From assembly GCA_963805975.1 (NCBI GenBank), contig CAWDVR010000001.1:704001-768000 (forward strand): a stretch of 64,000 nucleotides of DNA, given 5' to 3'. Positions 1 to 64,000 of the stretch are shown here, piece by piece. Source of the DNA: an uncultured Acidobacteriota bacterium (GTDB lineage: Bacteria; Acidobacteriota; Thermoanaerobaculia; Multivoradales; SZUA-115). Both the position numbers and the translations under genes were made by a program. Under the pieces are notes generated by a model. The model saw nothing but the letters and a program-made list of their open reading frames with translations. It had not been told where the DNA came from and made no database searches. Position 1 is the stretch's first letter, and every line of letters starts with the position of its first letter.

Positions 1-2433
1 GTAGAGGATGGTGCCGGTCGAGAAGATGCGCGGCGCGGTGATGATGCCGGCCTTGGCCATCTCGGAGGCGGCGAAGATCTCGCTGGTGTCGTTCGACGGG
101 TCGTGGAGCGTGGTGACGCCGAAGGCCAGGCTCGCGTAGTTCACCCAGCTCGCCTCGGGGATCACCTCGTCGCCGCCCATGCCGCCGTGCCAGTGGACGT
201 CGACCAGCCCCGGCAGCACCGTCTTGCCGGTCGCGTCGATGGTCCTGGTGCCCGCCGGCACCGTGACCTCGCCCTTCTTGCCCACGGCGGTGATGCGGTT
301 GCCGTCGACGAGCACCACGCCGTCCTCGATCACTTCGTCGCCCTTCATGGTGACCACGCGGCCGCCGGTGATGGCGAGGCGGCCCTGGGGCAAATCGCTC
401 TGCGCCTCGAAGCCGATCTTCACGCCTTCGGCGGCCGGCTCGGGCAGCTTCTCCGGCGCGCCGGGCTCGAAGGCGAAGGTCTCCTCCAGCTCGCGGGTGA
501 AGAGCTGGTCGCCGAGCGACCAGTGGAGGGCCCGCGAGTCGCCGGACCAGTGCAGGTACTCGCCGGCGTCACGCGACACCTTGGCGCCGGGGATGGCCTT
601 GGAGTCGGGCCCGATGTCGGCGGACTTGCCGATGGCCACGAAAGGCGCGACGTAGGCGTTGAAGCGCTCGGTGAAGGCGATCCACCGGCCGTCGGGTGAC
701 AGGCGCATCTCGGTGGCGTTCTCGCTCACCAGGTGCGTGCGCTCGTCGCTGCCGTCGAGCTCGATCGACTTGAAGGCGCGCTTGCCTTCGCCGGGCCGGC
801 CCACGAAGTAGACGCGCTTGCCGTCGGCGCCGAACTGCGGCTCGCGGCCCTCGGCAGTGATGCGCTCCGGGTCTCCGCCGGCCGCCGGCACCACGTAGAG
901 GCCGCCGTCACGGCCGTGGAAGGGGCTGGTCAGGACGTCGCCCCCGCCGCGGCGGAACACGATCTGCCGGCCGTCCGGGCTGAAGGTGGCCTCGGCGTAG
1001 TGGCCGGGCGCCTTGGTGACCACGCGGCCCTCGCCACCGGTGGCGGGCGCGACGCGCAGCGAGCCGAGCTGGCCGTCGTCCCAGGTCGAGTAGAGGATCG
1101 AGCGTCCGTCGCGCGAGAAGGTGGGGTAGAGCTCGAAGTGGTCGTTCTGCTTGGTGAGCCGCCGGGGCGTGCCGTTGGGCAGATCCTTGACGTAGAGGTG
1201 GCCCAGGGCCTGATAGACCACGCGCTCCCCCTTGGGCGCCACCTCCACCCAGCGCAGCATGCGCGTCGGGAAGCGGGCCGGCGCCACCTGCTGCGGGAAG
1301 CGCACCGCCTCGAGCACGCGGCGGCTCGACTGCACGTGGAACGGGATCTCGGCCGCGGCGCGCTTCGCCACGTCCAGACGGCGGAGCTTGCCCTGGGCCC
1401 AGAAGACGAGGGCCTTGCCGTCCGGGGTCCAGGCCATGCCGGGATAGACGCCGTGGATCGCCCAGGTCTCCTGCATGTCGCGCTCGAGGCCGTCGTAGAG
1501 CGCCTGCTCGCGCCCGGAGGCGAGGTCGGCCACGTGCAGCACGGTCTTGCCGCGCACCCGGCGGATGAAGGCGAGCGACTTGCCGTCCGGCGAGGGAGTG
1601 GGCCGGATGGCGCCGCCGGCGCCGTCGAGCAGCACTTCGATCTCGCCGGTCTCGCGGTCGAGCCGCTGGATGACGTAGATGCCGGCGTTGGGGTCCTTGT
1701 TGTACTCGAAGACGGGGCCGGGAGTGTCGTCCTGGCTGAAGTAGACGTAGCGGCCGTCGGGGGAGAAGGCCGGCTCGCCGACGTCCTTCTGGTCGTTGGG
1801 CTTCTCCGTGAGCTGCAGGCCGTCGCCGCCCGAGCGGTGGTAGAGCCAGATCTCGCCGGAGCCCAGCGAGCGCTCGGCCGTGAAGTGCTTGTGCGCCGCC
1901 AGGTACTGGCCGTCCGGCGACCAGACCGGGCTGTTGAGCAGGCGGAAGCTCTCCTTGCTCACCTGGCGCGGGTTCTTGCCGTCGCGGTCGATCAGCCAGA
2001 TGTTGTCGCCGCCGGCGCGGTCGGAGGTGAAGGCGATGGTCTTGCCGTCCGGCGAGAAGCGGGGCTGCATGTCCCAGGAGAGGCCCGAGGTGAGCGCCTT
2101 GGCTTCGCCGCCTCCGATGGGGATCGAGTAGAGGTCGCCGAGGAGGTCGAAGACGATCTCCTTGCCGTCCGGCGCGACGTCGAGCGACATCCAGGTGCCC
2201 TCGGTGACGTCGATCGCCACGTCGTGGCCCGGCTGGCCCGCCGGATTGTCCACGTCCCACTTCTTCTCGTCCTTCTTCTCGTCTTTTTTCTCGCCCTCGT
2301 TCTCGGCGCCCGCCTGCTCTTCGGCCGGCGGCGTGGGAGGCGGCTGGGCGGCGAGGCGCAGAGGAGCCGCCGAGAGCAGGGCGGCGAGAGTGAGCAGGAA
2401 GGTGAGGCTTGGGGTTCGAGGCTCGAGTTTCAT
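1..2433 (-). CDS. Secreted TolB/PD40 beta-propeller + amidohydrolase-family protein (C-terminus runs off the window start)
   Basis: Read manually from ATG 2433: MKLEPRTPSLTFLLTLAALLSAAPLRLAAQ signal, then GTWMSLDVAPDGK and QPRFSPDGK PD40 repeats, then GKTVLPGLVDVHWH (amidohydrolase HxH) and GVTTLHDP; frame open to position 1. Confidence 0.9.
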   Translation of the reverse strand, partial: MKLEPRTPSLTFLLTLAALLSAAPLRLAAQPPPTPPAEEQAGAENEGEKKDEKKDEKKWDVDNPAGQPGHDVAIDVTEGTWMSLDVAPDGKEIVFDLLGDLYSIPIGGGEAKALTSGLSWDMQPRFSPDGKTIAFTSDRAGGDNIWLIDRDGKNPRQVSKESFRLLNSPVWSPDGQYLAAHKHFTAERSLGSGEIWLYHRSGGDGLQLTEKPNDQKDVGEPAFSPDGRYVYFSQDDTPGPVFEYNKDPNAGIYVIQRLDRETGEIEVLLDGAGGAIRPTPSPDGKSLAFIRRVRGKTVLHVADLASGREQALYDGLERDMQETWAIHGVYPGMAWTPDGKALVFWAQGKLRRLDVAKRAAAEIPFHVQSSRRVLEAVRFPQQVAPARFPTRMLRWVEVAPKGERVVYQALGHLYVKDLPNGTPRRLTKQNDHFELYPTFSRDGRSILYSTWDDGQLGSLRVAPATGGEGRVVTKAPGHYAEATFSPDGRQIVFRRGGGDVLTSPFHGRDGGLYVVPAAGGDPERITAEGREPQFGADGKRVYFVGRPGEGKRAFKSIELDGSDERTHLVSENATEMRLSPDGRWIAFTERFNAYVAPFVAIGKSADIGPDSKAIPGAKVSRDAGEYLHWSGDSRALHWSLGDQLFTRELEETFAFEPGAPEKLPEPAAEGVKIGFEAQSDLPQGRLAITGGRVVTMKGDEVIEDGVVLVDGNRITAVGKKGEVTVPAGTRTIDATGKTVLPGLVDVHWHGGMGGDEVIPEASWVNYASLAFGVTTLHDPSNDTSEIFAASEMAKAGIITAPRIFSTGTILY

Positions 2434-3245
2434 GCCAGGGGTTCTCCGGAAGTGTCGAGGGCGAGCTCCGGCGCGGGCGCGGAGCGGTTGGGAAGACGGA
2501 GGAGGAACTCTTCGGCGAGCAGGCTGTAGGCCACGGCGCCTGTCGCGTGTGGATCGTAGTCGAAGATCGTCTGCCCGGCGCCCGGTGCCTCGGCGAGCCG
2601 CACGTTGACGCGGATCTCGACCGCGAAGACCTCGGTGCCGAAGCCCTCGCGGATCGCGTCCACCGTCGAGCGGGTGGCCTTGAGACGATAGTCCACCATG
2701 GTCAGCAGCAGGCCGAGGAGCGGCGCCTTGACGCCGACCCGGCTGGTGAGCCGCTGCGCCGCGGCGACCAGGTTCGAGACGCCTTCCCAGGCCAGATACT
2801 GCGGCACCACCGGCACGATGAAGCCGTCGGAGGCGACCAGCGCGTTGACCGGCAGCAGCGAGAGGGAAGGCGGGCAGTCGAGGAAGATGAAGTCGTAGTC
2901 GTCACGCACCGGGGCGATGCGGTCCGCGAGCCGGCGCTCCTTCTGGCGCAGCACGCCCAGCTCGAGGTCGGCGTGCAGGAGATCGACCGAGGCCGGCACC
3001 AGGTCGAGGCCGGGGGTCGCGGTCGGCCGGATGGCGTCGCGTACCGAGGTGTCCCCGAGCAGGATGTCGGCGGCCGAGCGGTCCGAGGTGCCGCGCCCGA
3101 GGCCCAGCGACAAGCTCGCGGAGCCCTGGCTATCGAGGTCGACGAGCAGCACACGGCGGCCGCGGCGAGCCAGGGCGGCGGCGAGGTTCACCGTGGTGGT
3201 GGTCTTGCCGACCCCACCCTTCTTGCTGACCAGCGCGACGATCAT
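2430..3245 (-). CDS. parA: ParA/Soj family ATPase (no parB nearby)
   Basis: KKGGVGKTTT deviant Walker A, VDLDSQG, FLDCPPSL, IRVNVRLAEAP; ATG 3245 within ORF 2430..4190; stop overlaps the amidohydrolase start. Confidence 0.9.
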   Translation of the reverse strand: MIVALVSKKGGVGKTTTTVNLAAALARRGRRVLLVDLDSQGSASLSLGLGRGTSDRSAADILLGDTSVRDAIRPTATPGLDLVPASVDLLHADLELGVLRQKERRLADRIAPVRDDYDFIFLDCPPSLSLLPVNALVASDGFIVPVVPQYLAWEGVSNLVAAAQRLTSRVGVKAPLLGLLLTMVDYRLKATRSTVDAIREGFGTEVFAVEIRVNVRLAEAPGAGQTIFDYDPHATGAVAYSLLAEEFLLRLPNRSAPAPELALDTSGEPLA

Positions 3246-3414
3246 GGATGAAGGGGTCCCTCGGAGCGAAAGGTGGCCTGTAATGTTTGGATTGTACTTT
3301 GTAGGCTGTTGGGTTTCAGGCGCCGGCACCGATTGGGGTTCCACGGGTCCCGCTCTCGATGCCGAGCGCCACTTTTTAGACAGACGCTGAACCCGGATAT
3401 GCCTGAGCGACTGT

Positions 3415-3443
3415 TTGACAGCAAAGGCATGCTGGCGTAGCTT
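3415..3443 (+). promoter_or_regulatory. Sigma70-type promoter for the VWA operon
   Basis: TTGACA (3415-3420), 17-nt spacer, TAGCTT (3438-3443), 40 nt upstream of ATG 3484. Confidence 0.6.
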
Positions 3444-3483
3444 GACCGCACGTTTTGAACGCTTCCTGTAGGCGAGGCCCGCC

Positions 3484-6400
3484 ATGAAAAAACGCCTCTT
3501 TGCGTCGCGCCGCAGGCGCAGCGGGTGTCCCCTGATCCCGCTGCTCGCCTTCTCCTCGCTCCTTCTCGCCTTCCCCGGCATGCGGCTCGCGGCCCAGACC
3601 GCCGGCTTCGAGGAAGCCGCTTCCGTAGTGATCGTCGAAGTGCCGGTGCAGGTGGTCGACGACAACGGCGAGCCGGTGCGCGGCCTGGGGCCAGAGAATT
3701 TCGTCATCACCGACGGACGCCGGCAGCGCGACATCCTGGACTTCGAGGTGATCGACCGCGCCACGGTGGGCCAGGGCACGCAAACGGCGAACGTGCCGCC
3801 CGCGGGCCGGCGGCACTTCCTCCTGCTCTTCGACCTTTCGTTCTCGGACCCTACTTCGATCCTCGCCGCACGGCAGGCGGCGCAGAGCGTGCTCGACCGT
3901 ATGCACCCGACCGACCTGGTGGCGGTCGGCACCTTCACCCTGCTGCGCGGCACCGAGCTGATCCTCCGCTTCACCTCCGACCGCAAGCAGGCCGGGATCG
4001 CCATCGAGACGCTCGGCTCGCCGCAGGTGGTGGACCGCAGCCCGGACCCGCTGGGGCTGATGATCAGCAGCCCGCGGCCGGAAGTCGGCGCAACCATGGG
4101 TGGCGGGGTCGCGGCGGAGAACAAGGCGGACCGCTCGGCGATGGTCGAGGAGCACCTGCGCGACCTGGAGGATCTGTCGGCGAAGAACAACCGCGCGGCG
4201 CAGGAGGGCCGGGTGCAGGGCCTGGTGCGCTCGATGGCGGACCTGGCCGGCCTGATGCGCGCGGTGGAGGGCCGGAAGTACGTGGTCTACCTGTCGGAGG
4301 GCTTCGACAGCAAGATCCTGCTCGGCGAGGGCGGCCAGGACGAGGACCGCAGCCGCGCCATCGAGTCCGGCGAGCTGTGGGACGTGTCGACCGACGAGAT
4401 GTTCGGCAGCGGGCGCCTCCAGAACAGCCTGGAGAAGATGCTCGAAGAGTTCCGCCGCGCCGACTGCACCATCCAGGCGGTGGACATCGGCCGCCTGCGC
4501 GGGCAGGGCGAGGGGCCGTCCATGGCCGGTGGCCAGGAGGGCCTCTTCGCCATGGCCAAGGGCACGGGCGGCGAGCTCTACCGCAACTTCAACGACCTGG
4601 GCGAGGCGATGGGCAAGATGCTGGAGAAGACCAGCGTCACCTACCTCCTCACCTTCCAGCCCGAGGATCTGCTGGCCGACGGCAGCTACCGCCCGATCAA
4701 GGTGCGGCTGCAAAACGCGCCGCGCGGCGCCCGCCTGGTGCATCGCCCCGGCTACTTCGCGCCCAAGCCCGAGGGCCAGACCTCTCCCGAAGAGCAGCGC
4801 CTGCAACTGGCGTCGAAGCTCCTGGCCGGCGAGCCCGGCGGCACCCTGGGCGTCTCGGTGCTGGCCGTGCCGTTCAAGGTTGCGGGCGCCAAGGCGGCGG
4901 TGCCGGTGCTGATCGAGGTGGACGGCAAGCGTCTGGCCGGGCGCGCCACCACCGGCAGCGTCACGACCGAGATCTACGCTTACGCCCTCGATCCGGCGGG
5001 CGGGGTGGCCGACTACTTCTTCCAGACCTTGGATCTCGACCTGGGCAAGCTCGGCCCGCGGCTCGCCACCGGCGGCATCAAGCTCTACGGCCGCTTCGAC
5101 CTCGATCCAGGGAGCTACAACGTCCGCGTGCTGGTGCGAAACGGCGCGCAGAACACGACCGGCGTGTCCACGGCGTCGCTCGAGGTGCCGGCCTTCGAGC
5201 CGGGCAGCCTGGTGCTGCTGCCGCCGCTGGTGCCCGAGATGGTGCTCGACAAGTGGTTGATGGTGCGCCAGCCCCCCACTCCGGGCGAGCCGGAGCTCGC
5301 CTACCCGTTCACGCTCGGAGAAGGCGAGTCCTTCATCCCGGCCGTGGTGCCGGTCGTCGCCGGCGGCAAGCCGGTGCAGGTGGGCGTCTTCGCCTACGGC
5401 GCCGGCGAGGAATCGCCGTCGCTCTCGGCCGAGATCCGAAACGCCCAGGGCGACGTGGTGCTCGGCCGGCAGTTGCCGGTGCTGGCCCGCTATCCGGCTA
5501 CCGCGGACGGCCCCACGCATTTCCTCGCCGCGCTGGAAGTGGCCGGCGTGGCGCCCGGTGACTACACGCTCGCGGTCGGCATCGCCGACAACAAGTCCGG
5601 CCGCCGCGATCTCGCCACCATTCCGGTCCGGATCGAGGCCGGGCCGCCGGGCGCCGGCGGCTCGACCATGGTGGTCGACGGTCTGCCGCCCGTCGTGGAT
5701 CCTTCCGCAGAGGCCGACAGAGGCCCGAGCGTCAAGGACCGCGAGCGCATCCCGCAGCTCGAGAATGCCTACCACGAGGTGCTGACCAAGCTCTCGAGCG
5801 GTTTCGAGCGCGACGCCGCCGAGGCCCTGCAGGCGATGGAGAAGGCCGAGTCCAAGGCCACGGACGATCTGCTGCTCGAGGTCCTGCACGGCGCCGAGAT
5901 GACGGTCGCCCGCCAGCTCGCCCGCCAGGCGCCCGACGCCCTGATCCCCGTGGTGCTGCTCCACGAGTCGCTCTACATCGGCTACCGCGACCGCGAGGAG
6001 CGGCTGCTGGCACGCCACAGCCGCTCCATGGTGCAGCAGCTGGCCGAGCTCTACGTCGAGGCCGGCGGCACTCCCACCTCGGTGGCGGCGAACGTCTTCA
6101 CCAGCCTCGGCGGCTCCTTGCAGCAGGCGGGGCTCACCTCCTCGGCCAACAGCCTGTTCCTGCGCGCCTTGGATCTGGAGAAGGGCAACGAGGGCGCGTT
6201 GCTCTCGCTCGCCGTGTACTCGGAGAAGGTCTCGGACTACGGCAAGGCGGTCTCCTACCTCGAGAAGCTGGTCGACCTCCACCCGGGCAACAGCGAAGCC
6301 TGGCTGCGCCTGGGCATCAACCTGCAGCGCCTGGAGCGCACGGCAGCGGCGCAGCGCTGGTTGCAGCGGTCGCGGTCGCCCGAGGCCCTGGAGTGGGTGC

Positions 6401-6744
6401 GGGCCCTGGCCTACGAGGAGCTCGCCGCCATCGCCCAGCAGGGCGGCGACCTGCAGCAGGCGGAGACGCTGCTGCGAGAAGGGATCGACCAGGTACCGAG
6501 CGACCAGCGGCTCTACCTCCAGCTCGCCAACGTCCTCGACCGCCGCGGCCAGATCCGCGCCGCGCTGGTGGCGCTCGACGGGCTGCAGCCGACCGCCAGC
6601 GAGTCCCCCCGCATGCGCTACAACCGCTGGCCTGCCGCCGCCCTCGAGCGCAGCCGGCTGGAGCTCAAGAACACGGCGTCGAGCCGCCTGCCGGTGCTGG
6701 CGCGGGTGGTGAACGATCTCGCCAGGACGGAGTGGGCCCGATGA
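3484..6744 (+). CDS. Exported VWA-domain protein (Acidobacteria-type) with Ig-like middle region and C-terminal TPRs
   Basis: Signal peptide; VIVEVPVQVVDDNGEPVRGLGPENF, LLLFDLSFS (MIDAS), GRKYVVYLSEGF, TGGELY, RPGYFAP; TPRs (AWLRLGINL). Confidence 0.85.
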   Translation: MKKRLFASRRRRSGCPLIPLLAFSSLLLAFPGMRLAAQTAGFEEAASVVIVEVPVQVVDDNGEPVRGLGPENFVITDGRRQRDILDFEVIDRATVGQGTQTANVPPAGRRHFLLLFDLSFSDPTSILAARQAAQSVLDRMHPTDLVAVGTFTLLRGTELILRFTSDRKQAGIAIETLGSPQVVDRSPDPLGLMISSPRPEVGATMGGGVAAENKADRSAMVEEHLRDLEDLSAKNNRAAQEGRVQGLVRSMADLAGLMRAVEGRKYVVYLSEGFDSKILLGEGGQDEDRSRAIESGELWDVSTDEMFGSGRLQNSLEKMLEEFRRADCTIQAVDIGRLRGQGEGPSMAGGQEGLFAMAKGTGGELYRNFNDLGEAMGKMLEKTSVTYLLTFQPEDLLADGSYRPIKVRLQNAPRGARLVHRPGYFAPKPEGQTSPEEQRLQLASKLLAGEPGGTLGVSVLAVPFKVAGAKAAVPVLIEVDGKRLAGRATTGSVTTEIYAYALDPAGGVADYFFQTLDLDLGKLGPRLATGGIKLYGRFDLDPGSYNVRVLVRNGAQNTTGVSTASLEVPAFEPGSLVLLPPLVPEMVLDKWLMVRQPPTPGEPELAYPFTLGEGESFIPAVVPVVAGGKPVQVGVFAYGAGEESPSLSAEIRNAQGDVVLGRQLPVLARYPATADGPTHFLAALEVAGVAPGDYTLAVGIADNKSGRRDLATIPVRIEAGPPGAGGSTMVVDGLPPVVDPSAEADRGPSVKDRERIPQLENAYHEVLTKLSSGFERDAAEALQAMEKAESKATDDLLLEVLHGAEMTVARQLARQAPDALIPVVLLHESLYIGYRDREERLLARHSRSMVQQLAELYVEAGGTPTSVAANVFTSLGGSLQQAGLTSSANSLFLRALDLEKGNEGALLSLAVYSEKVSDYGKAVSYLEKLVDLHPGNSEAWLRLGINLQRLERTAAAQRWLQRSRSPEALEWVRALAYEELAAIAQQGGDLQQAETLLREGIDQVPSDQRLYLQLANVLDRRGQIRAALVALDGLQPTASESPRMRYNRWPAAALERSRLELKNTASSRLPVLARVVNDLARTEWAR

Positions 6745-7940
6745 AGACCTCGACGCTGACCCTGCTGACCTCCGCGCTCGCCACCGCCGCGCTCCTCGCT
6801 CTGCCGGGCGGCGCGGCGCCGCCGGCCACCGGCGCGATTCGCGTCGCCATCACCTATCCGGGCGACGGCGACAACTCCTACGGCGAGTTCGAGCTGGCGG
6901 CGAACGTCGAGGCTGGCGAGCCGATCCAGGCGGTCGAGTTCTACATCGACGGCCAGCTCAGGGGCCGGGTCACCACGCCGCCTTACAAGCTCAAGGTGGA
7001 CGTGGGCTGGGAGAACCAGGAGCACCACTACCGCGTGGTGGCCATCGGGGCCTCCGGCGCCACCGCCGAGGCGCGCCGCATGACGCGGGCCGTGGCCGTG
7101 GACGACAACGTGACCATCCAGCTCCGCCAGCTCTACGTCACGGTGGGGAGCGGCGGCACGCGCAACCCGGGCCTCGAGCGCCACGACTTCGAGATCTTCG
7201 ACGAGGGCAGGAAGCAGGAGACCATCACCTTCGAGCGTGGCGACGCGCCGATCACCGCGGTCGTGCTGCTGGACACCAGCGAGAGCATGAAGGGCTCCCT
7301 GCTCGACAAGGCGCTCGAGGGCGCCCGGGTCTTCGTCAGGGGCTTGAAGGGCCTCGACCAGGGCATGATCGTCCGCTTTTCGGACCGCATGCTCGCGGCT
7401 TCCGACTTCTCGAGCGACTCCGCCGAGCTCAGCGGCGTGCTGCGCACCGGGACCGCCGAGGGCGGCTCGGCGATCAACGACCATCTCTACCTCGCGCTGA
7501 AGCGGCTCGACGGCCAGCCCGGCCGTCCGGTGGTGGTGCTGCTCTCCGACGGCATCGACGTCCACAGCGCGCTGCCGATGCGGGAAGTGGTGTGGAAGGC
7601 GACCCGCAGCCAAGCCCTGATCTACTGGATCCAGCTCAAGGCCGAGGGCAAGAGCAGCGGCGACACTCTCTCGACCGCGTGGCGCAGCGGCGACCAGCAG
7701 AAGGAAGAGATGACGCGCCTCACCGAGGCGGTGGAGCAGAGCGGCGGCGAGATCCTGCCCATCACGCGACCCGACGAGCTGACCCACGCCTTCGCCACCG
7801 TGCTCGCCGACCTGCGCGCGCAGTACGTGCTCGGCTACTACCCGTCGAACGCCCTGGGTGACGGAAGCTGGCACAAGGTGCGGGTGGCCGTGAAGGGCAC
7901 CGATCGCGTGCGACACCGCGGCGGCTACGTGGACAACTAG
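6741..7940 (+). CDS. Exported Ig-like + VWA-domain protein
   Basis: ATGA overlap with the upstream stop; signal peptide; VEFYIDG...PPY Ig-like part; LLDTSESM MIDAS, VLLSDG, QYVLGYYP. Confidence 0.85.
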   Translation: MKTSTLTLLTSALATAALLALPGGAAPPATGAIRVAITYPGDGDNSYGEFELAANVEAGEPIQAVEFYIDGQLRGRVTTPPYKLKVDVGWENQEHHYRVVAIGASGATAEARRMTRAVAVDDNVTIQLRQLYVTVGSGGTRNPGLERHDFEIFDEGRKQETITFERGDAPITAVVLLDTSESMKGSLLDKALEGARVFVRGLKGLDQGMIVRFSDRMLAASDFSSDSAELSGVLRTGTAEGGSAINDHLYLALKRLDGQPGRPVVVLLSDGIDVHSALPMREVVWKATRSQALIYWIQLKAEGKSSGDTLSTAWRSGDQQKEEMTRLTEAVEQSGGEILPITRPDELTHAFATVLADLRAQYVLGYYPSNALGDGSWHKVRVAVKGTDRVRHRGGYVDN

Positions 7941-8029
7941 GAGCGCCTACCAAGACCTGCGCCGCGGCCAAGCCGCTGTGTAGGGCTCGCCACGGCCTCG
8001 ATAGCGCTCTACTGGCTACTTTTGTCTAC

Positions 8030-9496
8030 TCAATTGTCGCCCTGTGCCGGGGCAGTGACCGGCAGGCCAGCGAGAGCTGCATCCCGGTTGGGCTTCGCCA
8101 GCGGATGGTCCGGCATGATGGCGAGCGCCTTGTCGAAGTACTCGACGCTCGCCTGGTTCTCCCCCAGACGATAGAGAAAGTGGCCGTAGGTGTTGTATAT
8201 CGACGAGTCTCGGACCGGAAGTGTCGGCTCCAGCGCCAGGGCCTTTTGATACGCCGCCCTGGCCTTCTCGTGGTTGCCCAGGTTGTCGTTCGCGAGGCCG
8301 AGGTTGAACCAGGCCAGGTAGGAGCTCGGGTGACGCTGGACGAGGGCTTCGAAATCGTGCTTCGCGCCGGCCGAATCTCCCGACATCCGCCGTAGGCGGG
8401 CTTCCTGGAGAAGGAGCGCATCCTCCTCGGGGAAGCTCGTCAGGGCTTCCCCGAGCAGCGTAGCGTAGAGGTTCTCTCTCTGTAGCTGGTAGCTCGCGAC
8501 AGGCGTCTGGAGGCTCATGAGATTCTTGCCGATCTCCTCGGGAACACTCACGTTCTGCCGCACGCCGTAGAGCGCGGCACCCGAAGCCAGCTCCTTGGCG
8601 CTGACCCGGACCAGCGTGTAGTAGCGGTAGAGGCCGCTCTGCGGGTCGCGGGCGAAGGCTGAGCGGACCTCTTCCAGATCCTGGGCGAGGAACGTCGCGA
8701 AGTCCTTGGAGTCGATACCGGCGGCCTCAGGTGTGCTGCTCTCGATGCGGCTGCTGAAGAAACGGATCGCTTCTCCGGCGGCGTTCTTCCGTGAGAGCTC
8801 GCGGGCCTGTCCGAGCGACGAGCTGGTGCCGCTGGCCGTGAAGAACTGCGCGTCGCCGGTGAGCTGCGGTGGCTCCCGCACCCAGGCCGGTACGACCTGC
8901 TCGGGGTCCTGGGCGAACGCCGGCTGCGTGAAGAGCCCGAGGGCTGCGGCGATCGGCAGAGAGTCGACGGAGAAGCGAGCAGCCGTCTTCTCGGCAGACG
9001 ACTTGCCGTCTAGCTCGGCCGCGATCCGGTCGACGGCGCGGAGCGATTCCCGGAAACTGTCGATATACGCCTCGCGATCATCGAATCCTGCGGGCAGCTC
9101 CTGCTGGAGCTTCAGGTCGGCATCCTCGAGGTGGGGTCGCGCACGGTGGCAGGCCGCATTGAGGGTGCCTCTGTCGATCTCGTAGACGGTCGCCTTGACG
9201 ACGGTGATCGCACCGACCAGGATGCCGGCGACGGCCGAGCCCACTTTCGTGACCTTTGCGGTCTTCACCGGCTGGAGAGCCGTGACCGCGAGCCCGAGGA
9301 GTCCGGTGGCGACGGCGAGGCCGAGAACGACCTTGGCGTCCCAGGCCCAGCCCGTGACCATCTCCCGCCGTTCCTCGAGCTGTACTTTCAGCGTGGCAAG
9401 GGCGGGGCTCTCGGTCTGAGCGGCCAGGGCTCCCGCGGCGATGGTCGCCCAGACCGAGATCAACAGCACCAGCGCGAGTCGGTGACGGCAGGTCAT
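8030..9496 (-). CDS. Membrane/exported protein: two TM helices, LPP20-like domain, C-terminal TPRs
   Basis: Signal peptide, two hydrophobic helices, PAWVREPP...QARELSRKNA (LPP20-like), AWFNLGLA and IYNTYGHFLY TPRs. Confidence 0.65.
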   Translation of the reverse strand: MTCRHRLALVLLISVWATIAAGALAAQTESPALATLKVQLEERREMVTGWAWDAKVVLGLAVATGLLGLAVTALQPVKTAKVTKVGSAVAGILVGAITVVKATVYEIDRGTLNAACHRARPHLEDADLKLQQELPAGFDDREAYIDSFRESLRAVDRIAAELDGKSSAEKTAARFSVDSLPIAAALGLFTQPAFAQDPEQVVPAWVREPPQLTGDAQFFTASGTSSSLGQARELSRKNAAGEAIRFFSSRIESSTPEAAGIDSKDFATFLAQDLEEVRSAFARDPQSGLYRYYTLVRVSAKELASGAALYGVRQNVSVPEEIGKNLMSLQTPVASYQLQRENLYATLLGEALTSFPEEDALLLQEARLRRMSGDSAGAKHDFEALVQRHPSSYLAWFNLGLANDNLGNHEKARAAYQKALALEPTLPVRDSSIYNTYGHFLYRLGENQASVEYFDKALAIMPDHPLAKPNRDAALAGLPVTAPAQGDN

Positions 9497-9607
9497 GGTT
9501 CCTCCGTTGGAATGTGCTCTCGATTTGGACGGACGTGGGCCAGTTTCTTCTCACCAGGCACCGGGCGGAGCCTCTCGAAAAGGTGTGCCGCGCTATCATC
9601 CGGCGCC

Positions 9608-10432
9608 ATGTCGCCCGCGGACGCGATTCACATCCGCTCCTTCTCCTCCGACGCCGACTACGAGGACTGCCTGGCCTTGCAGATGGCGGTGTGGGGGGAG
9701 GACATGCGCGAGTGCGTCCCGCCCCGCATCCAGAAGATCAGCCAGCAGGTGGGGAGCGTCGCTGCCGGCGCCTTCGACGGGCAGCGGCTGGTCGGTTTCG
9801 TCTGGGGCCTGACCGGCGTGCGCAGCGGCCGGTTGGCGCACTGGTCCCACATGCTGGGCGTCCTCCCCGAGGCGCGCGACGGCAATCTCGGCCGCCGGCT
9901 GAAGCTCTTCCAACGGCGGGAGCTGCTCGCGATCGGGGTCGAAGCCGTGTACTGGACCTTCGATCCTCTCGAGAGCCGCAACGCTCATCTGAACTTCAAC
10001 CGGCTCGGCGTCGAGGTGGAGAAGTACGTGCAGGACTACTACGGCAGCGGTGCCACCAGCCACCTGCACAGCGGCCTCGGCACCGATCGCTTCATCGTCG
10101 CCTGGCACCTCGAGAGCGGGAAGACCACCCGCGCCCTGGCGGACGAGCTGCCCGGCGACATCGCTGGCTACGAGCGGGCGCCGGTCGCCAACAGCCTCCT
10201 CTCCGACGACGGCCGCCCGATGCCGGTCGAGTGCGATCCGCCCTCTGTACCGATGCTGCGGATCGAGGTGCCGGTCCACATTCAGGACGTGAAAGCGGCC
10301 GATCCCGAGGCCGGTGCCGCCTGGCGGCGCTCGACCCGCCGCGCCTTCGAGGCTTCTCTCGCCCGGGGCCTGAAGATCGAGGCGTTCTATCGTTCGCCGG
10401 TTTCCGGCCGCAGCTTCTACGTCGCATGCTGA
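9608..10432 (+). CDS. GNAT-family acyltransferase (probable D-amino acid N-succinyltransferase)
   Basis: WSHMLGVLP, LGRRLKLFQR, WTFDPLESRNAHLNF, TDRFIVAW; typical of GNATs adjacent to NSAR/OSBS genes. Confidence 0.8.
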   Translation: MSPADAIHIRSFSSDADYEDCLALQMAVWGEDMRECVPPRIQKISQQVGSVAAGAFDGQRLVGFVWGLTGVRSGRLAHWSHMLGVLPEARDGNLGRRLKLFQRRELLAIGVEAVYWTFDPLESRNAHLNFNRLGVEVEKYVQDYYGSGATSHLHSGLGTDRFIVAWHLESGKTTRALADELPGDIAGYERAPVANSLLSDDGRPMPVECDPPSVPMLRIEVPVHIQDVKAADPEAGAAWRRSTRRAFEASLARGLKIEAFYRSPVSGRSFYVAC

Positions 10433-11556
10433 CCCTCGAGACCCTCACCCTGACCGAGATCGGGCTGCCGCTGAAGGAGCCCTTCCGCATCTCTTCGGGC
10501 ACGGTCCGCAACCGCCGCATCCTGCTCGTCGAGGCGCGGGAGAAGGACGGCACCCTGGGCTGGGGCGAATGCGTGGCGGGGGAGGAGCCCTACTTCAGCG
10601 CCGAAACCATCGACACCGCGTGGTTCGCGATCGAGACCTGGCTCGCGCCGCTGGTTCTCGGGCAGAGCTTCGCGCACCCACGCGAGATCTTCCCGCGGCT
10701 CGACGCCGTGGTCCGCGGTCATCTGATGGCCAAGGCGGCGGTCGAGATGGCGGCCTGGGAGCTCGCCTCGACCCTCGCGGGTCAGCCTCTCGCACAGTAC
10801 CTGGGCGGCGAGCGCCGCGAGGTCGAGGTCGGCATCTCGCTCGGCATCCAGGAGAACCCCGGCCGTCTGATCGAAAAGGCGCGGCAGGCGCAGGACGAGG
10901 GCTACCGCAAGATCAAGATCAAGATCGCGCCGGGAGCCGACGTCGAGTACGTCGCCGCGGTGCGCGCGGCACTGGGACCAGCGGCGCCGCTGATGGCGGA
11001 CGCCAACTCCGCCTACTCACCGGCCGACGCCCTCCACCTGGAGCGCCTGGACGCGCTCGATCTGATGATGATCGAGCAGCCGCTCGACCGTACAGACCTG
11101 CTGCGCCACGCGGCCCTCCAGCGCCGGCTCACGACGCCGATCTGCCTCGACGAGTCGATCACCGGCCCGGACCGCGCCGCGGACATGATCGCGCTCTCTG
11201 CCGGCCGCATCGTCAACATCAAGCCCGGCCGGGTGGGCGGCTTCGCGCAGTCGCTCGCCATCCACGATCTCTGCCTGGCCGCCGGCATCCCGGTGTGGTG
11301 CGGCGGCATGCTGGAGAGCGGCGTCGGCCGCGCTCACAACGTGGCACTGGCCTCGCTCCCCGGCTTCTCCAAGCCCGGAGACCTCTCGCCCAGCAGCCGC
11401 TACTGGGAGCGCGACGTGGTGCATCCGGAGTGGACCATGGACGCCGGGCTGGTGCGCGTGCCGCGCGAACGGCCGGGCATGGGCGTCGACGTGGACCGCG
11501 GACGGATCTCCGCGCTCACCGTGCGCCGCTCCGAGCTCTCCGCGGCCACGCGATAG
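10426..11556 (+). CDS. menC: o-Succinylbenzoate synthase / N-succinylamino acid racemase (enolase superfamily)
   Basis: KIKIKI (KxK), MADANSAY, IEQPL, ICLDESI, NIKPGRVGG, WCGGMLESGVG, PGDLSPSSRYWERD. Confidence 0.9.
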   Translation: MLTLETLTLTEIGLPLKEPFRISSGTVRNRRILLVEAREKDGTLGWGECVAGEEPYFSAETIDTAWFAIETWLAPLVLGQSFAHPREIFPRLDAVVRGHLMAKAAVEMAAWELASTLAGQPLAQYLGGERREVEVGISLGIQENPGRLIEKARQAQDEGYRKIKIKIAPGADVEYVAAVRAALGPAAPLMADANSAYSPADALHLERLDALDLMMIEQPLDRTDLLRHAALQRRLTTPICLDESITGPDRAADMIALSAGRIVNIKPGRVGGFAQSLAIHDLCLAAGIPVWCGGMLESGVGRAHNVALASLPGFSKPGDLSPSSRYWERDVVHPEWTMDAGLVRVPRERPGMGVDVDRGRISALTVRRSELSAATR

Positions 11557-11566
11557 GATCGCCGCC

Positions 11567-12364
11567 ATGGTACCCATCGATCTCTCCGGAAAGCGCGCCC
11601 TCGTCATGGGGGTCGCCAACAGCCGCAGCCTTGCCTGGGCGATCGCCGAGCGCCTGCGCGAAGCCGGTGCCGAGCTCGCCTTCACCTACCAGGGAGAGCG
11701 CCTGAAGGGGGAGCTCGAGAAGCTCACGGAGGGCCTTCCCGGCCGTCGGCTCTACTCCTGCGACGTCACCGTCGAGGCGGAGCTGGCGGCGGTCTTCGAG
11801 GACCTCCAGGCCGCCTGGGGCACACTCGACTACGTGGTGCACGCCATCGCCTTCGCGCCGCGCGCCGCCATGGAGGGCCGCTACATCGACACCACGCGCG
11901 ACGATTGGGTGACGGCGCTCGAGATCTCCGCCTACTCGCTCCTCGCCGTGGCGCGCAAGGCCGAGCCGCTGCTCAACGAAGGCGGAGGCCTGATCACGCT
12001 CTCCTACTACGCCGCCGAGAAGGTAGTGCCCAAGTACAACGTGATGGGGGTAGCCAAGAGCGCGCTCGAGGCCACGGTGCGCTACCTGGCCTACGACCTG
12101 GGGTCGAAGGGCGTGCGGATCAACGCCGTCTCTGCCGGGCCGGTGCGCACGGTGGCCGCGCGCAGCATCCCCGGCTTCATCCAGATGTACAAGAAGGTTG
12201 GCGGCGCCTCGCCCCTGGGCCGAAACGTCACTCACGAGGAGGTGGGCAACCTCGGGCTCTACCTGCTGTCGCCCCTCGCCTCGGGCATCACCGGCGAGAC
12301 GGTCTACGTGGACGGCGGCTTCCACGTGATGGGCATGCAATTGGAAGACAGCTCCTCTCCGTGA
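11567..12364 (+). CDS. fabI: Enoyl-ACP reductase
   Basis: GVANSRSLAW, HAIAFAP, ISAYSL, YNVMGVAKSALE, SAGPVRT, YVDGG. Confidence 0.95.
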   Translation: MVPIDLSGKRALVMGVANSRSLAWAIAERLREAGAELAFTYQGERLKGELEKLTEGLPGRRLYSCDVTVEAELAAVFEDLQAAWGTLDYVVHAIAFAPRAAMEGRYIDTTRDDWVTALEISAYSLLAVARKAEPLLNEGGGLITLSYYAAEKVVPKYNVMGVAKSALEATVRYLAYDLGSKGVRINAVSAGPVRTVAARSIPGFIQMYKKVGGASPLGRNVTHEEVGNLGLYLLSPLASGITGETVYVDGGFHVMGMQLEDSSSP

Positions 12365-13587
12365 GCCTCCCGGCCGCCCTCCAGCGGCTCTTCTCTCCTG
12401 AGCTCGAGGCGCGGCTGGTGGCGCTGCGACGGGACCTCCATCGGCATCCAGAGCTTTCCTGGCAGGAGGAGCGGACCGCCGCCCGCCTGGAGGGGGAGCT
12501 CGCCGCGACCGGCGCCACCCAAGTGCGACGAGTGGCCGGCACCGGGCTCGTGGCCCGGATCGCCGGCCACGACCCGCAGGCACCGGTGGTGGCGATCCGC
12601 GGTGACATCGATGCCCTGCCCGTGGAGGAGGCGACCGGCCTGCCTTTCTCCTCCGAGCGCCCCGGCGTGATGCACGCCTGCGGGCACGACGTGCACGCCG
12701 CCTGGGCCGTGGGCGCCGCCGCGCTACTGGCCGGTTCACCGGCCGCGGGCGACGTCCTGGTCCTGCTGCAGCCGGCGGAGGAGGTGGCGGGCGGGGCGCT
12801 CGCCCTGCTCGAATCGGGCGTCCTCGAAGGCGTCGCCACCCTCTTCGGCGCGCACGTGGACCGTCGCTTCGAGGTCGGCCAGGTGGTGGCCCAGGCCGGT
12901 CCGCTGGCCGCGGCCAGCGACCTCTTCGAGATCTCGCTCCGCGGCCGTGGTGCTCACGGCGCCCGGCCGCACGAGGCGGTGGACCCGGTGGTGGGCGCAG
13001 CGGCCCTGATCCAGGCCCTGCAGACGATCATCTCGCGACGCCTCGCACCCGGCGAGCCCGGCGTGGTCACGGTCGGCTCGATCCATGGCGGGCAGGCGGC
13101 CAACGTGATCCCCGAATCCGTCACCCTGACGGGCACACTGCGCGCCACCCGTGCCGCCACGCGCGAGCTGCTGCGCGGGGAGATCTCGCGCATGGCGGGG
13201 GAGACGGCGCGGCTCTACGGGCTCGCGTCCACGGTGCGTTTCTTCGACTCGACGCCGGCGCTCGTCAACCCGGAGCGGGAAGCCGCCTGGGCGCGCGCGG
13301 CGGTGACCCGGGTGCTGGGCCCCGAGGCCCTCGTCCCCCTGGGTGCGCTCAACATGGCGGGGGAGGACTTCGCCTACTACCTCGAGCGCCTGCCGGGCTG
13401 TTTTCTGCGCGTCGGCGCCAGGGAAGCGGGTGGAGAGCCCATCCCCGCCCATTCGCCGCGCTTCTATGCCGCCGAGGAGAGCGTGCTGGTGGGCGCCGCG
13501 GTACTGGCGGAAGCGGCTCGAACGGCATCTCTGGCCTTGACAGCAGCGGCGGGGAAGGTCTACTCTCCAACGTCAAATGCTGGTTGA
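12361..13587 (+). CDS. M20D amidohydrolase (probable N-succinyl-L-amino acid desuccinylase)
   Basis: HRHPELS, RGDIDALP, MHACGHD, QPAEE, GAHGARP, GEDFAYY, HSPRF; GTG start overlaps the fabI stop. Confidence 0.9.
   Translation: MSLPAALQRLFSPELEARLVALRRDLHRHPELSWQEERTAARLEGELAATGATQVRRVAGTGLVARIAGHDPQAPVVAIRGDIDALPVEEATGLPFSSERPGVMHACGHDVHAAWAVGAAALLAGSPAAGDVLVLLQPAEEVAGGALALLESGVLEGVATLFGAHVDRRFEVGQVVAQAGPLAAASDLFEISLRGRGAHGARPHEAVDPVVGAAALIQALQTIISRRLAPGEPGVVTVGSIHGGQAANVIPESVTLTGTLRATRAATRELLRGEISRMAGETARLYGLASTVRFFDSTPALVNPEREAAWARAAVTRVLGPEALVPLGALNMAGEDFAYYLERLPGCFLRVGAREAGGEPIPAHSPRFYAAEESVLVGAAVLAEAARTASLALTAAAGKVYSPTSNAG
13537..13566 (+). promoter_or_regulatory. Sigma70-type promoter for TPR/secreted pair 1, embedded in the 3' end of the M20 gene
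   Basis: TTGACA (13537-13542), 18 nt, TACTCT (13561-13566), 10 nt before ATG 13577. Confidence 0.55.
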
Positions 13588-14551
13588 TCTGTCCTTCGCC
13601 TTCCGTCCACCCACGGCTCTCGCCTCGGAGGACCCCGCAGCCGTTCTTCCAGGAGACGAATTCGAGTCCTTGCAGGCGCGCGGGCAGGCGGCTTTCGACG
13701 CGGGACGCCTGCCCGAGTCGATCGAGCTCCTCGAGCGGGCGCTCGCCTGGGCCGAGGAGCACGGCGACCGCCGGCAGATCGATCTCGGCTTCTGCAACCT
13801 GACCAGCGCCCAGATCGCCCGCGACGAAAAGCGCCCCCTCGCGCCCGCGACCATGCAGCGGCTGCGCGCGGTGCTCCTCGCGAGCGAGGATCTGACCAAC
13901 TGCCGCCTCGCCGCCTACAACCTCGCTCGCGCCTTCGAGTTCATGAGCGACAGCAAGAAGGGCCTGTTCTACGCCCGCATCGCCCTCGATCGCGCGGAGC
14001 TCCTGGGCCGCGCCGACTGGATCGCGTCGAGCCACAACCAGATCGGCAACTTCCTGCTCGCCGACAGCTACTTCGACCAGGCCGCGGCCGAGTACGACGA
14101 GGCCCTGAGCCTCTATCCGCCGGAGGCCGCGCTGCGCCGCGCCCTGGTGGAGGGCAACCTCGGCTACTGCTCGATCGCGCGTGGCCGGGTGCAGCAGGGG
14201 CTCGAGCTGCTGGTTCGCAGCTTCCGGGTCCTGGCGCGGCGCGGCAGTATGACCGACCTTGCCGTGGCGCACGCCGACCTCTGCTACGCGCACCTCGAGC
14301 TCGGTCGCAGCCGCGACGCCGTCCGCCACGGCAACAAGGCGCTGGCGCTCGCCGAGCAGTGCGGCGCCAAGGACGTGGCGAAGAATTGCCTCTACCTGCT
14401 GGGCGCCGCCACCCAGCAGGGCGGCGACCGGCAGGGCGCCCACGACTGCTACTCGCAGCTCCAGGAGCGCTACTACCCGGGCTCGGCCTTCGTCGCCGAG
14501 TTCCTGCTCTCGGTCGACGTCCGCCGCATGATCAATCTGAGGGCCGCATGA
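13577..14551 (+). CDS. Cytoplasmic TPR protein (RRNPP/Rap-like), copy 1
   Basis: No signal peptide; helical repeats AAYNLARAF, SHNQIGNFL, EGNLGYC, KNCLYLLG; full-length paralog of 18047..18946. Confidence 0.8.
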   Translation: MLVDLSFAFRPPTALASEDPAAVLPGDEFESLQARGQAAFDAGRLPESIELLERALAWAEEHGDRRQIDLGFCNLTSAQIARDEKRPLAPATMQRLRAVLLASEDLTNCRLAAYNLARAFEFMSDSKKGLFYARIALDRAELLGRADWIASSHNQIGNFLLADSYFDQAAAEYDEALSLYPPEAALRRALVEGNLGYCSIARGRVQQGLELLVRSFRVLARRGSMTDLAVAHADLCYAHLELGRSRDAVRHGNKALALAEQCGAKDVAKNCLYLLGAATQQGGDRQGAHDCYSQLQERYYPGSAFVAEFLLSVDVRRMINLRAA

Positions 14552-15930
14552 GAACCCTGCTGCGGCCCCTCGTGCTGGTCCTGGCCCTGCTCGTTGCGGG
14601 TACCCCTGCTGCGGCCGAACCGCGCCAGACCGCCCTCGGTACGAACGGCGAGATCTATCGCCTGTTGACCGGGACCTATGGCCAGTTCTTCGGCGCCGGC
14701 CTCACTCCGGCCACCAACCCTGTGTTGGTGCTCGAGATCGTGCGACCGGGCGACCGCCACCCGGACCGCATGCTGGTGCCGGGCACCGAATCCGAAGACG
14801 TCGAGCGCGCCTCTTCGGTGAGCTTCGAGGAGCGCTCGGGGGCCGCCGTGGTCCTCTGGGCGAGCCAGAAGAACTACATTCGGTCGCGCATCAACCTGGC
14901 GACCTTCGACGGGGAGACCTGGTCGGCGCCTATCGAGCTCTCCGGCGACGTCTGGAGCCAGAAGTCCTCGCCGGCTCTCGCGGTGAGCAGCGACACCTAC
15001 CTGACCCGCACCGAGACCGGCACCGCCGCCCACGAGCGCAGGATCTACAACGTGGTGTGGTGGGAGCAGTCCGGTGCCGGGGATCGCGTCGTCTACTCGC
15101 CCGTGGTCTTCGTCGACGGTGCCTACATCGGCTGGAACCCGGTCTTCGTCCTCACCGACCTGACGGACGGCGACCCCTCGTTCGGGGCGCCGCTCCTGGT
15201 GCGCGACGAGCTGCTGCGCGTTCCCACCATCGCCAGCGGCGAGCGTCCGTCGGACTCCGTGGCCGCCTTCGTGCACCCGGCTACCAAGCAGTTGATCAGC
15301 GTCCAGATCAGCTCGCTCGCCGGGGAGATGACCATCCTCGCCGACCAGGTACGAGCCGATCTCACGAGCTTCGGCCAGGCGAACCCCACTGCGGACCTGG
15401 CGGCGCTGGGGGAGCGAGCCCGGCATCAGATCGTTGACTTCGGCGTCCGTCTCGGCATGCACCCCGGTCTGCTCAGCTTCGTGGGTGGGCGGGTCGCCTC
15501 CGGCCTAGCCCAGAACCCGGCGGAGACCTCTCTCGCCTCCCTGGGCGAGAAGGCGCGCCACCAGATCGTCGACTTCGGGGTACGGATGATGGCCCAGGGC
15601 CTCACCGGCGCCGAGGACCTCACGCCCGCCTGGCTGGCGGAGTTCGGCTCGGAACAGTACCCGGCGACCGACGACGGCCAGCCTCTCCACGCGTTGCGGG
15701 TACGCTTGATCGCCGCCCGTCCGGCGCCCCGCACCGAGTCTGGCACCACCTCAGTCTTCCTCTCCGAGAACGGCGAAGACGCCCTGATCGCCTGGCAGGC
15801 CGATGACATGGTCCGCTACTGCGAAGAGTCCAACGGCGAATGGAGCGAGATCCGGCAGCTCCAGCTCAACGCCGACCTCTCCTTGGCCCACGCCTTCGAG
15901 CTGCTGTCGGCGCGGGTTCGGAAGAACTGA
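14548..15930 (+). CDS. Secreted 460-aa hypothetical protein with duplicated peptide ARHQIVDFGVR, copy 1
   Basis: ATGA overlap with the TPR stop; Sec signal MRTLLRPLVLVLALLVAGTPAAA; paralog of 16658..18040. Confidence 0.85.
   Translation: MRTLLRPLVLVLALLVAGTPAAAEPRQTALGTNGEIYRLLTGTYGQFFGAGLTPATNPVLVLEIVRPGDRHPDRMLVPGTESEDVERASSVSFEERSGAAVVLWASQKNYIRSRINLATFDGETWSAPIELSGDVWSQKSSPALAVSSDTYLTRTETGTAAHERRIYNVVWWEQSGAGDRVVYSPVVFVDGAYIGWNPVFVLTDLTDGDPSFGAPLLVRDELLRVPTIASGERPSDSVAAFVHPATKQLISVQISSLAGEMTILADQVRADLTSFGQANPTADLAALGERARHQIVDFGVRLGMHPGLLSFVGGRVASGLAQNPAETSLASLGEKARHQIVDFGVRMMAQGLTGAEDLTPAWLAEFGSEQYPATDDGQPLHALRVRLIAARPAPRTESGTTSVFLSENGEDALIAWQADDMVRYCEESNGEWSEIRQLQLNADLSLAHAFELLSARVRKN
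15397..15585 (+). repeat. In-frame duplicated peptide LAxLGE(R/K)ARHQIVDFGVR, period 135 nt
   Basis: Copies start at 15397 and 15532; 11-aa core identical, 7 of 11 codons differ synonymously. Confidence 0.95.
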
Positions 15931-16029
15931 CGGCACATTAGTCGTTGGTGCCAGACGAAGTCGCCCGGCTTCGAGCGGCAAGACTCTGTTCGTGAATGTG
16001 CGAGCGCTGGCTAGAAAGCATAGGGCAGC

Positions 16030-16610
16030 ATGCCCGAGCACTCGCAGACAGAGTTGAGGGTCTTCAGAGAGTTCGCTCGGTGGGCTCCACTCCAGATCGA
16101 CCAAGACTCCATCCAGAAGAGACAGCCTCCAGAGCCCGATATTCTCTGTAGATCCTCCGAAGGTCAGGAGTTCGCATTCGAGCTGGTGGAGGTCGTTGAT
16201 CCCGATCTAGCTACCGCTGATTCCCGTCAGGTGAGACTTCAAGTTGCGTTGAGCGGGGGCCGGTAGGACGCTGCGTTTAGGCGACAGTACGGCGACGCCG
16301 TTGTCGGAATCACCTTTCAGCGCGAGCTCTCAATGCAGAAACTTTATACTTCAACGTAGCTGCTGTTGAAGCCTTTGCGGATCCCACTCTGAAGACGATC
16401 CGAAGCAAGCTAACTCGTACGTACTCGGTGACGGGGAGTCTCGCCCTGCTGGCCTACTTCAGTGGCCAGCCCATGCATGCCGGAACCGAATGGGGGCTCG
16501 GGCTTGAGGAGCAGATCCGCGATCTTCTTCGCCCCTCGACATTCGATGCGGTCTGGCTGTTCGAGATGAGTTCTGGACGTCTTGTCGAAATCCAGCACTA
16601 TGCTGGGTAA
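16030..16610 (+). pseudogene. Decayed gene with a PD-(D/E)xK-like motif, between the two convergent pairs
   Basis: Fragments 16030..16266 (PEPDILC...AFELVE) and 16428..16610 separated by stops and a frameshift; visibly more AT-rich than the flanks. Confidence 0.5.
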
Positions 16611-16657
16611 GGCCAAGTTGGCCCAGCAGTAGCAGCGATCTGAGAGCGTCCCCGCGC

Positions 16658-18040
16658 CTACCGCTCACGCACCCGCTGCCGCAGGATCTGCTCTGCTCTC
16701 GCAGCGTCGATGGGGCCTTCGAGGGCGATGCGGCGGGCGGCGGTCCAGCCGGCGTCGCGCGACTCGCGGTAGCGCAGGGCTCCGGTCTCGCTCCAGCTCA
16801 CCACGGCACGCCGTCCGTCCTCTGCCAGAAAGATCCAGATCGGGCCGGCGCCGACGCCGGGGGCGCGGCGCTCGTTGACCAGTCGCAGCCAAACGTGGTG
16901 CGGCCTTCCCTCGACCCCACCCACGGCCGGGGCGCGGATCTCGAGGACGCGGCTCACCGTGGCGGCGTCGCCTCCGGCCAGGCCGCCCTCGCCGAACACC
17001 CGCGCGCCGATCTCGATCATATGGCCGCGTGCGTGCTCGGCCAGCGAGACGACGCTGCCCGTTTCCAGCCCGGTGTCGCGGATGTCGGCTGCTACGTCGT
17101 CGGCCAGGAAGGTCAGGAGGCCCGGGTGCAGGCGGTGACCGATCTCGATCATGTGGCCGCGCGCGTGCTCGGCGAGGCTCACCAGCCCGTCGGCCGAGAA
17201 CAAGTCCTCGTCCGCCTCGATGCGCGCCGCCGTGCCATCGGCCAGCTCGCCCAGCTCGGCCGGCAGTACCCTTGCGTCGAACACCAGAAAGCGCTCGGTC
17301 GCCTTGTTGACGAAGCCCAGGACGACGCTGTTCTCGTCCCGGCCGGACTCCATCCTCGGCGAGCGGAACAGATCGGCCGGCAGCATCATGTGCTGCTGGG
17401 GCACCGCGCTGGCATCGAGGTCGCTCAGGTTGTAGACCTCGTTACGGCCGAGATAGGCGCCGTCGATCAGGAAGATCGGCGTGTAGAAGACCTCTTCGGA
17501 AGAGGCCGCCTTCTCCCACCAGGCCACGTGCAGCACGGTGCGGCTGTGGAGTACGGACGGCTGGCCCGCGGCACCCACCACCTCGAAGTCGTCGCGGGTG
17601 ATCGAGACCTGGGGCGGACCCTTGAGGGGAGCGATGTCGCCGGAGACCTCGAAGACCTGCGACCAGACGCCGCCCTTGAGCCAGGCCAGATTCACCCGCG
17701 AGTGCTGGGGCTGCGGCTTGCTCTCCCAGAACACGAAGAGGCTGTTCGAGGCGTCCTCGAAGACCAGGGCGGGCTGGCCCTCGATCGCCGCGCCGTCGGT
17801 CTCCGGCACCTTCAGGCGGCGTAGCGGCTCGCCGGGGGGCTGCACGTCGATGGCGATCAGGGGGTGGTTGGAGCTCGCCGCGGCGCAATCGGAGAAGAGA
17901 TCGCGGCAGCGGCCGCTCTTGGCCACGTAGATCTCACCGCCCAGGCCGAGCGCGGCGTCGCGGGGCACCTCGGCTACCAGGGCCGGAGAGCCGAGAGCCG
18001 CCAGGGCGGCGAGGGAGAGCAGGATGCGTGCGTGCGACAT
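16658..18040 (-). CDS. Secreted 460-aa hypothetical protein with duplicated peptide VSLAEHARGHMIEIG, copy 2
   Basis: Sec signal MSHARILLSLAALAALGSPALVA; shares ALG.GEIY, VP.T, SR.NLA, E.SGD, V.WWE, Y.P...DGAY.G.N.V and HPGLL with copy 1. Confidence 0.85.
   Translation of the reverse strand: MSHARILLSLAALAALGSPALVAEVPRDAALGLGGEIYVAKSGRCRDLFSDCAAASSNHPLIAIDVQPPGEPLRRLKVPETDGAAIEGQPALVFEDASNSLFVFWESKPQPQHSRVNLAWLKGGVWSQVFEVSGDIAPLKGPPQVSITRDDFEVVGAAGQPSVLHSRTVLHVAWWEKAASSEEVFYTPIFLIDGAYLGRNEVYNLSDLDASAVPQQHMMLPADLFRSPRMESGRDENSVVLGFVNKATERFLVFDARVLPAELGELADGTAARIEADEDLFSADGLVSLAEHARGHMIEIGHRLHPGLLTFLADDVAADIRDTGLETGSVVSLAEHARGHMIEIGARVFGEGGLAGGDAATVSRVLEIRAPAVGGVEGRPHHVWLRLVNERRAPGVGAGPIWIFLAEDGRRAVVSWSETGALRYRESRDAGWTAARRIALEGPIDAARAEQILRQRVRER
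17006..17182 (-). repeat. In-frame duplicated peptide VSLAEHARGHMIEIG, period 132 nt
   Basis: Copies at 17138-17182 and 17006-17050; 15 aa identical with synonymous differences, including Ser AGC versus TCG. Confidence 0.95.
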
Positions 18041-18046
18041 GGTGTC

Positions 18047-18946
18047 TCAGGCCTTGATGTTGATCAGTCGCTTGACGTTCAGGAGGAGCAGGAGATCGGC
18101 CACGCCCTCGGCGCCGGGGTAGAACTCCTCCTGCAGGCGGGCGAACTGAGCGCGCGCCGCGAGCGGGTCGCCGGCGAGCTTGAAAGCCTCGCCCAGGAGG
18201 AAGAGGGAGTTCTTGCGCATCTCGGGGTTGTCGATCTCCTCGGACATGCGCAGGGCGGCGATCGCGTGCCGGATGGCGCTGCGATAGCGGTTGATCTCGA
18301 GATAGGCGAAGCAGAGGCTGACCTCGACCACCGGCCTCCAGGCCACGGCGCCCGCCCGGCGGATCAGCCGTAGGGCATCGAAATGGGCCTCGAAGCCCTG
18401 CCGGTAGCGGCCCTGCACCACGTGGCAGTAGCCGAGGTTGTCGAGCGCCAGGGCGCGGCGCAAGGGGTTCTCGTCGGGCAGGGCTGCGATCGCCTGCTCG
18501 AACTCCTTGCGCGCGTCGTCGAACTTGCTGCTCGCCAGGAGCAGGTTCCCGAGCAGGTTGTGAGTCGAGGACAGCCAGTCCGCTCGCTCGGCCTCGCGGG
18601 CGTAGCGGTGGGCGATGCGGGTGTAGAAGAGCGCCTTGGCGCCGTCCTTGGCCACCTCGTAGGCGCGGCCCAGCGTATAGGCGGCGAGGAAGCTGCTCTC
18701 GGGGTCGGAGTTCTTGACCAGGATGCGCCGCAGGTCGGCCTTGACGCTCTCGGTCTCGCCGGTCTCCACCAGATAGGCCGCACGGTTGCACAGCGTGCGG
18801 TCGACCTGCCAGTTCTCGCCGTGCTCGCCGAGCCAGGTGAGGGCGCCATCGAGGATCGCGAGCGCCTGCTGGAGCTGTCCGGCGAGCGCCGCGCTCCACG
18901 CCTCCTGCTTGTAATGCTCGTAGGCTTCGCTGGCGCCGGCGGTCAT
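18047..18946 (-). CDS. Cytoplasmic TPR protein (RRNPP/Rap-like), copy 2
   Basis: AAYTLGRAY, LFYTRIA, THNLLGNLL, DNLGYC, KNSLFLLG, LQEEFYPG; no signal peptide; ends 6 nt before the secreted gene. Confidence 0.8.
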   Translation of the reverse strand: MTAGASEAYEHYKQEAWSAALAGQLQQALAILDGALTWLGEHGENWQVDRTLCNRAAYLVETGETESVKADLRRILVKNSDPESSFLAAYTLGRAYEVAKDGAKALFYTRIAHRYAREAERADWLSSTHNLLGNLLLASSKFDDARKEFEQAIAALPDENPLRRALALDNLGYCHVVQGRYRQGFEAHFDALRLIRRAGAVAWRPVVEVSLCFAYLEINRYRSAIRHAIAALRMSEEIDNPEMRKNSLFLLGEAFKLAGDPLAARAQFARLQEEFYPGAEGVADLLLLLNVKRLINIKA

Positions 18947-19356
18947 GGGCGAGCTCGAACCTCCGGCATCCGGTGAACCGGTGGAGCGGGCTCGGCGGGC
19001 CGCGGCCCGACGGCAACGGGGGCCGAGGGCCGGCGGCGGGTGATCAGGTGCTGGATCTCGTCCTGGTCCTCGGCCGGCAGGGCGTTGAACTGCTGCAGCA
19101 TCAGCACTTCGCGCGGGCTGACCGCGCCGCCGCGGTCCTCTTCGAAGAACTCCGCGACACTGACCTTGAACTCGGCCAGCATGCGGAACAGGGTGTCGAG
19201 GCTGACGCGGTATTCGCCGCGCTCGATGCGGGAGAGGTCGGACTGCTGGATGCCGATGCGGGCGGCGAGGTCGTTCTGCGTGAGCTTACGCTCCTTGCGC
19301 AGCCGACGAATCTTCCGCCCGACCAGCTCCACCTGCTGAGTTCGCTGTGCCACCAT
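18943..19356 (-). CDS. XRE-family HTH transcriptional regulator
   Basis: GRKIRRLRKERKLTQNDLAARIGIQQSDLSRIERG; stop overlaps the TPR copy 2 start (ATGA). Confidence 0.9.
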   Translation of the reverse strand: MVAQRTQQVELVGRKIRRLRKERKLTQNDLAARIGIQQSDLSRIERGEYRVSLDTLFRMLAEFKVSVAEFFEEDRGGAVSPREVLMLQQFNALPAEDQDEIQHLITRRRPSAPVAVGPRPAEPAPPVHRMPEVRARP

Positions 19357-19404
19357 CAGATCGTGGCCTCCGGGAAAGAATGACCCTCGAGGGGTGAACG
19401 CGGC

Positions 19405-19434
19405 GATGCTACAGTAGCATCCAGAACGCGTCAA
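19405..19434 (-). promoter_or_regulatory. Sigma70 promoter of the XRE-TPR-secreted operon with an overlapping palindrome (putative operator)
   Basis: Minus strand TTGACG (19434-19429), 17 nt, TAGCAT (19411-19406); perfect inverted repeat GATGCTAC-A-GTAGCATC at 19405-19421. Confidence 0.7.
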
Positions 19435-19469
19435 GGCCCAAAACCTCTGTGCTACCATTTCGACGCCCG

Positions 19470-20804
19470 ATGAGCGCGCCGGTCTCGCCCAAGATCTTCG
19501 TTCTCGACACCTCGGTCATCCTCTACGACTTCCAGAGCATCCACAGCTTCGAGGAGCACGACGTGGCGGTGCCGATCACCGTCATCGAGGAGCTCGACCA
19601 GTTCAAGAAGGGCGGCAACGTCATCAACCTGCACGCCCGCGAGTTCGTGCGCGAGCTCGACCGCCAGTCGGCCCACCACGATCTGCGCGGCTGGGTGCCG
19701 ATCAACGGCGCGACACGGGGGCGGTTTCGGGTCATCACCGACGAGGGCTCCCGGGTCGACGCCGTGGCGGCCTTCGGCAACCGCAAGAACGACCACCGCA
19801 TCCTGAACGCCGCCCTGGCGCTCGCCGAGCAGGAGAGCGATCGCCGGGTGATCCTGGTGAGCAAGGACATCAACCTGCGGGTGAAGGCCCGGGCCTTAGG
19901 GCTAGAGGCCGAGGACTACGAGACGGTCAAGATCGAGGATCTCGAGCGCCTCTATACCGGCAAGAGCGAGGTGGAGGTGGCGGACGGCGGGCTGATCGAC
20001 CGCCTCTACTCGGAGGGCGCCGTGCCGGCCGAGGAGCTCGGCCTGCCCGAGGCGCCGCCCGCCCACCACTACTTCATCCTGCGGAGCGCGACGCGCTCCG
20101 CCCTCGCCTGCTTCAACCCGCGGACCCAGGCGCTCGAGCGGGTGGTGAAGACCCCGGCCTACGGCGTCCAGCCGCGCAACGCCGAGCAGACCTTCGCGCT
20201 GCACGCGGTGCTCAACCCGGCGGTGCCGCTGGTGAGCCTCTCCGGGCCGGCGGGCACAGGCAAGACGCTCCTCGCCCTGGCCGGCGCCCTGGAGCAGCGG
20301 CGCTCGTTCCGCCAGATCCTCCTGGCACGGCCCATCGTGCCGCTGTCGAACAAGGACATCGGCTACCTGCCGGGAGACATCAACTCGAAGATCAGCCCCT
20401 ACATGCAACCGGTGTGGGACAGCCTGGGCGTGATCAAGGACCAGTTCGGCGAGCGGCAGAAGGAGGCCAAGCGGATCGACGAGATGAGCGAGCTCGGCAA
20501 GCTCCAGGTGGTGCCGCTCGCCTACATCCGCGGCCGGAGCTTCTCGAACATCATCTTCGTGGTCGACGAGGCGCAGAACCTCACGCCGCACGAGGTGAAG
20601 ACCATCATCACCCGCGCCGGCGAAGGCACCAAGATCGTCTTCACCGGCGACATTTTTCAGATCGACACCCCGTATCTCGACGCCCACAGCAACGGCCTTT
20701 CGTACCTCATCGACCGCATCCGCGACAGCCCGCTCTACGCGCACGTGAACCTGGACAAGGGCGAGCGCTCGGAGCTCGCCAACCTGGCGAGCCGGCTGCT
20801 GTAA
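19470..20804 (+). CDS. phoH: PIN + PhoH ATPase (PhoH2/YlaK type)
   Basis: FVLDTSV, VIEELD, NDHRIL, SKDINLRVKA (PIN); GPAGTGKT, GYLPG, YIRGRSF, DEAQNLT, GDIFQID. Confidence 0.92.
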   Translation: MSAPVSPKIFVLDTSVILYDFQSIHSFEEHDVAVPITVIEELDQFKKGGNVINLHAREFVRELDRQSAHHDLRGWVPINGATRGRFRVITDEGSRVDAVAAFGNRKNDHRILNAALALAEQESDRRVILVSKDINLRVKARALGLEAEDYETVKIEDLERLYTGKSEVEVADGGLIDRLYSEGAVPAEELGLPEAPPAHHYFILRSATRSALACFNPRTQALERVVKTPAYGVQPRNAEQTFALHAVLNPAVPLVSLSGPAGTGKTLLALAGALEQRRSFRQILLARPIVPLSNKDIGYLPGDINSKISPYMQPVWDSLGVIKDQFGERQKEAKRIDEMSELGKLQVVPLAYIRGRSFSNIIFVVDEAQNLTPHEVKTIITRAGEGTKIVFTGDIFQIDTPYLDAHSNGLSYLIDRIRDSPLYAHVNLDKGERSELANLASRLL

Positions 20805-20892
20805 CGGCGATCCAGCCCACTCTGGGGCCGCTTGACCGCCAGGCGAATCCCTGCGACGATCGCGTCACCATCTTCGTGAACGTCATGATGCG

Positions 20893-22698
20893 GTGAGATC
20901 TCCAGGGCCAGGCGAGGCGTCGCCGACTCTCTCGACGAGGTCCGACTTCGAGGGCATCCTCGAAGGGCTCTGGAACGATCCCCGGCGTTTCCACCGCCCG
21001 GCCCACGAGGTGCTCGCCGACCTGCTGAGCTTCGGCGGGCGGCTGCCGCTCGGCGACGGCGCCGACGCCCTGGCGGAGCTCGACCGCCGGCTCTGGGAGG
21101 CGCTGGCCTCGCGGCCCGAGATCGTCCTCTCTCCCGAGCCGCCGAGTCGTGGCACGGTCCTGGAAGCGTTCTCGAACGAGCTCGGCCGGGTGCATCTGCG
21201 GCCGGCGGGGCTGCCGCGGCCGGACTACGGGCCCCGGGCCGGGCCCCACACGCACGGCTGGATCGCGGTGCCGCCGGAGCTCTACCGCGAGGCCCGCGCG
21301 GCAGCCGACGCGGCTCTCGCCGAGGAGGCGGCGCTGCGGACGCGCTGCGACGCGCTCTTCGCCAGCGACCCCGAGCTCGCCGACCCCGACCGGGTGCTCG
21401 ACGCGGTCGACGACGCCGTGCGCCACGTCGAGGCGGTGATGCTCTACCTCGACGACGAGCTGCTGGCCCTGATCGAGCGTCACAAGACGCTGATCGACAG
21501 CAACGGCCGGCCCGGCCTGTGCTCGCGCCTGCGTGGCCGCAACCCCTGCTCGTGGACCTCCGGCGAGCGGCTGGCGGTGGTGGCGCTCCGCGCCCTCTTC
21601 CTCTCTGGCCGCTCGATCCGCTTCGAGGAGTTCAACGGCAAGGAGCTCACTGCGCGGCGGCTGCTGGCCAAGCTCTCGGAGCTGGCGCGGGCCTACGAGC
21701 CGTTCGGCCTCGAGCTGCCGGCCGCGGACGCCGGTCCGCTCGCGCTGGCGGCGAGCATCGGCCGGGCGGCGCAGCGCGCGATCGGCCAACCCCGGCTGCG
21801 GTACCGCTACGTCAACGGCCTCACCTTCTTCAAGGCCGAGCGCTGGACCCGGGTGGCGGACACCCCCGACCTGCCGCTGCCTGCCCGGGTCCTGGCGCTC
21901 CACGAGGCCTGGCTGGGCCGTCCGCCCGAGGGCACACCGGAGGAGGTCTTCGACCGCTTGGCCGAGGCCGCGGTCTATGGCCGCGTGGAGCTGCCCGACG
22001 AGGCGTTCAGCGGCCGGGCCGCGACCACGCCGGTCGAGCTGCTGATGGAGGAGATGGTGGTGGCGGTGCTGTTCGCGGCCGGCGCCGACTACTCGATGTC
22101 GAGCTCACTGCGCGACCTGCGTTGGCTGACGGTCGCGGACCGCGCCGCCCGCCTCGAGGGCATCGTCGATCTCGAGCCGCGGCCGCATTTTTTCTGTGCG
22201 GTGGCCTCGCGGCCTGGGCTGGCGGCCGAGCTCGGCGAGCGCCTGGCGCCGCACGTCTACCACGCCGTGCAGGCGCGGATGGAGTTCAACCGCTGGCATT
22301 TCATCCCCGGCAACTTCCCCGAGAGCGAGGTGCCGCGAACCCGGCACTATTACTATCCGCCGGTGATGCCCGACCTGGCCGAGTGGTCCGACCAACGCCA
22401 CAGCGGCCACAAGCGCGGCGGGGTGCGCTACTCGATCCGCACTCCCGGCCCGGACATGGGGGAGCCGCCGCTGACCCTCGCGGGCCAGGCCTATCGCGGC
22501 TTCTACGACCTGCGCGCCGTGCGTATGGAGGGGTCGCCGTTCAATGTCGCCGAGATGCTCGCCGTCCGCCGGCTGCGGGTGTGGCTGGGGTTGCTCTGGC
22601 GGCGGATCTTCGAGCGCTCGGAGGCCGAGCCGGGTTCGGTGGTGATCCGCGGCTTCGTCACCGGGAGGGGCTACGAGCCGGCGGGCGAGGAGGCATGA
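20893..22698 (+). CDS. Hypothetical protein, first gene of a four-gene operon
   Basis: 601-aa ORF with GC3-biased codons; enzyme-like C-terminal motifs WHFIPGN, PPVMPDLAEWSDQRHSGH, VRYSIR, GFYDLR; family not recognised. Confidence 0.7.
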   Translation: MRSPGPGEASPTLSTRSDFEGILEGLWNDPRRFHRPAHEVLADLLSFGGRLPLGDGADALAELDRRLWEALASRPEIVLSPEPPSRGTVLEAFSNELGRVHLRPAGLPRPDYGPRAGPHTHGWIAVPPELYREARAAADAALAEEAALRTRCDALFASDPELADPDRVLDAVDDAVRHVEAVMLYLDDELLALIERHKTLIDSNGRPGLCSRLRGRNPCSWTSGERLAVVALRALFLSGRSIRFEEFNGKELTARRLLAKLSELARAYEPFGLELPAADAGPLALAASIGRAAQRAIGQPRLRYRYVNGLTFFKAERWTRVADTPDLPLPARVLALHEAWLGRPPEGTPEEVFDRLAEAAVYGRVELPDEAFSGRAATTPVELLMEEMVVAVLFAAGADYSMSSSLRDLRWLTVADRAARLEGIVDLEPRPHFFCAVASRPGLAAELGERLAPHVYHAVQARMEFNRWHFIPGNFPESEVPRTRHYYYPPVMPDLAEWSDQRHSGHKRGGVRYSIRTPGPDMGEPPLTLAGQAYRGFYDLRAVRMEGSPFNVAEMLAVRRLRVWLGLLWRRIFERSEAEPGSVVIRGFVTGRGYEPAGEEA

Positions 22699-23706
22699 GA
22701 GGAGGCCGGCGACGCCTGGCGGTCCTGCTGCTGGTCGACCCGGAGGTGGTCGCCGCCGAAGACCCGCAGTTCTCGCGGCCCACGGGCAGGGCGAGCCGGC
22801 TGGAGGCGCACGTGGCCGCGGGGCTGCGCCGGTCCGGGCACGCGGTCGAGGTGTTGCCCTGCGGGCCGGGGGGAGAACGGCTGCTCGAGAGCCTGATCGC
22901 GGCCGGGTGCCGGACCGACCTGGTCTTCAACCTGACCGAGCACTTCGCCGGCGACCGCCGGGGAGACGCGTTGGTGGCGGCGGCGCTCGAGCTCCTGGGC
23001 CTGCCCTACACCGGGAGCGGGCCGGAGGCGCTCCTGCTGTGCCGCGACAAGGCCGAGTCCAAGCATCGCCTGCGGCGGGCCGGCCTGGCGGTGCCGGAGT
23101 TCGCCGTGCTCGAGCCCGGCGGGCACGATCTCTCGCCGCCTGCCCTACCCGGTGCTGGTCAAGCCGCGCTTCGGGGACGCCTCGGAGCTGATCGCCGCCG
23201 CCTCCCTCGCGGCGAGCCCGGCGGCGGCGGCGCGGCGGGCGCTCCAGGTGCAGCGGGTCACCGGCCAGGCGGCGATCTGCGAGGCGTACGTCCCCGGCCG
23301 TGAGCTCAAGGTGGCTGTCTTGGGAGGCGCCAGGCCGCTCGTGCTGCCGCCCCGCGAGGTGCACTTCGGCAGGCGCGGCGGGCCGGGGTTCCTCACCGCG
23401 CGCGTCAAGAACGACGCCGCCTACCGCCGGCGCTGGAACATCCGCTACCGGCGGGCGAGGCTCGCCCCGCGGACCCTCGCCGCGGTCGAGGAGGCGAGCC
23501 TCGCGGCCTACCGGCTGCTCGGCCTGCGCGACTACGGCAAGCTCGACCTGCGTCTGACGGCGGAGGGCGAGGCCGTCTTCATCGAAGCCAACCCCAACCC
23601 CGACCTTTCGCCGACCGGCTTCGGGGCGATCGCCTCCTGGGCCGGGATCGGCTACCCTGAGCTGCTCGACCGTATCGCCCGCTCGGCCTTGGAGAGAGCC
23701 CCCTGA
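22695..23706 (+). CDS. D-Ala-D-Ala-ligase-like ATP-grasp ligase (one frameshift near 23135)
   Basis: DLVFNLTE, LELLGLPYTGS, CRDK in the first frame; YPVLVKP, CEAYVPGRE, DYGKLDLR, IEANPNPDL in the second. Confidence 0.8.
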
Positions 23707-23732
23707 TCGATCTCGCCCGCGACTACCCGACG

Positions 23733-24701
23733 TTGGCGCGCCTGACCCGCGCGGCGGAGGACGGCTCCCTCGCCGACCTCGAGCTCGCGCCAGACGGCCG
23801 CTGGCAGACCCGCGCCGTCACCCTCGCCGGGCTGACGCGCGAGGTGGCGGCGCACCTCGCGGCCACGCTCGGGAGGCACGAGCCGGAGGATCTCCCGGTC
23901 TTCGTCGTCGCCTGGGGCAAGTGCCGCGTCGGCTCCACCGCCCTCACCAACCTGTTCGGCATCGCCGGCGTGCCGGCCTTCTACCAGCCGGTCAAGACCA
24001 CGGCGCGCCACCTGCTCGTCGGGTCCCAGCCGCCGCCCTGGGAGCCGCCGTCGGCGAGCGAGCATCCGCTGATCATGGCCAAGGAGATGGCCGGCCCCTA
24101 CCTGGCCGTCGAGACGGTGTTCAACCCGCTCGCGATGCTGGTCGACGCTGGCTACCCGGCCGCCAAGCTCCACCTCCTGGTGCTGGAGCGCGAGCCCCTG
24201 GTCTCGCTCTCCTCGTGGCTCCACAAGTGGGCCGACCGGCTGCCGCGCCGCACGCTGGTCGAGCACTTTGCGCTCTCTTCGCTCGCCGCGCCGCGCATGG
24301 AGGCCTGGGCCGGGGAGTATGGCGTGCCGGTCACGCACTACCTCTACGAGGCGAGCCGCCGGCCGGAGCAGACCATCGCCGCCCTGCTGGCGCGCCTGGG
24401 CATCGGCGAGAAGTTCCGTCCCGAGGTGGTCAACGACTGGGACGAGCGCGGCGAGCTCGGCTCGGAGCGCTCGCTGATCTTCTTCCCGCGCGAGCCCGAG
24501 GTCTACGTGGTGCCCGGTCTGCACTCCTCCTTCACCCGCTATGCCTTCCAGCCGCGGGCGGCCTCGAACCTCATGGCGGAGGAGCGGCGCCTGGTCGAGG
24601 AGTTGGGCCTCGAGGAGCTCTACGCCCGCTCGGCGCGCGCCATGTGCGAAGAGCTGGGCTTTGACGAGGAGCTGGCGCGGGCCGTGCTCGCCCCGGGCTG
24701 A
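23733..24701 (+). CDS. Sulfotransferase-like P-loop protein (start may be CTG 23703)
   Basis: WGKCRVGSTAL resembles the 5'-PSB loop; LEREPLVSLSSW resembles the 3'-PB R-x-P-x6-S motif. Confidence 0.65.
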   Translation: MARLTRAAEDGSLADLELAPDGRWQTRAVTLAGLTREVAAHLAATLGRHEPEDLPVFVVAWGKCRVGSTALTNLFGIAGVPAFYQPVKTTARHLLVGSQPPPWEPPSASEHPLIMAKEMAGPYLAVETVFNPLAMLVDAGYPAAKLHLLVLEREPLVSLSSWLHKWADRLPRRTLVEHFALSSLAAPRMEAWAGEYGVPVTHYLYEASRRPEQTIAALLARLGIGEKFRPEVVNDWDERGELGSERSLIFFPREPEVYVVPGLHSSFTRYAFQPRAASNLMAEERRLVEELGLEELYARSARAMCEELGFDEELARAVLAPG

Positions 24702-24711
24702 AGGCCGGCCG

Positions 24712-25923
24712 ATGGCAGAGACCCTCGGAGAGAGGCTCACCATCCGCGATCCGCTCGGGCCGCCGGCGGCCGAGCTGCGGCGCGAGCGCGAGCGGCTGTG
24801 CGCCTTCCTGCGCGAGCGCGAGGACGAGGTGTTCACGGCACCCGACTTGGGGCTAAGGCAAGAGCTGCGCCTGCTCCTGGGCTGGGACGACGACACCTTC
24901 ACGGCCTTCGTCGCCTCGCCGCTCCTCACCCACAGCTCGCCGCACACCGGCCTCAACCTCTTCGCGCCCATGATGTCTTTCGCCTGGGTGCAGCGCTCGC
25001 TGCAGGAGATCTCCACACCGTATCTAGCCTCCGGACGAGCGGTGCACCTGCGCACGCTGGTGATGCACAACAACCTGGGGGACCTGCGCTACCGCCCCTA
25101 TGCCTGGTGGCGGCGGGAGCGCGGCGGCCGCCTCGCCAAGACCGTCTTCTTCAGCCGCGGCCACGCGCAGCGCCGCAAGGTGCTGCTGGCGCTGCCGGCG
25201 CCGGAAGTCGACCCCGCGGGCTGCTGCGAGTCGGACCGCGCGGCCGTGGCTCTAGCCCGCCACGGCCGCGGCTACGCCTACTTCGCGCTGCTCTACCGGC
25301 GCCACATCGAGCGCCAGGCGGGCTTCCACCTGCCTGGCGCCAGTCTCGACGTGCCCCTCAACCTGCTCGCCGGGTTCACCTTCCGGCGGCATGACCCGGC
25401 GGCCTGGGCCGCCGCCTCGGAGGCTGTCGCGGGCCGCAGCCTGCGGGCCGTCTCGCCCGAGGGAGAGCTGACCAGGCTCTCGGCGCAAGACCTCTCGGCC
25501 TGGGCCGGGGGCTGCCCGGAACTCGAGCGGCTGCGCGTGGTGATGCCCAACTTCGCGGCCTTCGCGCAGATCTACCGGCTGGGAGTGTCGGTCCTCGTCG
25601 GCGCCGAGAAGATGGCCCGCTACGTGGCACCGATGAACGCCGAGATCGCCGCCCTGCTGGCGGCGGTGGGGGAGAGCGCCCCGGCGCCGCGACTGATCCC
25701 GATCACGCGCTTCCCGGTGAGCGAGGCGGCGCCGCTCGACGAGCCGACTCGCGCCGAGCTCGGCAGGGCGGGCCTGACCCACTCGCTGCCGCTCGCCGTG
25801 GCCGACTTCGGAGCGGGCCTCTCCGAACGTTTCGCGGTGCTCCTGGACCGCTCGTACCGCGAGTTCTTCCCGGTGGAGGAGCTGGCGACCGAGCCAGCTT
25901 GCACTTCGTCGTCGGCCTGCTAG
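24712..25923 (+). CDS. Hypothetical protein (403 aa), last gene of the operon
   Basis: ATG 10 nt after the previous stop; motifs HSSPHTG, MHNNLGD, GAEKMARY; family not recognised. Confidence 0.65.
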   Translation: MAETLGERLTIRDPLGPPAAELRRERERLCAFLREREDEVFTAPDLGLRQELRLLLGWDDDTFTAFVASPLLTHSSPHTGLNLFAPMMSFAWVQRSLQEISTPYLASGRAVHLRTLVMHNNLGDLRYRPYAWWRRERGGRLAKTVFFSRGHAQRRKVLLALPAPEVDPAGCCESDRAAVALARHGRGYAYFALLYRRHIERQAGFHLPGASLDVPLNLLAGFTFRRHDPAAWAAASEAVAGRSLRAVSPEGELTRLSAQDLSAWAGGCPELERLRVVMPNFAAFAQIYRLGVSVLVGAEKMARYVAPMNAEIAALLAAVGESAPAPRLIPITRFPVSEAAPLDEPTRAELGRAGLTHSLPLAVADFGAGLSERFAVLLDRSYREFFPVEELATEPACTSSSAC

Positions 25924-25937
25924 ACTCGCGTCGTTAC

Positions 25938-27053
25938 GTGCGACAACCGGTGACCAAGTTCTTCCTCCCGCTGGCGGCCCTTGCGGTCGGCCTCGCGGCC
26001 GGCCCGTCTTCAACCGCCGCCAACCTGACCGTGCCGTTGCGCGACGCCACGGGCGCCACCGCCACGCTCTACAGCGTGGACCTCGACAACGGCCGGATCT
26101 TCGAGGTGGAGCCGCGACGAGCCGGCGAGGCGGTGCGCCTGCGCCCCCTGTCCCAGAACCTCTTCTCGGCCATCGGCCGGCCTCTGGACCTGGCGGCGGC
26201 GCCGGGGGAGTTCGTGATCGAGGGCTTGCAGGACCGCTCGGGCCGGACCCGCGCCCTGCTGCTGGTCGAGACCTCGTCCGGCTACGTGGCCTTCCTCACC
26301 CGGCTCGGGGAGGATCAGGCGCTCGGCGCCGTGCGCACGGTGGCCGGCCGGCCGGGCGAGGCGCTGGTCGGCACCGACGGCCAGTACGCGCTGCTGATGC
26401 GGCGCGAGGCCTCGCGCCGCGCCGAGCAGGCCTACCTGATCCACGCCTCGAACGGCGGCTGCCTGATGTTCTCGGGCGTCGAGCGCTTCGAGGAGGACCC
26501 CACGGTGCGCCGCTGCGAGGCGCTCCCGGCTTTCCAGCTCGCCTCGAATGCGGTGCCACTCGAGACCGAGAGCGGCACGGTGACCGGCTACGTGCTGGTG
26601 GACGGCAAGGACGGCAGCGTGCTCTTCGTCTACTTCTCGGCGGAGCGCGAGGATCGGCTGATCGTGGCGCGTTCGACCATCCAGCTCGCGAGCCTGTTCC
26701 CGGCCGTCGAAGGTACACCGCTGGCGCGCCGTTTCGCCCTGGCTTCGCTGCGCGACGGGGACGGCGCCACCGCCGGCGTGCTGGTGGTGGACTCGGCCTC
26801 GCTCCGCATGGCGCTCCTCACCGGGCTCGAACGGCCTTCGACGGTGCAAGCGACACTGCTGCCTCCCGACCTCGCTCCACTGCTCGCGCGCACCGCACGC
26901 CACCGGCCGCTCGAGGCCGTGGCCCGCACCTCGGCCAACGGTGCCACCAGCGGCGCCTGGGTGCTGGGGGACGAGCGCTCGCAGCTCCTCTGGGTGAGCG
27001 ACCCGCTGAATCGCGAGTCGGTCCGCGTGCAGCCGGTCGAGCAGCGCCAGTAG
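25938..27053 (+). CDS. Secreted hypothetical protein, probable beta-propeller
   Basis: Signal KFFLPLAALAVGLAAG; recurring blade-like units (LYSVDLDNG, LLVETSSG, YLIHASNG, VLVDGKDG, LVVDSAS). Confidence 0.65.
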   Translation: MRQPVTKFFLPLAALAVGLAAGPSSTAANLTVPLRDATGATATLYSVDLDNGRIFEVEPRRAGEAVRLRPLSQNLFSAIGRPLDLAAAPGEFVIEGLQDRSGRTRALLLVETSSGYVAFLTRLGEDQALGAVRTVAGRPGEALVGTDGQYALLMRREASRRAEQAYLIHASNGGCLMFSGVERFEEDPTVRRCEALPAFQLASNAVPLETESGTVTGYVLVDGKDGSVLFVYFSAEREDRLIVARSTIQLASLFPAVEGTPLARRFALASLRDGDGATAGVLVVDSASLRMALLTGLERPSTVQATLLPPDLAPLLARTARHRPLEAVARTSANGATSGAWVLGDERSQLLWVSDPLNRESVRVQPVEQRQ

Positions 27054-27136
27054 GTCTGGTCACGAGCCTGTCCGCGGGCTACTCCCTTCTGATCACTTCG
27101 CCAGCCTTCCGGCGAGGGCGTGAGAAGATCCCTTCC

Positions 27137-27967
27137 ATGGTTGGCAAGACTCCGCTTCGTGCTTTCGTGCTGCAAGGGCGCGCGATGGCTCCGCACGTTC
27201 GTGCCGCGCTGGCACAGACCTCCGCCCAGGGGAGCGCGCAGCTCAAGCCCCTCGGGACCTCCGGTGCCACGCGACCGGTGGCGGCCCACGTCCAGGCAGT
27301 GCTCGGCCGGGTGGCCCAGCCGTTTCTGGCGACGTCTTCTCTGGCAGCACCGCGGGCGACGGGCGCTCCTCTGGCCCGGACGGTGCAGCCCGCCATGGTC
27401 GAGATGACCACCTTCGTCGGGGCGACCGGCTCGCTGTTCGTCTCGAGCGACGACCAGCGCCGGGTGATTGTCTGTATGGGGACGAGCTCGAGCGGAAGGG
27501 ACCAACTGGCGGTCTACGAAGTGACGCCCAGTCTCTATCGCAAGGACCTCTTGGGCTACCTCGACTACGAAGAGCTGATGGAGAGCTCCGGCAAAGTCAT
27601 GTCGATCGTCAAGGTCCAGTCTCATTCACCGGGGATGGGGACCATCCTGGCCTTTGAGCTCGCCTGCATCGCCAGAGGCCGCAGCATCGCCTCGATGGTC
27701 GCGGGCATGCCGGCGCACACCGACGATGCCACGAAGTACTACGGCGGCCTGGGCTTCGACTATCGCGCTGCCGAGGAGCACGAGCGCAAGCGGCGAGAGG
27801 AGCTGCAAAAGCAGGGCCTCTACAAGGGCGTGGATCTCTCGAAGGTGAAGATCGTCATACCGGCGGTGTACGCTCTGACCGCGGAGGTGTTTCAGAGAAC
27901 GCACACGAAGGTCACGAGCCTTTGGAAGACGCGAACGATCGGCGTCCAGGTCCGGGTGGCAGTCTGA
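27137..27967 (+). CDS. Protein with a low-complexity leader and a C-terminal GNAT-like domain
   Basis: APHVRAA, AAHVQAV and TVQP in the leader; PGMGTIL and ATKYYGGLGF resemble GNAT motifs A and B. Confidence 0.55.
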   Translation: MVGKTPLRAFVLQGRAMAPHVRAALAQTSAQGSAQLKPLGTSGATRPVAAHVQAVLGRVAQPFLATSSLAAPRATGAPLARTVQPAMVEMTTFVGATGSLFVSSDDQRRVIVCMGTSSSGRDQLAVYEVTPSLYRKDLLGYLDYEELMESSGKVMSIVKVQSHSPGMGTILAFELACIARGRSIASMVAGMPAHTDDATKYYGGLGFDYRAAEEHERKRREELQKQGLYKGVDLSKVKIVIPAVYALTAEVFQRTHTKVTSLWKTRTIGVQVRVAV

Positions 27968-28004
27968 GGAGCGCTACGGCCGGATATAACGGCCGGATAT
28001 GGGG

Positions 28005-29288
28005 TCATCCGGCTCCACCATGGTACACCGCCGCCTCGGGGCTCCGCGGGTCGGGCGCGATGCGATAGCCCTTGTTGAGCTTCACGATCCAGTGGAAGAC
28101 CTCGACCAGGGCGCGGTAGTGCAGCGGCATCTCCAGGCCGCCTCCCAGGAAGAAGACCACCGGCTTGACGAAGAGCGGCACCTGGTTGAAGAGGATGGCC
28201 GGGAACTGCGGCTCGTAGAAGGCGCGGATCATGCGGAAGTACTGCTTGGTCCAGCCCCGGATCTTCTTCTCGTAGCCGTCGAGGCTGGCGACGGTCAGGG
28301 GCCGCTTGCCGGATAGACCTTTGGAGAGCGCCAGCGCGGCCTCTTCGCCGCTCCGGAGCGCCAGCATGACGCCGGTCGAGAAAACCGGATCCAGAAACGT
28401 CGCGGCGTCGCCGGCCAGCAGGTAGCCGGGGCCCACGAAGTGCTTGGCGGTGTAGCTGAAGTTGGCCAGGGTGTGGGCGTCCGTCACCCGCTCGGTGCCC
28501 GCCATCCAGTCGCGCAGCCAGGGCGAGTCGGCGATCGCCGACTCGAGGAAGTCCACCGCGGACTGCGACGAGCCCTTCCAGCGCTCGTGGTCGACGACGC
28601 AGCCGACGCTCACCCGCTCGCGGGAGAGCGGGATGTGCCAGATCCAGCAGCCGCGCCCGAAGACCAGGCTGATGTCTCCCTCCCGCCGGCCAGGGTGCCG
28701 CTTGCCGCCTTCGAAGTGGGCGAAGTGCGCCACCTTGCGCAGGCCCTCCGCCAGCTCGCGGATGCCGAGCTTCTTGGCCAGGAAGGACTGCTGGCCGCTG
28801 GCGTCGATCACCCAGCGGCAGGAGAGCGTGTGCTCGTCGCCGCCGGGCCCGCGCACTCTGAGGCGCGAGCCGGTCTCTGCCAGGTCGGCCTCGACCACGG
28901 TGTGCTCTTCCAGCACCTCGGCGCCGGTGTCGCGGGCGTGCTCGAGCAGCAGGTGGTCGAAGCGCGACCGCTCCACCTGGTAGGCGAAGTTGTAGGGAGG
29001 CTTGATCAGCTCGCCGAAGTCGAGCGGGCTGGTGCAGGCGCCGTCGCTCGACAGGAAGAGAGCACCGTACTTGGGCATGAAGCCGGCGGCTTGCACTTTG
29101 CTCAGGACGCCGAGGCGCTCGAGCACCGCACCCTGGCGCGGCAGCAGGGACTCGCCGACGTGGAAGCGCGGAAAGCGCTCGCGCTCCAGGATCGTGGCGC
29201 GCCAGCCGTTCCTCGCGAGGACGGTGGCGGCGGCGGAGCCGGCGGGCCCGCCGCCGATGATGGCAACGTCGGTGGTGCGATCGCTCAT
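28005..29288 (-). CDS. Flavin-dependent halogenase-family oxidoreductase
   Basis: IIGGGPAGS, FPRFHVGESL, DASG, WIWHIP (WxWxIP), GDAATFLDPVFSTG. Confidence 0.85.
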   Translation of the reverse strand: MSDRTTDVAIIGGGPAGSAAATVLARNGWRATILERERFPRFHVGESLLPRQGAVLERLGVLSKVQAAGFMPKYGALFLSSDGACTSPLDFGELIKPPYNFAYQVERSRFDHLLLEHARDTGAEVLEEHTVVEADLAETGSRLRVRGPGGDEHTLSCRWVIDASGQQSFLAKKLGIRELAEGLRKVAHFAHFEGGKRHPGRREGDISLVFGRGCWIWHIPLSRERVSVGCVVDHERWKGSSQSAVDFLESAIADSPWLRDWMAGTERVTDAHTLANFSYTAKHFVGPGYLLAGDAATFLDPVFSTGVMLALRSGEEAALALSKGLSGKRPLTVASLDGYEKKIRGWTKQYFRMIRAFYEPQFPAILFNQVPLFVKPVVFFLGGGLEMPLHYRALVEVFHWIVKLNKGYRIAPDPRSPEAAVYHGGAG

Positions 29289-30655
29289 GGTTTCTCGGCG
29301 GCCCAACTGCGCAGAAGGCAGCGGTCCAGCTTGCCGCGGCCGGTGAATGGAAGGGCTTCGACGTAGCGCAGATCACGGGCGGCCAGCCCTTGCGGCAGGC
29401 GTGACCCGAAGGGTTGCGGTGCGCCGACCAGAAAGGCTACCACGCGGTCGCCGCGCAGCGAGTCCTCGACGCCGATCACCGCCGCCTCGCGCACACCGGG
29501 CAACGCGCGGAGCGCGGCCTCCATGGCGGCGGCCGAGATCCGCCTGCCGCCCACGTTGAGCAGGTCGGCGGTGCGGCCGGTGAGCCGCAGCCTGCCGCCG
29601 GGCGCCCACTCCCCGCGGTCGGCGAGCGTCACCCGCCGCTCGCTGCGCGGTTCCTGCCCCAGGAAGGCGAAGAAGTTGGCGGCCGAGTCGACGGTGACAG
29701 TGCCGTCCGGATCGAGCGCGACCTCCACGCCCGGCAGAGGCCGGCCCACCGTGCCCGCGGCCTCCGGCGCTTCGGGGGTGGGCTCGAAGCTGATCCCGCC
29801 GGTCTCGGTCGAGCCGTAGAACTGGCTCACCGCAAGCCCGGAGCGCGTGCGGAAGGCGGCGGCGAACTCCGGCGCCAGCGGGCCACCGGCCGAGATCACG
29901 CGGCCGAGCGCCAGGCCGGCCGGCCACTCGCTTTCCGCCAGGGCGCGGACCATGGGCGGCACCGCGGGAAAGAACGTGACCTCGCCCTCCGCCAGCGCGG
30001 CGAGCAGCATCGCCGGGTAGTAGCCGGCCTCGAGGACCAGCGGCGTGCCGAGCACGGCGAGCGAGAGCACGCCGTTGTCGAAGCCGTAGGAGTGGGAGAG
30101 CGGTACGGCGATCAGCACGCGGTCGGCCGGCGAGAGATCCATGCCGGCACCGATCTGCGCGATGCCGGCGGCCAGGGCCTCGTCTGTGAGACAGATGCCG
30201 AGCGGCTCGCCGGTCGAGCCCGAGGTGAGCTTGACGAGCGCGGTGCCGGCCGGTGTCGGGCACGGGGCGGCACCGGGTACCTCGAGCCGGAAGATGTCCT
30301 CACCCAGGGGCTCGCCACCGAGGGCGGAGTCGCGGTGGAGCAGCACGGCGAGCCCCAGGCGGCGGCAGAGGGCGAGCTTGGCCTCCGGCGCCAGGCCGGC
30401 GTCCAACGCCGCCATCGGGAAGCCGCGCCGCCGGAGCGCCAGGAAGAGCTCGGGGAAGGCGGCGACGTTGCCCACGCCGACCGCCACGGCACTGCCGGCC
30501 AAGGCGTCCGCGGAGGGCAGGCGGCGCTCCCAGGCCGCGGCTCTTTCGCCGAGCTGGCCGAACGTGAGTCGCAACCGCTCGGCGCGCGACCAGATCGCGA
30601 GCTGGTCGCGGCGGTCGTGGCAAAACCGGTCGAAGGCTTCGGCGATGGCCACCAT
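29285..30655 (-). CDS. AMP-dependent (ANL-family) adenylation enzyme
   Basis: LTSGSTGEP, PLSHSYG, FYGSTETG, VGRPLPG, LTGRTADLLNVGG, GKLDR; overlaps the halogenase start. Confidence 0.88.
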   Translation of the reverse strand: MVAIAEAFDRFCHDRRDQLAIWSRAERLRLTFGQLGERAAAWERRLPSADALAGSAVAVGVGNVAAFPELFLALRRRGFPMAALDAGLAPEAKLALCRRLGLAVLLHRDSALGGEPLGEDIFRLEVPGAAPCPTPAGTALVKLTSGSTGEPLGICLTDEALAAGIAQIGAGMDLSPADRVLIAVPLSHSYGFDNGVLSLAVLGTPLVLEAGYYPAMLLAALAEGEVTFFPAVPPMVRALAESEWPAGLALGRVISAGGPLAPEFAAAFRTRSGLAVSQFYGSTETGGISFEPTPEAPEAAGTVGRPLPGVEVALDPDGTVTVDSAANFFAFLGQEPRSERRVTLADRGEWAPGGRLRLTGRTADLLNVGGRRISAAAMEAALRALPGVREAAVIGVEDSLRGDRVVAFLVGAPQPFGSRLPQGLAARDLRYVEALPFTGRGKLDRCLLRSWAAEKP

Positions 30656-30692
30656 CGGAAAGTCCGCCTCGGACGGCGTCGGCTGCCCGCTC

Positions 30693-32489
30693 CTAGGAAC
30701 CTGGCGCCGTTGGCGCCCTCGCCTTCTGCTGCGCGATATACCAGTCCATGTGCTGCTCGAGGACCGAGAGCGGCATGGCGCCCGAGCCCAGCACGGCGCG
30801 GTGGAAGTCGCGGACGTCGAAGGCATCGCCCAGCGCGGCCGCCGCCTTGTCGCGCAGCTCGCGGATCTTTAGGGCGCCGGTCTTGTAGGCCAGGCCCTGG
30901 CCCGGGATGTCGGCGCCGTAGCGCAGCACCTCGGTGTCGATCTGCACCTTGGACTCGAGCGTGCGCTCGGCCATGTACTCCGCGGCCTGCTCGCGGGTCC
31001 ACTGGTAGTGGTGGAGGCCGGTGTCGACCACCAGGCGGGTGGTGAGGAACATCTCGGCCGCCAGCCGGCCGTAGCGCTCGTAGGGATACTCGTAGAGACC
31101 GAGCTCGGTGCCGAGGCTGGAGGCGTACTCGGCCCAGCCCTCGACGAAGGACGTGGCCATGAAATTGGCGCGCAGGGGATGGAGCGCGGTGTTCTCGTTC
31201 TGGAGCGCGATCTGGAAGTGGTGCCCGGGTACCAGCTCGTGGAAGATCAGCGACTGCGCCACGAGGAGGCTCCGCTTCTCGGGCTGCGAGCCGTTGTAGA
31301 AGTAGATGCCGCGGCTCTCGCCGGCGGTCGGCGGCTGGTAGTAGCCATAGGTCATCGCCCCCTCGAGCGCCGGGTCGAGCCGCAGGGTGGTGTAGGGCGC
31401 CTTGGGCGTGAGGCTGAACAGGCGCGGCACCAGCGGCTCGATCTTCGCCACGTAGGCGAGCAGCCGCTCGCCGATCTGCTCCGGGGTGCGCGCCAGGTAG
31501 GCGGGGTGCCGGAGGAGGATCTCGTGCAGCTCCGCCCGCGGGCTCGTGCCCATGCCGAGGAGGCGCTGGGTGAAGGCCATGTCCTTCTCGATGCGCGCCA
31601 CCTCGGCCTTGCCGCGCTCGTGAACCTGCTCGGGTGTCAAGTCCAGGGTCGTGTAGTGCCGCACCAGGTAGCGATAGCAGCGGTCGCCGTTCGGATACTG
31701 GCCGAGCCCGAGCGCCACGGGGGCCCTGGCCATGTAATCGCCCGACAGCTCGGCCACCAGCCGCTCGACCGCGGGGTTGACGCTCTCCTCGATCAAGCGC
31801 TCCGCCGACGCTCTGAGCTCCGCGGCCCCGCCCAGGGCCGCGATGCGTGCTTCGGCCGGAAGGAAGAGGCTCTCCGCGGCCGGGCGCGCCAGCGCCCGCA
31901 GGAACGGCAGCACCTTCTCGATCTCCGCCACCGGCAGGCGGATGCCCATCGCCGCCTGGCGCTGGAGATGCGAGGCGATCTGCTCGATGACCCGCGGGTA
32001 CTCCGCGAGGAGAGCCAGGTAGCGCTCGCCGTCGGCGGGCGTGGCGAAGCGGTGCTCGGTGAAGACGCGGTGGATGATGGGCAGGGGCGAGGCGTAGGGG
32101 GTGATGGGGAAGGTGAGCCAATGGAACTCGTGGCCCTCGATCGCGTCGGCGAGCTGCCAGGCGACGATCGCCCGCGAGAGCTCCTCCTCGTGCGCGAGGC
32201 CGGTGGCGTCGATGCGGTCGAGATCCGCCAGCGCTTGCCGGGCGAGCGCCGTCTCGGCCTCGGCTTTGGCAAAGGAGAGGTCCGGCAGGTGCTCGACGGG
32301 CAGGCCGCTTTGCAAGCGAAGGTAGATGGACTCGGCTTCCTCGTGCTCCCAGAGCCGGTCCATCAGCGCCGCGAGCTCGCGCGAGGCCGCGGTCGCCCGC
32401 ATCGGCTCCTTGACGCCGGGAGATGCGCAAGCCAGGAGGCCGATGACGAGCAGGACGAAGAAGCTGAAGGCGAGCGATCCGCGGCGCAT
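30693..32489 (-). CDS. DUF885-family metallopeptidase-like lipoprotein
   Basis: LLAC lipobox; FHELVPGHHFQ, FVEGWAEY, RLVVDTGLH, PGQGLAYKTG. Confidence 0.9.
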   Translation of the reverse strand: MRRGSLAFSFFVLLVIGLLACASPGVKEPMRATAASRELAALMDRLWEHEEAESIYLRLQSGLPVEHLPDLSFAKAEAETALARQALADLDRIDATGLAHEEELSRAIVAWQLADAIEGHEFHWLTFPITPYASPLPIIHRVFTEHRFATPADGERYLALLAEYPRVIEQIASHLQRQAAMGIRLPVAEIEKVLPFLRALARPAAESLFLPAEARIAALGGAAELRASAERLIEESVNPAVERLVAELSGDYMARAPVALGLGQYPNGDRCYRYLVRHYTTLDLTPEQVHERGKAEVARIEKDMAFTQRLLGMGTSPRAELHEILLRHPAYLARTPEQIGERLLAYVAKIEPLVPRLFSLTPKAPYTTLRLDPALEGAMTYGYYQPPTAGESRGIYFYNGSQPEKRSLLVAQSLIFHELVPGHHFQIALQNENTALHPLRANFMATSFVEGWAEYASSLGTELGLYEYPYERYGRLAAEMFLTTRLVVDTGLHHYQWTREQAAEYMAERTLESKVQIDTEVLRYGADIPGQGLAYKTGALKIRELRDKAAAALGDAFDVRDFHRAVLGSGAMPLSVLEQHMDWYIAQQKARAPTAPGS

Positions 32490-32649
32490 CGGAGGTTCCT
32501 TTCGAAGCGAAGGCGGCGAGCCTACCACCGCCGTCGGCTGTCCGAAGGGAGCCACCGGAGAGGGTGGCCGAGGCTGCAAGTCGGCTCGCTCCACTCGATC
32601 ACGTTGCGCTCGCCGACTTGCGGCCTCGGCGCCAGGAAGAGCGCTGCCC

Positions 32650-33981
32650 CTACGGCACGGTGAGAGACCAGGCGCTGGTGTCGCCGCTCTCGAAGCCGTC
32701 GATGAAGATGTCGCCCAGGGCCGCCCAATCCGTGCAGCCGCCACCCTCGTGGATGCAGCTCACGTTGCCGTTCCAGTTCGACAGCAGGTACAGCTCGCCC
32801 AACTGGTCCTGGCCAAATCCGAAGGGCCCCTGGCTCGAGCCCACCAGGGTGCTGGCCCAGGGGACCGGTCCCGGTGATGCCAGCCAGACCTGGCCGTTGC
32901 TGGCGTCGCCGTAGATGTAGCGGCCGCCCAGGTCGTTGGCGGCGAAAGTGCCGCGATACAGGAAGCCGCCCATCACCGAGCGCCAGTTCCCGCCGGCGCC
33001 GGCGTTGGCTTCCTGGCGCACCGGATCAGTGAAGCTGGCACCGCAGCCCTGTGGCGGGTTGCTGCAGCCGGAGGCGTCGAAGCCTTCGCGGCAGGGCCAG
33101 CCGAAGTTGATCGGCGCACCCGCGGTCACCGAGCCGGCCACTAGCCGGTTGACCTCCTCCCAGTCGTCCTGGCCCACGTCGCCGATGTAGATGTCGCCGT
33201 TCGAGCGGTCGAAGTTGAAGCGGAAGGGGTTGCGCAGGCCGAGCACCCAGATCTCGTCGGCACCGGCGACGCCCACCAGTGGGTTCCCCGGCGGGAGCGC
33301 GTAGTTGCGCAGGGCGTCGGCGGGATAGGCATCGGCGCCGTCGACGTCGAGCCGCAGCATCTTGCCCAGGAGCTGGTTCACGTCCTGGCCGCTGTGCGCC
33401 GTCGAGTCGCAGCTTCCGCCACCGTCGCCGAGGGTGATGTACAAATAGCCGTCCGCGCCGAACTTCAGGTCGCCGCCGTTGTGGTTGCTGTCGGAATGGC
33501 CTACCACGAGGATGATCTGGGCGGTGGCCGGGTCGAGGCGCTCGGGGTTGCCCGCGTCCCGCGTGTAGCGCTCGATGACGATGTCGCCGGTGTTGATGCC
33601 GCCCGCGCCGTCCCAGTTGCGGCTGGTGTAGTAGAGGTAGGCGAAGCCGTTGCTCGCGTAGTCCGGGTGCACGGTCATCGCCAGCAGGCCGCGCTCGCCG
33701 CCATAGAGCACCTTGCGCTGGGCCTCGGGCACCGCGGCGTCGTTGCGCAGGTCGAGGAAGGGCGTCGCGAGCACGGTCGAGCCGTCCCACACCATGATGT
33801 CGCCTTCCTGCTGTGCCACGAAGCGGTGGGAGCGGCCGTCCGGCGGGTCCAGGAAGGCCGTGGGCTCGTCGAGCCCGGTGATGAGCGGGGTGAAGGTGAC
33901 CGCGGCCCGGGCCGGAAGAACGGCCGCCGCCACGAGGGCTACGGCCAGGAGGCCGATTCTCTGCGTGGGAGCTGATCTCAT
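32650..33981 (-). CDS. PQQ-dependent sugar dehydrogenase (GSDH) family secreted protein
   Basis: ERGLLAM, NHNGGDLKFG, LGDGG, GLRNPFRF, GDVGQDDWEE, NFGWP; C-terminal IFIDGFESGDTSAWS. Confidence 0.9.
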   Translation of the reverse strand: MRSAPTQRIGLLAVALVAAAVLPARAAVTFTPLITGLDEPTAFLDPPDGRSHRFVAQQEGDIMVWDGSTVLATPFLDLRNDAAVPEAQRKVLYGGERGLLAMTVHPDYASNGFAYLYYTSRNWDGAGGINTGDIVIERYTRDAGNPERLDPATAQIILVVGHSDSNHNGGDLKFGADGYLYITLGDGGGSCDSTAHSGQDVNQLLGKMLRLDVDGADAYPADALRNYALPPGNPLVGVAGADEIWVLGLRNPFRFNFDRSNGDIYIGDVGQDDWEEVNRLVAGSVTAGAPINFGWPCREGFDASGCSNPPQGCGASFTDPVRQEANAGAGGNWRSVMGGFLYRGTFAANDLGGRYIYGDASNGQVWLASPGPVPWASTLVGSSQGPFGFGQDQLGELYLLSNWNGNVSCIHEGGGCTDWAALGDIFIDGFESGDTSAWSLTVP

Positions 33982-34097
33982 GGGAACTCCTCGTGAGAAT
34001 TGAGGAAATAGATGGGCTGCAATCTAAAGGCCAGGACGACAGAAGACCCTTCGATCAGAGCACAGCCTGCCAGAGGCCGGAAGTGAGGTACTTCACA

Positions 34098-34123
34098 GGC
34101 ACGCTCACGCTGCGGAGCGTGCC
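34098..34123. terminator. GC-rich hairpin downstream of lpdA (terminator- or REP-like)
   Basis: GGCACGCTC (34098-34106), 8-nt loop, GAGCGTGCC (34115-34123); no clear U-tract. Confidence 0.4.
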
Positions 34124-34185
34124 CATACTTGCCGGGTGGACCTGACGGTTTTTCCGGGCGGTGACTCAGAGCGTTCCCGGCGCGT

Positions 34186-36012
34186 CTACCGTTTCTTCCT
34201 CGGCAAGTACAGATCCGTCACCGTCCCCTCGAACATCTCTGCCGCCATGGCGATGGTCTCTGACAGCGTCGGATGCGGGTGGATGGTGAGAGCGAGGTCT
34301 GCGGCTTCGGAGTTCATCTCGATCGCCAGCGCGGCCTCGGAGATGAGGTCGCCGGCGTTGGGGCCCACGGCGCCGGCGCCGAGCAGACGGCGGGTCGTAG
34401 GGTCGAAGAGCAGTTTGGTGGTGCCTTCGGTGCGCGCGAGGGACATGGCCCGTCCGCTCGCGGCCCAGGGGAAGCTCGCCTTCTCGTAGGCGACCTTCTT
34501 TTCCTTCGCTTCTTTCTCGGTCAGGCCCACCCAGGCGATCTCCGGGTCGGTGTAGGCGACCGACGGGATCACCCGCGCATCGAAGTAGCTCTTCTCACCG
34601 GCCGCCGCCTCGGCCGCCACCTTGGCCTCGTGCTGCGCCTTGTGCGCCAGCATGGGCGGTCGGGCCACGTCGCCGATGGCGAAGATGTGTGGCACGTTCG
34701 TGCGCATCTGGCGATCCACCGGCAGGAAGCCCCGGTCGGTGACCTCGAGCCCCGCGGCCTGGGCGTGGATCTGGTCGCCGTTCGGCCGGCGGCCCACGGC
34801 CACCAGCACGCGGTCGAACTCCCCCTGGGCCGGCGCCTTCGGGCCGTCGAACGAGGCGACGAGGTGCTCCTTCTTCGCCTCGAGCCGGGTCACCTTGGTC
34901 TCGAGATGGATGGCGTCGTAGCGGCCCGCGAGCCGCTTGGCGAGCGGCTTCACGAGGTCGGCGTCGCACTCGGGGATGAGCTGCTTCATCAGCTCGACGA
35001 GGGTCACCCGCGAGCCGAGCGCGGAGTACACGCAGGCCATCTCGAGGCCGATGATGCCGCCGCCCACCACCAGCAGGCGCTCCGGCACCTCCTCCAGGAG
35101 CAGGGCGCCGGTCGAGTCCATGACCCGCGGGTCGTCGAGGTCGAAGGCCGGGAGCTTCGTGACCCGCGAGCCCACCGCCACGATGGCCTGGTCGAAGGAG
35201 AGGGAGCGCGTGCCGCCGTCGCCCGTGACCTCGATCGCATGCGGGCCGGTGAAGCGGCCGGTGCCGTGGACCACGGTCACCCCGCGGCGCTGGGCCAGCA
35301 CGGCGAGGTTGCCGGTCATCTTGTCGACCACTCCCTGCTTCCAGCCGGCGAGCCGTGGCAGATCGATCCGCAGCTCGCCGAAGGTCACGCCGTGGGCCGC
35401 CAGGTCCGCGGCCTCGTCGATCACCTTGGCCGCGTGCAGCAAGGCTTTGGACGGGATGCAGCCCACGTTGAGGCAGACGCCGCCGAGCGACGGATAGCGC
35501 TCGACCAGCGTCACCTCGAGCCCGAGGTCCGCGGCGCGGAAGGCGGCGGTGTAGCCGCCGGGGCCGGAACCCAGAACCAGCAGTCGGCGGCCCGGTGACG
35601 GACCGGCCGCGGGCTTGGTGGAAGGTGCCGACTGCTCTTGGGCGGGTTGGGGAGGCTCGTCTTCAGAGACCACTGTCTCGGGAGCCTCTTCCGGCTGGCG
35701 CGCCTCGGCGGCGGGAGCCGGCTCCCGGGTCTCGGCCTGGTCTCGCGCCGGCGCCTCGGCCCCCTCTTCGGCGGCCAGGGTCAGCACCAGGTCGCCTTCC
35801 TTGACCTTGGCCTGCAACGCGACCCGGATCTCCTGCACCACGCCGGCGGCGGGAGCGGGCAGGTCCATGCTCGCCTTGTCGGTCGCCAGCACTACGAGGC
35901 CGTCGTCCTTGGCCACGCGCTGGCCGGGCGAGACCAGGATCTCCACCACGTCCACCGCGTCGGCGCCGCCGACGTCGGGAACCCGGACTTCGATCAAGTT
36001 TCCTGCGCTCAT
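34186..36012 (-). CDS. lpdA: Dihydrolipoamide dehydrogenase with an N-terminal lipoyl domain
   Basis: TDKASM lipoyl motif; GSGPGG, GGVCLNVGCIPSK, GGGIIG, HPHPTLSE. Confidence 0.95.
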   Translation of the reverse strand: MSAGNLIEVRVPDVGGADAVDVVEILVSPGQRVAKDDGLVVLATDKASMDLPAPAAGVVQEIRVALQAKVKEGDLVLTLAAEEGAEAPARDQAETREPAPAAEARQPEEAPETVVSEDEPPQPAQEQSAPSTKPAAGPSPGRRLLVLGSGPGGYTAAFRAADLGLEVTLVERYPSLGGVCLNVGCIPSKALLHAAKVIDEAADLAAHGVTFGELRIDLPRLAGWKQGVVDKMTGNLAVLAQRRGVTVVHGTGRFTGPHAIEVTGDGGTRSLSFDQAIVAVGSRVTKLPAFDLDDPRVMDSTGALLLEEVPERLLVVGGGIIGLEMACVYSALGSRVTLVELMKQLIPECDADLVKPLAKRLAGRYDAIHLETKVTRLEAKKEHLVASFDGPKAPAQGEFDRVLVAVGRRPNGDQIHAQAAGLEVTDRGFLPVDRQMRTNVPHIFAIGDVARPPMLAHKAQHEAKVAAEAAAGEKSYFDARVIPSVAYTDPEIAWVGLTEKEAKEKKVAYEKASFPWAASGRAMSLARTEGTTKLLFDPTTRRLLGAGAVGPNAGDLISEAALAIEMNSEAADLALTIHPHPTLSETIAMAAEMFEGTVTDLYLPRKKR

Positions 36013-36019
36013 CGTCGTC

Positions 36020-37447
36020 CTACAGCAGCAGGCGCCGGATGTCGCCGAGCACCTTGCCCAGGAAGGTGGTGAAGCGCGCGGCCGCGGCGCCGTCGATCAC
36101 CCGGTGGTCGTAGGAGAGCGAGAGCGGCAGCATCAGGCGCGGCACCCACTGGCCGTCTTTCCACACCGGCCGCGTGGCGGTGCGGGAGACGCCCAGGATC
36201 GCCACCTCCGGCGCGTTGACGATCGGCGTGAAGGCCGTGCCGCCGATGCCGCCGAGGCTCGATATGGAGAAGGTGCCGCCGCCCAGGTCGTCGAGCTTGA
36301 GCTTGCCCTCGCGGGCGCGGGCCGAGACCTCCGCGAGCTCGCGCGCCAGCTCGATCAGGCCCTTCTGGTCCACATCGCGGATCACCGGCACCACCAGGCC
36401 CTCCGGGGTGTCGACGGCGATCCCGAGATGGAAGTACTTCTTGACCACCAGGCTAAGACCGTCCGGTGCCAGCGACGAGTTGAAGTCCGGATACTCCGCC
36501 AGCGCGGCGGTCGAGGCTTTGAGCAGGAAGGGCAGGAAGGTGAGCTTGACTCCTCTGGCCTCCGCTTCCTCGCCCTGCTGCTTGCGGAAGGCCTCGAGGT
36601 CGGTCACGTCGGCCTCGTCGTGCTGCGTGACGTGCGGCACGTTCAGCCAGGAGCGGTGGAGGTTGGCACCGGTGGCGCGCCGGATGCGCGACAACGGCTT
36701 GGACTCGACAGGGCCGAACTTCGAGAAGTCCACGGCCGGGATGGGCGGGATGCCCATGCCACCGGCCACCGCGCCCCCGGTGGAGGCCGCAGCCGCCGGC
36801 TCCGCGTTGAGCGCCAGCTTGACGAAGCCACGCACGTCGTCCTCGGTGATCCGCTCTTTTCGACCGGTGCCCCGCATCCGTCCGAGGTCCACACCCAGCT
36901 CGCGCGCGAACCTGCGTACGGCCGGGCTGGCGTAGGCGCGGGCCGTCTCGAGGTCGAACGCGGGGTAGGGCGCCGCGGTGGGCAATCCGGCCTGTTGGGG
37001 TGCGGGCGCCTGCTGCGGTGCGGGGGCGGATTGGGGCTCGGGCTGGGGATCGGGCGGCGGCGCGGATGCAGGTGCCGGCTCCGGCTGGGGTGTCGACGCC
37101 GGGGCCAGCTCCGACTTCGGAGGCTCCGCCGGCTGCTCTCTCGTCTCCTGTTTCTCCTGTTGCTTGGGGGGGGCAGGGGCGGGCGCGGCTGGTGCAGCCT
37201 TCTCGTCTCCCGCTTCGACGAGCAGGAGGAGCGTGCCCTCGCTGACCTTGTCGCCCTTCTGGACCTTCACCTCCCGGACCACGCCGCCGAACGGCGCGGG
37301 CACGTCCATGCTCGCTTTGTCGCTCTCCAGGGTGACCAGCGAGTCGTCCTTCCCGACCGAGTCTCCCGGCTTCACCAGGACGTCGATCACGTCCACGGTG
37401 TCGAAGCCCCCGATGTCGGGGACGGTCACTTCTTTCAGTTGCGCCAT
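36020..37447 (-). CDS. aceF: Pyruvate dehydrogenase E2 (single lipoyl domain)
   Basis: ESDKASM, YASPAVRR, SLGGIGGT, SYDHRVIDG. Confidence 0.95.
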   Translation of the reverse strand: MAQLKEVTVPDIGGFDTVDVIDVLVKPGDSVGKDDSLVTLESDKASMDVPAPFGGVVREVKVQKGDKVSEGTLLLLVEAGDEKAAPAAPAPAPPKQQEKQETREQPAEPPKSELAPASTPQPEPAPASAPPPDPQPEPQSAPAPQQAPAPQQAGLPTAAPYPAFDLETARAYASPAVRRFARELGVDLGRMRGTGRKERITEDDVRGFVKLALNAEPAAAASTGGAVAGGMGIPPIPAVDFSKFGPVESKPLSRIRRATGANLHRSWLNVPHVTQHDEADVTDLEAFRKQQGEEAEARGVKLTFLPFLLKASTAALAEYPDFNSSLAPDGLSLVVKKYFHLGIAVDTPEGLVVPVIRDVDQKGLIELARELAEVSARAREGKLKLDDLGGGTFSISSLGGIGGTAFTPIVNAPEVAILGVSRTATRPVWKDGQWVPRLMLPLSLSYDHRVIDGAAAARFTTFLGKVLGDIRRLLL

Positions 37448-37463
37448 CGCTTCACTCTCCCGC

Positions 37464-40145
<2,682 letters not shown>

Positions 40146-40300
40146 GTAGATCCTCTGGGGCACTGGAACAGTCAGGGGCCGCAGGCGGCGACGCTCTCAC
40201 CGCGCCGCGCGGAACAGGCATTATGTCAGGATGCACCAGCGGCACGAACCGGAGGCCCGCCCTGCTCAGATTGAGAACACCGTCTTCCGGCAATGGAGTA

Positions 40301-41554
40301 GTGAGCATACCGCTGCTGGCCCTGGCGGGACTGGCCCTCGTGGGAGTGGGCTGCGGCGGTGTCCTGACCCCGGACGGAGCCCTGACCGCCAACACGTCCG
40401 ACCACGGCGCCGCCGAGGACCGCTGGCGGGTGCGCCGCGGAGATTTTGCCGAGCGCCTGGTGCTGACCGGCGAGCTGGCCGCCGAGGAAGGCGTACAGAT
40501 CGCCGTGCCGCGCACTCCCTCCTGGCAGGTGCAGATCCGCTGGCTGGTCGAGGACGGCACCCGCGTCGAGGTGGGGGACAGGATCCTCGATCTCGACAAC
40601 TCCTCCTTCACCTCCGATCTCGAAGAGACCCGCTCGAAAGCGGGCGACAAGGCGGGCGAGCTGGTCCACCGGCGCGCCTCGCTCGCCGCCGACGAGGCGG
40701 ATGCCCGGTTCACCGTGGAGCAGCGCCGCGCCGACCTCAGGAAGGCCGAGCTCAAAGCGGCGGTGCCTGCCGACCTCGTCGCACGCCGTGACGTCGAGGA
40801 GCGCCAGCTCGCGCTGCGTAAGGCCGAGCTGGCGCTGGCCAAGGCCGAGGCGGACCTCAAGGCCAAGCTCGCCACCGCCGCCGCCGAGCTGGCGCAGATC
40901 GAGCTCGATCTCGCCAGCCAGCGGCGGGAGATCGCCGCCGCGGAGCAGGCCATCCAGGCGCTGTCGGTCACGACGCCCGCCGCCGGCGTGGTGCTGGTGG
41001 CGGACCATCCCTGGGAGCGGCGCAAGATCGAGGAGGGCGACCGGGTCTACGTCGGGCTGGTGGTCGCCACCATCCCCGACGTCTCGAAGATGACGGTCCG
41101 GGCGTCGCTCTCCGACGTCGACCACGGGCGCCTCGCCACGGGCCAGGAGGTCGAGTGCGTGGTGGACGCCTATCCCGACTCGCCGTTCGGCGGGCGGGTG
41201 ACGGCCTTGACGCCGGTGGCGCGGGAGGCGGGCCGGGGGTCTCTGCGCCGCTTCTTTGCGGTGGCGATCGCTCCCGAGCCCGGGGCCCGGGGCTCTGGGG
41301 CCCTGGACCCCGAGCGGCTCCGGCCCGGCATGTCGGTCAAGGTGGTGGTGCGCTCCAACCCGCGGCCGGCTGCCCTGCTCGCGCCCCGCGCCGGCCTCGA
41401 CCTCGCCGCCGCGCCGCCGCGGGCCCGGCTCGCCGACGGTGGCTGGGCGGCGATCGCCGTCGGTCCCTGCAACGCGGGCGAGTGCGTGGTCGAGAGTGGT
41501 CTCGACGAGGGCACGCTGCTGGCCTCGGCCGATATCGGCGGAGACCGCTCGTGA
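40301..41554 (+). CDS. Efflux periplasmic adaptor (HlyD/MacA-like) 1
   Basis: GGAG then GTG start (start approximate); coiled-coil hairpin, VTTPAAGVV, LRPGMSV. Confidence 0.8.
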   Translation: MSIPLLALAGLALVGVGCGGVLTPDGALTANTSDHGAAEDRWRVRRGDFAERLVLTGELAAEEGVQIAVPRTPSWQVQIRWLVEDGTRVEVGDRILDLDNSSFTSDLEETRSKAGDKAGELVHRRASLAADEADARFTVEQRRADLRKAELKAAVPADLVARRDVEERQLALRKAELALAKAEADLKAKLATAAAELAQIELDLASQRREIAAAEQAIQALSVTTPAAGVVLVADHPWERRKIEEGDRVYVGLVVATIPDVSKMTVRASLSDVDHGRLATGQEVECVVDAYPDSPFGGRVTALTPVAREAGRGSLRRFFAVAIAPEPGARGSGALDPERLRPGMSVKVVVRSNPRPAALLAPRAGLDLAAAPPRARLADGGWAAIAVGPCNAGECVVESGLDEGTLLASADIGGDRS

Positions 41555-42759
41555 AGCGCCGCACCGCTCTCCTGCTCGCCGCGCTGGTGGTTCTCGCGGG
41601 CGGTGGCTGGGCCTGGTCACGGCTGGCGTGGGGCTCCTCCGAAGACCGGGAGGAGGGCTGGGTCGCGGTGAGCCGAGGCGATCTCACGCTCGGCGTCGAG
41701 CTCACGGGCGTGCTCAGGGCGGCGCGGTCCACGAGCCTGGGGCCGCCGACGGTCGAGGGCCTCTGGGAGTACAAGATCTCCTTCCTGGCGCCCGAGGGAG
41801 CGGAGGTGGAGGCTGGCATGCCGGTGCTGGGCTTCGACGCCTCGCAGCTCGAGCGCCAGCTTCTCGAGCGCCGGAACGAGGGCGAGCAGGCCGAGACCGA
41901 GCTCGAGCAGAAATCCGCCGAGCTCGAGCGCCGGCGGCAGGATCTCGCCCTGCGGCTCACCGAGGCCCGGGCCCAGGCCCGGCGCCTCGAGCTCGCCACC
42001 GCCATGCCCGCCGAGCTGGTGGCGGCCAAGGAAGCGGACGAGAAGTCGATCGACAGCTCCGTGGCCAGCCGCGAGGTGCAGTTCCTGGAGCGCAAGATCG
42101 AGCTCGACCTCGAGCAGGCGAGGGCCGAGCTGGGGGCGGTGCGGGGCCGCCGCGACCGTGCTCTCTCCCGCGTTGCCGAGCTCGAGCGCGACATCGGCCG
42201 GCTGATGGTGCCGGCGCCGCGGCCGGGCACGGTGCTCTACGCCGGCGACGATCGCGAGCGCAAGGTCAAGGTGGGCGACTCGGTGTGGCAGGGCCGCACG
42301 GTGCTCGAGATCCCCGACCTGGTCGAGATGAGAGGCGACGGCGAGATCGACGAGACCGACGTCGGCCGCGTGGCCGTGGGCCAGCCGGTCACGTTCACCC
42401 TGGACGCTTTTCCCGACGTCGAGTACCGCGGGCGCGTCGAGCAGATCGGTGCCGCCATCACCTGGCGGGGCGGCGGCTCGCCCGGCAAGGTGGTGAAGGT
42501 CGAGGTGGCGCTGGACGAGACCGACCCCACCCGCATGCGGCCCGGCATGCGCCTGCGCGGCAAGGTGGTGACCGAGCAGGTGGAGGAGGCGCTGCTCCTG
42601 CCCCTCGACGCGGTGAGCATGACGGCGGCCGGCCCGCGCGTGCTGCGGCGCCGGCTGCTGGGCGAGGAAGAGGTGCCGGTCGAGCTGGGCCGGCAAGCCG
42701 AGGGCAAGGTCGAGGTGGTGGCCGGGCTCGCCCCCGGCGACCGGGTGAGGAGGCCATGA
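41551..42759 (+). CDS. Efflux periplasmic adaptor 2
   Basis: N-terminal TM anchor, VPAPRPG, IDETDVGRV, MRPGM, GLAPGDRV. Confidence 0.85.
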   Translation: MKRRTALLLAALVVLAGGGWAWSRLAWGSSEDREEGWVAVSRGDLTLGVELTGVLRAARSTSLGPPTVEGLWEYKISFLAPEGAEVEAGMPVLGFDASQLERQLLERRNEGEQAETELEQKSAELERRRQDLALRLTEARAQARRLELATAMPAELVAAKEADEKSIDSSVASREVQFLERKIELDLEQARAELGAVRGRRDRALSRVAELERDIGRLMVPAPRPGTVLYAGDDRERKVKVGDSVWQGRTVLEIPDLVEMRGDGEIDETDVGRVAVGQPVTFTLDAFPDVEYRGRVEQIGAAITWRGGGSPGKVVKVEVALDETDPTRMRPGMRLRGKVVTEQVEEALLLPLDAVSMTAAGPRVLRRRLLGEEEVPVELGRQAEGKVEVVAGLAPGDRVRRP

Positions 42760-44085
42760 CCGCGACCGGAAGGCGCCGGCTCGCCTGGGCGCTCGGCGGG
42801 GCCGCGGCCGTGGCCCTCGTCGCCGCGGCGCTCTGGGCCCTGGCGGCGGGCGGCGCGCCCTCCGCGGTGCCGACCTGGACCGTGGTGCGGCAGGACTTCG
42901 CGCACGTGGTGACCGCCGACGGGGCCCTGGTGGCTGTCGAGTCGGTGCCGGTGGTGGTGCCGCAGGACGCGCCGACCCCCGCCCGCCTCGCCTGGCTGGC
43001 GCCCGACGGCAGCGCCGTCAAGGCCGGCGATGTGGTGCTGCGCTTCGATCCCTCGGAGCTCGAGAAGCAACGGCTGACGGCGACCGACGAGCTGGCGCGC
43101 AGCCGTTTCGAGCTCGAGCGCAAACGGGCCGAGGACGAGGCCAAGCTCGGCAACCTCGGCCGCGACGCCGAGGCCGCGCGGCTCGAGGCCCGCCACGCCG
43201 GCGAGTTCACCAGCCGCGACCCGGAGATCTACTCGCGGCGCCAGATCATCGAGTCCGAGATCGACGCCGACCTGGCGCGCGGCCGGCTGGAGCACTCCGA
43301 GCGCTCCGCCGCGACCCAGGGCCGCATGGCCGGGCTCGAAGGAGAGCTCCTCGGCCTCAAGCGCAAGCGGAGCGAGCTCGAGCTGGCGCGCACCCGCGAG
43401 GGCCTGGCCGCGCTCACCGTGACGGCGCCTTTCGACGGCATCCTGATGCTGGAGCGCGGCTGGCGCGGCGAGCTGCCGCAGGTGGGCGACAGCCTGTGGC
43501 CGGGCCAGGCGATCGCCGAGATCCCGCGCCTCGGGGAGATGGCGGCTGAGGTCTACGTGCTGGAAGCGGATGCCGGCGGCCTGGCGGCCGGCCAGCACGC
43601 GATGGTCCTCGTCGAGGCCCACCCGGAGCACCGGTTCGGCGCCACCGTCGAAGCGGGTGGGGAAGATCGCGCAGGCACGCATCCCCGGCTCGCCGGTGCA
43701 GTACTTCACCGTCACCCTGGCGCTCGAGCGCACCGACCCGAACCTGATGACCCCCGGCCAGCGGGTGCGGGCGGATCTCGAGCTCGAGAGAGAGCCGGGT
43801 GCCCTGGTGGTGCCGCGGCAGGCGATCTTCGAGCGCGGGGGAGAGCTGGTGGTCTACCGGGTGGAAGGCGACGGCTTCGAGCCGGCGACGGTGACCCTCG
43901 GTCCGACCGGGCCCGGCAAGGCGGTGGTCGCCTCGGGCCTGGCGGAAGGGGACGTCGTCGCCCTCGTCGATCCCGGGAAGCGGGCCGCGGACCTCGTGCC
44001 CGCACCCCAGCCCGCGACTGCGCCGGCCGCGCCCGCGGGTCCGACTACGCGGGGCTCGGAAGCAAGGGGATCCGGCAGCCCATGA
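42756..44085 (+). CDS. Efflux periplasmic adaptor 3 (one frameshift near 43650)
   Basis: TM anchor, VTAPFDG, VLEADAG in the first frame; MTPGQRV, VPRQAI, GLAEGDVV continue in ORF 43570..44085. Confidence 0.8.
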
Positions 44086-45320
44086 TGAGCCCCGGTGAGG
44101 CGGTCTCGACCGCCCTCGAGGACCTGGCGGCGCACAAGCTACGCTCGCTCCTCACCATGCTCGGCATGATCTTCGGCGTCGGCGCCGTCATCGCCATGCT
44201 CGCCATCGGCGCCGGTGCTGAGCGCCAGGCGCTGGCGCTGATCGAGCGCCTGGGCCTCTCGCAGGTGCTGGTGCGCGCCCGGGAGCTCAAGGGCGAGGAG
44301 GTCGAGCGGGTGCGCGCCAAGTCGCTGGGCGTCTCGCTGCGCGACGCCGAGGCCATCGCCGCCGCCCTGCCCGAGGTCGAGCGGGTGGTGCCGCGCATCA
44401 GGGTCGAGCCCTACAAGGTCTACTCGGCGGCCGGCAAGTCGGGCGCCCAGGTCTTCGGCGTCTCGCCGGACTATGCCCGCGTGGCGGGGGTGCGCCTCGC
44501 CGAGGGCCGCTTCCTCGATGCCCGCGACGAGGCCACGCATGGCCAGGTCTGCGTGCTCGGCGCCGGCGCGCGGCGCGACCTCTTCGGCTACGGCCCGGCG
44601 GTGGGCCAGGACGTGAAGGTCAACGACGTCTGGCTCGAAGTGATCGGGGTCGCCGAGGCCGGGGGCGGCGGGGCCGATTCCTTTCAGGGGGTCTCGATCG
44701 GCTCCTCGACCGAGGAGATCTTCGTGCCCGCCTCGACCGCGGCGCGCAAGTTCGACGTCAACTCCCTGGCCTCGCCGGTCGACGAGCTGGTGGTGCGGCT
44801 CCACGAGGGGCGCTCGGCCGAGAGCGCGGCGGCGCAGATCGAAGCGCTGCTGAGGCGCCTGCATGCCGGCGAGCGCGACTACGAGCTGATCGTGCCGGCA
44901 CTCCTCCTCGAGCAGAGCCGCCGCACCCAACGGCTGTTCAACGCCGTGATGGCCTCGATCGCCGGCATCTCGCTCCTGGTGGGTGGCATCGGCATCATGA
45001 ACATCCTGCTCGCCACCGTGCTCGAGCGCACGCGCGAGATCGGCCTGCGCCGCGCGGTGGGGGCCCGGGCGCGCGACATCCGCTTTCAGTTCGTGGTCGA
45101 AGCCTTCACCATCAGCCTGATCGGCGGCACGGCCGGCATCCTGCTCGGCCTGGGGCTCGCCCGCGGGGTGGCGGCCTGGGCAGGCTGGGAGACGCTGGTG
45201 ACGCCGGCCTCGGTAGTTCTCGCCACCGGGGTCGCGACCCTGGTGGGCCTCGCCTCCGGGTTCTATCCCGCGCATCGCGCGGCGTCGCTCGACCCCATCG
45301 ATGCCTTACGCTACGAATGA
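44082..45320 (+). CDS. MacB/FtsX-type ABC permease
   Basis: HKLRSLLTMLGMIFGV, VGGIGIMNI, ERTREIGLRRAVGA, LDPIDALRYE. Confidence 0.92.
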   Translation: MMSPGEAVSTALEDLAAHKLRSLLTMLGMIFGVGAVIAMLAIGAGAERQALALIERLGLSQVLVRARELKGEEVERVRAKSLGVSLRDAEAIAAALPEVERVVPRIRVEPYKVYSAAGKSGAQVFGVSPDYARVAGVRLAEGRFLDARDEATHGQVCVLGAGARRDLFGYGPAVGQDVKVNDVWLEVIGVAEAGGGGADSFQGVSIGSSTEEIFVPASTAARKFDVNSLASPVDELVVRLHEGRSAESAAAQIEALLRRLHAGERDYELIVPALLLEQSRRTQRLFNAVMASIAGISLLVGGIGIMNILLATVLERTREIGLRRAVGARARDIRFQFVVEAFTISLIGGTAGILLGLGLARGVAAWAGWETLVTPASVVLATGVATLVGLASGFYPAHRAASLDPIDALRYE

Positions 45321-45338
45321 CCCCGAGAGGATGAATCG

Positions 45339-46332
45339 ATGCGTCTCAAGCTGCCCCTGATCCTGATCGGTGCGACTCTGCTCTTGGCCTCCGCAGTCCC
45401 GGGCGCCGCCCAGCCCGAGCCCGACTTCCAAGACGAGCGTGCCTGGCCCGCTACCCCTGGCGGGCGCCTGGTTCAACCTCGGCTCGATGAACAAAATGTT
45501 CACCGCGGTGGCCGTCGCCCAGCTCGTCGCGCAGGGCAAGCTCGGGTTTGACGACCCCGTCAGCAAGTGGCTGGGGCCGGACTGGCTGAAGAAGGAGTAC
45601 GCCGACGCCATCCAAGTGCGGCACCTGCTGTCGCACACCTCGGGCCTGGGCAGCTTCTTCACGGAGAGCTGGGACCGCGCTTCCCGGGCCCTGTACCGCA
45701 CCGTCGAGGACTACAAGCCCCTGGTCGCCGCCGAGGTCCCCGCCTTCGCACCCGGCCAGGGCTGGCAGTACAGCAACACGGGCTTCGTCGTGGCCGGTGC
45801 GATCGTCCAGAAGGCCAGCGGCCAGGACTATTTCGACTACGTCCGGCAGCACATCTAGAAGGCCGCCGGGATGGAGCGTTCCGACAGCTACGCCATGGAC
45901 GAGCCGGTCGAGAACCTGGCGATCGGCTACTTCAAGGACATTGGCCCGGGCGGCATGCGCTGGAAGAACAACCTCTTTGTGCATGTCATCCAGGGCGGGC
46001 CGGCCGGCGGCGGGTACTCGACTGTCGGCGACCTGGTGCGCTTCGGCCAGGCACTGCGCTCGGGCAAGCTGGTGCGGCCCGAGATGGCCGAAGTGCTGTG
46101 GAGCCCGAAGCCCGAGCTGGGCTCGCCGGAGTACGGGTTCGGCTTCGGCGTGCGCGGGGGGCCGGGCAACCGCATCGTAGGCCACAGCGGCGGGTTCCCC
46201 GGCATCAGCGCGCAGCTCGATCTGTTCCTGGACCGGGGCTACAGCGTGGCCGTGCTTGCGAACTACGACACGATCGCGGGCCGGGTCGCCGAGCGGATCC
46301 GCGAGCTGCTGTCGCGAGTACCGGTCAACTGA
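45339..46332 (+). pseudogene. Disrupted serine hydrolase (beta-lactamase family)
   Basis: Signal-peptide fragment out of frame with FNLGSMNK (SxxK), LLSHTSG, YSN; in-frame TAG at 45856-45858; GHSGG in the C-terminal part. Confidence 0.8.
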
Positions 46333-46461
46333 GGGTGAGAGCCGACTGATCTCCGGCGGCGGCGAGCGGCCATTCCTCCACGGCTTACGTCGGCTGTTGC
46401 AAGGACATCAATAGCTCTCGGCAGGCCGCTCCAAGGGCTTTTTCCCTGTCATAATCGCCGG

Positions 46462-48273
46462 ATGCTTCGCCTGGTAGCGTACGCACCGGACGGTGTGCGG
46501 CGGTTCCCCATCCATCGCAACGAGCTGATGATCGGCAGCGAGCCCGGCTGCGACGTCTATCTGCCCTACACCGGCGTGGCGCAGAACCACGCCCGGCTGC
46601 GCTTCGACGGCGAGCGCCTGCGCATCGAGGATCTGGGCAGCCGCCGCGGCGTGACGGTGGGCGGCCGCCGGGTGAAGGACGCGGCGCTCGAGCTGCTGGA
46701 CGAGGTGCGCCTCGGCACGGTGACCCTGCTGGTGGAGGACATCGCACCCGAGGCCCGCCTGCCGCAGCTCCCCTCGCCTTCCGCGCGGGCGGTCGCGGCC
46801 CGCGAGCCGCGCATCACGCCCGAGGTGATGCTCCATCACCTGTCGCAGATCTCGAACTGGGTCCTGGCCGACGTCGAGAGCCGCACGCCGCTCGAGAGCC
46901 TGGTCACGGCGCTCCTCGCCGACCTCGGTGGCGGCGCCCTCTTCCTGCTGCACGGGGACCTCTCCGTCGAGCTCGGGAGCAAGTTCGTTGCCGCCACCCA
47001 CTCGGCATGGCTCTCGGCCGGGGTGGAGCTCCTGGAGCAGGTCCGCCGGCACGCCGAGGGGCGCCCGGTCCCCTACCGCCAGGAGAGCTTCCCGGGAGCG
47101 CTCGGCGGCGCGCCCGCGTGGGTCGCCTACCACGCCTTCGAGGCCGTGGAGCGGCCCTATCTGCTCGTGGTGGCGCTGCCGCGGTTCACCGGCGAGGGCT
47201 GGTCGCCCTCCGGCTCGCTCCAGGTGCTCGGCGACCTCCTGGTGCTCGGGCTGGTGCACCACGTCGGCTGGTACGAGCCCATCCTGCCGGGCCGCCTGGT
47301 GCAGCGCGACCTGGTGCTAGACCCGGCGCTGGTGGTGGGGGAGTCCGAGACGATGAAGGCGGTGGTCGAGCAGCTCCGCCTGGGGCTCGACCCGGAGGTC
47401 CACGCTCTGCTGCGCGGCGAGCCGGGGGTGGGCAAGGAGCTGGTGGCGCGCTCGCTCCACGCGTCGAGCACCCGCCGCGAGCGGCCGTTCGTGGTGGCCA
47501 CCTGTGCCGGCGCGCCGCCGCCGGTGCTGGAGGCGGACCTCTTCGGCGCCGAAGTGGCGGGCAAGGACACCGTGGTGCGGCGCGAGGGCAAGCTCCTGCT
47601 CGCCAACGGCGGCACGCTCTTCCTGGCCAACGTCGAGAAGCTGCCGCTCGAGCTGCAGGCGCGGCTGGTGCGCTTCCTGCGCTCGGGCGAGGTGGAGCCG
47701 ATGGGAGGCTTGGGCGCCGTCAAGGTCGACGTGCGGCTGATCGCCGCCTCGTCCGGCCCCCTCGAGCCGCACGTGGCCCGCGACACCTTCCGCGTCGACC
47801 TCGCCTACCGCCTGTCGCAGTTCATGATCGACGTGCCGGCGGTGCGCGAGCGGCGGGAGGACCTGCCGCTGCTCCTCCAATCGTCGATCAACCGCTGCTG
47901 CCACGAGACCGGCAAGCGCATGCAGGGCATCACCGTCAAGGCGATGTCGGCACTCCTCGCCTACGACTACCCCGGCAACCTGGCCGAGCTCGACAACGTC
48001 GCCCGGCAGCTCGTCTACCTCTGCCCGGCGGGCAAGCCCATCGACCTCAACATCCTGCCGGAGAAGATACGGCTCGCGACCGTGCAGTCCGCCGGGCGCG
48101 TGGACGCGACCTCCGACCTCGACCTCGAGCACCTGCTCGCCGCCACCGAGCGCTCCGCCATCCGCGAAGCCCTGCGCCGCGCCAACGGCACCAAGTCCCA
48201 GGCCGCCCGCCTCCTGGGCCTGTCGAGAAACGGCCTGGCGATGAAGATGGAGCGCTACGGGATCAAGGCGTAG
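46462..48273 (+). CDS. FHA + degenerate sigma54-activator AAA+ + Fis-HTH regulator
   Basis: FHA-like IGSEPGCD...HARL...EDLGS; GEPGVGKE; C-terminal SQAARLLGLSR; GAFTGA and Walker B are degenerate. Confidence 0.85.
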   Translation: MLRLVAYAPDGVRRFPIHRNELMIGSEPGCDVYLPYTGVAQNHARLRFDGERLRIEDLGSRRGVTVGGRRVKDAALELLDEVRLGTVTLLVEDIAPEARLPQLPSPSARAVAAREPRITPEVMLHHLSQISNWVLADVESRTPLESLVTALLADLGGGALFLLHGDLSVELGSKFVAATHSAWLSAGVELLEQVRRHAEGRPVPYRQESFPGALGGAPAWVAYHAFEAVERPYLLVVALPRFTGEGWSPSGSLQVLGDLLVLGLVHHVGWYEPILPGRLVQRDLVLDPALVVGESETMKAVVEQLRLGLDPEVHALLRGEPGVGKELVARSLHASSTRRERPFVVATCAGAPPPVLEADLFGAEVAGKDTVVRREGKLLLANGGTLFLANVEKLPLELQARLVRFLRSGEVEPMGGLGAVKVDVRLIAASSGPLEPHVARDTFRVDLAYRLSQFMIDVPAVRERREDLPLLLQSSINRCCHETGKRMQGITVKAMSALLAYDYPGNLAELDNVARQLVYLCPAGKPIDLNILPEKIRLATVQSAGRVDATSDLDLEHLLAATERSAIREALRRANGTKSQAARLLGLSRNGLAMKMERYGIKA

Positions 48274-48440
48274 CTGTTCAGGCCGAAAAGCTCTCCGCTC
48301 CCCTCCAGAGTGCAAGGTTGTCTGCTGCACAGTTTGCCAAGCCACAGGAGGGATTGGAGCCTGCGTGCCGGTCCAGTAACTAGGAGAGAAACGAAGCGCA
48401 TACTTCTCACCTTGGCTCGCCACCTGTCATCCCCAGCTAT

Positions 48441-48528
48441 CGCGGTAGGTCGCGCCGTCAGCTTCCCGGGGCGCTAACCCCTCGGCCGCATATTCAGGGC
48501 CGTAAGCTCTGGCTGACCTACCATCGCG
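48441..48528. other. Structured intergenic element (three-way junction) between convergent genes
   Basis: Nested pairings GGTAGGTC/GACCTACC, AGCTT/AAGCT, GGGG/CCCC, GGCC/GGCC. Confidence 0.5.
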
Positions 48529-48591
48529 AGCCGCGGCAGGTTCGAAACACCCCAACGGCGTGAGTCAGGGGCACCTGCGCAGCAGCCTTCG

Positions 48592-49113
48592 CTACGAGCT
48601 CACGCCGTAGCGTTCTCTCAGAATCCCCAAGTGGTGGTTGGTGTGCCCGGCCATGATGAAGGCCAGGGCGCGGACCGAGACTGGGTGGCCGTTGGCGGTG
48701 CCGACCCGCTGCCAGGCTTCCGGAGGCAGGTTGCGGAACAGGGCGAGGTTGGCCTTGCGGACCAGGCCCAGCTCGTCGACGAGCGTCGCCAGCGGCAGCT
48801 CGTGGTAGTTCGAGGCCACGATGTACTGGTTCTCGTCGAAGCCCGGGAGGGGCGTCTCGTCGCCACGGCCGATGCGGAACGCGCGTTGGCCGAAGATCCG
48901 CTCGGCGTCGATCAGGTGGCCCATCACCTCGCGCACGCTCCACTTGCCGGGCGCGTAGCGATGCTCCTCCTGTTCGGCGGAGCAGGCGCCCGCGAGGCGG
49001 CGGACCTCCGACTCCTGCTCGGTGAGAAGCTGCAGCACATCCCCGTCCGGCACTTTGGAAATGTAGCCGGCGTAGAAGGTCGCGTACTCGGACGTCTCGG
49101 GCCTCTCGACCAT
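48592..49113 (-). CDS. DinB-family protein
   Basis: RYAPGKWSVREVMGHLIDAERIF, PLPGFDEN, AGHTNHH. Confidence 0.9.
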   Translation of the reverse strand: MVERPETSEYATFYAGYISKVPDGDVLQLLTEQESEVRRLAGACSAEQEEHRYAPGKWSVREVMGHLIDAERIFGQRAFRIGRGDETPLPGFDENQYIVASNYHELPLATLVDELGLVRKANLALFRNLPPEAWQRVGTANGHPVSVRALAFIMAGHTNHHLGILRERYGVSS

Positions 49114-49310
49114 CGTTCCCCTCCCGTCTGTTGGAGCCGAAGTATAGCGGCGCGCGCGGGTCCGACCTGAAGGCCGGCGTGTAACAAAAAGAGGCAGCCC
49201 GGTGCCCACCTTCATCGGCTGTCCTCCCATCGGGCGCTCGGCCAACCAACGCAGGGATCTGCGCCGTGCCTCCTGGCCGTTGCACCGGAGAGGTGTTGCG
49301 GACAGGAGAG

Positions 49311-50705
49311 ATGATGAAGAACCGTACGGCACCCCGTTCCATCGCGACCGCGGCGCTCGTTCTCGCCGTCCTCTCCTCCGGCCCGGCCCTGTTCGCCCAG
49401 GCTCCCGTGCGGGTGAACACGCCCGGAACCGCGTTCTCCCCGGAGGGGCGTGGCGGGCAGGTGGTGGTCGAGGACGTGGGGGACGGGCGCCGATTTCGCG
49501 GCCAGGCCTTCGCAACCGTGACGTTGAGAGCCGTGCTCCAGATGCCTCCATCCAGCTCGGCCGAGCCCAAGATGCAGCGGCTCGCTGTCCACTTTCGCAC
49601 CAGCCCGTCAGGCCCGTCGCTGCGGTCCGTGGAGCTGCGCAACGGATCGAAGGTCGAGTTTCACATCGAAACCCACCTCGCGGGAGACTTCACCGCGAGG
49701 GAGACGACCCAGCCGGAGGCCGTGGCCAATACGTGGGTCTTCGACCGGGCGCCGATCAGTGTGAGCTCGCAATCGGTCCTTCGTCTGGAGGTGCAGTTCC
49801 CCGGCGGCTTCGACAGTCAGATCGATCCCGGAGAGCTCTTCCTCACCGCGGTCACGGTTGATTTTCCGCGCAAGCTCGGAACGGTTTCGGAGACGTTGCC
49901 TCTGAACGAGCCGTTCCAGCGGCTGGCGACGCCACGAGTGGTTCCGCCAGCGTCTACCGGTGTCCTCTACGCGCTGGCCGAGAACAACGACCTGCTGTGG
50001 TACGGCCACAGTGGATGGGCTGACGGCAGCTTCCGGTGGGCGGCCCCGGTCGGGAAGATGGTGGGGACGGGGTGGGGCTTCAAACAGGTGTTCTCCGGCG
50101 GCGACGGTGTGATCTATGCGATCACGTCGAGCGGCGACCTGCTGTGGTATCGCCACGACGGGCGCGCCGATGGCAGCGTCCGGTGGGCAGCCCCGGAAGG
50201 AAAGAAGGTCGGCACAGGGTGGGACTTCGAACAGGTGTTCTCCGGCGGCGGCGGCGTGATCTACGCCATTACCGCCAGCGGCGACCTGCTGTGGTATCGC
50301 CACGACGGGCGCAGCGATGGCAGCGTCCGGTGGGCGGCCCCGGAAGGAAAGAAGGTCGGCACGGGGTGGAACCTCCCACACGTCTTCTCCGGCGGCGGCG
50401 GCGTGATCTACGTCGTGACGGCCAACGGCGACCTGCTGTGGTATCGCCACGATGGGCGCGACGATGGCACTTTCCGGTGGGCAACCCCGGAAGGAAAAAA
50501 GGTGGGCACCGGCTGGACCTTCAAGCGGCTCTTCTCTTCCGGGGGCGGCGTGATCTACGGCGTGACGGCCACCGGCGATCTGCTGTGGTATCGGCACGAT
50601 GGACGCAGCGATGGCAGTTTCAGATGGGCGGCATCCGAAGGAAGGAAAGTCGGCACGGGGTGGACCTTCCAGGACGTCTTCTCCGGGGAAAGCCTGGCAC
50701 CATGA
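49311..50705 (+). CDS. Secreted tachylectin-2-like five-bladed lectin with an N-terminal beta domain
   Basis: AGGAG RBS, signal peptide, five 49-aa repeats GVIYA...GDLLWYRHDG...VGTGW.F..VFSG. Confidence 0.85.
   Translation: MMKNRTAPRSIATAALVLAVLSSGPALFAQAPVRVNTPGTAFSPEGRGGQVVVEDVGDGRRFRGQAFATVTLRAVLQMPPSSSAEPKMQRLAVHFRTSPSGPSLRSVELRNGSKVEFHIETHLAGDFTARETTQPEAVANTWVFDRAPISVSSQSVLRLEVQFPGGFDSQIDPGELFLTAVTVDFPRKLGTVSETLPLNEPFQRLATPRVVPPASTGVLYALAENNDLLWYGHSGWADGSFRWAAPVGKMVGTGWGFKQVFSGGDGVIYAITSSGDLLWYRHDGRADGSVRWAAPEGKKVGTGWDFEQVFSGGGGVIYAITASGDLLWYRHDGRSDGSVRWAAPEGKKVGTGWNLPHVFSGGGGVIYVVTANGDLLWYRHDGRDDGTFRWATPEGKKVGTGWTFKRLFSSGGGVIYGVTATGDLLWYRHDGRSDGSFRWAASEGRKVGTGWTFQDVFSGESLAP
49959..50687 (+). 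repeat. Five intragenic tandem repeats, period 147 nt
   Basis: GA(C/T)CTGCTGTGGTA recurs at 49989, 50136, 50283, 50430 and 50577. Confidence 0.95.
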
Positions 50706-50722
50706 GCTCGCGAACGTGAGTC

Positions 50723-51079
50723 TCATCCACCCACTGCGAAGGCCTGCCCGAGAAGAGGACGAGGCGAGGGCGGCGGCACAGGGCGGGTCGAGCGCCGGAA
50801 CTCGGACGGCGTGCAGCCGAAGGAGCGACGAAACGCGGCCGAGAAGTGACTGTGGCTGGAGAACCCGCTCTCGAGCGCCAGGGCGGTGAGATCGTTCGCG
50901 TGGGGAAGCTCGGCCAGCGCGTGGGCGAGACGAAGCTGGATCAGGTACTGGTGGAGCGAGGCGCCCTCGACGCGGCGGAACACGTCCGTCAGATAGGCGG
51001 GGGAGGCCCCCACCGCGCGCGCCACGTCGGCGAGCCGCACCGGGTTCTCGAGCTCGGCCTCGAGAAACTCCTTGGTGCG
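50723..51079 (-). pseudogene. AraC-family regulator, C-terminal HTH fragment only
   Basis: RTKEFLE...LADVARAVGASPAYLTDVFRR...GFSSHSHFSAAFRRSFGCTPS; N-terminal domain absent. Confidence 0.8.
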
Positions 51080-51467
51080 GCGGGAAGAAGGCGGCGCAGC
51101 TCCAGCTCTCGCCCAGCGGGTCCGGCGTTTCGGTCTGGGCGATCCCGGCCAGCAGGCCGCGGTTGTTCTTGACCGGCCACGCCACGTTGCTGTTGGGCCC
51201 GCCCAGGGTGCCGAGGTCGAAGCGCGCCCCGTAGAGCCAGAGCGTCGCGTGCCGGCTCTGGTCGCCGGACAAGTTCGAGTAGCCGGCCACCCAGGCCAGA
51301 TCGTTGATGCTGTTGCCTCGGCTGTTCGTCCCGCCGAGAGAGGAGAGGTTGAAGATGGAGTAGGTCGAGGAGCCGTGTTCCGCCGATGTCTCGCCCGGGT
51401 CGCCCAGGACGCTGATCGCCACCAACGCTACGGCAGGCACCATGAACCACGCGAGTCGCTTTCTCAT
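51080..51467 (-). pseudogene. Truncated secreted HAF-repeat protein
   Basis: Signal peptide; NLSSLGGTNSRGNSIND, HATLW, DLGTLGGPNS; sequence switches to AraC near 51080. Confidence 0.75.
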
Positions 51468-51669
51468 AGGTCCTCCTTGTTGTAAGCCTCGGAAGTCGAC
51501 ACCGGTGCAGTGTCCGCGATCCAAGTCGGAGCGGGCTATCAGAATCTTTCGGCGAACCCATTCCGTTCTCTAAAGCATGCCCATCGGCACCTTCCTGACT
51601 AACCGCCTTGGCGATCGCGCGTCCAATCCGCTGATGCCTGGAACGAGCACGCCCCGAGAGGAGCGCCGG

Positions 51670-53426
51670 GTGGTGAACGAGCCCCTCGCACGGCGCTCGC
51701 GGTGGCGTGCGTCGCTGGCGGCTCTCGCGTTGGCCGGCCCGCTCTCGGCGGCTGCGGAGCCGATCGAGCGCGTTCCAGCGCCGGCCGCCTTCGTCGGCGT
51801 TGGGGTCATTCCCCTGGACGGGCCGCGGGTGCTCGCCGATCACACCGTGATCGTCGAGGGCGGCCGCATCGTGGCCCTGGGGCCCGCGGCGCAGATGCAG
51901 GTTCCGGAAGGCGCGCGGGTGATCGACGGTCGTGGCCGCTACCTGCTGCCGGGCCTGGTGGACATGCACGTCCATCTCGACCATCGGCTCGGCTCGCGGC
52001 CGGACTTCGGTGACGCGCCGCTGTACCTGGCGCACGGCGTCACCACGGTGCTCAATCTGCGGGGCGAGGCGGAGCACCTCGCCCTGCGCGAGCGGATCGC
52101 CGCCGGAGAGCTCTTGGCGCCGACGCTCCTCACCTCCGGAGACTTCATCAACGAGCCGCGGGTGAGGACCCCCGAGGAAGTGGAGCAGGAGGTCGAGCGC
52201 CAGGCCGGGGCGGGCTTCGACGTGCTCAAGTTCCACGAGGTCTTCGATCTCGAGACCCGAGCGATGCTCACCACCGAGGGCCTGTCGCGCGAAGCGTATC
52301 GACGGCTGATTGCCAGCGCCCGCGAGCGCGGGATCCTCCTTCTCGGGCACCTCCCCGAGCGTTTCGGGGTCGAGGAGGCACTCGCGGCGCGGCAGTCGCT
52401 GGCCCACGCCAACGCCTACCTCTTCGGCTACTTCTGGCCGCACAAGACACGCGCCTTTGGCATCTTCCGCTGGCTCGCCCTGGTTTCGGCCGGCATGCTG
52501 GCCACCGCTGCCGTCGCCTGGCTCGGCATCGCCGCCGTCGGTCGCGGCCGGCCCGGTGGGCCCTCTGCCGGACGGTCCGTCGGCTTGGCCCTCGTCGTCC
52601 TGGCGATGATCGCGACCGCGGCCCTCCTCGGCCGCGAGCTCGCGGACCTCGACTGGCTGGGCGGCCGCCGAGAGCTCCGCGCGTTCACGGCGGCGGGCGC
52701 CTTTCTCCTCGTGCTGGCCGCGACGACCCTGCGGCTCGGCGCCGCTTCCCTACGGCGAGGCGCGAAACGCGTCGTCCGCGCGTCGGCCCTTGCCACGATC
52801 CTGGGCGCCGTGGGCCTCTCCGCCTCGCTGGCCTACTGGCTGCCTCTCGCCTGGCGATCGAGCGAGCGCGGGCTCGAACACGTTGCCGTCGCCACGGCGA
52901 GGTCCGGAATCTCCGTCGTCACCACGCTCACTGTCGAGAACGTCTTCGCCCCGGGTGAGAGGCCGGAGGTCCGCTACCTGGTCCCTAAGCTCGGGAACGC
53001 TGGCGCCAGTTCACCGCCCGCGCCGATCCCTTCCGCGTCGAGCGCGCGCGCCGCGGCATCGGCTTCTTCCAGAGCCTGGCCGGCGCCCTGCACCGCGCCG
53101 GGGTGCCCCTCCTCGCCGGCACCGACGCCATGGGCTTCCCGTGGATGATCCCGGGAGCCTCGCTCCACGAAGAGCTGGGCCTCCTTGCCGGCGCGGGCCT
53201 CAGCCCCTACGAAGCTCTCCGCACCGCAACCGTCAACCCCGCGATCTTCCTCGGCCGCGAGAACGACCTCGGCATCCTCGCTCCCGGCAAGCGCGCCGAT
53301 CTCCTCCTGGTCGACGGCAACCCGCTCGAGTCGCTCTCTCACCTCCGCGACCCAGCGGGTGTCATGCTCGCCGGCCGCTGGCTGCCGCGCGAAGAGCTGG
53401 TGGCTATGCTGCGGAGGATCGAGTAG
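51670..53426 (+). CDS. Secreted amidohydrolase with a multi-TM insertion (one frameshift near 52991; start approximate)
   Basis: PGLVDMHVH, HGVTTV, LLGH, SLAH; after the shift AGTD, SLHEEL, TATVNPA, GKRADL. Confidence 0.75.
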
Positions 53427-53525
53427 CTACCGAGGTGCGGGATCCAACCAGTTCTCCACCACCAGGCCCGGCACACGAGAGAACTCGCGCACGTTATCGG
53501 TCACCAGGATCAGATCGAGATCCAA
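53427..53525 (-). pseudogene. vapC: C-terminal relic of a VapC PIN toxin
   Basis: Manual translation LDLDLILVTDNVREFSRVPGLVVENWLDPAPR* matches the VapC LVTxNxREFxRVxGLxxENW tail; not in the ORF track. Confidence 0.8.
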
Positions 53526-53546
53526 GCGGGGTTGCCTGCTCCTGCC

Positions 53547-53996
53547 TCAAGGCAAGCCCTCGAGGTCGCTCAGGTCCTTGAGCCTGCCGGTGGCTCGTTT
53601 GTTGGCTTTGAGGTGTTCCAGGTCGATGAAGTTGGCGGGAGTGCCGTCGACCACGTCAACAATTCGGTTCTCGAAGCATGCGTCGAAATCGACGCCGGAG
53701 ATCGAAGTCAGGAGCTCGATCCGCACCGGCGGAAAGCCCATGCGAATCACCTTGCCCGGTACCTGCAGACCCTCCTGCGTGATGCCCACGGAGCCGAAGC
53801 CAAACTCTTCGAGCACCTGTAGGAGGTGCTCCGCGTTCTTGGGCGTGGTCGCGACCCAGAGGTCGAGGTCGCCAGTGGCGCGAGGATACCCGTGATAGCC
53901 GACGGCGTAGCCACCGACGATCAGGTACTGAACCTCATGCGAGTGCAGCAACTCCAAGAACTCTCTGAAGTCGCGAGGAAGCTGCATCGTCGCCAT
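53547..53996 (-). CDS. Minimal nucleotidyltransferase-fold protein
   Basis: LIVGGYAV..HGYPRATGDLDL, NKRATGRLKD..D. Confidence 0.8.
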   Translation of the reverse strand: MATMQLPRDFREFLELLHSHEVQYLIVGGYAVGYHGYPRATGDLDLWVATTPKNAEHLLQVLEEFGFGSVGITQEGLQVPGKVIRMGFPPVRIELLTSISGVDFDACFENRIVDVVDGTPANFIDLEHLKANKRATGRLKDLSDLEGLP

Positions 53997-54147
53997 ACAT
54001 CACCCGGCGGAGGTATTCCAATGCCTCCAGTCGCTCCTGGGGCGTCCGTGCCTTCCAGAAGTTCTTCTCGTCCGACTCGTCCGACAGCGACGCCACGGCA
54101 AAGTGGCTGCGATCCAACCGAGCGATATCCAGGGCTTTCATTGGCAT
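53935..54147 (-). CDS. Small protein upstream of the nucleotidyltransferase (putative toxin-antitoxin partner)
   Basis: FW..RTPQERLEALEYLR...RLQRV; overlaps the nucleotidyltransferase start. Confidence 0.65.
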   Translation of the reverse strand: MPMKALDIARLDRSHFAVASLSDESDEKNFWKARTPQERLEALEYLRRVMYGDDAASSRLQRVLGVAALA

Positions 54148-54237
54148 CCACCTAGCTCAAGGTCAAGGCAGTCTAGCAACACTGGTTGCACCGGCGCGAC
54201 TCCGGGTGGCCCCTTCCACTGCTAGACTTCGTATCGC

Positions 54238-55917
54238 ATGCCCCAGCTCGAAACTCCGTCCCTTCCCCGGACCATCCGTGCCCCTCGCGGCACTGCTCTG
54301 TCCTGCAAGGGCTGGCAGCAGGAAGCCGCGTTGCGCATGCTGATGAACAACCTCGATCCCGAGGTGGCGGAGCGTCCGGCGGACCTCGTGGTCTACGGCG
54401 GCTCGGGCAAGGCGGCGCGCAACTGGGAATGCTTCGAGGCCCTGGTCACGACCCTCCGGCGCCTGGAGGGGGACGAGACGCTCCTCGTCCAGTCCGGCAA
54501 GCCGGTGGCGGTGTTCAAGAGCCACGCCGAGGCGCCCCGCGTGCTGATCGCCAACTCGCTGCTGGTGCCGCACTGGGCCACGGCCGACGAGTTCCGCCGC
54601 CTCGAGGGCCTGGGCCTCACCATGTACGGCCAGATGACCGCCGGCTCCTGGATCTACATCGGCACCCAGGGCATCCTGCAGGGCACCTACGAGACACTCG
54701 CCGAGTGCGCGCGCCAGCATTTCGGGGGCTCGCTCGCCGGCCGCCTGACGGTGACCGCCGGCCTGGGCGGCATGGGCGGCGCGCAGCCGCTCGCCGTGAC
54801 CCTGAACGGCGGCGTCTGCCTGGCCGCCGAGGTGGACGCGAGCCGCATCAGGCGCCGCCTCGAGACCCGTTATCTCGACGTGTGCGCCGCGAGCCTCGAG
54901 GACGGCATCGAACGGGCGCTCGCGGCGCGGGACGCCAAGCAGGCGCTGTCGATCGCCGTCGAGGCCAACGCGGTCGATCTGCTGGCCGAGCTCCTGGCTC
55001 GCGGCCTGGTGCCCGACGTCCTCACCGACCAGACCTCGGCGCACGACGCGCTCCAGGGCTACGTGCCGCACGGCCTGCCCTACGCCGCGGCGCTCACCCT
55101 GCGGGCCGGCGACCCGGAAGGCTACGTCGCGCGCTCCATGGCCTCGATGGCCGAGCACGTGCGGCTGATGCGGGCGCTCCAGGAGCGGGGCGCGGTGACC
55201 TTCGACTACGGCAACAACCTGCGCGGCCAGGCGCTGGCGGCGGGGGTGGCCGATGCGTTCGAGATCGGCGGCTTCGTGCCGCTCTTTATCCGGCCGCTGT
55301 TCTGCCAGGGCAAGGGACCGTTCCGCTGGGCCGTGCTGTCCGGCGACCCGGAGGACCTCGCGGTCACCGACCAGGCCATCCTCGACACCTTCCCGGAGGA
55401 CGAGGCCCTGGGGCGCTGGATCCGCCTGGCTCGCGAGCGCGTGGCCTTCCAGGGCCTGCCGGCCCGCATCTGCTGGCTGGGCTACGGCGAGCGCGCCAAG
55501 GCCGGCCGGGTGTTCAACGAGCTGGTCGCCTCGGGCAAGGTCAGGGCGCCGATCGTCATCGGCCGCGACCACCTCGACTGCGGCTCGGTGGCCTCGCCCA
55601 ACCGCGAGACCGAGGGCATGCTCGACGGCTCGGACGCGATCGCCGACTGGCCGATCCTCAACGCCCTGATCAACGCCGTGAACGGCGCCACCTGGATCTC
55701 CGTGCACCACGGTGGCGGGGTGGGAATCGGCTACTCGATCCACGCCGGCATGGTGGTGGTGGCGGACGGCACGCCGGAGGCCGGGCGGCGGCTGGACCGG
55801 GTGCTGGCGAGCGACCCGGGCATGGGGGTGGCGCGCCACGCCGACGCCGGCTACGACGAGGCCGTAGAGTTCGGCCGTCGGCACGGGGTCGATCTGCCGA
55901 TGCTCCCAGGTCCATGA
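54238..55917 (+). CDS. hutU: Urocanate hydratase
   Basis: [50 protein letters not shown]. Confidence 0.97.
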
Positions 55918-55967
55918 TTTTAGGGCCGATGATCTAGCAGCCCTCCCGCCGGGGAGCCCTGAGGCTC

Positions 55968-58900
55968 GTGCCGCGCAACCCTCCCCTCACCGAGACTCTG
56001 ATCTCCCGGCCTTCGGCCGTCGAGACCGTGCTGCTCGCGGCCTCGGCGGCGACCCCGCTCCTGCCCGCGCCGTGGGGTGCTCTCGCCCTGGTCGTGCTCG
56101 CGGCGCTCTGGTGGCGCCGCCGGCCCTCGCGCCGCGAGCTCGCCGTGGCCCTCCCGGCGCTGGCGCTCGCCGCCGTTCTCCTGGCGGCCGGCTGGCTCGC
56201 CTCGCGGCCGGACGTCCGCACCCTCGAAGCGTGGGACGTGGCCGCCACCCGCCAGTACGGGCGCCTGTGGGCGGAGCTGGACGACCTGGCGCGGGAGGCC
56301 CGGGAGGCGGTGGGCCGGGCGCCGGTGACGCGCGCCGAGCGCCAGGCCGCCTTCGCGCGCCTGGCCGAGGTGGCGACCCCCGGCGGAACCGACCGCGCTT
56401 CGGTGCTGCTGGTCGATCCGGACGGCGAGGCGAGCGCCTGGTCGGGGAGCGGCCTGCTGCACGAGCCCACGCCCGAGGAGCTGCCGCCCCGCGGCCGGCA
56501 CTTCCGTGCCGGGTTCACGGCCGTGACGCTGATGGTGATCGAGCCGCTGGACGATTCGCGGCGCCCCTGGCGCGTGGTGGCGGGCAGGAGCTTCCCGACC
56601 GACCGCCTTCCCTTCCCGCCGCCGGGCGGCGAGGCGGACACCGACTTCCGCTGGTCGGTGGTGGAGGAGACGCGCGATCCGGCCGGCGCCGAGGGCCTCC
56701 GCCTGGCTCCGGCTCTCCTGCCGGCCATGGTGATCACCCCGCGCCCGCTGCTCGCCCGCGGTCTCGCGGAGGCGAGCCCGATCTGGGGGAGAGCAGCCTG
56801 GGCGGCGCTCGCCGCGGCCCTGCTGGCGGTAGTGGTGCTGCGGGGCGTGGGGCTCCTGCTCACCGGCGGGGCGCGTGGCAGCCACGCCGGCTCGCTGACG
56901 GCTCTGGCGCTCGCCGGCACGGCCGCCGCGGCCAGCGCCGCGGGTGCGCCGGGGACGGCGGTGGCGGCCCTGGGCCTCGGCGTGCTCCTCGCGGCCCTGG
57001 GCCTCGCCTGGCAGGCGCCGGAGATGCCGCCCTGGGCCACGGCGGTTGCGGGAGGCTCCGCCGCGCTCGCCGTAGGCTTCCTCGCCTGGCTCTTCCAGGA
57101 GGCGCTGGGGCCGCTCGATCTGGGCTCGGACCTCTGGGCCGGGACCGAAGTCTTCTGCCTCCGTCTCGCGGCCGGGGTCGCGGCCTTCGGCCTCCTGGCC
57201 CTGGCGGGCCGGCGGCGGAAGCCGAGTGTCGAAGCCTCGGTCGCTGGCTCCTCGGTCGGGGGAGGGGGCCATGCGCTCGCCTGGTGGGCGGCCGGCCTGC
57301 TACTCCTGGCGTCCCTCGCCGCCGACCGCCCGCCGATCGCGCTCCTCCTGCTGGCGCTCTCCGGCGTGGCGATCGCCCTGTGGCTCGCCCACCGGCGCCT
57401 GCTCGCCGAGGCGGGGTCGTTCGCCGCCTTCGTGGCCCTCGCCTGGATCACAGGTGCCGTGGGCTGGGAGGTGGCGTACCGCCAGCTCCTGCGGCTCGAG
57501 GTCGAGCGGCAGGTGCTGCCGCGGCTGGCGCCGCCGAGCAGCGCGGAGATGGACGCCGTCGCGAGCGAGGTCTCGGGTTTCCTCGATGCGCTGGACCTCG
57601 AGTCGCTGACCGCGCGCCCGCTCGACGGCATGGACCGCCGCGACCTGGCCTACGCCGTGTGGCGCCAGTCGCCGCTCGCCCGACGCAGTGCGCTCTCCGC
57701 CGTCAAGCTGGTGCCGGCCGACCCCGAGGTCCTTCCCAGCCTGGGGGCCTTTCCGGAGCGCACCGTCTTCTCCTTCGGCCTGCCCCTCTCCGATGCCGGG
57801 GAAGCGGTCTGGGAGCCCGCGAGCTCGCCGGACCCGGTGCTCCCGGCCTGGGACGATCTGCTGGTGAACGGCGAGGTCCGGCTGACGGCGGGCGGCAGGC
57901 CCTGGGGCACGGCCCGCTGGTGGCTGGTGCCGCGGCCGGGCTTCGGCCTGGGCCGGAGGGAGAGCGCCGAGCAGGTGGTGGTGGGCCTGCTGCGCGGCGC
58001 GCCCGGCGATCCCCAGTCGGCGATCGGCCTGCCCGAGCCGGTGCTCTACGCCCTCTACCCGGGCGACGGCAGGCCGCTGGTCTCACCCTGGCAGGACGAG
58101 CCGCCGGCGCCGGCGCCGGTGGTGGCCGGCGACCGCTTCTCCGGCCTGGTCGAAACGCCGGAGGGGCCCACCTGGGCGTTTGCGCGGCGCGGGGCCGACG
58201 GCTACGAGGCTCTCTACCTGCCGCGGCTCCAGGGCCTGGAAGCGCCGGAGCGGGTGGGCACGGCGGCGGCCACCGCGCTGCTGTTCGTGGCCGTCGCGAC
58301 CCTGATCGCGCTGCTCCTGGCGCTGCCGCGGCCCGCCTTCCGCGACCTGGTGACCCGCGCCGTGCGCTCCTACTCGCGGCGGCTGCTGCTGGTGTTCACG
58401 GCGCTCCTGGTGGTGCCCTTCCTGCTCCTCGACCTGGTGCTGCTGCGCACGGTCGAGGCCTCGCTGTCCCGCGACCAGGAAGCGCGCGGCGAGCAGGCGA
58501 TCGTCGCCGCGCAGCAGGCGGCGCTGGCCACGATCGCCGGCCAGGAGCCCGGCTTCGGCATCGACACGGCGCTCTCGACCGAGTACCTGAAGGACCTGTC
58601 GCGCCTGGTCGACCACGACGTCAACGTCTACTTCGGCTCGGCCTTCCTCTCCTCGTCGAGCGGCGAGCTGTTCACGGCGGGCCTCCTGCCGCGGCGCATT
58701 CCGGGCGAGGTCTACGCCCGGCTGGCGCTCGAGGGCTACGGCATCGCCGAGCGCACCAGCCGGGCCGTGGACACACCCTACCTCGAGCTCTACCGCCCCA
58801 TGGCGCTCCCCGGCGCGGCCGAGGGCGAGGCGGACGAGCCGCGCATCTTCCTCTCGGTGCCGCTCCTGGCGCAGCAGGAGGAGGCGGCCGGGGTGCTGGC

Positions 58901-60242
58901 GGGCCTGCGGCGCCGCGTCGTGGTGGCCACCACCTCGCTCTTCGCGCTGCTGATCGCGGTCGGCGGCCGGCTGGCCCGCAACTTCACGAAGCCTTTGCAG
59001 GAGCTGGTCGAGGGCACGCGGCGGATCGCCGCCGGCGCGCCCTCGCTCGACCTCGCGCCCTCCGACCTCGAGCTCGCCGCGCTGGTCAAAGCCGTGGACG
59101 AGATGGCGCGGCGCATCGCGCGCTCGCGCGGCGAGCTGCTGCGCGAGAAGGCGGTGGTGGAGCGGATGGTCGAGAGCATCACCTCTGGCGTGGTGTCGCT
59201 CGACGCCCGCCACCGCGTGGTGATGCACAACCGGGTGGCGGCCGAGCTCCTGGGCGTGGCGATCGGCGACCAGCTCGAGCAGGTGGCGGCGGCGCGCGAG
59301 CGCCTGCGCCCGCTCTCGACCTTTCTCGCGAGCCTGCCCGCGGCGAGCGACGGCAATCCGCGGCGCGAGACCGTCCGCTTCGGCGGCTTCGCCGGGGGCG
59401 AACGGGAGTGGACGCTTGTCTGGGTGCCGCTGCCCGCGGTTTCCGGGGCGGGGGTTTCCGGGGCGAGTGTCTCCGGGGCGCCGGCCGAGGGCTCCGGGGA
59501 GCCCGCCGCGCTCCTGGTGGTGGAGGACGTGACCGAGGTGTTTCGCGGCCAGCGCCTCGCCGCCTGGGCCGAGATGGCGCGCATGATCGCCCACGAGATC
59601 AAGAACCCGCTCACCCCCATCCGCCTCTCGGCCGAGCACATGCGCCAGGTGCGGGTCCGGGACCCCGAGCACTTCGACGAGATCTTCGAGCGCTGCACCA
59701 CCAACATCCTGCACCAGGTGGACGAGCTGCAGCAGATCGCCTCGGAGTTCTCGACCTACAGCCGCATCCCGCGGATCGAGGTGCGCGAAGGCGATCTGCG
59801 GCCGGCGCTCGCGGCGCTGGTCGAAGGCTACCGGGCGGCGCCGCCGCCGGGGCTCGAGGTGGCGGGAACGCTGCCGGCGGAGCCGGTGGTGGTGCGTTTC
59901 GACGAGCGGCTGCTCTCGCGCGCGGTGCGCAACCTGCTCGAGAACGCGGTGCGCGCCGCCTCGGCCACCCGGGAGGTCAGGAACGGCGGCCGGGTGGAGC
60001 TGACGCTCGAGGCGCAGCCCGCGGCCGGCGAGGCGCGCCTCGCGGTGCTGGACACCGGGCCGGGCGTGGCGCCGGACCTCCTGCCGCGTATCTTCGATCC
60101 CTACTTCTCGACCCATGACACCGGCACCGGCCTCGGGCTGCCCATCGCGCGGCGCATCGTCGAAGAGCACGGCGGCACGATCGCGGCCCGCAACCGGCCG
60201 GGCGGCGGGCTCGAGGTGGAGATTAGAATCCCGCTCGCATGA
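55968..60242 (+). CDS. Large multi-TM sensor histidine kinase (HAMP-PAS-HisKA-HATPase, NtrY-like C-terminus)
   Basis: Many TM helices; AWAEMARMIAHEIKNPLTPI, NLLENA, DTGPG, PYFST, GTGLGL. Confidence 0.9.
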   Translation: MPRNPPLTETLISRPSAVETVLLAASAATPLLPAPWGALALVVLAALWWRRRPSRRELAVALPALALAAVLLAAGWLASRPDVRTLEAWDVAATRQYGRLWAELDDLAREAREAVGRAPVTRAERQAAFARLAEVATPGGTDRASVLLVDPDGEASAWSGSGLLHEPTPEELPPRGRHFRAGFTAVTLMVIEPLDDSRRPWRVVAGRSFPTDRLPFPPPGGEADTDFRWSVVEETRDPAGAEGLRLAPALLPAMVITPRPLLARGLAEASPIWGRAAWAALAAALLAVVVLRGVGLLLTGGARGSHAGSLTALALAGTAAAASAAGAPGTAVAALGLGVLLAALGLAWQAPEMPPWATAVAGGSAALAVGFLAWLFQEALGPLDLGSDLWAGTEVFCLRLAAGVAAFGLLALAGRRRKPSVEASVAGSSVGGGGHALAWWAAGLLLLASLAADRPPIALLLLALSGVAIALWLAHRRLLAEAGSFAAFVALAWITGAVGWEVAYRQLLRLEVERQVLPRLAPPSSAEMDAVASEVSGFLDALDLESLTARPLDGMDRRDLAYAVWRQSPLARRSALSAVKLVPADPEVLPSLGAFPERTVFSFGLPLSDAGEAVWEPASSPDPVLPAWDDLLVNGEVRLTAGGRPWGTARWWLVPRPGFGLGRRESAEQVVVGLLRGAPGDPQSAIGLPEPVLYALYPGDGRPLVSPWQDEPPAPAPVVAGDRFSGLVETPEGPTWAFARRGADGYEALYLPRLQGLEAPERVGTAAATALLFVAVATLIALLLALPRPAFRDLVTRAVRSYSRRLLLVFTALLVVPFLLLDLVLLRTVEASLSRDQEARGEQAIVAAQQAALATIAGQEPGFGIDTALSTEYLKDLSRLVDHDVNVYFGSAFLSSSSGELFTAGLLPRRIPGEVYARLALEGYGIAERTSRAVDTPYLELYRPMALPGAAEGEADEPRIFLSVPLLAQQEEAAGVLAGLRRRVVVATTSLFALLIAVGGRLARNFTKPLQELVEGTRRIAAGAPSLDLAPSDLELAALVKAVDEMARRIARSRGELLREKAVVERMVESITSGVVSLDARHRVVMHNRVAAELLGVAIGDQLEQVAAARERLRPLSTFLASLPAASDGNPRRETVRFGGFAGGEREWTLVWVPLPAVSGAGVSGASVSGAPAEGSGEPAALLVVEDVTEVFRGQRLAAWAEMARMIAHEIKNPLTPIRLSAEHMRQVRVRDPEHFDEIFERCTTNILHQVDELQQIASEFSTYSRIPRIEVREGDLRPALAALVEGYRAAPPPGLEVAGTLPAEPVVVRFDERLLSRAVRNLLENAVRAASATREVRNGGRVELTLEAQPAAGEARLAVLDTGPGVAPDLLPRIFDPYFSTHDTGTGLGLPIARRIVEEHGGTIAARNRPGGGLEVEIRIPLA
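59439..59480 (+). repeat. Three copies of a 15-nt in-frame tandem repeat (VSGAG VSGAS VSGA)
   Basis: GT(T/C)TCCGGGGCG at 59439, 59454 and 59469. Confidence 0.85.
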
Positions 60243-61702
60243 GAGGCCGTCACCCGTCGTTCTCGGCGCTCGCCCAGGCCGCCGCACTGGCGGCGGCAGT
60301 GCTGGCGCTCGCGGCCTGCCCGGGCGGACGGGGGCGGCTCGAGAAGCCCGAGCGCTCCGTGCTCTGGGTGACGCGAGGCGGCACGCTCGACTACGCCGAC
60401 TTCGCGGCCCTCGGGCAGCGGGGCGTGGGAGAGCTGTTCGTCGAGGCCGGGCGCCTCTCCTGGCAGGGCGCCAGCCCGCGCATCGAGCCGGTGCCGACTC
60501 TCTCCCTGCCGCGGCGTACCGAGGTCACGCTGGTGATCACCGGCGCCTGGCCCCAGGAAGAGCTGGAGGCCGGAGAGACCGCGGCGCGGCTCGCCGGGGA
60601 GCTGGCCAGGGTCGCGGCGCGTGCCCGCGAGGCCAATCTCGAGGCCCTGGGCTTCCACTTCGATGTCGGCGCCAGGCGCTCGCTCGCCGGCTACGGCGCG
60701 ACGCTCGGGGCGCTGCGGCGCGAGCTCGAGCCGCCGGCCTTCGTGTCGGCGACCGTGGAGCGCACCTGGCTCGGCGAGAAGGCCCTTCCCGACCTGGCAC
60801 GCGCGGTGGACTTCCTGGTGCCCTTCCTCTACGGCCAGCGGCCGGGCGAGCCCGAGGACGCCGCGGCCTGGGACCTGCGGCGGGTGGAGGAGAACCTGCG
60901 CCAGGTCGAGGCACAGGGCAGCCGCTACCTGGTCGGCGTGGTGACGCTGGCCCGTACCCTGGAGATCGGCGGCCGGGGCGCCGAGACCACCCGTGTGTCG
61001 CTGCCCGCGCTGGTGCGCAACCCGGCGCTCGAGCTGGCCATCGGCTTCAGCCTCGAGGGCCTCGACCGCTCGGTCTACCAGTTCAAGGCGCGGGAGGCGG
61101 TGACGGTCGGCGGGCTCGAGCTGAAGCGCGGGGCAGGCATCCGGGTGATGGGCCTCGCCACCCACCACGTGGAAGAGCTCGAGCGCCGGCTCGGGGCGCT
61201 GGACCTCGGGCGCAAGCTCGGCACCGCCTACTACCGTCTGGCCGGGCCCGAGGAGCGGATGTCGCTGTCGCTCGCCAACCTCGAGCTGGCCCTGGCGCCG
61301 GAGCCGGCCCTCGCCGCGCCGCACCTTCGCCTGCTCCCGGCCGGCAACCGGCGCTACACGGTGGAGGTCGAGAACCAGAGCTCCGAGCGCTCCGACGTGA
61401 TGGTGCTCGCCGGCAACTTCGTCGAGCTGCGGGTGGCGGGCGGCACCTTCCTCCGTGCCGATCCCGGCGCCTTTCTTCGCTGGGAGCTCCTGGAGGAGCG
61501 CGGCGGCGAGCTGGTGCGCTCCTTCCGCCGCGCCACCGTGCTCCGTCTCTACGCGCCCATCCTCGACGGCGGCGAGACCCTGGCAAGCGGCGCGATCGAC
61601 GTGAGCGGCGGCACGGTCACGGCCTCCGGCTCCTTCGTGGTGCCGGGCGGCAAGGCGGTGGCGGCGGTGGTGGACGTGGCGCCCTCGACCCGGCCCGAGT
61701 AA
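60239..61702 (+). CDS. Hypothetical lipoprotein (possible GH18-like barrel plus a beta domain)
   Basis: LAAC lipobox; ATGA overlap with the kinase stop; GFHFDV and VDFLVPFLYG resemble barrel strands without the DxDxE motif. Confidence 0.6.
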   Translation: MRGRHPSFSALAQAAALAAAVLALAACPGGRGRLEKPERSVLWVTRGGTLDYADFAALGQRGVGELFVEAGRLSWQGASPRIEPVPTLSLPRRTEVTLVITGAWPQEELEAGETAARLAGELARVAARAREANLEALGFHFDVGARRSLAGYGATLGALRRELEPPAFVSATVERTWLGEKALPDLARAVDFLVPFLYGQRPGEPEDAAAWDLRRVEENLRQVEAQGSRYLVGVVTLARTLEIGGRGAETTRVSLPALVRNPALELAIGFSLEGLDRSVYQFKAREAVTVGGLELKRGAGIRVMGLATHHVEELERRLGALDLGRKLGTAYYRLAGPEERMSLSLANLELALAPEPALAAPHLRLLPAGNRRYTVEVENQSSERSDVMVLAGNFVELRVAGGTFLRADPGAFLRWELLEERGGELVRSFRRATVLRLYAPILDGGETLASGAIDVSGGTVTASGSFVVPGGKAVAAVVDVAPSTRPE

Positions 61703-61750
61703 CGAACGCGGCGCAGGGCGGCCCAATCTTCCTCCAGAGGAGGTTTCACC

Positions 61751-64000
61751 ATGCCGCTACGCCGCACGGGTTTCCCGCGCTCCGGCCTTGCTCCGCTCGC
61801 CGCCGCCGTACTGCTCGCCTTCGCCTTCGCCTTCGCCTCCGCCGAGCCCGCCCGTGCCCAGACGTGCTGGGCGTACGTGAACACCCCGGCCTCGGCGCCG
61901 ATCAGTTGCGTGGATCAGGGCGACCTCTCGCCCGGCTGCTTCTGGAATGGCGACTGCCACGACGATCTCGACCTTTCGGACTGCTGCACGACCATCCCCG
62001 GCGGTCCGCAGAGCGTCCTCCAGATGCACTCCGCCTGGCATAGCTGCTTCGGCGCCATCGGCGACTCGGACGGCGACAACCCGCCCATGCGGGGCAACCG
62101 TTGGTACGCCTTCCATCGCCAGATCGAGCACGACTACAACCTGTGGCGCGAGAGCGGTAACTTCTGCAACCCCACGGCCGGCAGCCCCCAGGGGTGCAAG
62201 ATCGAGTCGGTCGACTGGTGCCCGAATATGCTGCTGCCGTACGGCTTCGACTGCGACCTCGCGGCCGGCGGCACCGGCTGCGGCACCCAGGGCTTCGTCG
62301 CCGACAACTCGGCCCAGGACTGTAACCCCACCCTCGGCAGCACCAATCCCTGCCGGCCCAACAACGCCGCCTGCCCCGGCTGCCAGGCCTTCCCGCAATG
62401 CCTGTTCCTGGGCGGCGCCGGCCCGGCGGCGTGCCCGCTGGCACCCAGCGCCTCCTGCTCGGGCACCGGCGTCAACCTGCCCCACACCGAGCTGGCGGAC
62501 TTTCCGGACGTCGAGGAGCTGACCACGCTCCTGGACTCGAGCTTCCACGGCAACATGCACGGCGCCGTGGGCACCGCCGGCCCCTGCGGCGACATCAACA
62601 GCTCCGGCTGCTCGGTGCGCGATCCCATGTTCTGGCGCCTGCACAAGGCGATCGACGACGTGGTGCGCGCCTGGCAGGACATCAACGCCACCGACGTGAT
62701 GGTGGTGGTCGACCGCTCGGGCAGCATGAACGAGCTGGACTCGACGGGCGACAGCAAGCTCACCGCCGCGCTCGAGGCCGCCGACCTCTTCGCCGACCTG
62801 ATGGAGGACGCCCGCGCCGACGGCCAGACCAACCGCATCGGCGTCGTCTCCTACGCCTCGAACGCCGGCGACGCGGCGCGCAACCTGGCGCCGATCGCGG
62901 CCGGGCCCACGCTGCGCGATCCCGGCCAGCCGTTCCCCAATGTGCTCGCCGCGATCGGCGGCGCGGGCGGCGGCGGCTGCACGGGCATCGGCAGCGGCAT
63001 CCAGGCGGCGGCCGACCAGATCTGCCCCGGGGGCGACTGCGGCGCCGTGCCCGATCCGCCGCCGGCCGGCACCAACCGCCGCAAGTCCATCCTGCTGCTG
63101 ACCGACGGCATCGAGAACGTGCCGCCGTGCCTGCAATCGGCCGGTCCCGCCGGCGCGACCTGCGGTGGCCAGTGCTTCGGCGCCACGCTCGATGCGACCC
63201 GGCTCTACGACACCCAGGTCTGCGCCGTGGGCTTCGGCGACGCCGGCTCGCTCAACGGCGATCTCCTGACCCTCTTCGCCGAGCGCCAGGGCGGCATCTA
63301 CATGCAGAACCCGGCCCTCGACCCGGACGGCGAGTGGATCGATCTCAAGGACTTCTTCGCCAAGTGCTTCGGCCAGTTGACCGACGAGTTCCTGGGGCTC
63401 GATCCCAAGGGCATCCTCGCCCCCGGCCAGGCGGCCAGCGAGGCCATCGAGTACACCTCCTGCGGCGACGGCAAGCTGACCTTCGTCGGCGGCTGGAAGA
63501 CGGCTGTCGACCGCGGCGAGCTGCGCCTGCTGATCCACGCCCCGAACGGCGACCTGGTGCGACCGGGCGCCGGCGTGGAGACCTCGACCCAGGCCACCTG
63601 GGACTTCTCCCGGCTGCGCCTGCCCTACGGCACGGCCTCGACCGGCCTCTGGCAGGCCCACCTCGTGCGCCCCCACCGGGCCTTCGTCAACGGTTTCACG
63701 AGCGACGCCTTCGCCGACCCCAAAGCCGGAGTCGAGCTGGTGCGGCGCGAGATCCAGCGCCTGTGCCCGACGGGATGCAAGCGGGTGCTCTACTTCGAGG
63801 ACCAGACGCTCGGCACCTCGGTCTACGACAAGGCGATCCAGGTCGAGCTCGGCACGCGCCTCCTGGGCACAGTCTCCCGCACCAACCGGCCCGACGAGCT
63901 GGCGGGCCTGCTGCGCCGCGAGTGGGACCTGCTGGTCTACGCCCACCAGAAGGGCGAGGCGCCGGAGCCCTACGACGGCCCCCTTGCCGAGCGGATCTGC
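61751..64000 (+). CDS. Secreted Cys-rich type-3 dicopper domain + VWA protein (runs off the window end)
   Basis: Manual translation from ATG 61751 after GGAGG: signal peptide, HSAWH...RGNRWYAFH, FHGNMH...RDPMFWRLH, VVDRSGS, LLTDG. Confidence 0.85.
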   Translation, partial: MPLRRTGFPRSGLAPLAAAVLLAFAFAFASAEPARAQTCWAYVNTPASAPISCVDQGDLSPGCFWNGDCHDDLDLSDCCTTIPGGPQSVLQMHSAWHSCFGAIGDSDGDNPPMRGNRWYAFHRQIEHDYNLWRESGNFCNPTAGSPQGCKIESVDWCPNMLLPYGFDCDLAAGGTGCGTQGFVADNSAQDCNPTLGSTNPCRPNNAACPGCQAFPQCLFLGGAGPAACPLAPSASCSGTGVNLPHTELADFPDVEELTTLLDSSFHGNMHGAVGTAGPCGDINSSGCSVRDPMFWRLHKAIDDVVRAWQDINATDVMVVVDRSGSMNELDSTGDSKLTAALEAADLFADLMEDARADGQTNRIGVVSYASNAGDAARNLAPIAAGPTLRDPGQPFPNVLAAIGGAGGGGCTGIGSGIQAAADQICPGGDCGAVPDPPPAGTNRRKSILLLTDGIENVPPCLQSAGPAGATCGGQCFGATLDATRLYDTQVCAVGFGDAGSLNGDLLTLFAERQGGIYMQNPALDPDGEWIDLKDFFAKCFGQLTDEFLGLDPKGILAPGQAASEAIEYTSCGDGKLTFVGGWKTAVDRGELRLLIHAPNGDLVRPGAGVETSTQATWDFSRLRLPYGTASTGLWQAHLVRPHRAFVNGFTSDAFADPKAGVELVRREIQRLCPTGCKRVLYFEDQTLGTSVYDKAIQVELGTRLLGTVSRTNRPDELAGLLRREWDLLVYAHQKGEAPEPYDGPLAERIC

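What the first reader, a model, noticed from the sequence alone, without database searches (positions are those of the whole stretch)
13537..19434. Candidate undescribed peptide-signalling system: two paralogous TPR + secreted-protein pairs and an XRE regulator
Seen: two convergent, tightly coupled pairs (13577-14551 with 14548-15930; 18946-18047 with 18040-16658). The TPR proteins are paralogs with no signal peptide and share Asn-containing motifs (HN..GN, NLGY, KN.L.LLG). The partners are paralogous 460-aa proteins with Sec signals, each holding a different duplicated peptide. An XRE-HTH gene overlaps the start of TPR copy 2. Established: RRNPP systems (Rap-Phr, PlcR-PapR, NprR-NprX, AimR-AimP) pair a cytoplasmic TPR receptor with a downstream exported propeptide; the re-imported fragment binds through groove Asn residues and controls an HTH in cis or in trans. 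They are described mainly in Firmicutes and their phages and use tiny precursors. Inference: an analogous circuit in a probable diderm, with HTH and TPR split and the signal embedded in a large secreted carrier, present in two specificities. Alternative: the TPR is a cognate pre-export chaperone binding that motif.
Basis: partly seen in the sequence, partly recalled or inferred. Interest (0 to 1): 0.9.

Follow-up and report, generated by a model that had tools for sequence, protein, structure and literature searches.

The report
Signal peptides hidden in secreted protein
A class of Gram-negative-type soil and sediment bacteria keeps a three-gene unit (repressor, cytoplasmic sensor, large exported protein) in which short repeated peptides inside the exported protein change in step with the sensor's predicted binding groove, so the peptides likely act as a released signal of a kind described so far only in Gram-positive bacteria.

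Summary
Observation confirmed and extended. The XRE–TPR–secreted-protein order is conserved across class Thermoanaerobaculia (Acidobacteriota): secreted protein in 189 of 201 genomes; 73 of 78 XRE-anchored loci continue into the TPR. The secreted protein is a predicted β-propeller with a four-helix insert carrying 2–4 identical octapeptides (R-x-x-Φ-Φ-x-Φ-G), which differ between proteins (81 kinds in 111). Other orders lack the insert and keep one copy, usually with proline. Peptide positions co-change with residues on the TPR's groove-side helices: peptide Asp6 goes with TPR Arg86 in 46 of 51, versus 2 of 60 otherwise, and this held in 28 of 28 new pairs. The two window pairs follow opposite codes. 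A palindromic operator overlaps the XRE promoter and precedes surface-glycan and exported-protein genes. Pair 1's likely XRE lies on another contig. Best reading: the TPR reads a peptide freed from the exported protein and controls the XRE, as in Rap–Phr–Rco. Release route (export and re-import versus unexported precursor) is untested, and no complex model was obtained. Not an RRNPP member (precursor 460 aa, not 10–100). Not found in print; this scan noted a different XRE-TPR/small-peptide family in this class, not this one.

The parts
13577..14551 (+). TPR1: cytoplasmic all-TPR protein (324 aa), predicted receptor for RHQIVDFG; carries Leu/Arg at the positions equal to TPR2 50/86 (L70, R110), the Asp6 code
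14548..15930 (+). Secreted protein 1 (460 aa): Sec-type signal, predicted beta-propeller with four-helix insert (by homology to the model of protein 2)
15421..15444 (+). Octapeptide RHQIVDFG, copy in helix slot 2
   Evidence: the two copies differ at 4 of 8 codons, all synonymous
15556..15579 (+). Octapeptide RHQIVDFG, copy in helix slot 4
15931..16657 (.). Spacer between the convergent pairs; 58% GC, holds a broken gene remnant; not part of the system
   Evidence: a relative's RNA contig diverges right after 15930
16658..18040 (-). Secreted protein 2 (460 aa): Sec-type signal, predicted beta-propeller with four-helix insert at residues 261-350
   Evidence: (pLDDT 94)
17138..17161 (-). Octapeptide RGHMIEIG, copy in helix slot 2 (residues 294-301)
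17006..17029 (-). Octapeptide RGHMIEIG, copy in helix slot 4 (residues 338-345)
18047..18946 (-). TPR2: cytoplasmic all-TPR protein (299 aa, seven helix pairs plus conserved C-terminal tail), predicted receptor for RGHMIEIG; R50/F86/E61, the Glu6 and His3 code
   Evidence: (pLDDT 94.5)
18943..19356 (-). XRE-family HTH regulator (137 aa), first gene of operon 2; near-invariant recognition region QQSDLSR[MI]E[KR]GEY
19406..19420 (.). Palindromic operator ATGCTA-CAG-TAGCAT (consensus ATGYYA-N3-TRRCAT), overlapping the -10 box; predicted XRE site
   Evidence: 70 of 76 XRE upstream regions hold it with at most 1 mismatch
19406..19434 (-). Sigma-70-type promoter TTGACG-17-TAGCAT for the XRE-TPR2-secreted 2 operon
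   Evidence: the only promoter-like site in 13300-19600 (0.3 expected)

Best explanation
This is a conserved three-gene unit whose cytoplasmic TPR protein likely binds a short cognate peptide that would be cut out of the large exported partner and re-imported, and that likely switches the XRE repressor controlling surface-glycan and exported-protein genes. Shown: gene order, Sec-type signal on the partner only, repeated protein-specific octapeptide, residue-level co-variation between peptide and TPR, and a conserved palindrome over the XRE promoter. Inferred, step by step: (1) TPR binds the peptide in extended form in its groove, about 0.9; (2) TPR acts on the XRE as an anti-repressor in the manner of Rap(pLS20) on Rco, about 0.75; (3) because the motif is folded into the carrier, it must be freed by unfolding or proteolysis, and the most likely route is export, cleavage near the Arg and after the Gly, and uptake by an Opp/Dpp-type transporter, about 0.6; (4) by analogy only, peptide binding would switch the anti-repressor off and restore repression. 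Whether the peptide travels between cells or only reports the cell's own periplasm is open, roughly even odds. The genome holds two such circuits: window XRE with pair 2, and the contig C5 XRE with pair 1.
For: Order conserved: TPR directly upstream of the secreted gene in 30 of 30 loci; 73 of 78 XRE-anchored loci continue into TPR and 70 into the secreted gene, 3 more are cut by contig ends; 20 of 20 short-form loci. Motif behaves as a linear ligand: it fills different subsets of four helix slots; copies are identical within a protein in 146 of 197 comparisons versus 508 of 28,006 between proteins; identity falls from 0.93 at Gly8 to 0.22 one residue later; codons differ silently at 0.30 (0.39 if independent). 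Position 7 is hydrophobic only in active copies (mean hydropathy 3.5 versus -1.0 in degenerate slots). Other orders lack the helical insert and keep one copy at the homologous place, with Pro at position 5 in 63 of 75. Co-change on the TPR tree: position 3 with R94/E61 (z 5.4, 4.7), 7 with L32/Y9 (5.8, 4.6), 6 with F86 (4.2); 0, 0 and 1 of 156 control columns reach these; 13 of 16 top sites lie in A helices versus 40% of columns. Asp6-Arg86 held in 8 of 8 and 20 of 20 new pairs, 46 of 51 versus 2 of 60 overall, and 12 concordant, 0 reversed, 4 tied of 16 independent pairs. N170 is 99% and N130 93% conserved in 218 TPRs. Rap phi105 with peptide is the best prokaryotic fold match (Z 23.5, rmsd 4.0, 271 aligned). 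Operator in 70 of 76 upstream regions; 7 genome sites over 17 bits versus 1 in the reversed genome. Family-5 peptide-binding proteins in 81 of 81 genomes.
Against: No processing protease or transporter is linked to the loci. Family-5 binding proteins are also in genomes without the system, so they do not discriminate. In the model the repeats are helices of a well-packed bundle, so release needs real unfolding or cleavage. The co-change test in the short-form set was mostly flat: only position 7 with C53 beat all 131 controls. His3-Glu61 is looser (7 concordant, 1 reversed, 9 tied of 17); positions 2 and 5 did not beat controls. XRE-TPR co-change is only suggestive (8 of 48 XRE columns over z 4 versus 3 of 40 controls, few events each). 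APPBP2 and Cut9 outrank Rap in the fold search, and LGN, AfsR outrank NprR by sequence. The exact operator pattern was not found in 5 of 5 genomes of other orders, nor in 2 of 10 of the same order. One family (f4) and some single genomes lack the genes.
Confidence: 0.55

Rival explanations
1. Export monitor: the TPR binds the same motif on the unfolded precursor in the cytoplasm when Sec export stalls, and so tells the XRE how well export is working; nothing is re-imported.
For: All co-variation evidence fits equally. The motif is readable only when the carrier is unfolded, which a Sec precursor is. The three genes are translationally coupled. Most predicted targets are exported or envelope proteins. 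No protease or transporter is linked. Usually one or two chromosomal copies per genome, none found in phage or plasmid collections. Multiple copies could give avidity.
Against: A cell-internal sensor gives little reason for 81 different peptides in 111 proteins with matching receptor changes. Identity ends sharply at Gly8 and the motif opens with Arg or Arg/Lys runs, as for an excised peptide. Duplicated pairs always carry different peptides (24 of 24), though that is expected by chance at a 1.8% match rate.
Confidence: 0.25
2. Dedicated chaperone: the TPR holds its own partner unfolded before export through the motif; the XRE merely autoregulates the operon and is not controlled by the TPR.
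For: Fits the cognate co-variation and tight coupling. Some operons lack an adjacent XRE (167 of 218 TPRs have one within 1 kb upstream, flanks partly cut), including pair 1.
Against: The XRE stays first in the operon across the class and in 9 of 10 fetched loci from other classes. When pair 1 moved, its XRE ortholog was kept with its operator in three genomes. TPR surface residues away from the peptide-varying sites are conserved (Y108, P277, L286, N296, L297) and the strongest XRE co-changes map to TPR 241-299. A chaperone does not need 2-4 identical sites in shifting slots.
Confidence: 0.1
3. Secreted antagonist with immunity: the excised peptide is a weapon or kin marker taken up by neighbours, and the TPR is the cognate immunity protein.
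For: High peptide diversity with matched partner change; multi-copy cores resemble multi-core RiPP precursors (recalled).
Against: No modifying enzymes or exporters co-occur; near-universal, low-copy, syntenic presence in the class suits a core regulator, not a weapon; fixed XRE with a wider regulon.
Confidence: 0.05
4. Structural repeats: the octapeptides are just the repeated helices of a bundle kept alike by gene conversion, and the TPR is unrelated to them.
For: The repeats are helices in a confident model; silent differences between copies are somewhat below independence (0.30 versus 0.39), which suggests some conversion.
Against: Degenerate slots build the same bundle without the motif; short forms keep the motif without the bundle; the TPR code predicts peptide residues out of sample.
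Confidence: 0.03

Closest known systems
Rap(pLS20)-Phr*pLS20-Rco(pLS20) of Bacillus subtilis plasmid pLS20 (RRNPP anti-repressor circuit; PMC7641744, abstract and outline read)
   Same: TPR receptor without its own HTH, separate repressor with operators, peptide from an exported neighbour; a Rap(pLS20) structure is among the fold matches (6t3h, Z 18.8).
   Different: Here the precursor is a 300-460 aa folded protein, the host a diderm, the unit chromosomal and class-wide; the TPR lacks evidence of a Rap three-helix bundle; no sequence-level Rap match.
Rap-Phr with tandemly duplicated pheromones (phi105 and phi3T; PMC11343458, passages read)
   Same: One to four identical or near-identical copies of the ligand per precursor, internal copies allowed, conserved Asn anchoring the backbone; Rap phi105 is the top prokaryotic fold match (Z 23.5).
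   Different: Those copies lie in a short propeptide; here they are helices of a bundle inserted into a beta-propeller, and the slots in use vary between lineages.
NprR-NprX, PlcR-PapR, ComR-ComS, AimR-AimP
   Same: TPR groove with Asn, hepta/octapeptide ligand, XRE-type HTH output, predicted control of exported proteins; fold matches Z 20.5, 18.0 and 17.2 for NprR, PlcR, AimR; NprR is the last of 35 sequence hits (E 9e-6).
   Different: HTH fused to the receptor there, separate here; small precursors; Bacillota only in the papers read (PMC9765709, PMC12700828, passages).
Secretion-coupled partner switching (ExsE-ExsC-ExsD-ExsA, FlgM-FliA) and Sec monitors (SecM); recalled, no call
   Same: An exported protein reports export status to a transcription factor; the model for rival 1.
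   Different: No TPR receptor reading a variable repeated peptide; different secretion systems.
Fused XRE-TPR receptors with small DPxG or Cys-loop repeat peptides in Thermoanaerobaculia
   Same: Same class, same general logic of TPR plus exported repeat peptide.
   Different: Those are fused HTH-TPR proteins in dozens of copies with tiny precursors; this family is split, low-copy and uses a propeller carrier. My TPR profile found no close fused relative in the own genome or the class sample.

Membership tests
RRNPP(A) systems | Propeptide is a small protein of 10-100 aa (criterion 1, PMC10075063) | tested here: not met
   Partner is 460 aa in the window, about 300-370 aa in short forms, and folds as a propeller
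RRNPP(A) systems | Propeptide exported by Sec (criterion 2) | tested here: met
   156 of 163 pass a hydrophobic signal heuristic, 1 has a lipobox-like motif; SignalP itself not run
RRNPP(A) systems | Receptor 250-500 aa with TPRs, cytoplasmic (criteria 3, 4) | tested here: met
   299 and 324 aa, TPR_12 over cut-off, all-helical model, 0 of 39 with a signal-like N-terminus
RRNPP(A) systems | Receptor and propeptide genes adjacent (criterion 5) | tested here: met
RRNPP(A) systems | Receptor binds a cognate peptide through groove residues including a conserved Asn | tested here: inconclusive
   Strong indirect support (N170 99%, N130 93%; residue code); no binding data
RRNPP(A) systems | Mature peptide produced outside the cytoplasm and re-imported by Opp | not testable with these tools
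   Family-5 binding proteins present but their substrates are unknown
RRNPP(A) systems | Receptor descends from the Rap/Rgg/NprR/PlcR/PrgX/AimR clade | tested here: inconclusive
   Rap, NprR, PlcR, AimR are among fold hits but below APPBP2 and Cut9; no RRNPP NCBIfam model hits the TPRs; LGN and AfsR score higher by sequence
RRNPP(A) systems | Host in Bacillota or their mobile elements | tested here: not met
   Relatives are Thermoanaerobaculia, Acidobacteriota; LpxC present; no phage or plasmid match
Rap(pLS20)/Rco-type anti-repressor circuit | TPR protein binds a separate repressor and lifts it from its operator | tested here: inconclusive
   Operator over the -10 box and fixed linkage; weak co-change signal; no binding data
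Beta-propeller lectins and sialidases (PLL, BNR) | Family-specific sequence and active or sugar-binding sites | tested here: inconclusive
   Only generic propeller matches, Z up to 14.9 at 7-12% identity; no Pfam hit; sites not examined

The most novel reading that the evidence does not exclude
The exported beta-propeller is a sensor and propeptide in one: a folded envelope protein (perhaps glycan-binding) whose turnover frees a lineage-specific peptide that a cytoplasmic TPR reads to set surface-glycan and exoprotein genes. This would be a class-wide, vertically inherited peptide signalling system in diderm bacteria with a decodable receptor-ligand code, with signal gain tuned by copying the ligand into up to four helices.
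Probability: 0.35. Interest if true: 0.93.

Novelty: new variant of a known kind. Interest (0 to 1): 0.82.

Why it matters
Intracellular peptide-receptor signalling is described for Bacillota and their phages, and the standard detector demands a precursor of 10-100 aa, so a system like this is invisible to it. If confirmed, it extends the logic to a whole class of abundant soil and sediment diderms and adds a new way to make the signal: a ligand locked inside a folded exported protein. Over 100 natural receptor-peptide pairs with a visible residue code (Asp6-Arg86, Glu6-Arg50) make binding directly testable with two synthetic octapeptides and two soluble proteins, and give an outgroup candidate that the RRNPPA phylogeny paper (PMC12700828) says is lacking. 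If the export-monitor rival is right, it is a new Sec surveillance circuit, which is also of interest.

Tried and rejected
Locus searches with the carrier and TPR alignments had no conserved seed; the XRE alignment worked and only the best 80 of 246 relatives were kept, so that set leans to close XRE relatives. PDB sequence search with the carrier profile gave nothing meaningful; the Atlas gave unnamed and BNR_4 clusters at low recognition and generic TPR clusters. Search for longer, fused TPR forms returned only unrelated TPR-CHAT-type proteins (weak evidence). No match in phages (TPR2) or plasmids (carrier 2). Idea that the conserved TPR tail (D-V-R-x-x-I-N-L-[RK]-A) is a pseudo-ligand or degron: intra-TPR co-change was uninformative; left open. 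Paralog peptides always differ (24 of 24), rejected as evidence for selection because random pairs match only 1.8% of the time. RNA: one soil metatranscriptome holds contigs of a relative over all five genes (share of words 0.14), but DNA carry-over is not excluded, so not used as proof of expression. Operator pattern absent from 5 of 5 genomes of other orders: their XRE may use another site; not followed up. Literature searches found no description; RRNPP plus Acidobacteri gave 0 papers. The library lacks most subscription journals, and supplements were not read. Rows dropped: 14 of 97 training pairs and 14 of 42 new long pairs had no exact repeat and were left out of the co-variation counts; 4 of 79 short pairs were left out for doubtful motif alignment.


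Full report
Observation. TPR1 (324 aa) and TPR2 (299 aa) are 39% identical, the two 460-aa partners 32%, and neither has another close paralog in the genome. The TPRs hit TPR_12, the XRE hits HTH_3, and the partners hit nothing in Pfam or NCBIfam. Each partner holds its own exact duplicate, with cores RHQIVDFG and RGHMIEIG. A simple heuristic finds a signal peptide on 156 of 163 partners and on 0 of 39 TPRs. Relatives are named Thermoanaerobaculia, Acidobacteriota, and the genome has LpxC, so the host is a diderm.

Conservation. The partner was found in 38 of 41 relatives, 189 of 201 genomes of the class and weakly in 16 genomes of other classes in a 301-genome phylum sample; the TPR in 76 of 81. 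These tallies include up to three unpublished genomes (G044, G198, G202) that were not otherwise used. The family has 547 clusters at 50% identity. A TPR lies directly upstream in 30 of 30 partner loci, with an XRE before it in 25. Starting from the XRE alone, 73 of 78 loci continue into the TPR and 70 into the partner; 3 are cut by contig ends and 5 have no TPR next. The order also holds in 20 of 20 short-form loci, TPR then partner in 59 of 60 more, and in 9 of 10 loci fetched from other classes. One family of the order lacks it. No match was found in phage or plasmid collections.

The carrier. AlphaFold gives a confident model (pLDDT 94): strands throughout, about five blades by my reading of the secondary structure, with four helices inserted at residues 261-350. 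Fold searches return only generic beta-propellers such as Elp2, PLL lectins and sialidases (Z up to 14.9, 7-12% identity). The repeats sit in helices 2 and 4. In other orders the protein is about 300-370 aa, matches positions 1-256 and the C-terminal part, lacks the insert, and keeps one copy of the motif at the homologous place after a variable loop (RAHVPIG, RHIPIVG, RAHFPDIG).

The motif is a linear ligand, not a structural repeat. 141 of 163 carriers have an exact repeat of 8 or more residues, 0 of 163 shuffles do. In 97 TPR-carrier pairs 83 have an exact octamer repeat. The four helices are four slots, and the motif fills different subsets (1+2+4 in 43, 1+4 in 18, 2+4 in 13, others fewer). 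Within a protein, identity is 0.83-0.94 over positions 0-8 and 0.22 right after the Gly; between proteins the variable positions 2, 3, 6, 7 match at 0.26-0.36. Copies differ silently at 0.30 of codons against 0.39 for independent draws, so selection on the protein, with some conversion, keeps them alike. Degenerate slots keep the bundle-core residues but lose the hydrophobic position 7. Short forms have Pro at position 5 in 63 of 75, which does not suit a helix.

The TPR reads it. The TPR model is seven helix pairs with a tail. Mapping changes on the TPR tree, peptide position 3 changes with R94 and E61, position 6 with F86, position 7 with L32 and Y9; 0, 1 and 0 of 156 control columns from the rest of the carrier reach those scores, and 13 of 16 top sites lie in A helices against 40% of all columns. 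A helices line the groove in TPR proteins (own knowledge). The code is chemically sensible: Asp6 goes with Arg86, Glu6 mostly with an aromatic at 86 and Arg50 (24 of 37 Glu6, 11 of 51 Asp6). Tested on 28 new pairs, 8 of 8 Asp6 peptides had Arg86 and 20 of 20 others did not (14 pairs without an exact repeat dropped). Overall 46 of 51 versus 2 of 60, and 12 concordant, 0 reversed, 4 tied among 16 independent pairs, one being the ortholog of TPR1 itself. Among 79 short forms only the four with Asp6 have Arg86 (likely one event). In the window TPR1 has the Asp code and TPR2 the Glu code. Positions 3 and 6 map about 8-11 residues apart along the same helices, which fits an extended, antiparallel peptide (inference), and N170 and N130 are 99% and 93% conserved in 218 TPRs; an Asn anchors the peptide backbone in ComR and Rap (PMC5131891, PMC11343458, passages). 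Against: positions 2 and 5 did not beat controls, His3-Glu61 is loose (7, 1, 9 of 17), and the tree test in short forms was mostly flat. No complex model was obtained, so binding remains inferred.

The output. A palindrome ATGYYA-N3-TRRCAT lies upstream of 70 of 76 XREs; in the window it covers the -10 box of the only promoter-like site, which points to autorepression. The genome has 7 sites over 17 bits versus 1 in a reversed control; ten genomes of the order have 19 exact sites versus 3 control; five genomes of other orders have none. Sites precede the XREs, a wzm-like ABC-2 permease, a priming sugar transferase in two genomes, a subtilase and many exported proteins. The usual divergent neighbours are the ABC-2 permease and an FG-GAP protein (74 of 98 loci). 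TPR1 groups with TPRs of complete operons at that locus (97/94), and an XRE left alone there on contig C5 groups with their XREs (100/98); two more genomes keep such an orphan with its operator. So pair 1 likely moved and still works with the C5 XRE. XRE-TPR co-change is suggestive only: 8 of 48 XRE columns exceed z 4, six of them towards TPR 241-299, versus 3 of 40 controls and none there.

Mechanism. Most likely the carrier is exported, cut, and the peptide re-imported; the TPR then changes its hold on the XRE, as Phr does to Rap(pLS20) and Rco (PMC7641744, abstract). The sharp end at Gly, the leading Arg or basic runs, the 81 kinds in 111 proteins and copy numbers of up to four match pheromone precursors (PMC11343458). 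Family-5 peptide-binding proteins are in 81 of 81 genomes but prove nothing, and no protease or transporter is linked. The main rival is sensing of the unexported precursor, which fits the same co-variation. I give 0.55 to export and re-import, 0.25 to an export monitor, 0.10 to a plain chaperone, 0.05 to weapon and immunity, 0.03 to structure only.

Comparison and novelty. By the five criteria of PMC10075063 (passages) four are met and the precursor size is not; the host is not Bacillota; descent from RRNPP receptors is unresolved, since Rap phi105, NprR, PlcR and AimR are good fold matches but APPBP2 and Cut9 rank higher. It works like an RRNPP anti-repressor circuit but is not filed as a member. 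Seven literature searches found no description; the reviews and phylogenies read in passages (PMC9765709, PMC12700828, PMC13220807) place these systems in Gram-positive bacteria. This scan has notes on a different family in the same class, fused XRE-TPR receptors with tiny repeat peptides, but none on this family by sequence, place or words. Verdict: real, undescribed as far as searched, a new variant of intracellular peptide sensing; interest 0.82.

Noticed in passing
window 15931-16657: Lower-GC spacer (58%) with a broken gene: pieces at 16030-16266 and about 16340-16610 in different frames; the first has a PEPDILC...FELVE stretch that recalls PD-(D/E)XK nucleases (recalled; no Pfam hit at 1e-4).
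   Followed up: partly
window 9608-13587: Operon of an unannotated 274-aa gene, an enolase-superfamily (MR_MLE) gene, FabI-type reductase and an M20 peptidase; the first two plus M20 recall the N-succinylamino acid racemase pathway (recalled). It overlaps the TPR1 start, so pair 1 may be read through from it; no operator was found before TPR1.
   Followed up: partly
L191 (G000:C5:528000-540000): Ancestral locus: second XRE with operator, divergent from an ABC-2 permease (wzm-like), an FG-GAP exported protein and an exported protein with an ATLLLPYF motif and no Pfam family; an M23 peptidase and a zinc-finger anti-sigma-like gene lie on the other side. The FG-GAP gene recurs in 74 and the ATLLLPYF gene in 56 of 98 loci.
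   Followed up: yes
L193 (G000:C4:291069) and L177 (G002): Operator-like site before a priming sugar transferase (Bac_transf, WcaJ-like), divergent from a GT4 glycosyltransferase, in two genomes of the family.
   Followed up: partly
L194, L189, L192, L196, L190 (own genome): Further operator-like sites before an exported S8 subtilase with I9 domain and several exported proteins without Pfam family.
   Followed up: partly
TPR C-terminus, window 18047-18080 and 14520-14551: Conserved tail D-V-R-x-x-I-N-L-[RK]-A (N296 95%, L297 91% of 218); loosely resembles the ligand's hydrophobic pattern; role unknown.
   Followed up: partly
L240 (G041): A 422-aa carrier of intermediate length with a long-form type motif RAQIIEIG and a TPR with R50/F86, in a family outside the order; no XRE in the flank.
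   Followed up: no
L127, L128, L245, L247, L248, L252: In another class of the phylum the same operon carries an acidic motif of the type DEPVPIG after W-G-x-R, and the TPR tail reads ITLKR; in L127 the divergent gene is a sigma-70 family factor.
   Followed up: no
L013, L016, L009: Second-copy XREs with degenerate recognition helices, possibly non-binding or with a changed operator.
   Followed up: no
family f4 (G010, G021, G030, G039, G151): The one family of the order where neither carrier (0 of 5) nor TPR (0 of 3) was found, in 98-100% complete genomes: a natural loss to compare.
   Followed up: no
window 19470-20804: PIN plus PhoH-like ATPase gene divergent from the XRE, sharing the operator-bearing spacer; same neighbour in several genomes of the family.
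   Followed up: partly

Follow-up and report, generated by a model that had tools for sequence, protein, structure and literature searches.

In the reports cited here, peptide signalling through cytoplasmic receptors is described in Gram-positive bacteria and their mobile elements (PMC11343458; PMC9765709; PMC10075063; PMC3814332). RRNPP systems are defined in one of them by a five-point signature, namely a small propeptide, Sec secretion, a receptor of 250-500 aa, TPRs and adjacent genes (PMC10075063). Known propeptides measure 10-100 aa (21-50 for validated ones) and known receptors 250-500 aa; the receptors are described there from Bacillota and all except Rap carry a fused HTH (PMC10075063; PMC9765709; PMC11343458). 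Identical internal copies of the peptide, up to six, are reported in known propeptides (PMC9765709). In the published account of Rap3T, an Asn anchors the backbone of the peptide, whose N-end lies at D338 and whose C-end lies at Q182 (PMC11343458). The Rco-Rap-Phr system of Bacillus subtilis pLS20 is reported to combine an XRE repressor, a TPR anti-repressor and an exported peptide, a pentapeptide derived from a 44-residue pre-pro-protein (PMC3814332). Another precedent is HetN of Anabaena, in which an RGSGR motif lies within a larger protein and for which proteolytic release has been proposed (PMC4133259).

The window analysed here is a stretch of 64,000 nucleotides from an uncultured Acidobacteriota bacterium, whose nearest named relatives are Thermoanaerobaculia. 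Two related proteins of this window, referred to as carriers, contain duplicated nonapeptides, and carrier 1 is the last of three co-oriented genes encoding an XRE HTH protein, a TPR protein and the carrier (Table 1). The HTH stop overlaps the start of TPR 1, and 6 nt separate TPR 1 from carrier 1. The letters of the nonapeptide covary with the groove predicted for the neighbouring TPR protein, so that the locus is likely a peptide-controlled gene switch.

Table 1. Features of the two carrier loci, in coordinates of the window
Feature	Position	Strand	Remarks
TPR receptor 2 (P0004), 324 aa	13577-14551	+	start may be later; R86, Q131, F135, D210 equivalents
Carrier 2 (P0002), 460 aa	14548-15930	+	start overlaps TPR 2 stop, 4 nt
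Carrier 2 nonapeptide copy 1, ARHQIVDFG	15418-15444	+	from the sequence
Carrier 2 nonapeptide copy 2, ARHQIVDFG	15553-15579	+	from the sequence
Carrier 1 (P0001), 460 aa	16658-18040	-	Sec-type signal peptide by eye; propeller-like body and four-helix insert predicted
Predicted four-helix insert	16991-17260	-	aa 261-350; helices 261-276, 286-300, 306-323, 330-350
15-aa repeat copy 2, VSLAEHARGHMIEIG	17006-17050	-	aa 331-345
Nonapeptide copy 2, ARGHMIEIG	17006-17032	-	aa 337-345, inside 15-aa repeat 17006-17050
Degenerate slot 3, LADDVAADIRDTG	17069-17107	-	from the sequence; full copy at slot 3 in some homologs
15-aa repeat copy 1, VSLAEHARGHMIEIG	17138-17182	-	aa 287-301
Nonapeptide copy 1, ARGHMIEIG	17138-17164	-	aa 293-301, inside 15-aa repeat 17138-17182
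TPR receptor 1 (P0003), 299 aa	18047-18946	-	seven predicted helix pairs; no signal peptide by eye
XRE-family HTH regulator, 137 aa from likely start	18943-19356	-	HTH_3 E 2.8e-15
Palindromic operator-like site, GATGCTACAGTAGCATC	19405-19421	.	family consensus TATGYYR-N3-YRRCATA
Sigma-70-like promoter, TTGACG-17-TAGCAT	19406-19434	-	spacer and -10 overlap palindrome

Several features of the locus recall Rco-Rap-Phr: a separate XRE protein with what appears to be its own operator-like palindrome over the -10, a TPR protein without an HTH of its own, and a secreted peptide source, here predicted. Unlike the pLS20 Phr, this source is a folded propeller of 460 aa with one to four internal nonapeptides; unlike Rap, the TPR protein has 299 aa and a Rap-type N-terminal bundle is not evident in its model; and unlike pLS20, the three genes lie in one operon, at a chromosomal locus that is class-wide in a diderm lineage. 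As in Rap3T-Phr3T, Rap105-Phr105, NprR-NprX, PlcR-PapR and AimR-AimP, the genes are adjacent, the TPR receptor falls within 250-500 aa and the source bears what looks by eye like a Sec-type signal. Conserved Asn residues, the antiparallel binding suggested by our data, identical internal copies and allelic diversity are further traits shared with RRNPP systems, whereas the carrier of 460 aa lies far outside the 10-100 aa of their propeptides. What the locus has in common with HetN is a short regulatory motif that forms part of a far larger protein and for which release by proteolysis is proposed. Unlike in the carrier system, the target of HetN is HetR and not a TPR protein; HetN has a single motif and a fold unrelated to that of the carrier, and we know of no allelic code for it.

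On the minus strand, positions 17006-17182 translate to VSLAEHARGHMIEIG-HRLHPGLLTFLADDVAADIRDTGLETGSV-VSLAEHARGHMIEIG. The sequence-only reading had described 15 identical amino acids occurring twice, 44 aa apart, with synonymous changes including AGC/TCG, and this was confirmed: the DNA of the two copies differs at 8 nt in 6 codons, always synonymously, AGC/TCG included. Exact internal repeats of at least 15 aa were found in only 6 of the 1652 genes encoding 300-700 aa in the same genome (crude gene calls). The insert is made of four motif slots spaced ~22 aa apart, each of which can be filled or degenerate. This explains the degenerate units LADQVRADLTSFG and LADDVAADIRDTG that had been noted ~22 aa from the conserved copies, and which are indeed present.

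Among 203 homologs, an exact repeat of at least 7 aa was observed in the insert region of 179 and elsewhere in the protein of none. The copies, one to four per carrier, are identical and allele-specific: 149 carriers with two to four copies of the dominant core yielded 123 variants, and the core was Gly-terminated in 148 of them. The extent of the unit was given by an alignment-slot test on those 42 of 203 rows in which neither slot had a gap, where within-protein excess identity amounted to 0.48-0.71 at positions -2 and +1 to +6, only 0.25-0.29 at -3/-4, and 0.01 one residue past the Gly. The duplicated unit is thus real, as proposed, but its conserved part covers 9 residues (-2 to +7) and not 15.

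Codon usage in the copies bears on their origin. Among the 51 of 60 carriers with a repeat, 208 of 568 degenerate codons for residues identical between copies differed (37%, vs 45% at saturation), and six Ser switches between AGY and TCN were counted. Since synonymous sites are near saturation, it is selection and not recent gene conversion that holds the copies alike, and recent conversion was discarded as their main cause; some copying nevertheless occurs, as 4 of these 51 carriers had no synonymous difference at all and 37% lies below saturation.

The motif is also encountered away from the four helices. An exact 9-mer stands in tandem in one carrier (locus L051), several carriers have an extra copy beyond the fourth helix, and carriers devoid of the insert display one homologous motif in a loop at the same place, mostly with Arg at its start (DRAHFPDIG, ARGHxPIG, RRxIPVVG and RRHxPVFG in relatives from other orders). 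The persistence of the motif in these insert-less relatives indicates that it is independent of the helices. At the sequence level, the tandem 9-mer, the copies outside the four helices and the single loop copy are signs of a discrete unit. A RiPP interpretation was abandoned, as modifying enzymes do not recur among the neighbours.

Carrier 2 is 32% identical to carrier 1, and its two ARHQIVDFG copies lie 45 aa apart. The consensus A-R-x-[QH]-[IM]-[VI]-[DE]-[FI]-G, formerly drawn from both paralogs, is borne out by ARGHMIEIG twice in one and ARHQIVDFG twice in the other. In all 24 genomes with two full carriers the peptides differ (one assignment being unclear), which would be expected of old paralogs anyway.

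An AlphaFold2 model of carrier 1 built on 72 sequences (pLDDT 92.9) displays a beta-rich body and four helices, the motif being placed at the ends of helices 2 and 4. The helical insert in a beta-rich protein anticipated by the sequence-only reading was therefore recovered, with four modelled helices instead of a hairpin. Fold comparison returned many unrelated beta-propellers with Z up to 14.7 (rmsd 4.4, 250 aligned). Foldseek matches to lectins had low TM values (0.2-0.3), ESM Atlas leads were generic (best 0.92, hypothetical; BNR_4 0.90), and a PLL/BNR lectin or sialidase signature was sought in the carriers without any Pfam, NCBIfam or significant PDB sequence match. The top 150 relatives measure 423-504 aa and insert-less ones ~300-390 aa, and the carrier profile matches 1040 clusters at 50% identity (E up to 0.001). 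By eye, the N-termini of P0001, of P0002 and of most among 60 homologs are of basic-hydrophobic-Ala type. On the basis of the model, the carrier is predicted to be a beta-propeller with a helical insert.

The adjacent receptor matched TPR_12 above the cut-off (E 2.9e-13) and was modelled as an all-helical solenoid (pLDDT 94.5); the two receptors of the window measure 299 and 324 aa, and the aligned span covers 295-308 aa in 60 homologs. P0003 bears a ladder of Asn residues whose conservation among 144 TPRs is high: N170 (144), N130 (141), N296 (140), N134 (130), N246 (117) and N54 (115). Fold matches to peptide-binding solenoids included APPBP2 (Z 25.2), Rap105 with its peptide (23.9), APC/C (23.5), NprR-NprX (21.3), Rap_pLS20 (6t3h, 19.2), PlcR (18.3) and AimR (17.6), and solenoids from outside RRNPP systems (APPBP2, APC/C, LGN) score as high as RRNPP receptors. 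These model-based matches fit a peptide receptor, though they are generic and not specific. None of the RRNPP family models reached its cut-off on the proteins of the window, the TPR profile found RapF (E 6e-6) and Rap3T (2e-5) below LGN, CTPR and AfsR, and sequence likeness to RapF, Rap3T and PDB 5dbk was no better than to generic TPRs. The system was not filed as RRNPP, because its source exceeds the size of a small propeptide and because profile and fold scores do not separate RRNPP receptors from generic TPR solenoids as possible kin of its receptor.

The association of both genes is tight. A carrier homolog lies directly downstream of the TPR gene in 186 of 197 unique TPR loci, the other 11 comprising five at a locus edge, one orphan and five distant ones without a match to the carrier profile; conversely, all 60 full-length carriers examined are directly preceded by a TPR gene. 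An HTH gene is found upstream of the TPR in 158 of the 192 loci with room for it. TPR-carrier pairs often stand without adjacent HTH, which was located elsewhere in 3 of 3 such genomes checked. Carriers are present in 38 of 41 related genomes. For the TPR, the counts are 234 of 300 genomes in the order, 140 of 151 in the class and 38 of 251 in the phylum; the system mostly has one or two copies per genome. One family (f4) had the TPR in none of 45 genomes and the HTH in neither of two, with a single weak, stop-interrupted carrier match in four, all three genes being missed jointly. Word-based searches for relatives were shallow (16 proteins, 1 locus). An unpublished genome (G063) contributed one row to the locus tallies and to the operator set and is the sole basis of no claim. 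Conserved neighbours in the order include an M23 peptidase, a GHMP kinase, a redoxin, an ECF sigma/anti-sigma pair, a Wzm-like permease and FG-GAP proteins; a conserved processing protease or peptide importer beside the operon was not found among them. In one soil RNA run, contigs of relatives cover parts of all five genes, which is not a measure of transcription or co-transcription.

Covariation between peptide and receptor was analysed on 144 of the 186 TPR-carrier pairs (effective number 108), after exclusion of truncated, insert-less or unclear ones. The peptide was assigned from at least two identical cores in 124 pairs and by hand from single or near-identical copies in 20. MI-APC scores were calculated for 299 TPR columns against 317 carrier columns, 9 of the peptide and 308 controls outside the insert. 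Nonapeptide positions occupied 8 of the top 9 among 94,783 inter-protein pairs. Above z 4, groove positions (a set on our TPR numbering, based on the general TPR literature) were involved in 16 of 21 peptide pairs vs 18 of 91 control pairs (Fisher p 1.8e-6).

From the C-terminal towards the N-terminal end of the peptide, +6 is coupled with TPR positions 32/54/20/13, +5 with 86/127, +2 with 131/135/61, +1 with 166/163/206, -1 with 134 and -2 with 210. In P0003 the coupled groove residues include F86, S127, L131, L135, E61, L32, L166 and S210. Arg86 accompanies Asp+5 in 66 of 72 pairs and Glu+5 in 3 of 42, Arg131 accompanies Asn or Glu at +2 in 18 of 19, and Asp210 goes with Ala-2 in 73 of 80; at position 127, Gly is present in 5 of 6 pairs with Ile+5 and Trp in 4 of 6 with Gly+5. 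As read from the aligned sequences, such pairings are complementary in charge or size. Both pairs of the window follow these rules, TPR 1 combining F86/L131/E61 with Glu+5 and His+2, and R86/Q131/F135/D210 of TPR 2 fitting its own peptide with Asp+5 and Gln+2.

As the two genes are neighbours, shared ancestry has to be taken into account. The proposal that motif variants track TPR phylogeny holds among close relatives, and linkage alone predicts the same. Sign tests were thus carried out on independent pairs, on a tree built without groove and peptide columns; the traits tested had been picked after the MI scan. Asp+5/Arg86 gave 11.3:0 of 16 (p 0.001) and Val/Thr/Ser+6/Tyr32 gave 7.6:0 (p 0.008), each ranking first of 397 TPR traits; Asn/Glu/Asp+2/Arg131 gave 8:0 (p 0.008) and Ile+6/Phe32 7.9:0.8 (p 0.02). 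Altogether 4 of 13 traits passed, 8 went in the same direction without significance, and Arg-1/N246 showed no direction. Outside the discovery set, 16 pairs from one genus agreed with the coupling (Phe+6/Gly20 in 7/7, Val+6/Val20 in 9/9, Ile+5/Gly127 in 4/4, Leu+5/Cys86 in 5/5), as did insert-less carriers with DRAHFPDIG, whose Asp+5 was matched by Arg86 in 5/5. On the TPR tree of this genus the Phe/Val switch at +6 occurred twice, and fewer peptide changes were needed there than on the carrier tree (2/3/5 vs 5/7/7), both trees being weakly supported. The suggestion of an allele-like specificity that goes beyond fold is supported by the residue-level coupling, the four significant traits and the pairs outside the discovery set. 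The alleles may act as cell-to-cell 'pherotypes'.

This covariation gives good support to the view that the adjacent TPR recognises the nonapeptide. The order of coupling is antiparallel, from the peptide C-end at TPR1 to its N-end at TPR6, and five to six repeats are spanned in seven residue steps by contacts with residues from all helix faces, which suggests a ligand that is extended and not helical. Very probably the peptide lies extended and antiparallel in the TPR, its backbone held by the Asn ladder, its Gly end at TPR1-2 and its Ala-Arg at TPR6. This direction would be the one published for Rap3T (PMC11343458). When carrier residues 258-352 were predicted in complex with the TPR, the score was 0.00 and the fold of the partner uncertain, and the outcome was counted neither way. 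A heptapeptide generated by a cut right after Arg was dropped as a candidate, since -2 is common to the copies (0.83 vs 0.36) and coupled to TPR position 210, and in view of the TPRs paired with 10 carriers having Gly for Arg, which retain D210 in 0/10, N134 in 3/10 and E97 in 4/10 (not significant in independent pairs).

The recognition region of the HTH protein hardly varies. Among 159 HTH-TPR pairs, none of the couplings was outstanding (top z 6.1), and no HTH-TPR fusion was detected in 197 loci or among longer proteins, which is weak evidence of absence. Upstream of the HTH gene, 61 of 71 regions score as sites for the palindrome, and its seed pattern is found in 32 of 71 vs 0.16 in mononucleotide shuffles. 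Its position over the -10 of the putative HTH promoter suggests autorepression. The raw number of operator-like sites in the genome was not above that of permuted matrices (18 vs 17.7 +/- 15). Their placement, in contrast, was enriched: by crude gene calling, 22 of the top 25 sites are intergenic, 16 lie at most 250 nt upstream of a gene and 8 precede a signal-peptide-like gene; means for the same categories in 60 permuted matrices were 10.7, 5.5 and 2.0, and maxima 22, 13 and 5. A strict palindrome pattern gave 46 sites vs 5 reversed-control sites in 21 genomes. Pfam matches were obtained for 9 of 20 candidate targets, including an S8 protease, an amidohydrolase, a sugar transferase, an SLT and a PKD protein. 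A second HTH gene with its own site is situated on another contig (C5) between an M23 peptidase and a Wzm-like permease, and relatives keep the whole paralog-2 operon at the equivalent place between these two genes.

According to both N-termini as judged by eye, an export signal is present on the carrier and absent from the TPR. The two would thus meet either once the carrier had been exported and cut and its peptide re-imported, or while the carrier was still awaiting export. The first possibility is favoured by the allelic diversity, by the abrupt end of constraint at the Gly, by the copies that stand on their own and by signs that alleles may have reassorted. The carrier would be exported via Sec, proteolysis would free a ~9-mer ending at Gly, and uptake would proceed through an Opp/Dpp-type importer; we infer these three steps jointly as fairly likely. 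Two SBP_bac_5 (Opp/Dpp-type) binding proteins are encoded in the genome. As the motif is helical within a well-folded model, its release would need unfolding and two cuts. Extra copies may raise the peptide yield per carrier. The cytoplasmic TPR would bind the re-imported peptide and then switch the co-encoded XRE regulator, on which it probably acts like Rap on the Rco of pLS20, in the role of anti-repressor or co-regulator. The resulting circuit may control its own operon, surface polysaccharide export and secreted enzymes. Taken as a whole, an Rco-Rap-Phr-like circuit, in which a peptide cut from an exported propeller is re-imported, read by the TPR and made to switch the XRE regulator, is a reading that we hold with modest confidence. 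Action between cells of a diderm organism would require the signal to cross the outer membrane.

An unlikely alternative is that the cytoplasmic TPR binds the nonapeptides in the unfolded carrier before export, as a secretion monitor or dedicated chaperone. No peptide would be released and the copies would provide avidity; the bound TPR could report export or envelope stress to the XRE regulator, or escort the carrier. Type III secretion offers examples of TPR chaperones whose ligands are linear motifs. All coupling data would be explained in this way without protease or importer, neither of which is conserved nearby, and the candidate operator targets are largely secreted proteins; a system that is single-copy and nearly universal in the class would also suit such a role. 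It does not require, however, 123 variants in 149 carriers, the presence of several alleles in a single genus, a closer fit of the peptide to the TPR tree than to the carrier tree, or a near-invariant terminal Gly with a sharp loss of constraint one residue later.

It is quite improbable that the peptide is a cell-autonomous signal of envelope damage, cut from an exported sentinel carrier by stress-induced periplasmic proteolysis and returned to the same cell. Outer-membrane crossing would be avoided, the peptide would be stored in a fold that is stable in the model, and envelope genes are present as neighbours or operator targets (M23 peptidase, redoxin, ECF sigma, Wzm-like permease, sugar transferase, SLT). 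The RGSGR motif of HetN is a precedent for such a peptide within a larger protein, although its release is speculation in the published account (PMC4133259). A private signal, on the other hand, gives little reason for allelic diversity or apparent reassortment. That the copies merely reflect like helix packing or DNA copying, with a TPR link due to simple genetic linkage, is very improbable: the motif does lie at equivalent helix ends in the model, but it persists in carriers without the helical insert, the synonymous divergence and Ser switches speak against copying, the ~308 equally linked carrier columns couple far more weakly and without focus on the groove, and the independent-pair tests support coupling.

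No published description of an HTH-TPR-propeller carrier system was found in the literature searched, which consisted of main texts and included few subscription papers. The carrier architecture is likely undescribed, in a putative peptide switch otherwise of a kind known from Gram-positives and here present in a Gram-negative class. Because RRNPP_detector keeps only propeptides of 10-100 aa, it would miss a layout with a large carrier. If the Rco-Rap-Phr-like reading is extended to the whole lineage, a more tentative picture is obtained, possible rather than probable: a core chromosomal circuit of diderm Acidobacteriota, in which a kin-specific nonapeptide barcode, in up to four copies, would be freed by proteolysis from an exported propeller instead of a small propeptide, be read nearly position by position by a cytoplasmic TPR (Asp+5/Arg86, Phe+6/Gly20) and switch an XRE regulon for secreted enzymes and surface polysaccharide, with peptide-plus-receptor alleles reassorting against the scaffold. 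The coupling offers specific and cheap tests: a single genome supplies two peptides and two receptors, and both the residues to swap and the operator are named. With over 120 natural variants of the peptide, for many of which the paired receptor is known too, a code of TPR-peptide recognition becomes readable. A folded protein of 460 aa appears to be the peptide source here, and the system was detected in 140 of the 151 genomes sampled from a class that is mostly uncultured.

Because relatives of the host genome retain an HTH-TPR-carrier 2 arrangement where that genome has a lone XRE HTH gene on contig C5, TPR 2 (the second receptor) and its carrier, carrier 2, appear to have relocated from this HTH. 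The lone gene has its own palindrome (C5:533428), with an M23 peptidase gene on one side and a gene for a Wzm-like permease on the other. Where the two carrier genes converge in the window, they are separated by a short insert with two ORF pieces (16030-16266 and 16281-16610), against a spacing of only ~340 nt in a same-genus genome. A PD..FELVE motif gives these pieces a nuclease-like look, and a Pfam scan of the first returned no match. On the other side of the window's HTH gene, a divergent PIN-PhoH gene (19449-20804, +) shares the operator region with it. The ORF run at 20893-25923 looks like an uncharacterised biosynthetic cluster; no Pfam family scored above cut-off for three of its ORFs (601, 322 and 460 aa), and a piece at 23152-23706 is ATP-grasp-like by its motif.

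Coordinates of the additional features
Feature	Location	Strand or orientation	Basis
Second XRE HTH	G000 (host genome):C5:533017-533391 (= locus L065:5015-5467)		56% identical
ORF run	window 20893-25923	+	Pfam scan, motif
Basic amphipathic C-terminal helix of carrier (D..RA..IL..R.R)	P0001 (carrier 1) aa 445-460; window 16658-16710	-	conservation
Conserved tail at the C-terminus of the TPR protein, D[VI]Rx[LM][IV]NL[KR]A	P0003 (TPR receptor 1) aa 284-299; window 18047-18100	-	strong conservation
Orphan TPR homolog	locus L042:6519-7445	divergent from complete HTH-TPR-carrier operon	locus gene order
ORF-bearing short insert between carrier genes	window 16030-16610	+	sequence

The C-terminal tail of the TPR receptor, whose N296 is present in 140/144 sequences, loosely resembles the peptide and may cap or auto-occupy the groove. 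No carrier was found downstream of the orphan TPR homolog at its locus, and this protein is possibly an eavesdropping receptor. The basic C-terminal helix of the carriers is retained even by distant, insert-less ones. Insert-less carriers from three loci (L079, L281, L285) contain ARGHTP[IV]G, the start of which is similar to the phage Rap3T pheromones RRGHTA and SRGHTS described in PMC11343458, a likeness that is probably coincidental.

In family f4 of the same order, TPR was detected in none of 45 genomes searched (G010, G021, G030, G039 and others), HTH in neither of two and the strict operator pattern not in the one searched; G039 holds a weakly matching, stop-interrupted carrier-like remnant. 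Other classes of the phylum have TPR genes followed by genes for putatively secreted proteins of 300-330 aa (L083, L086, L090; also L087-L089, L095, L097, L099), some of which have C-terminal cysteines and two occurrences of the motif G-x-x-D-x-P-[IV]. A sigma-70 gene (13 loci) and a rhomboid protease (11 loci) recur in these TPR loci, and the latter could be a candidate for processing.

Within genus g12 (L254-L272), peptide alleles match the TPR phylogeny more closely than that of the carrier they belong to, both trees being weak, hinting at recombination between receptor-plus-peptide and carrier scaffold.
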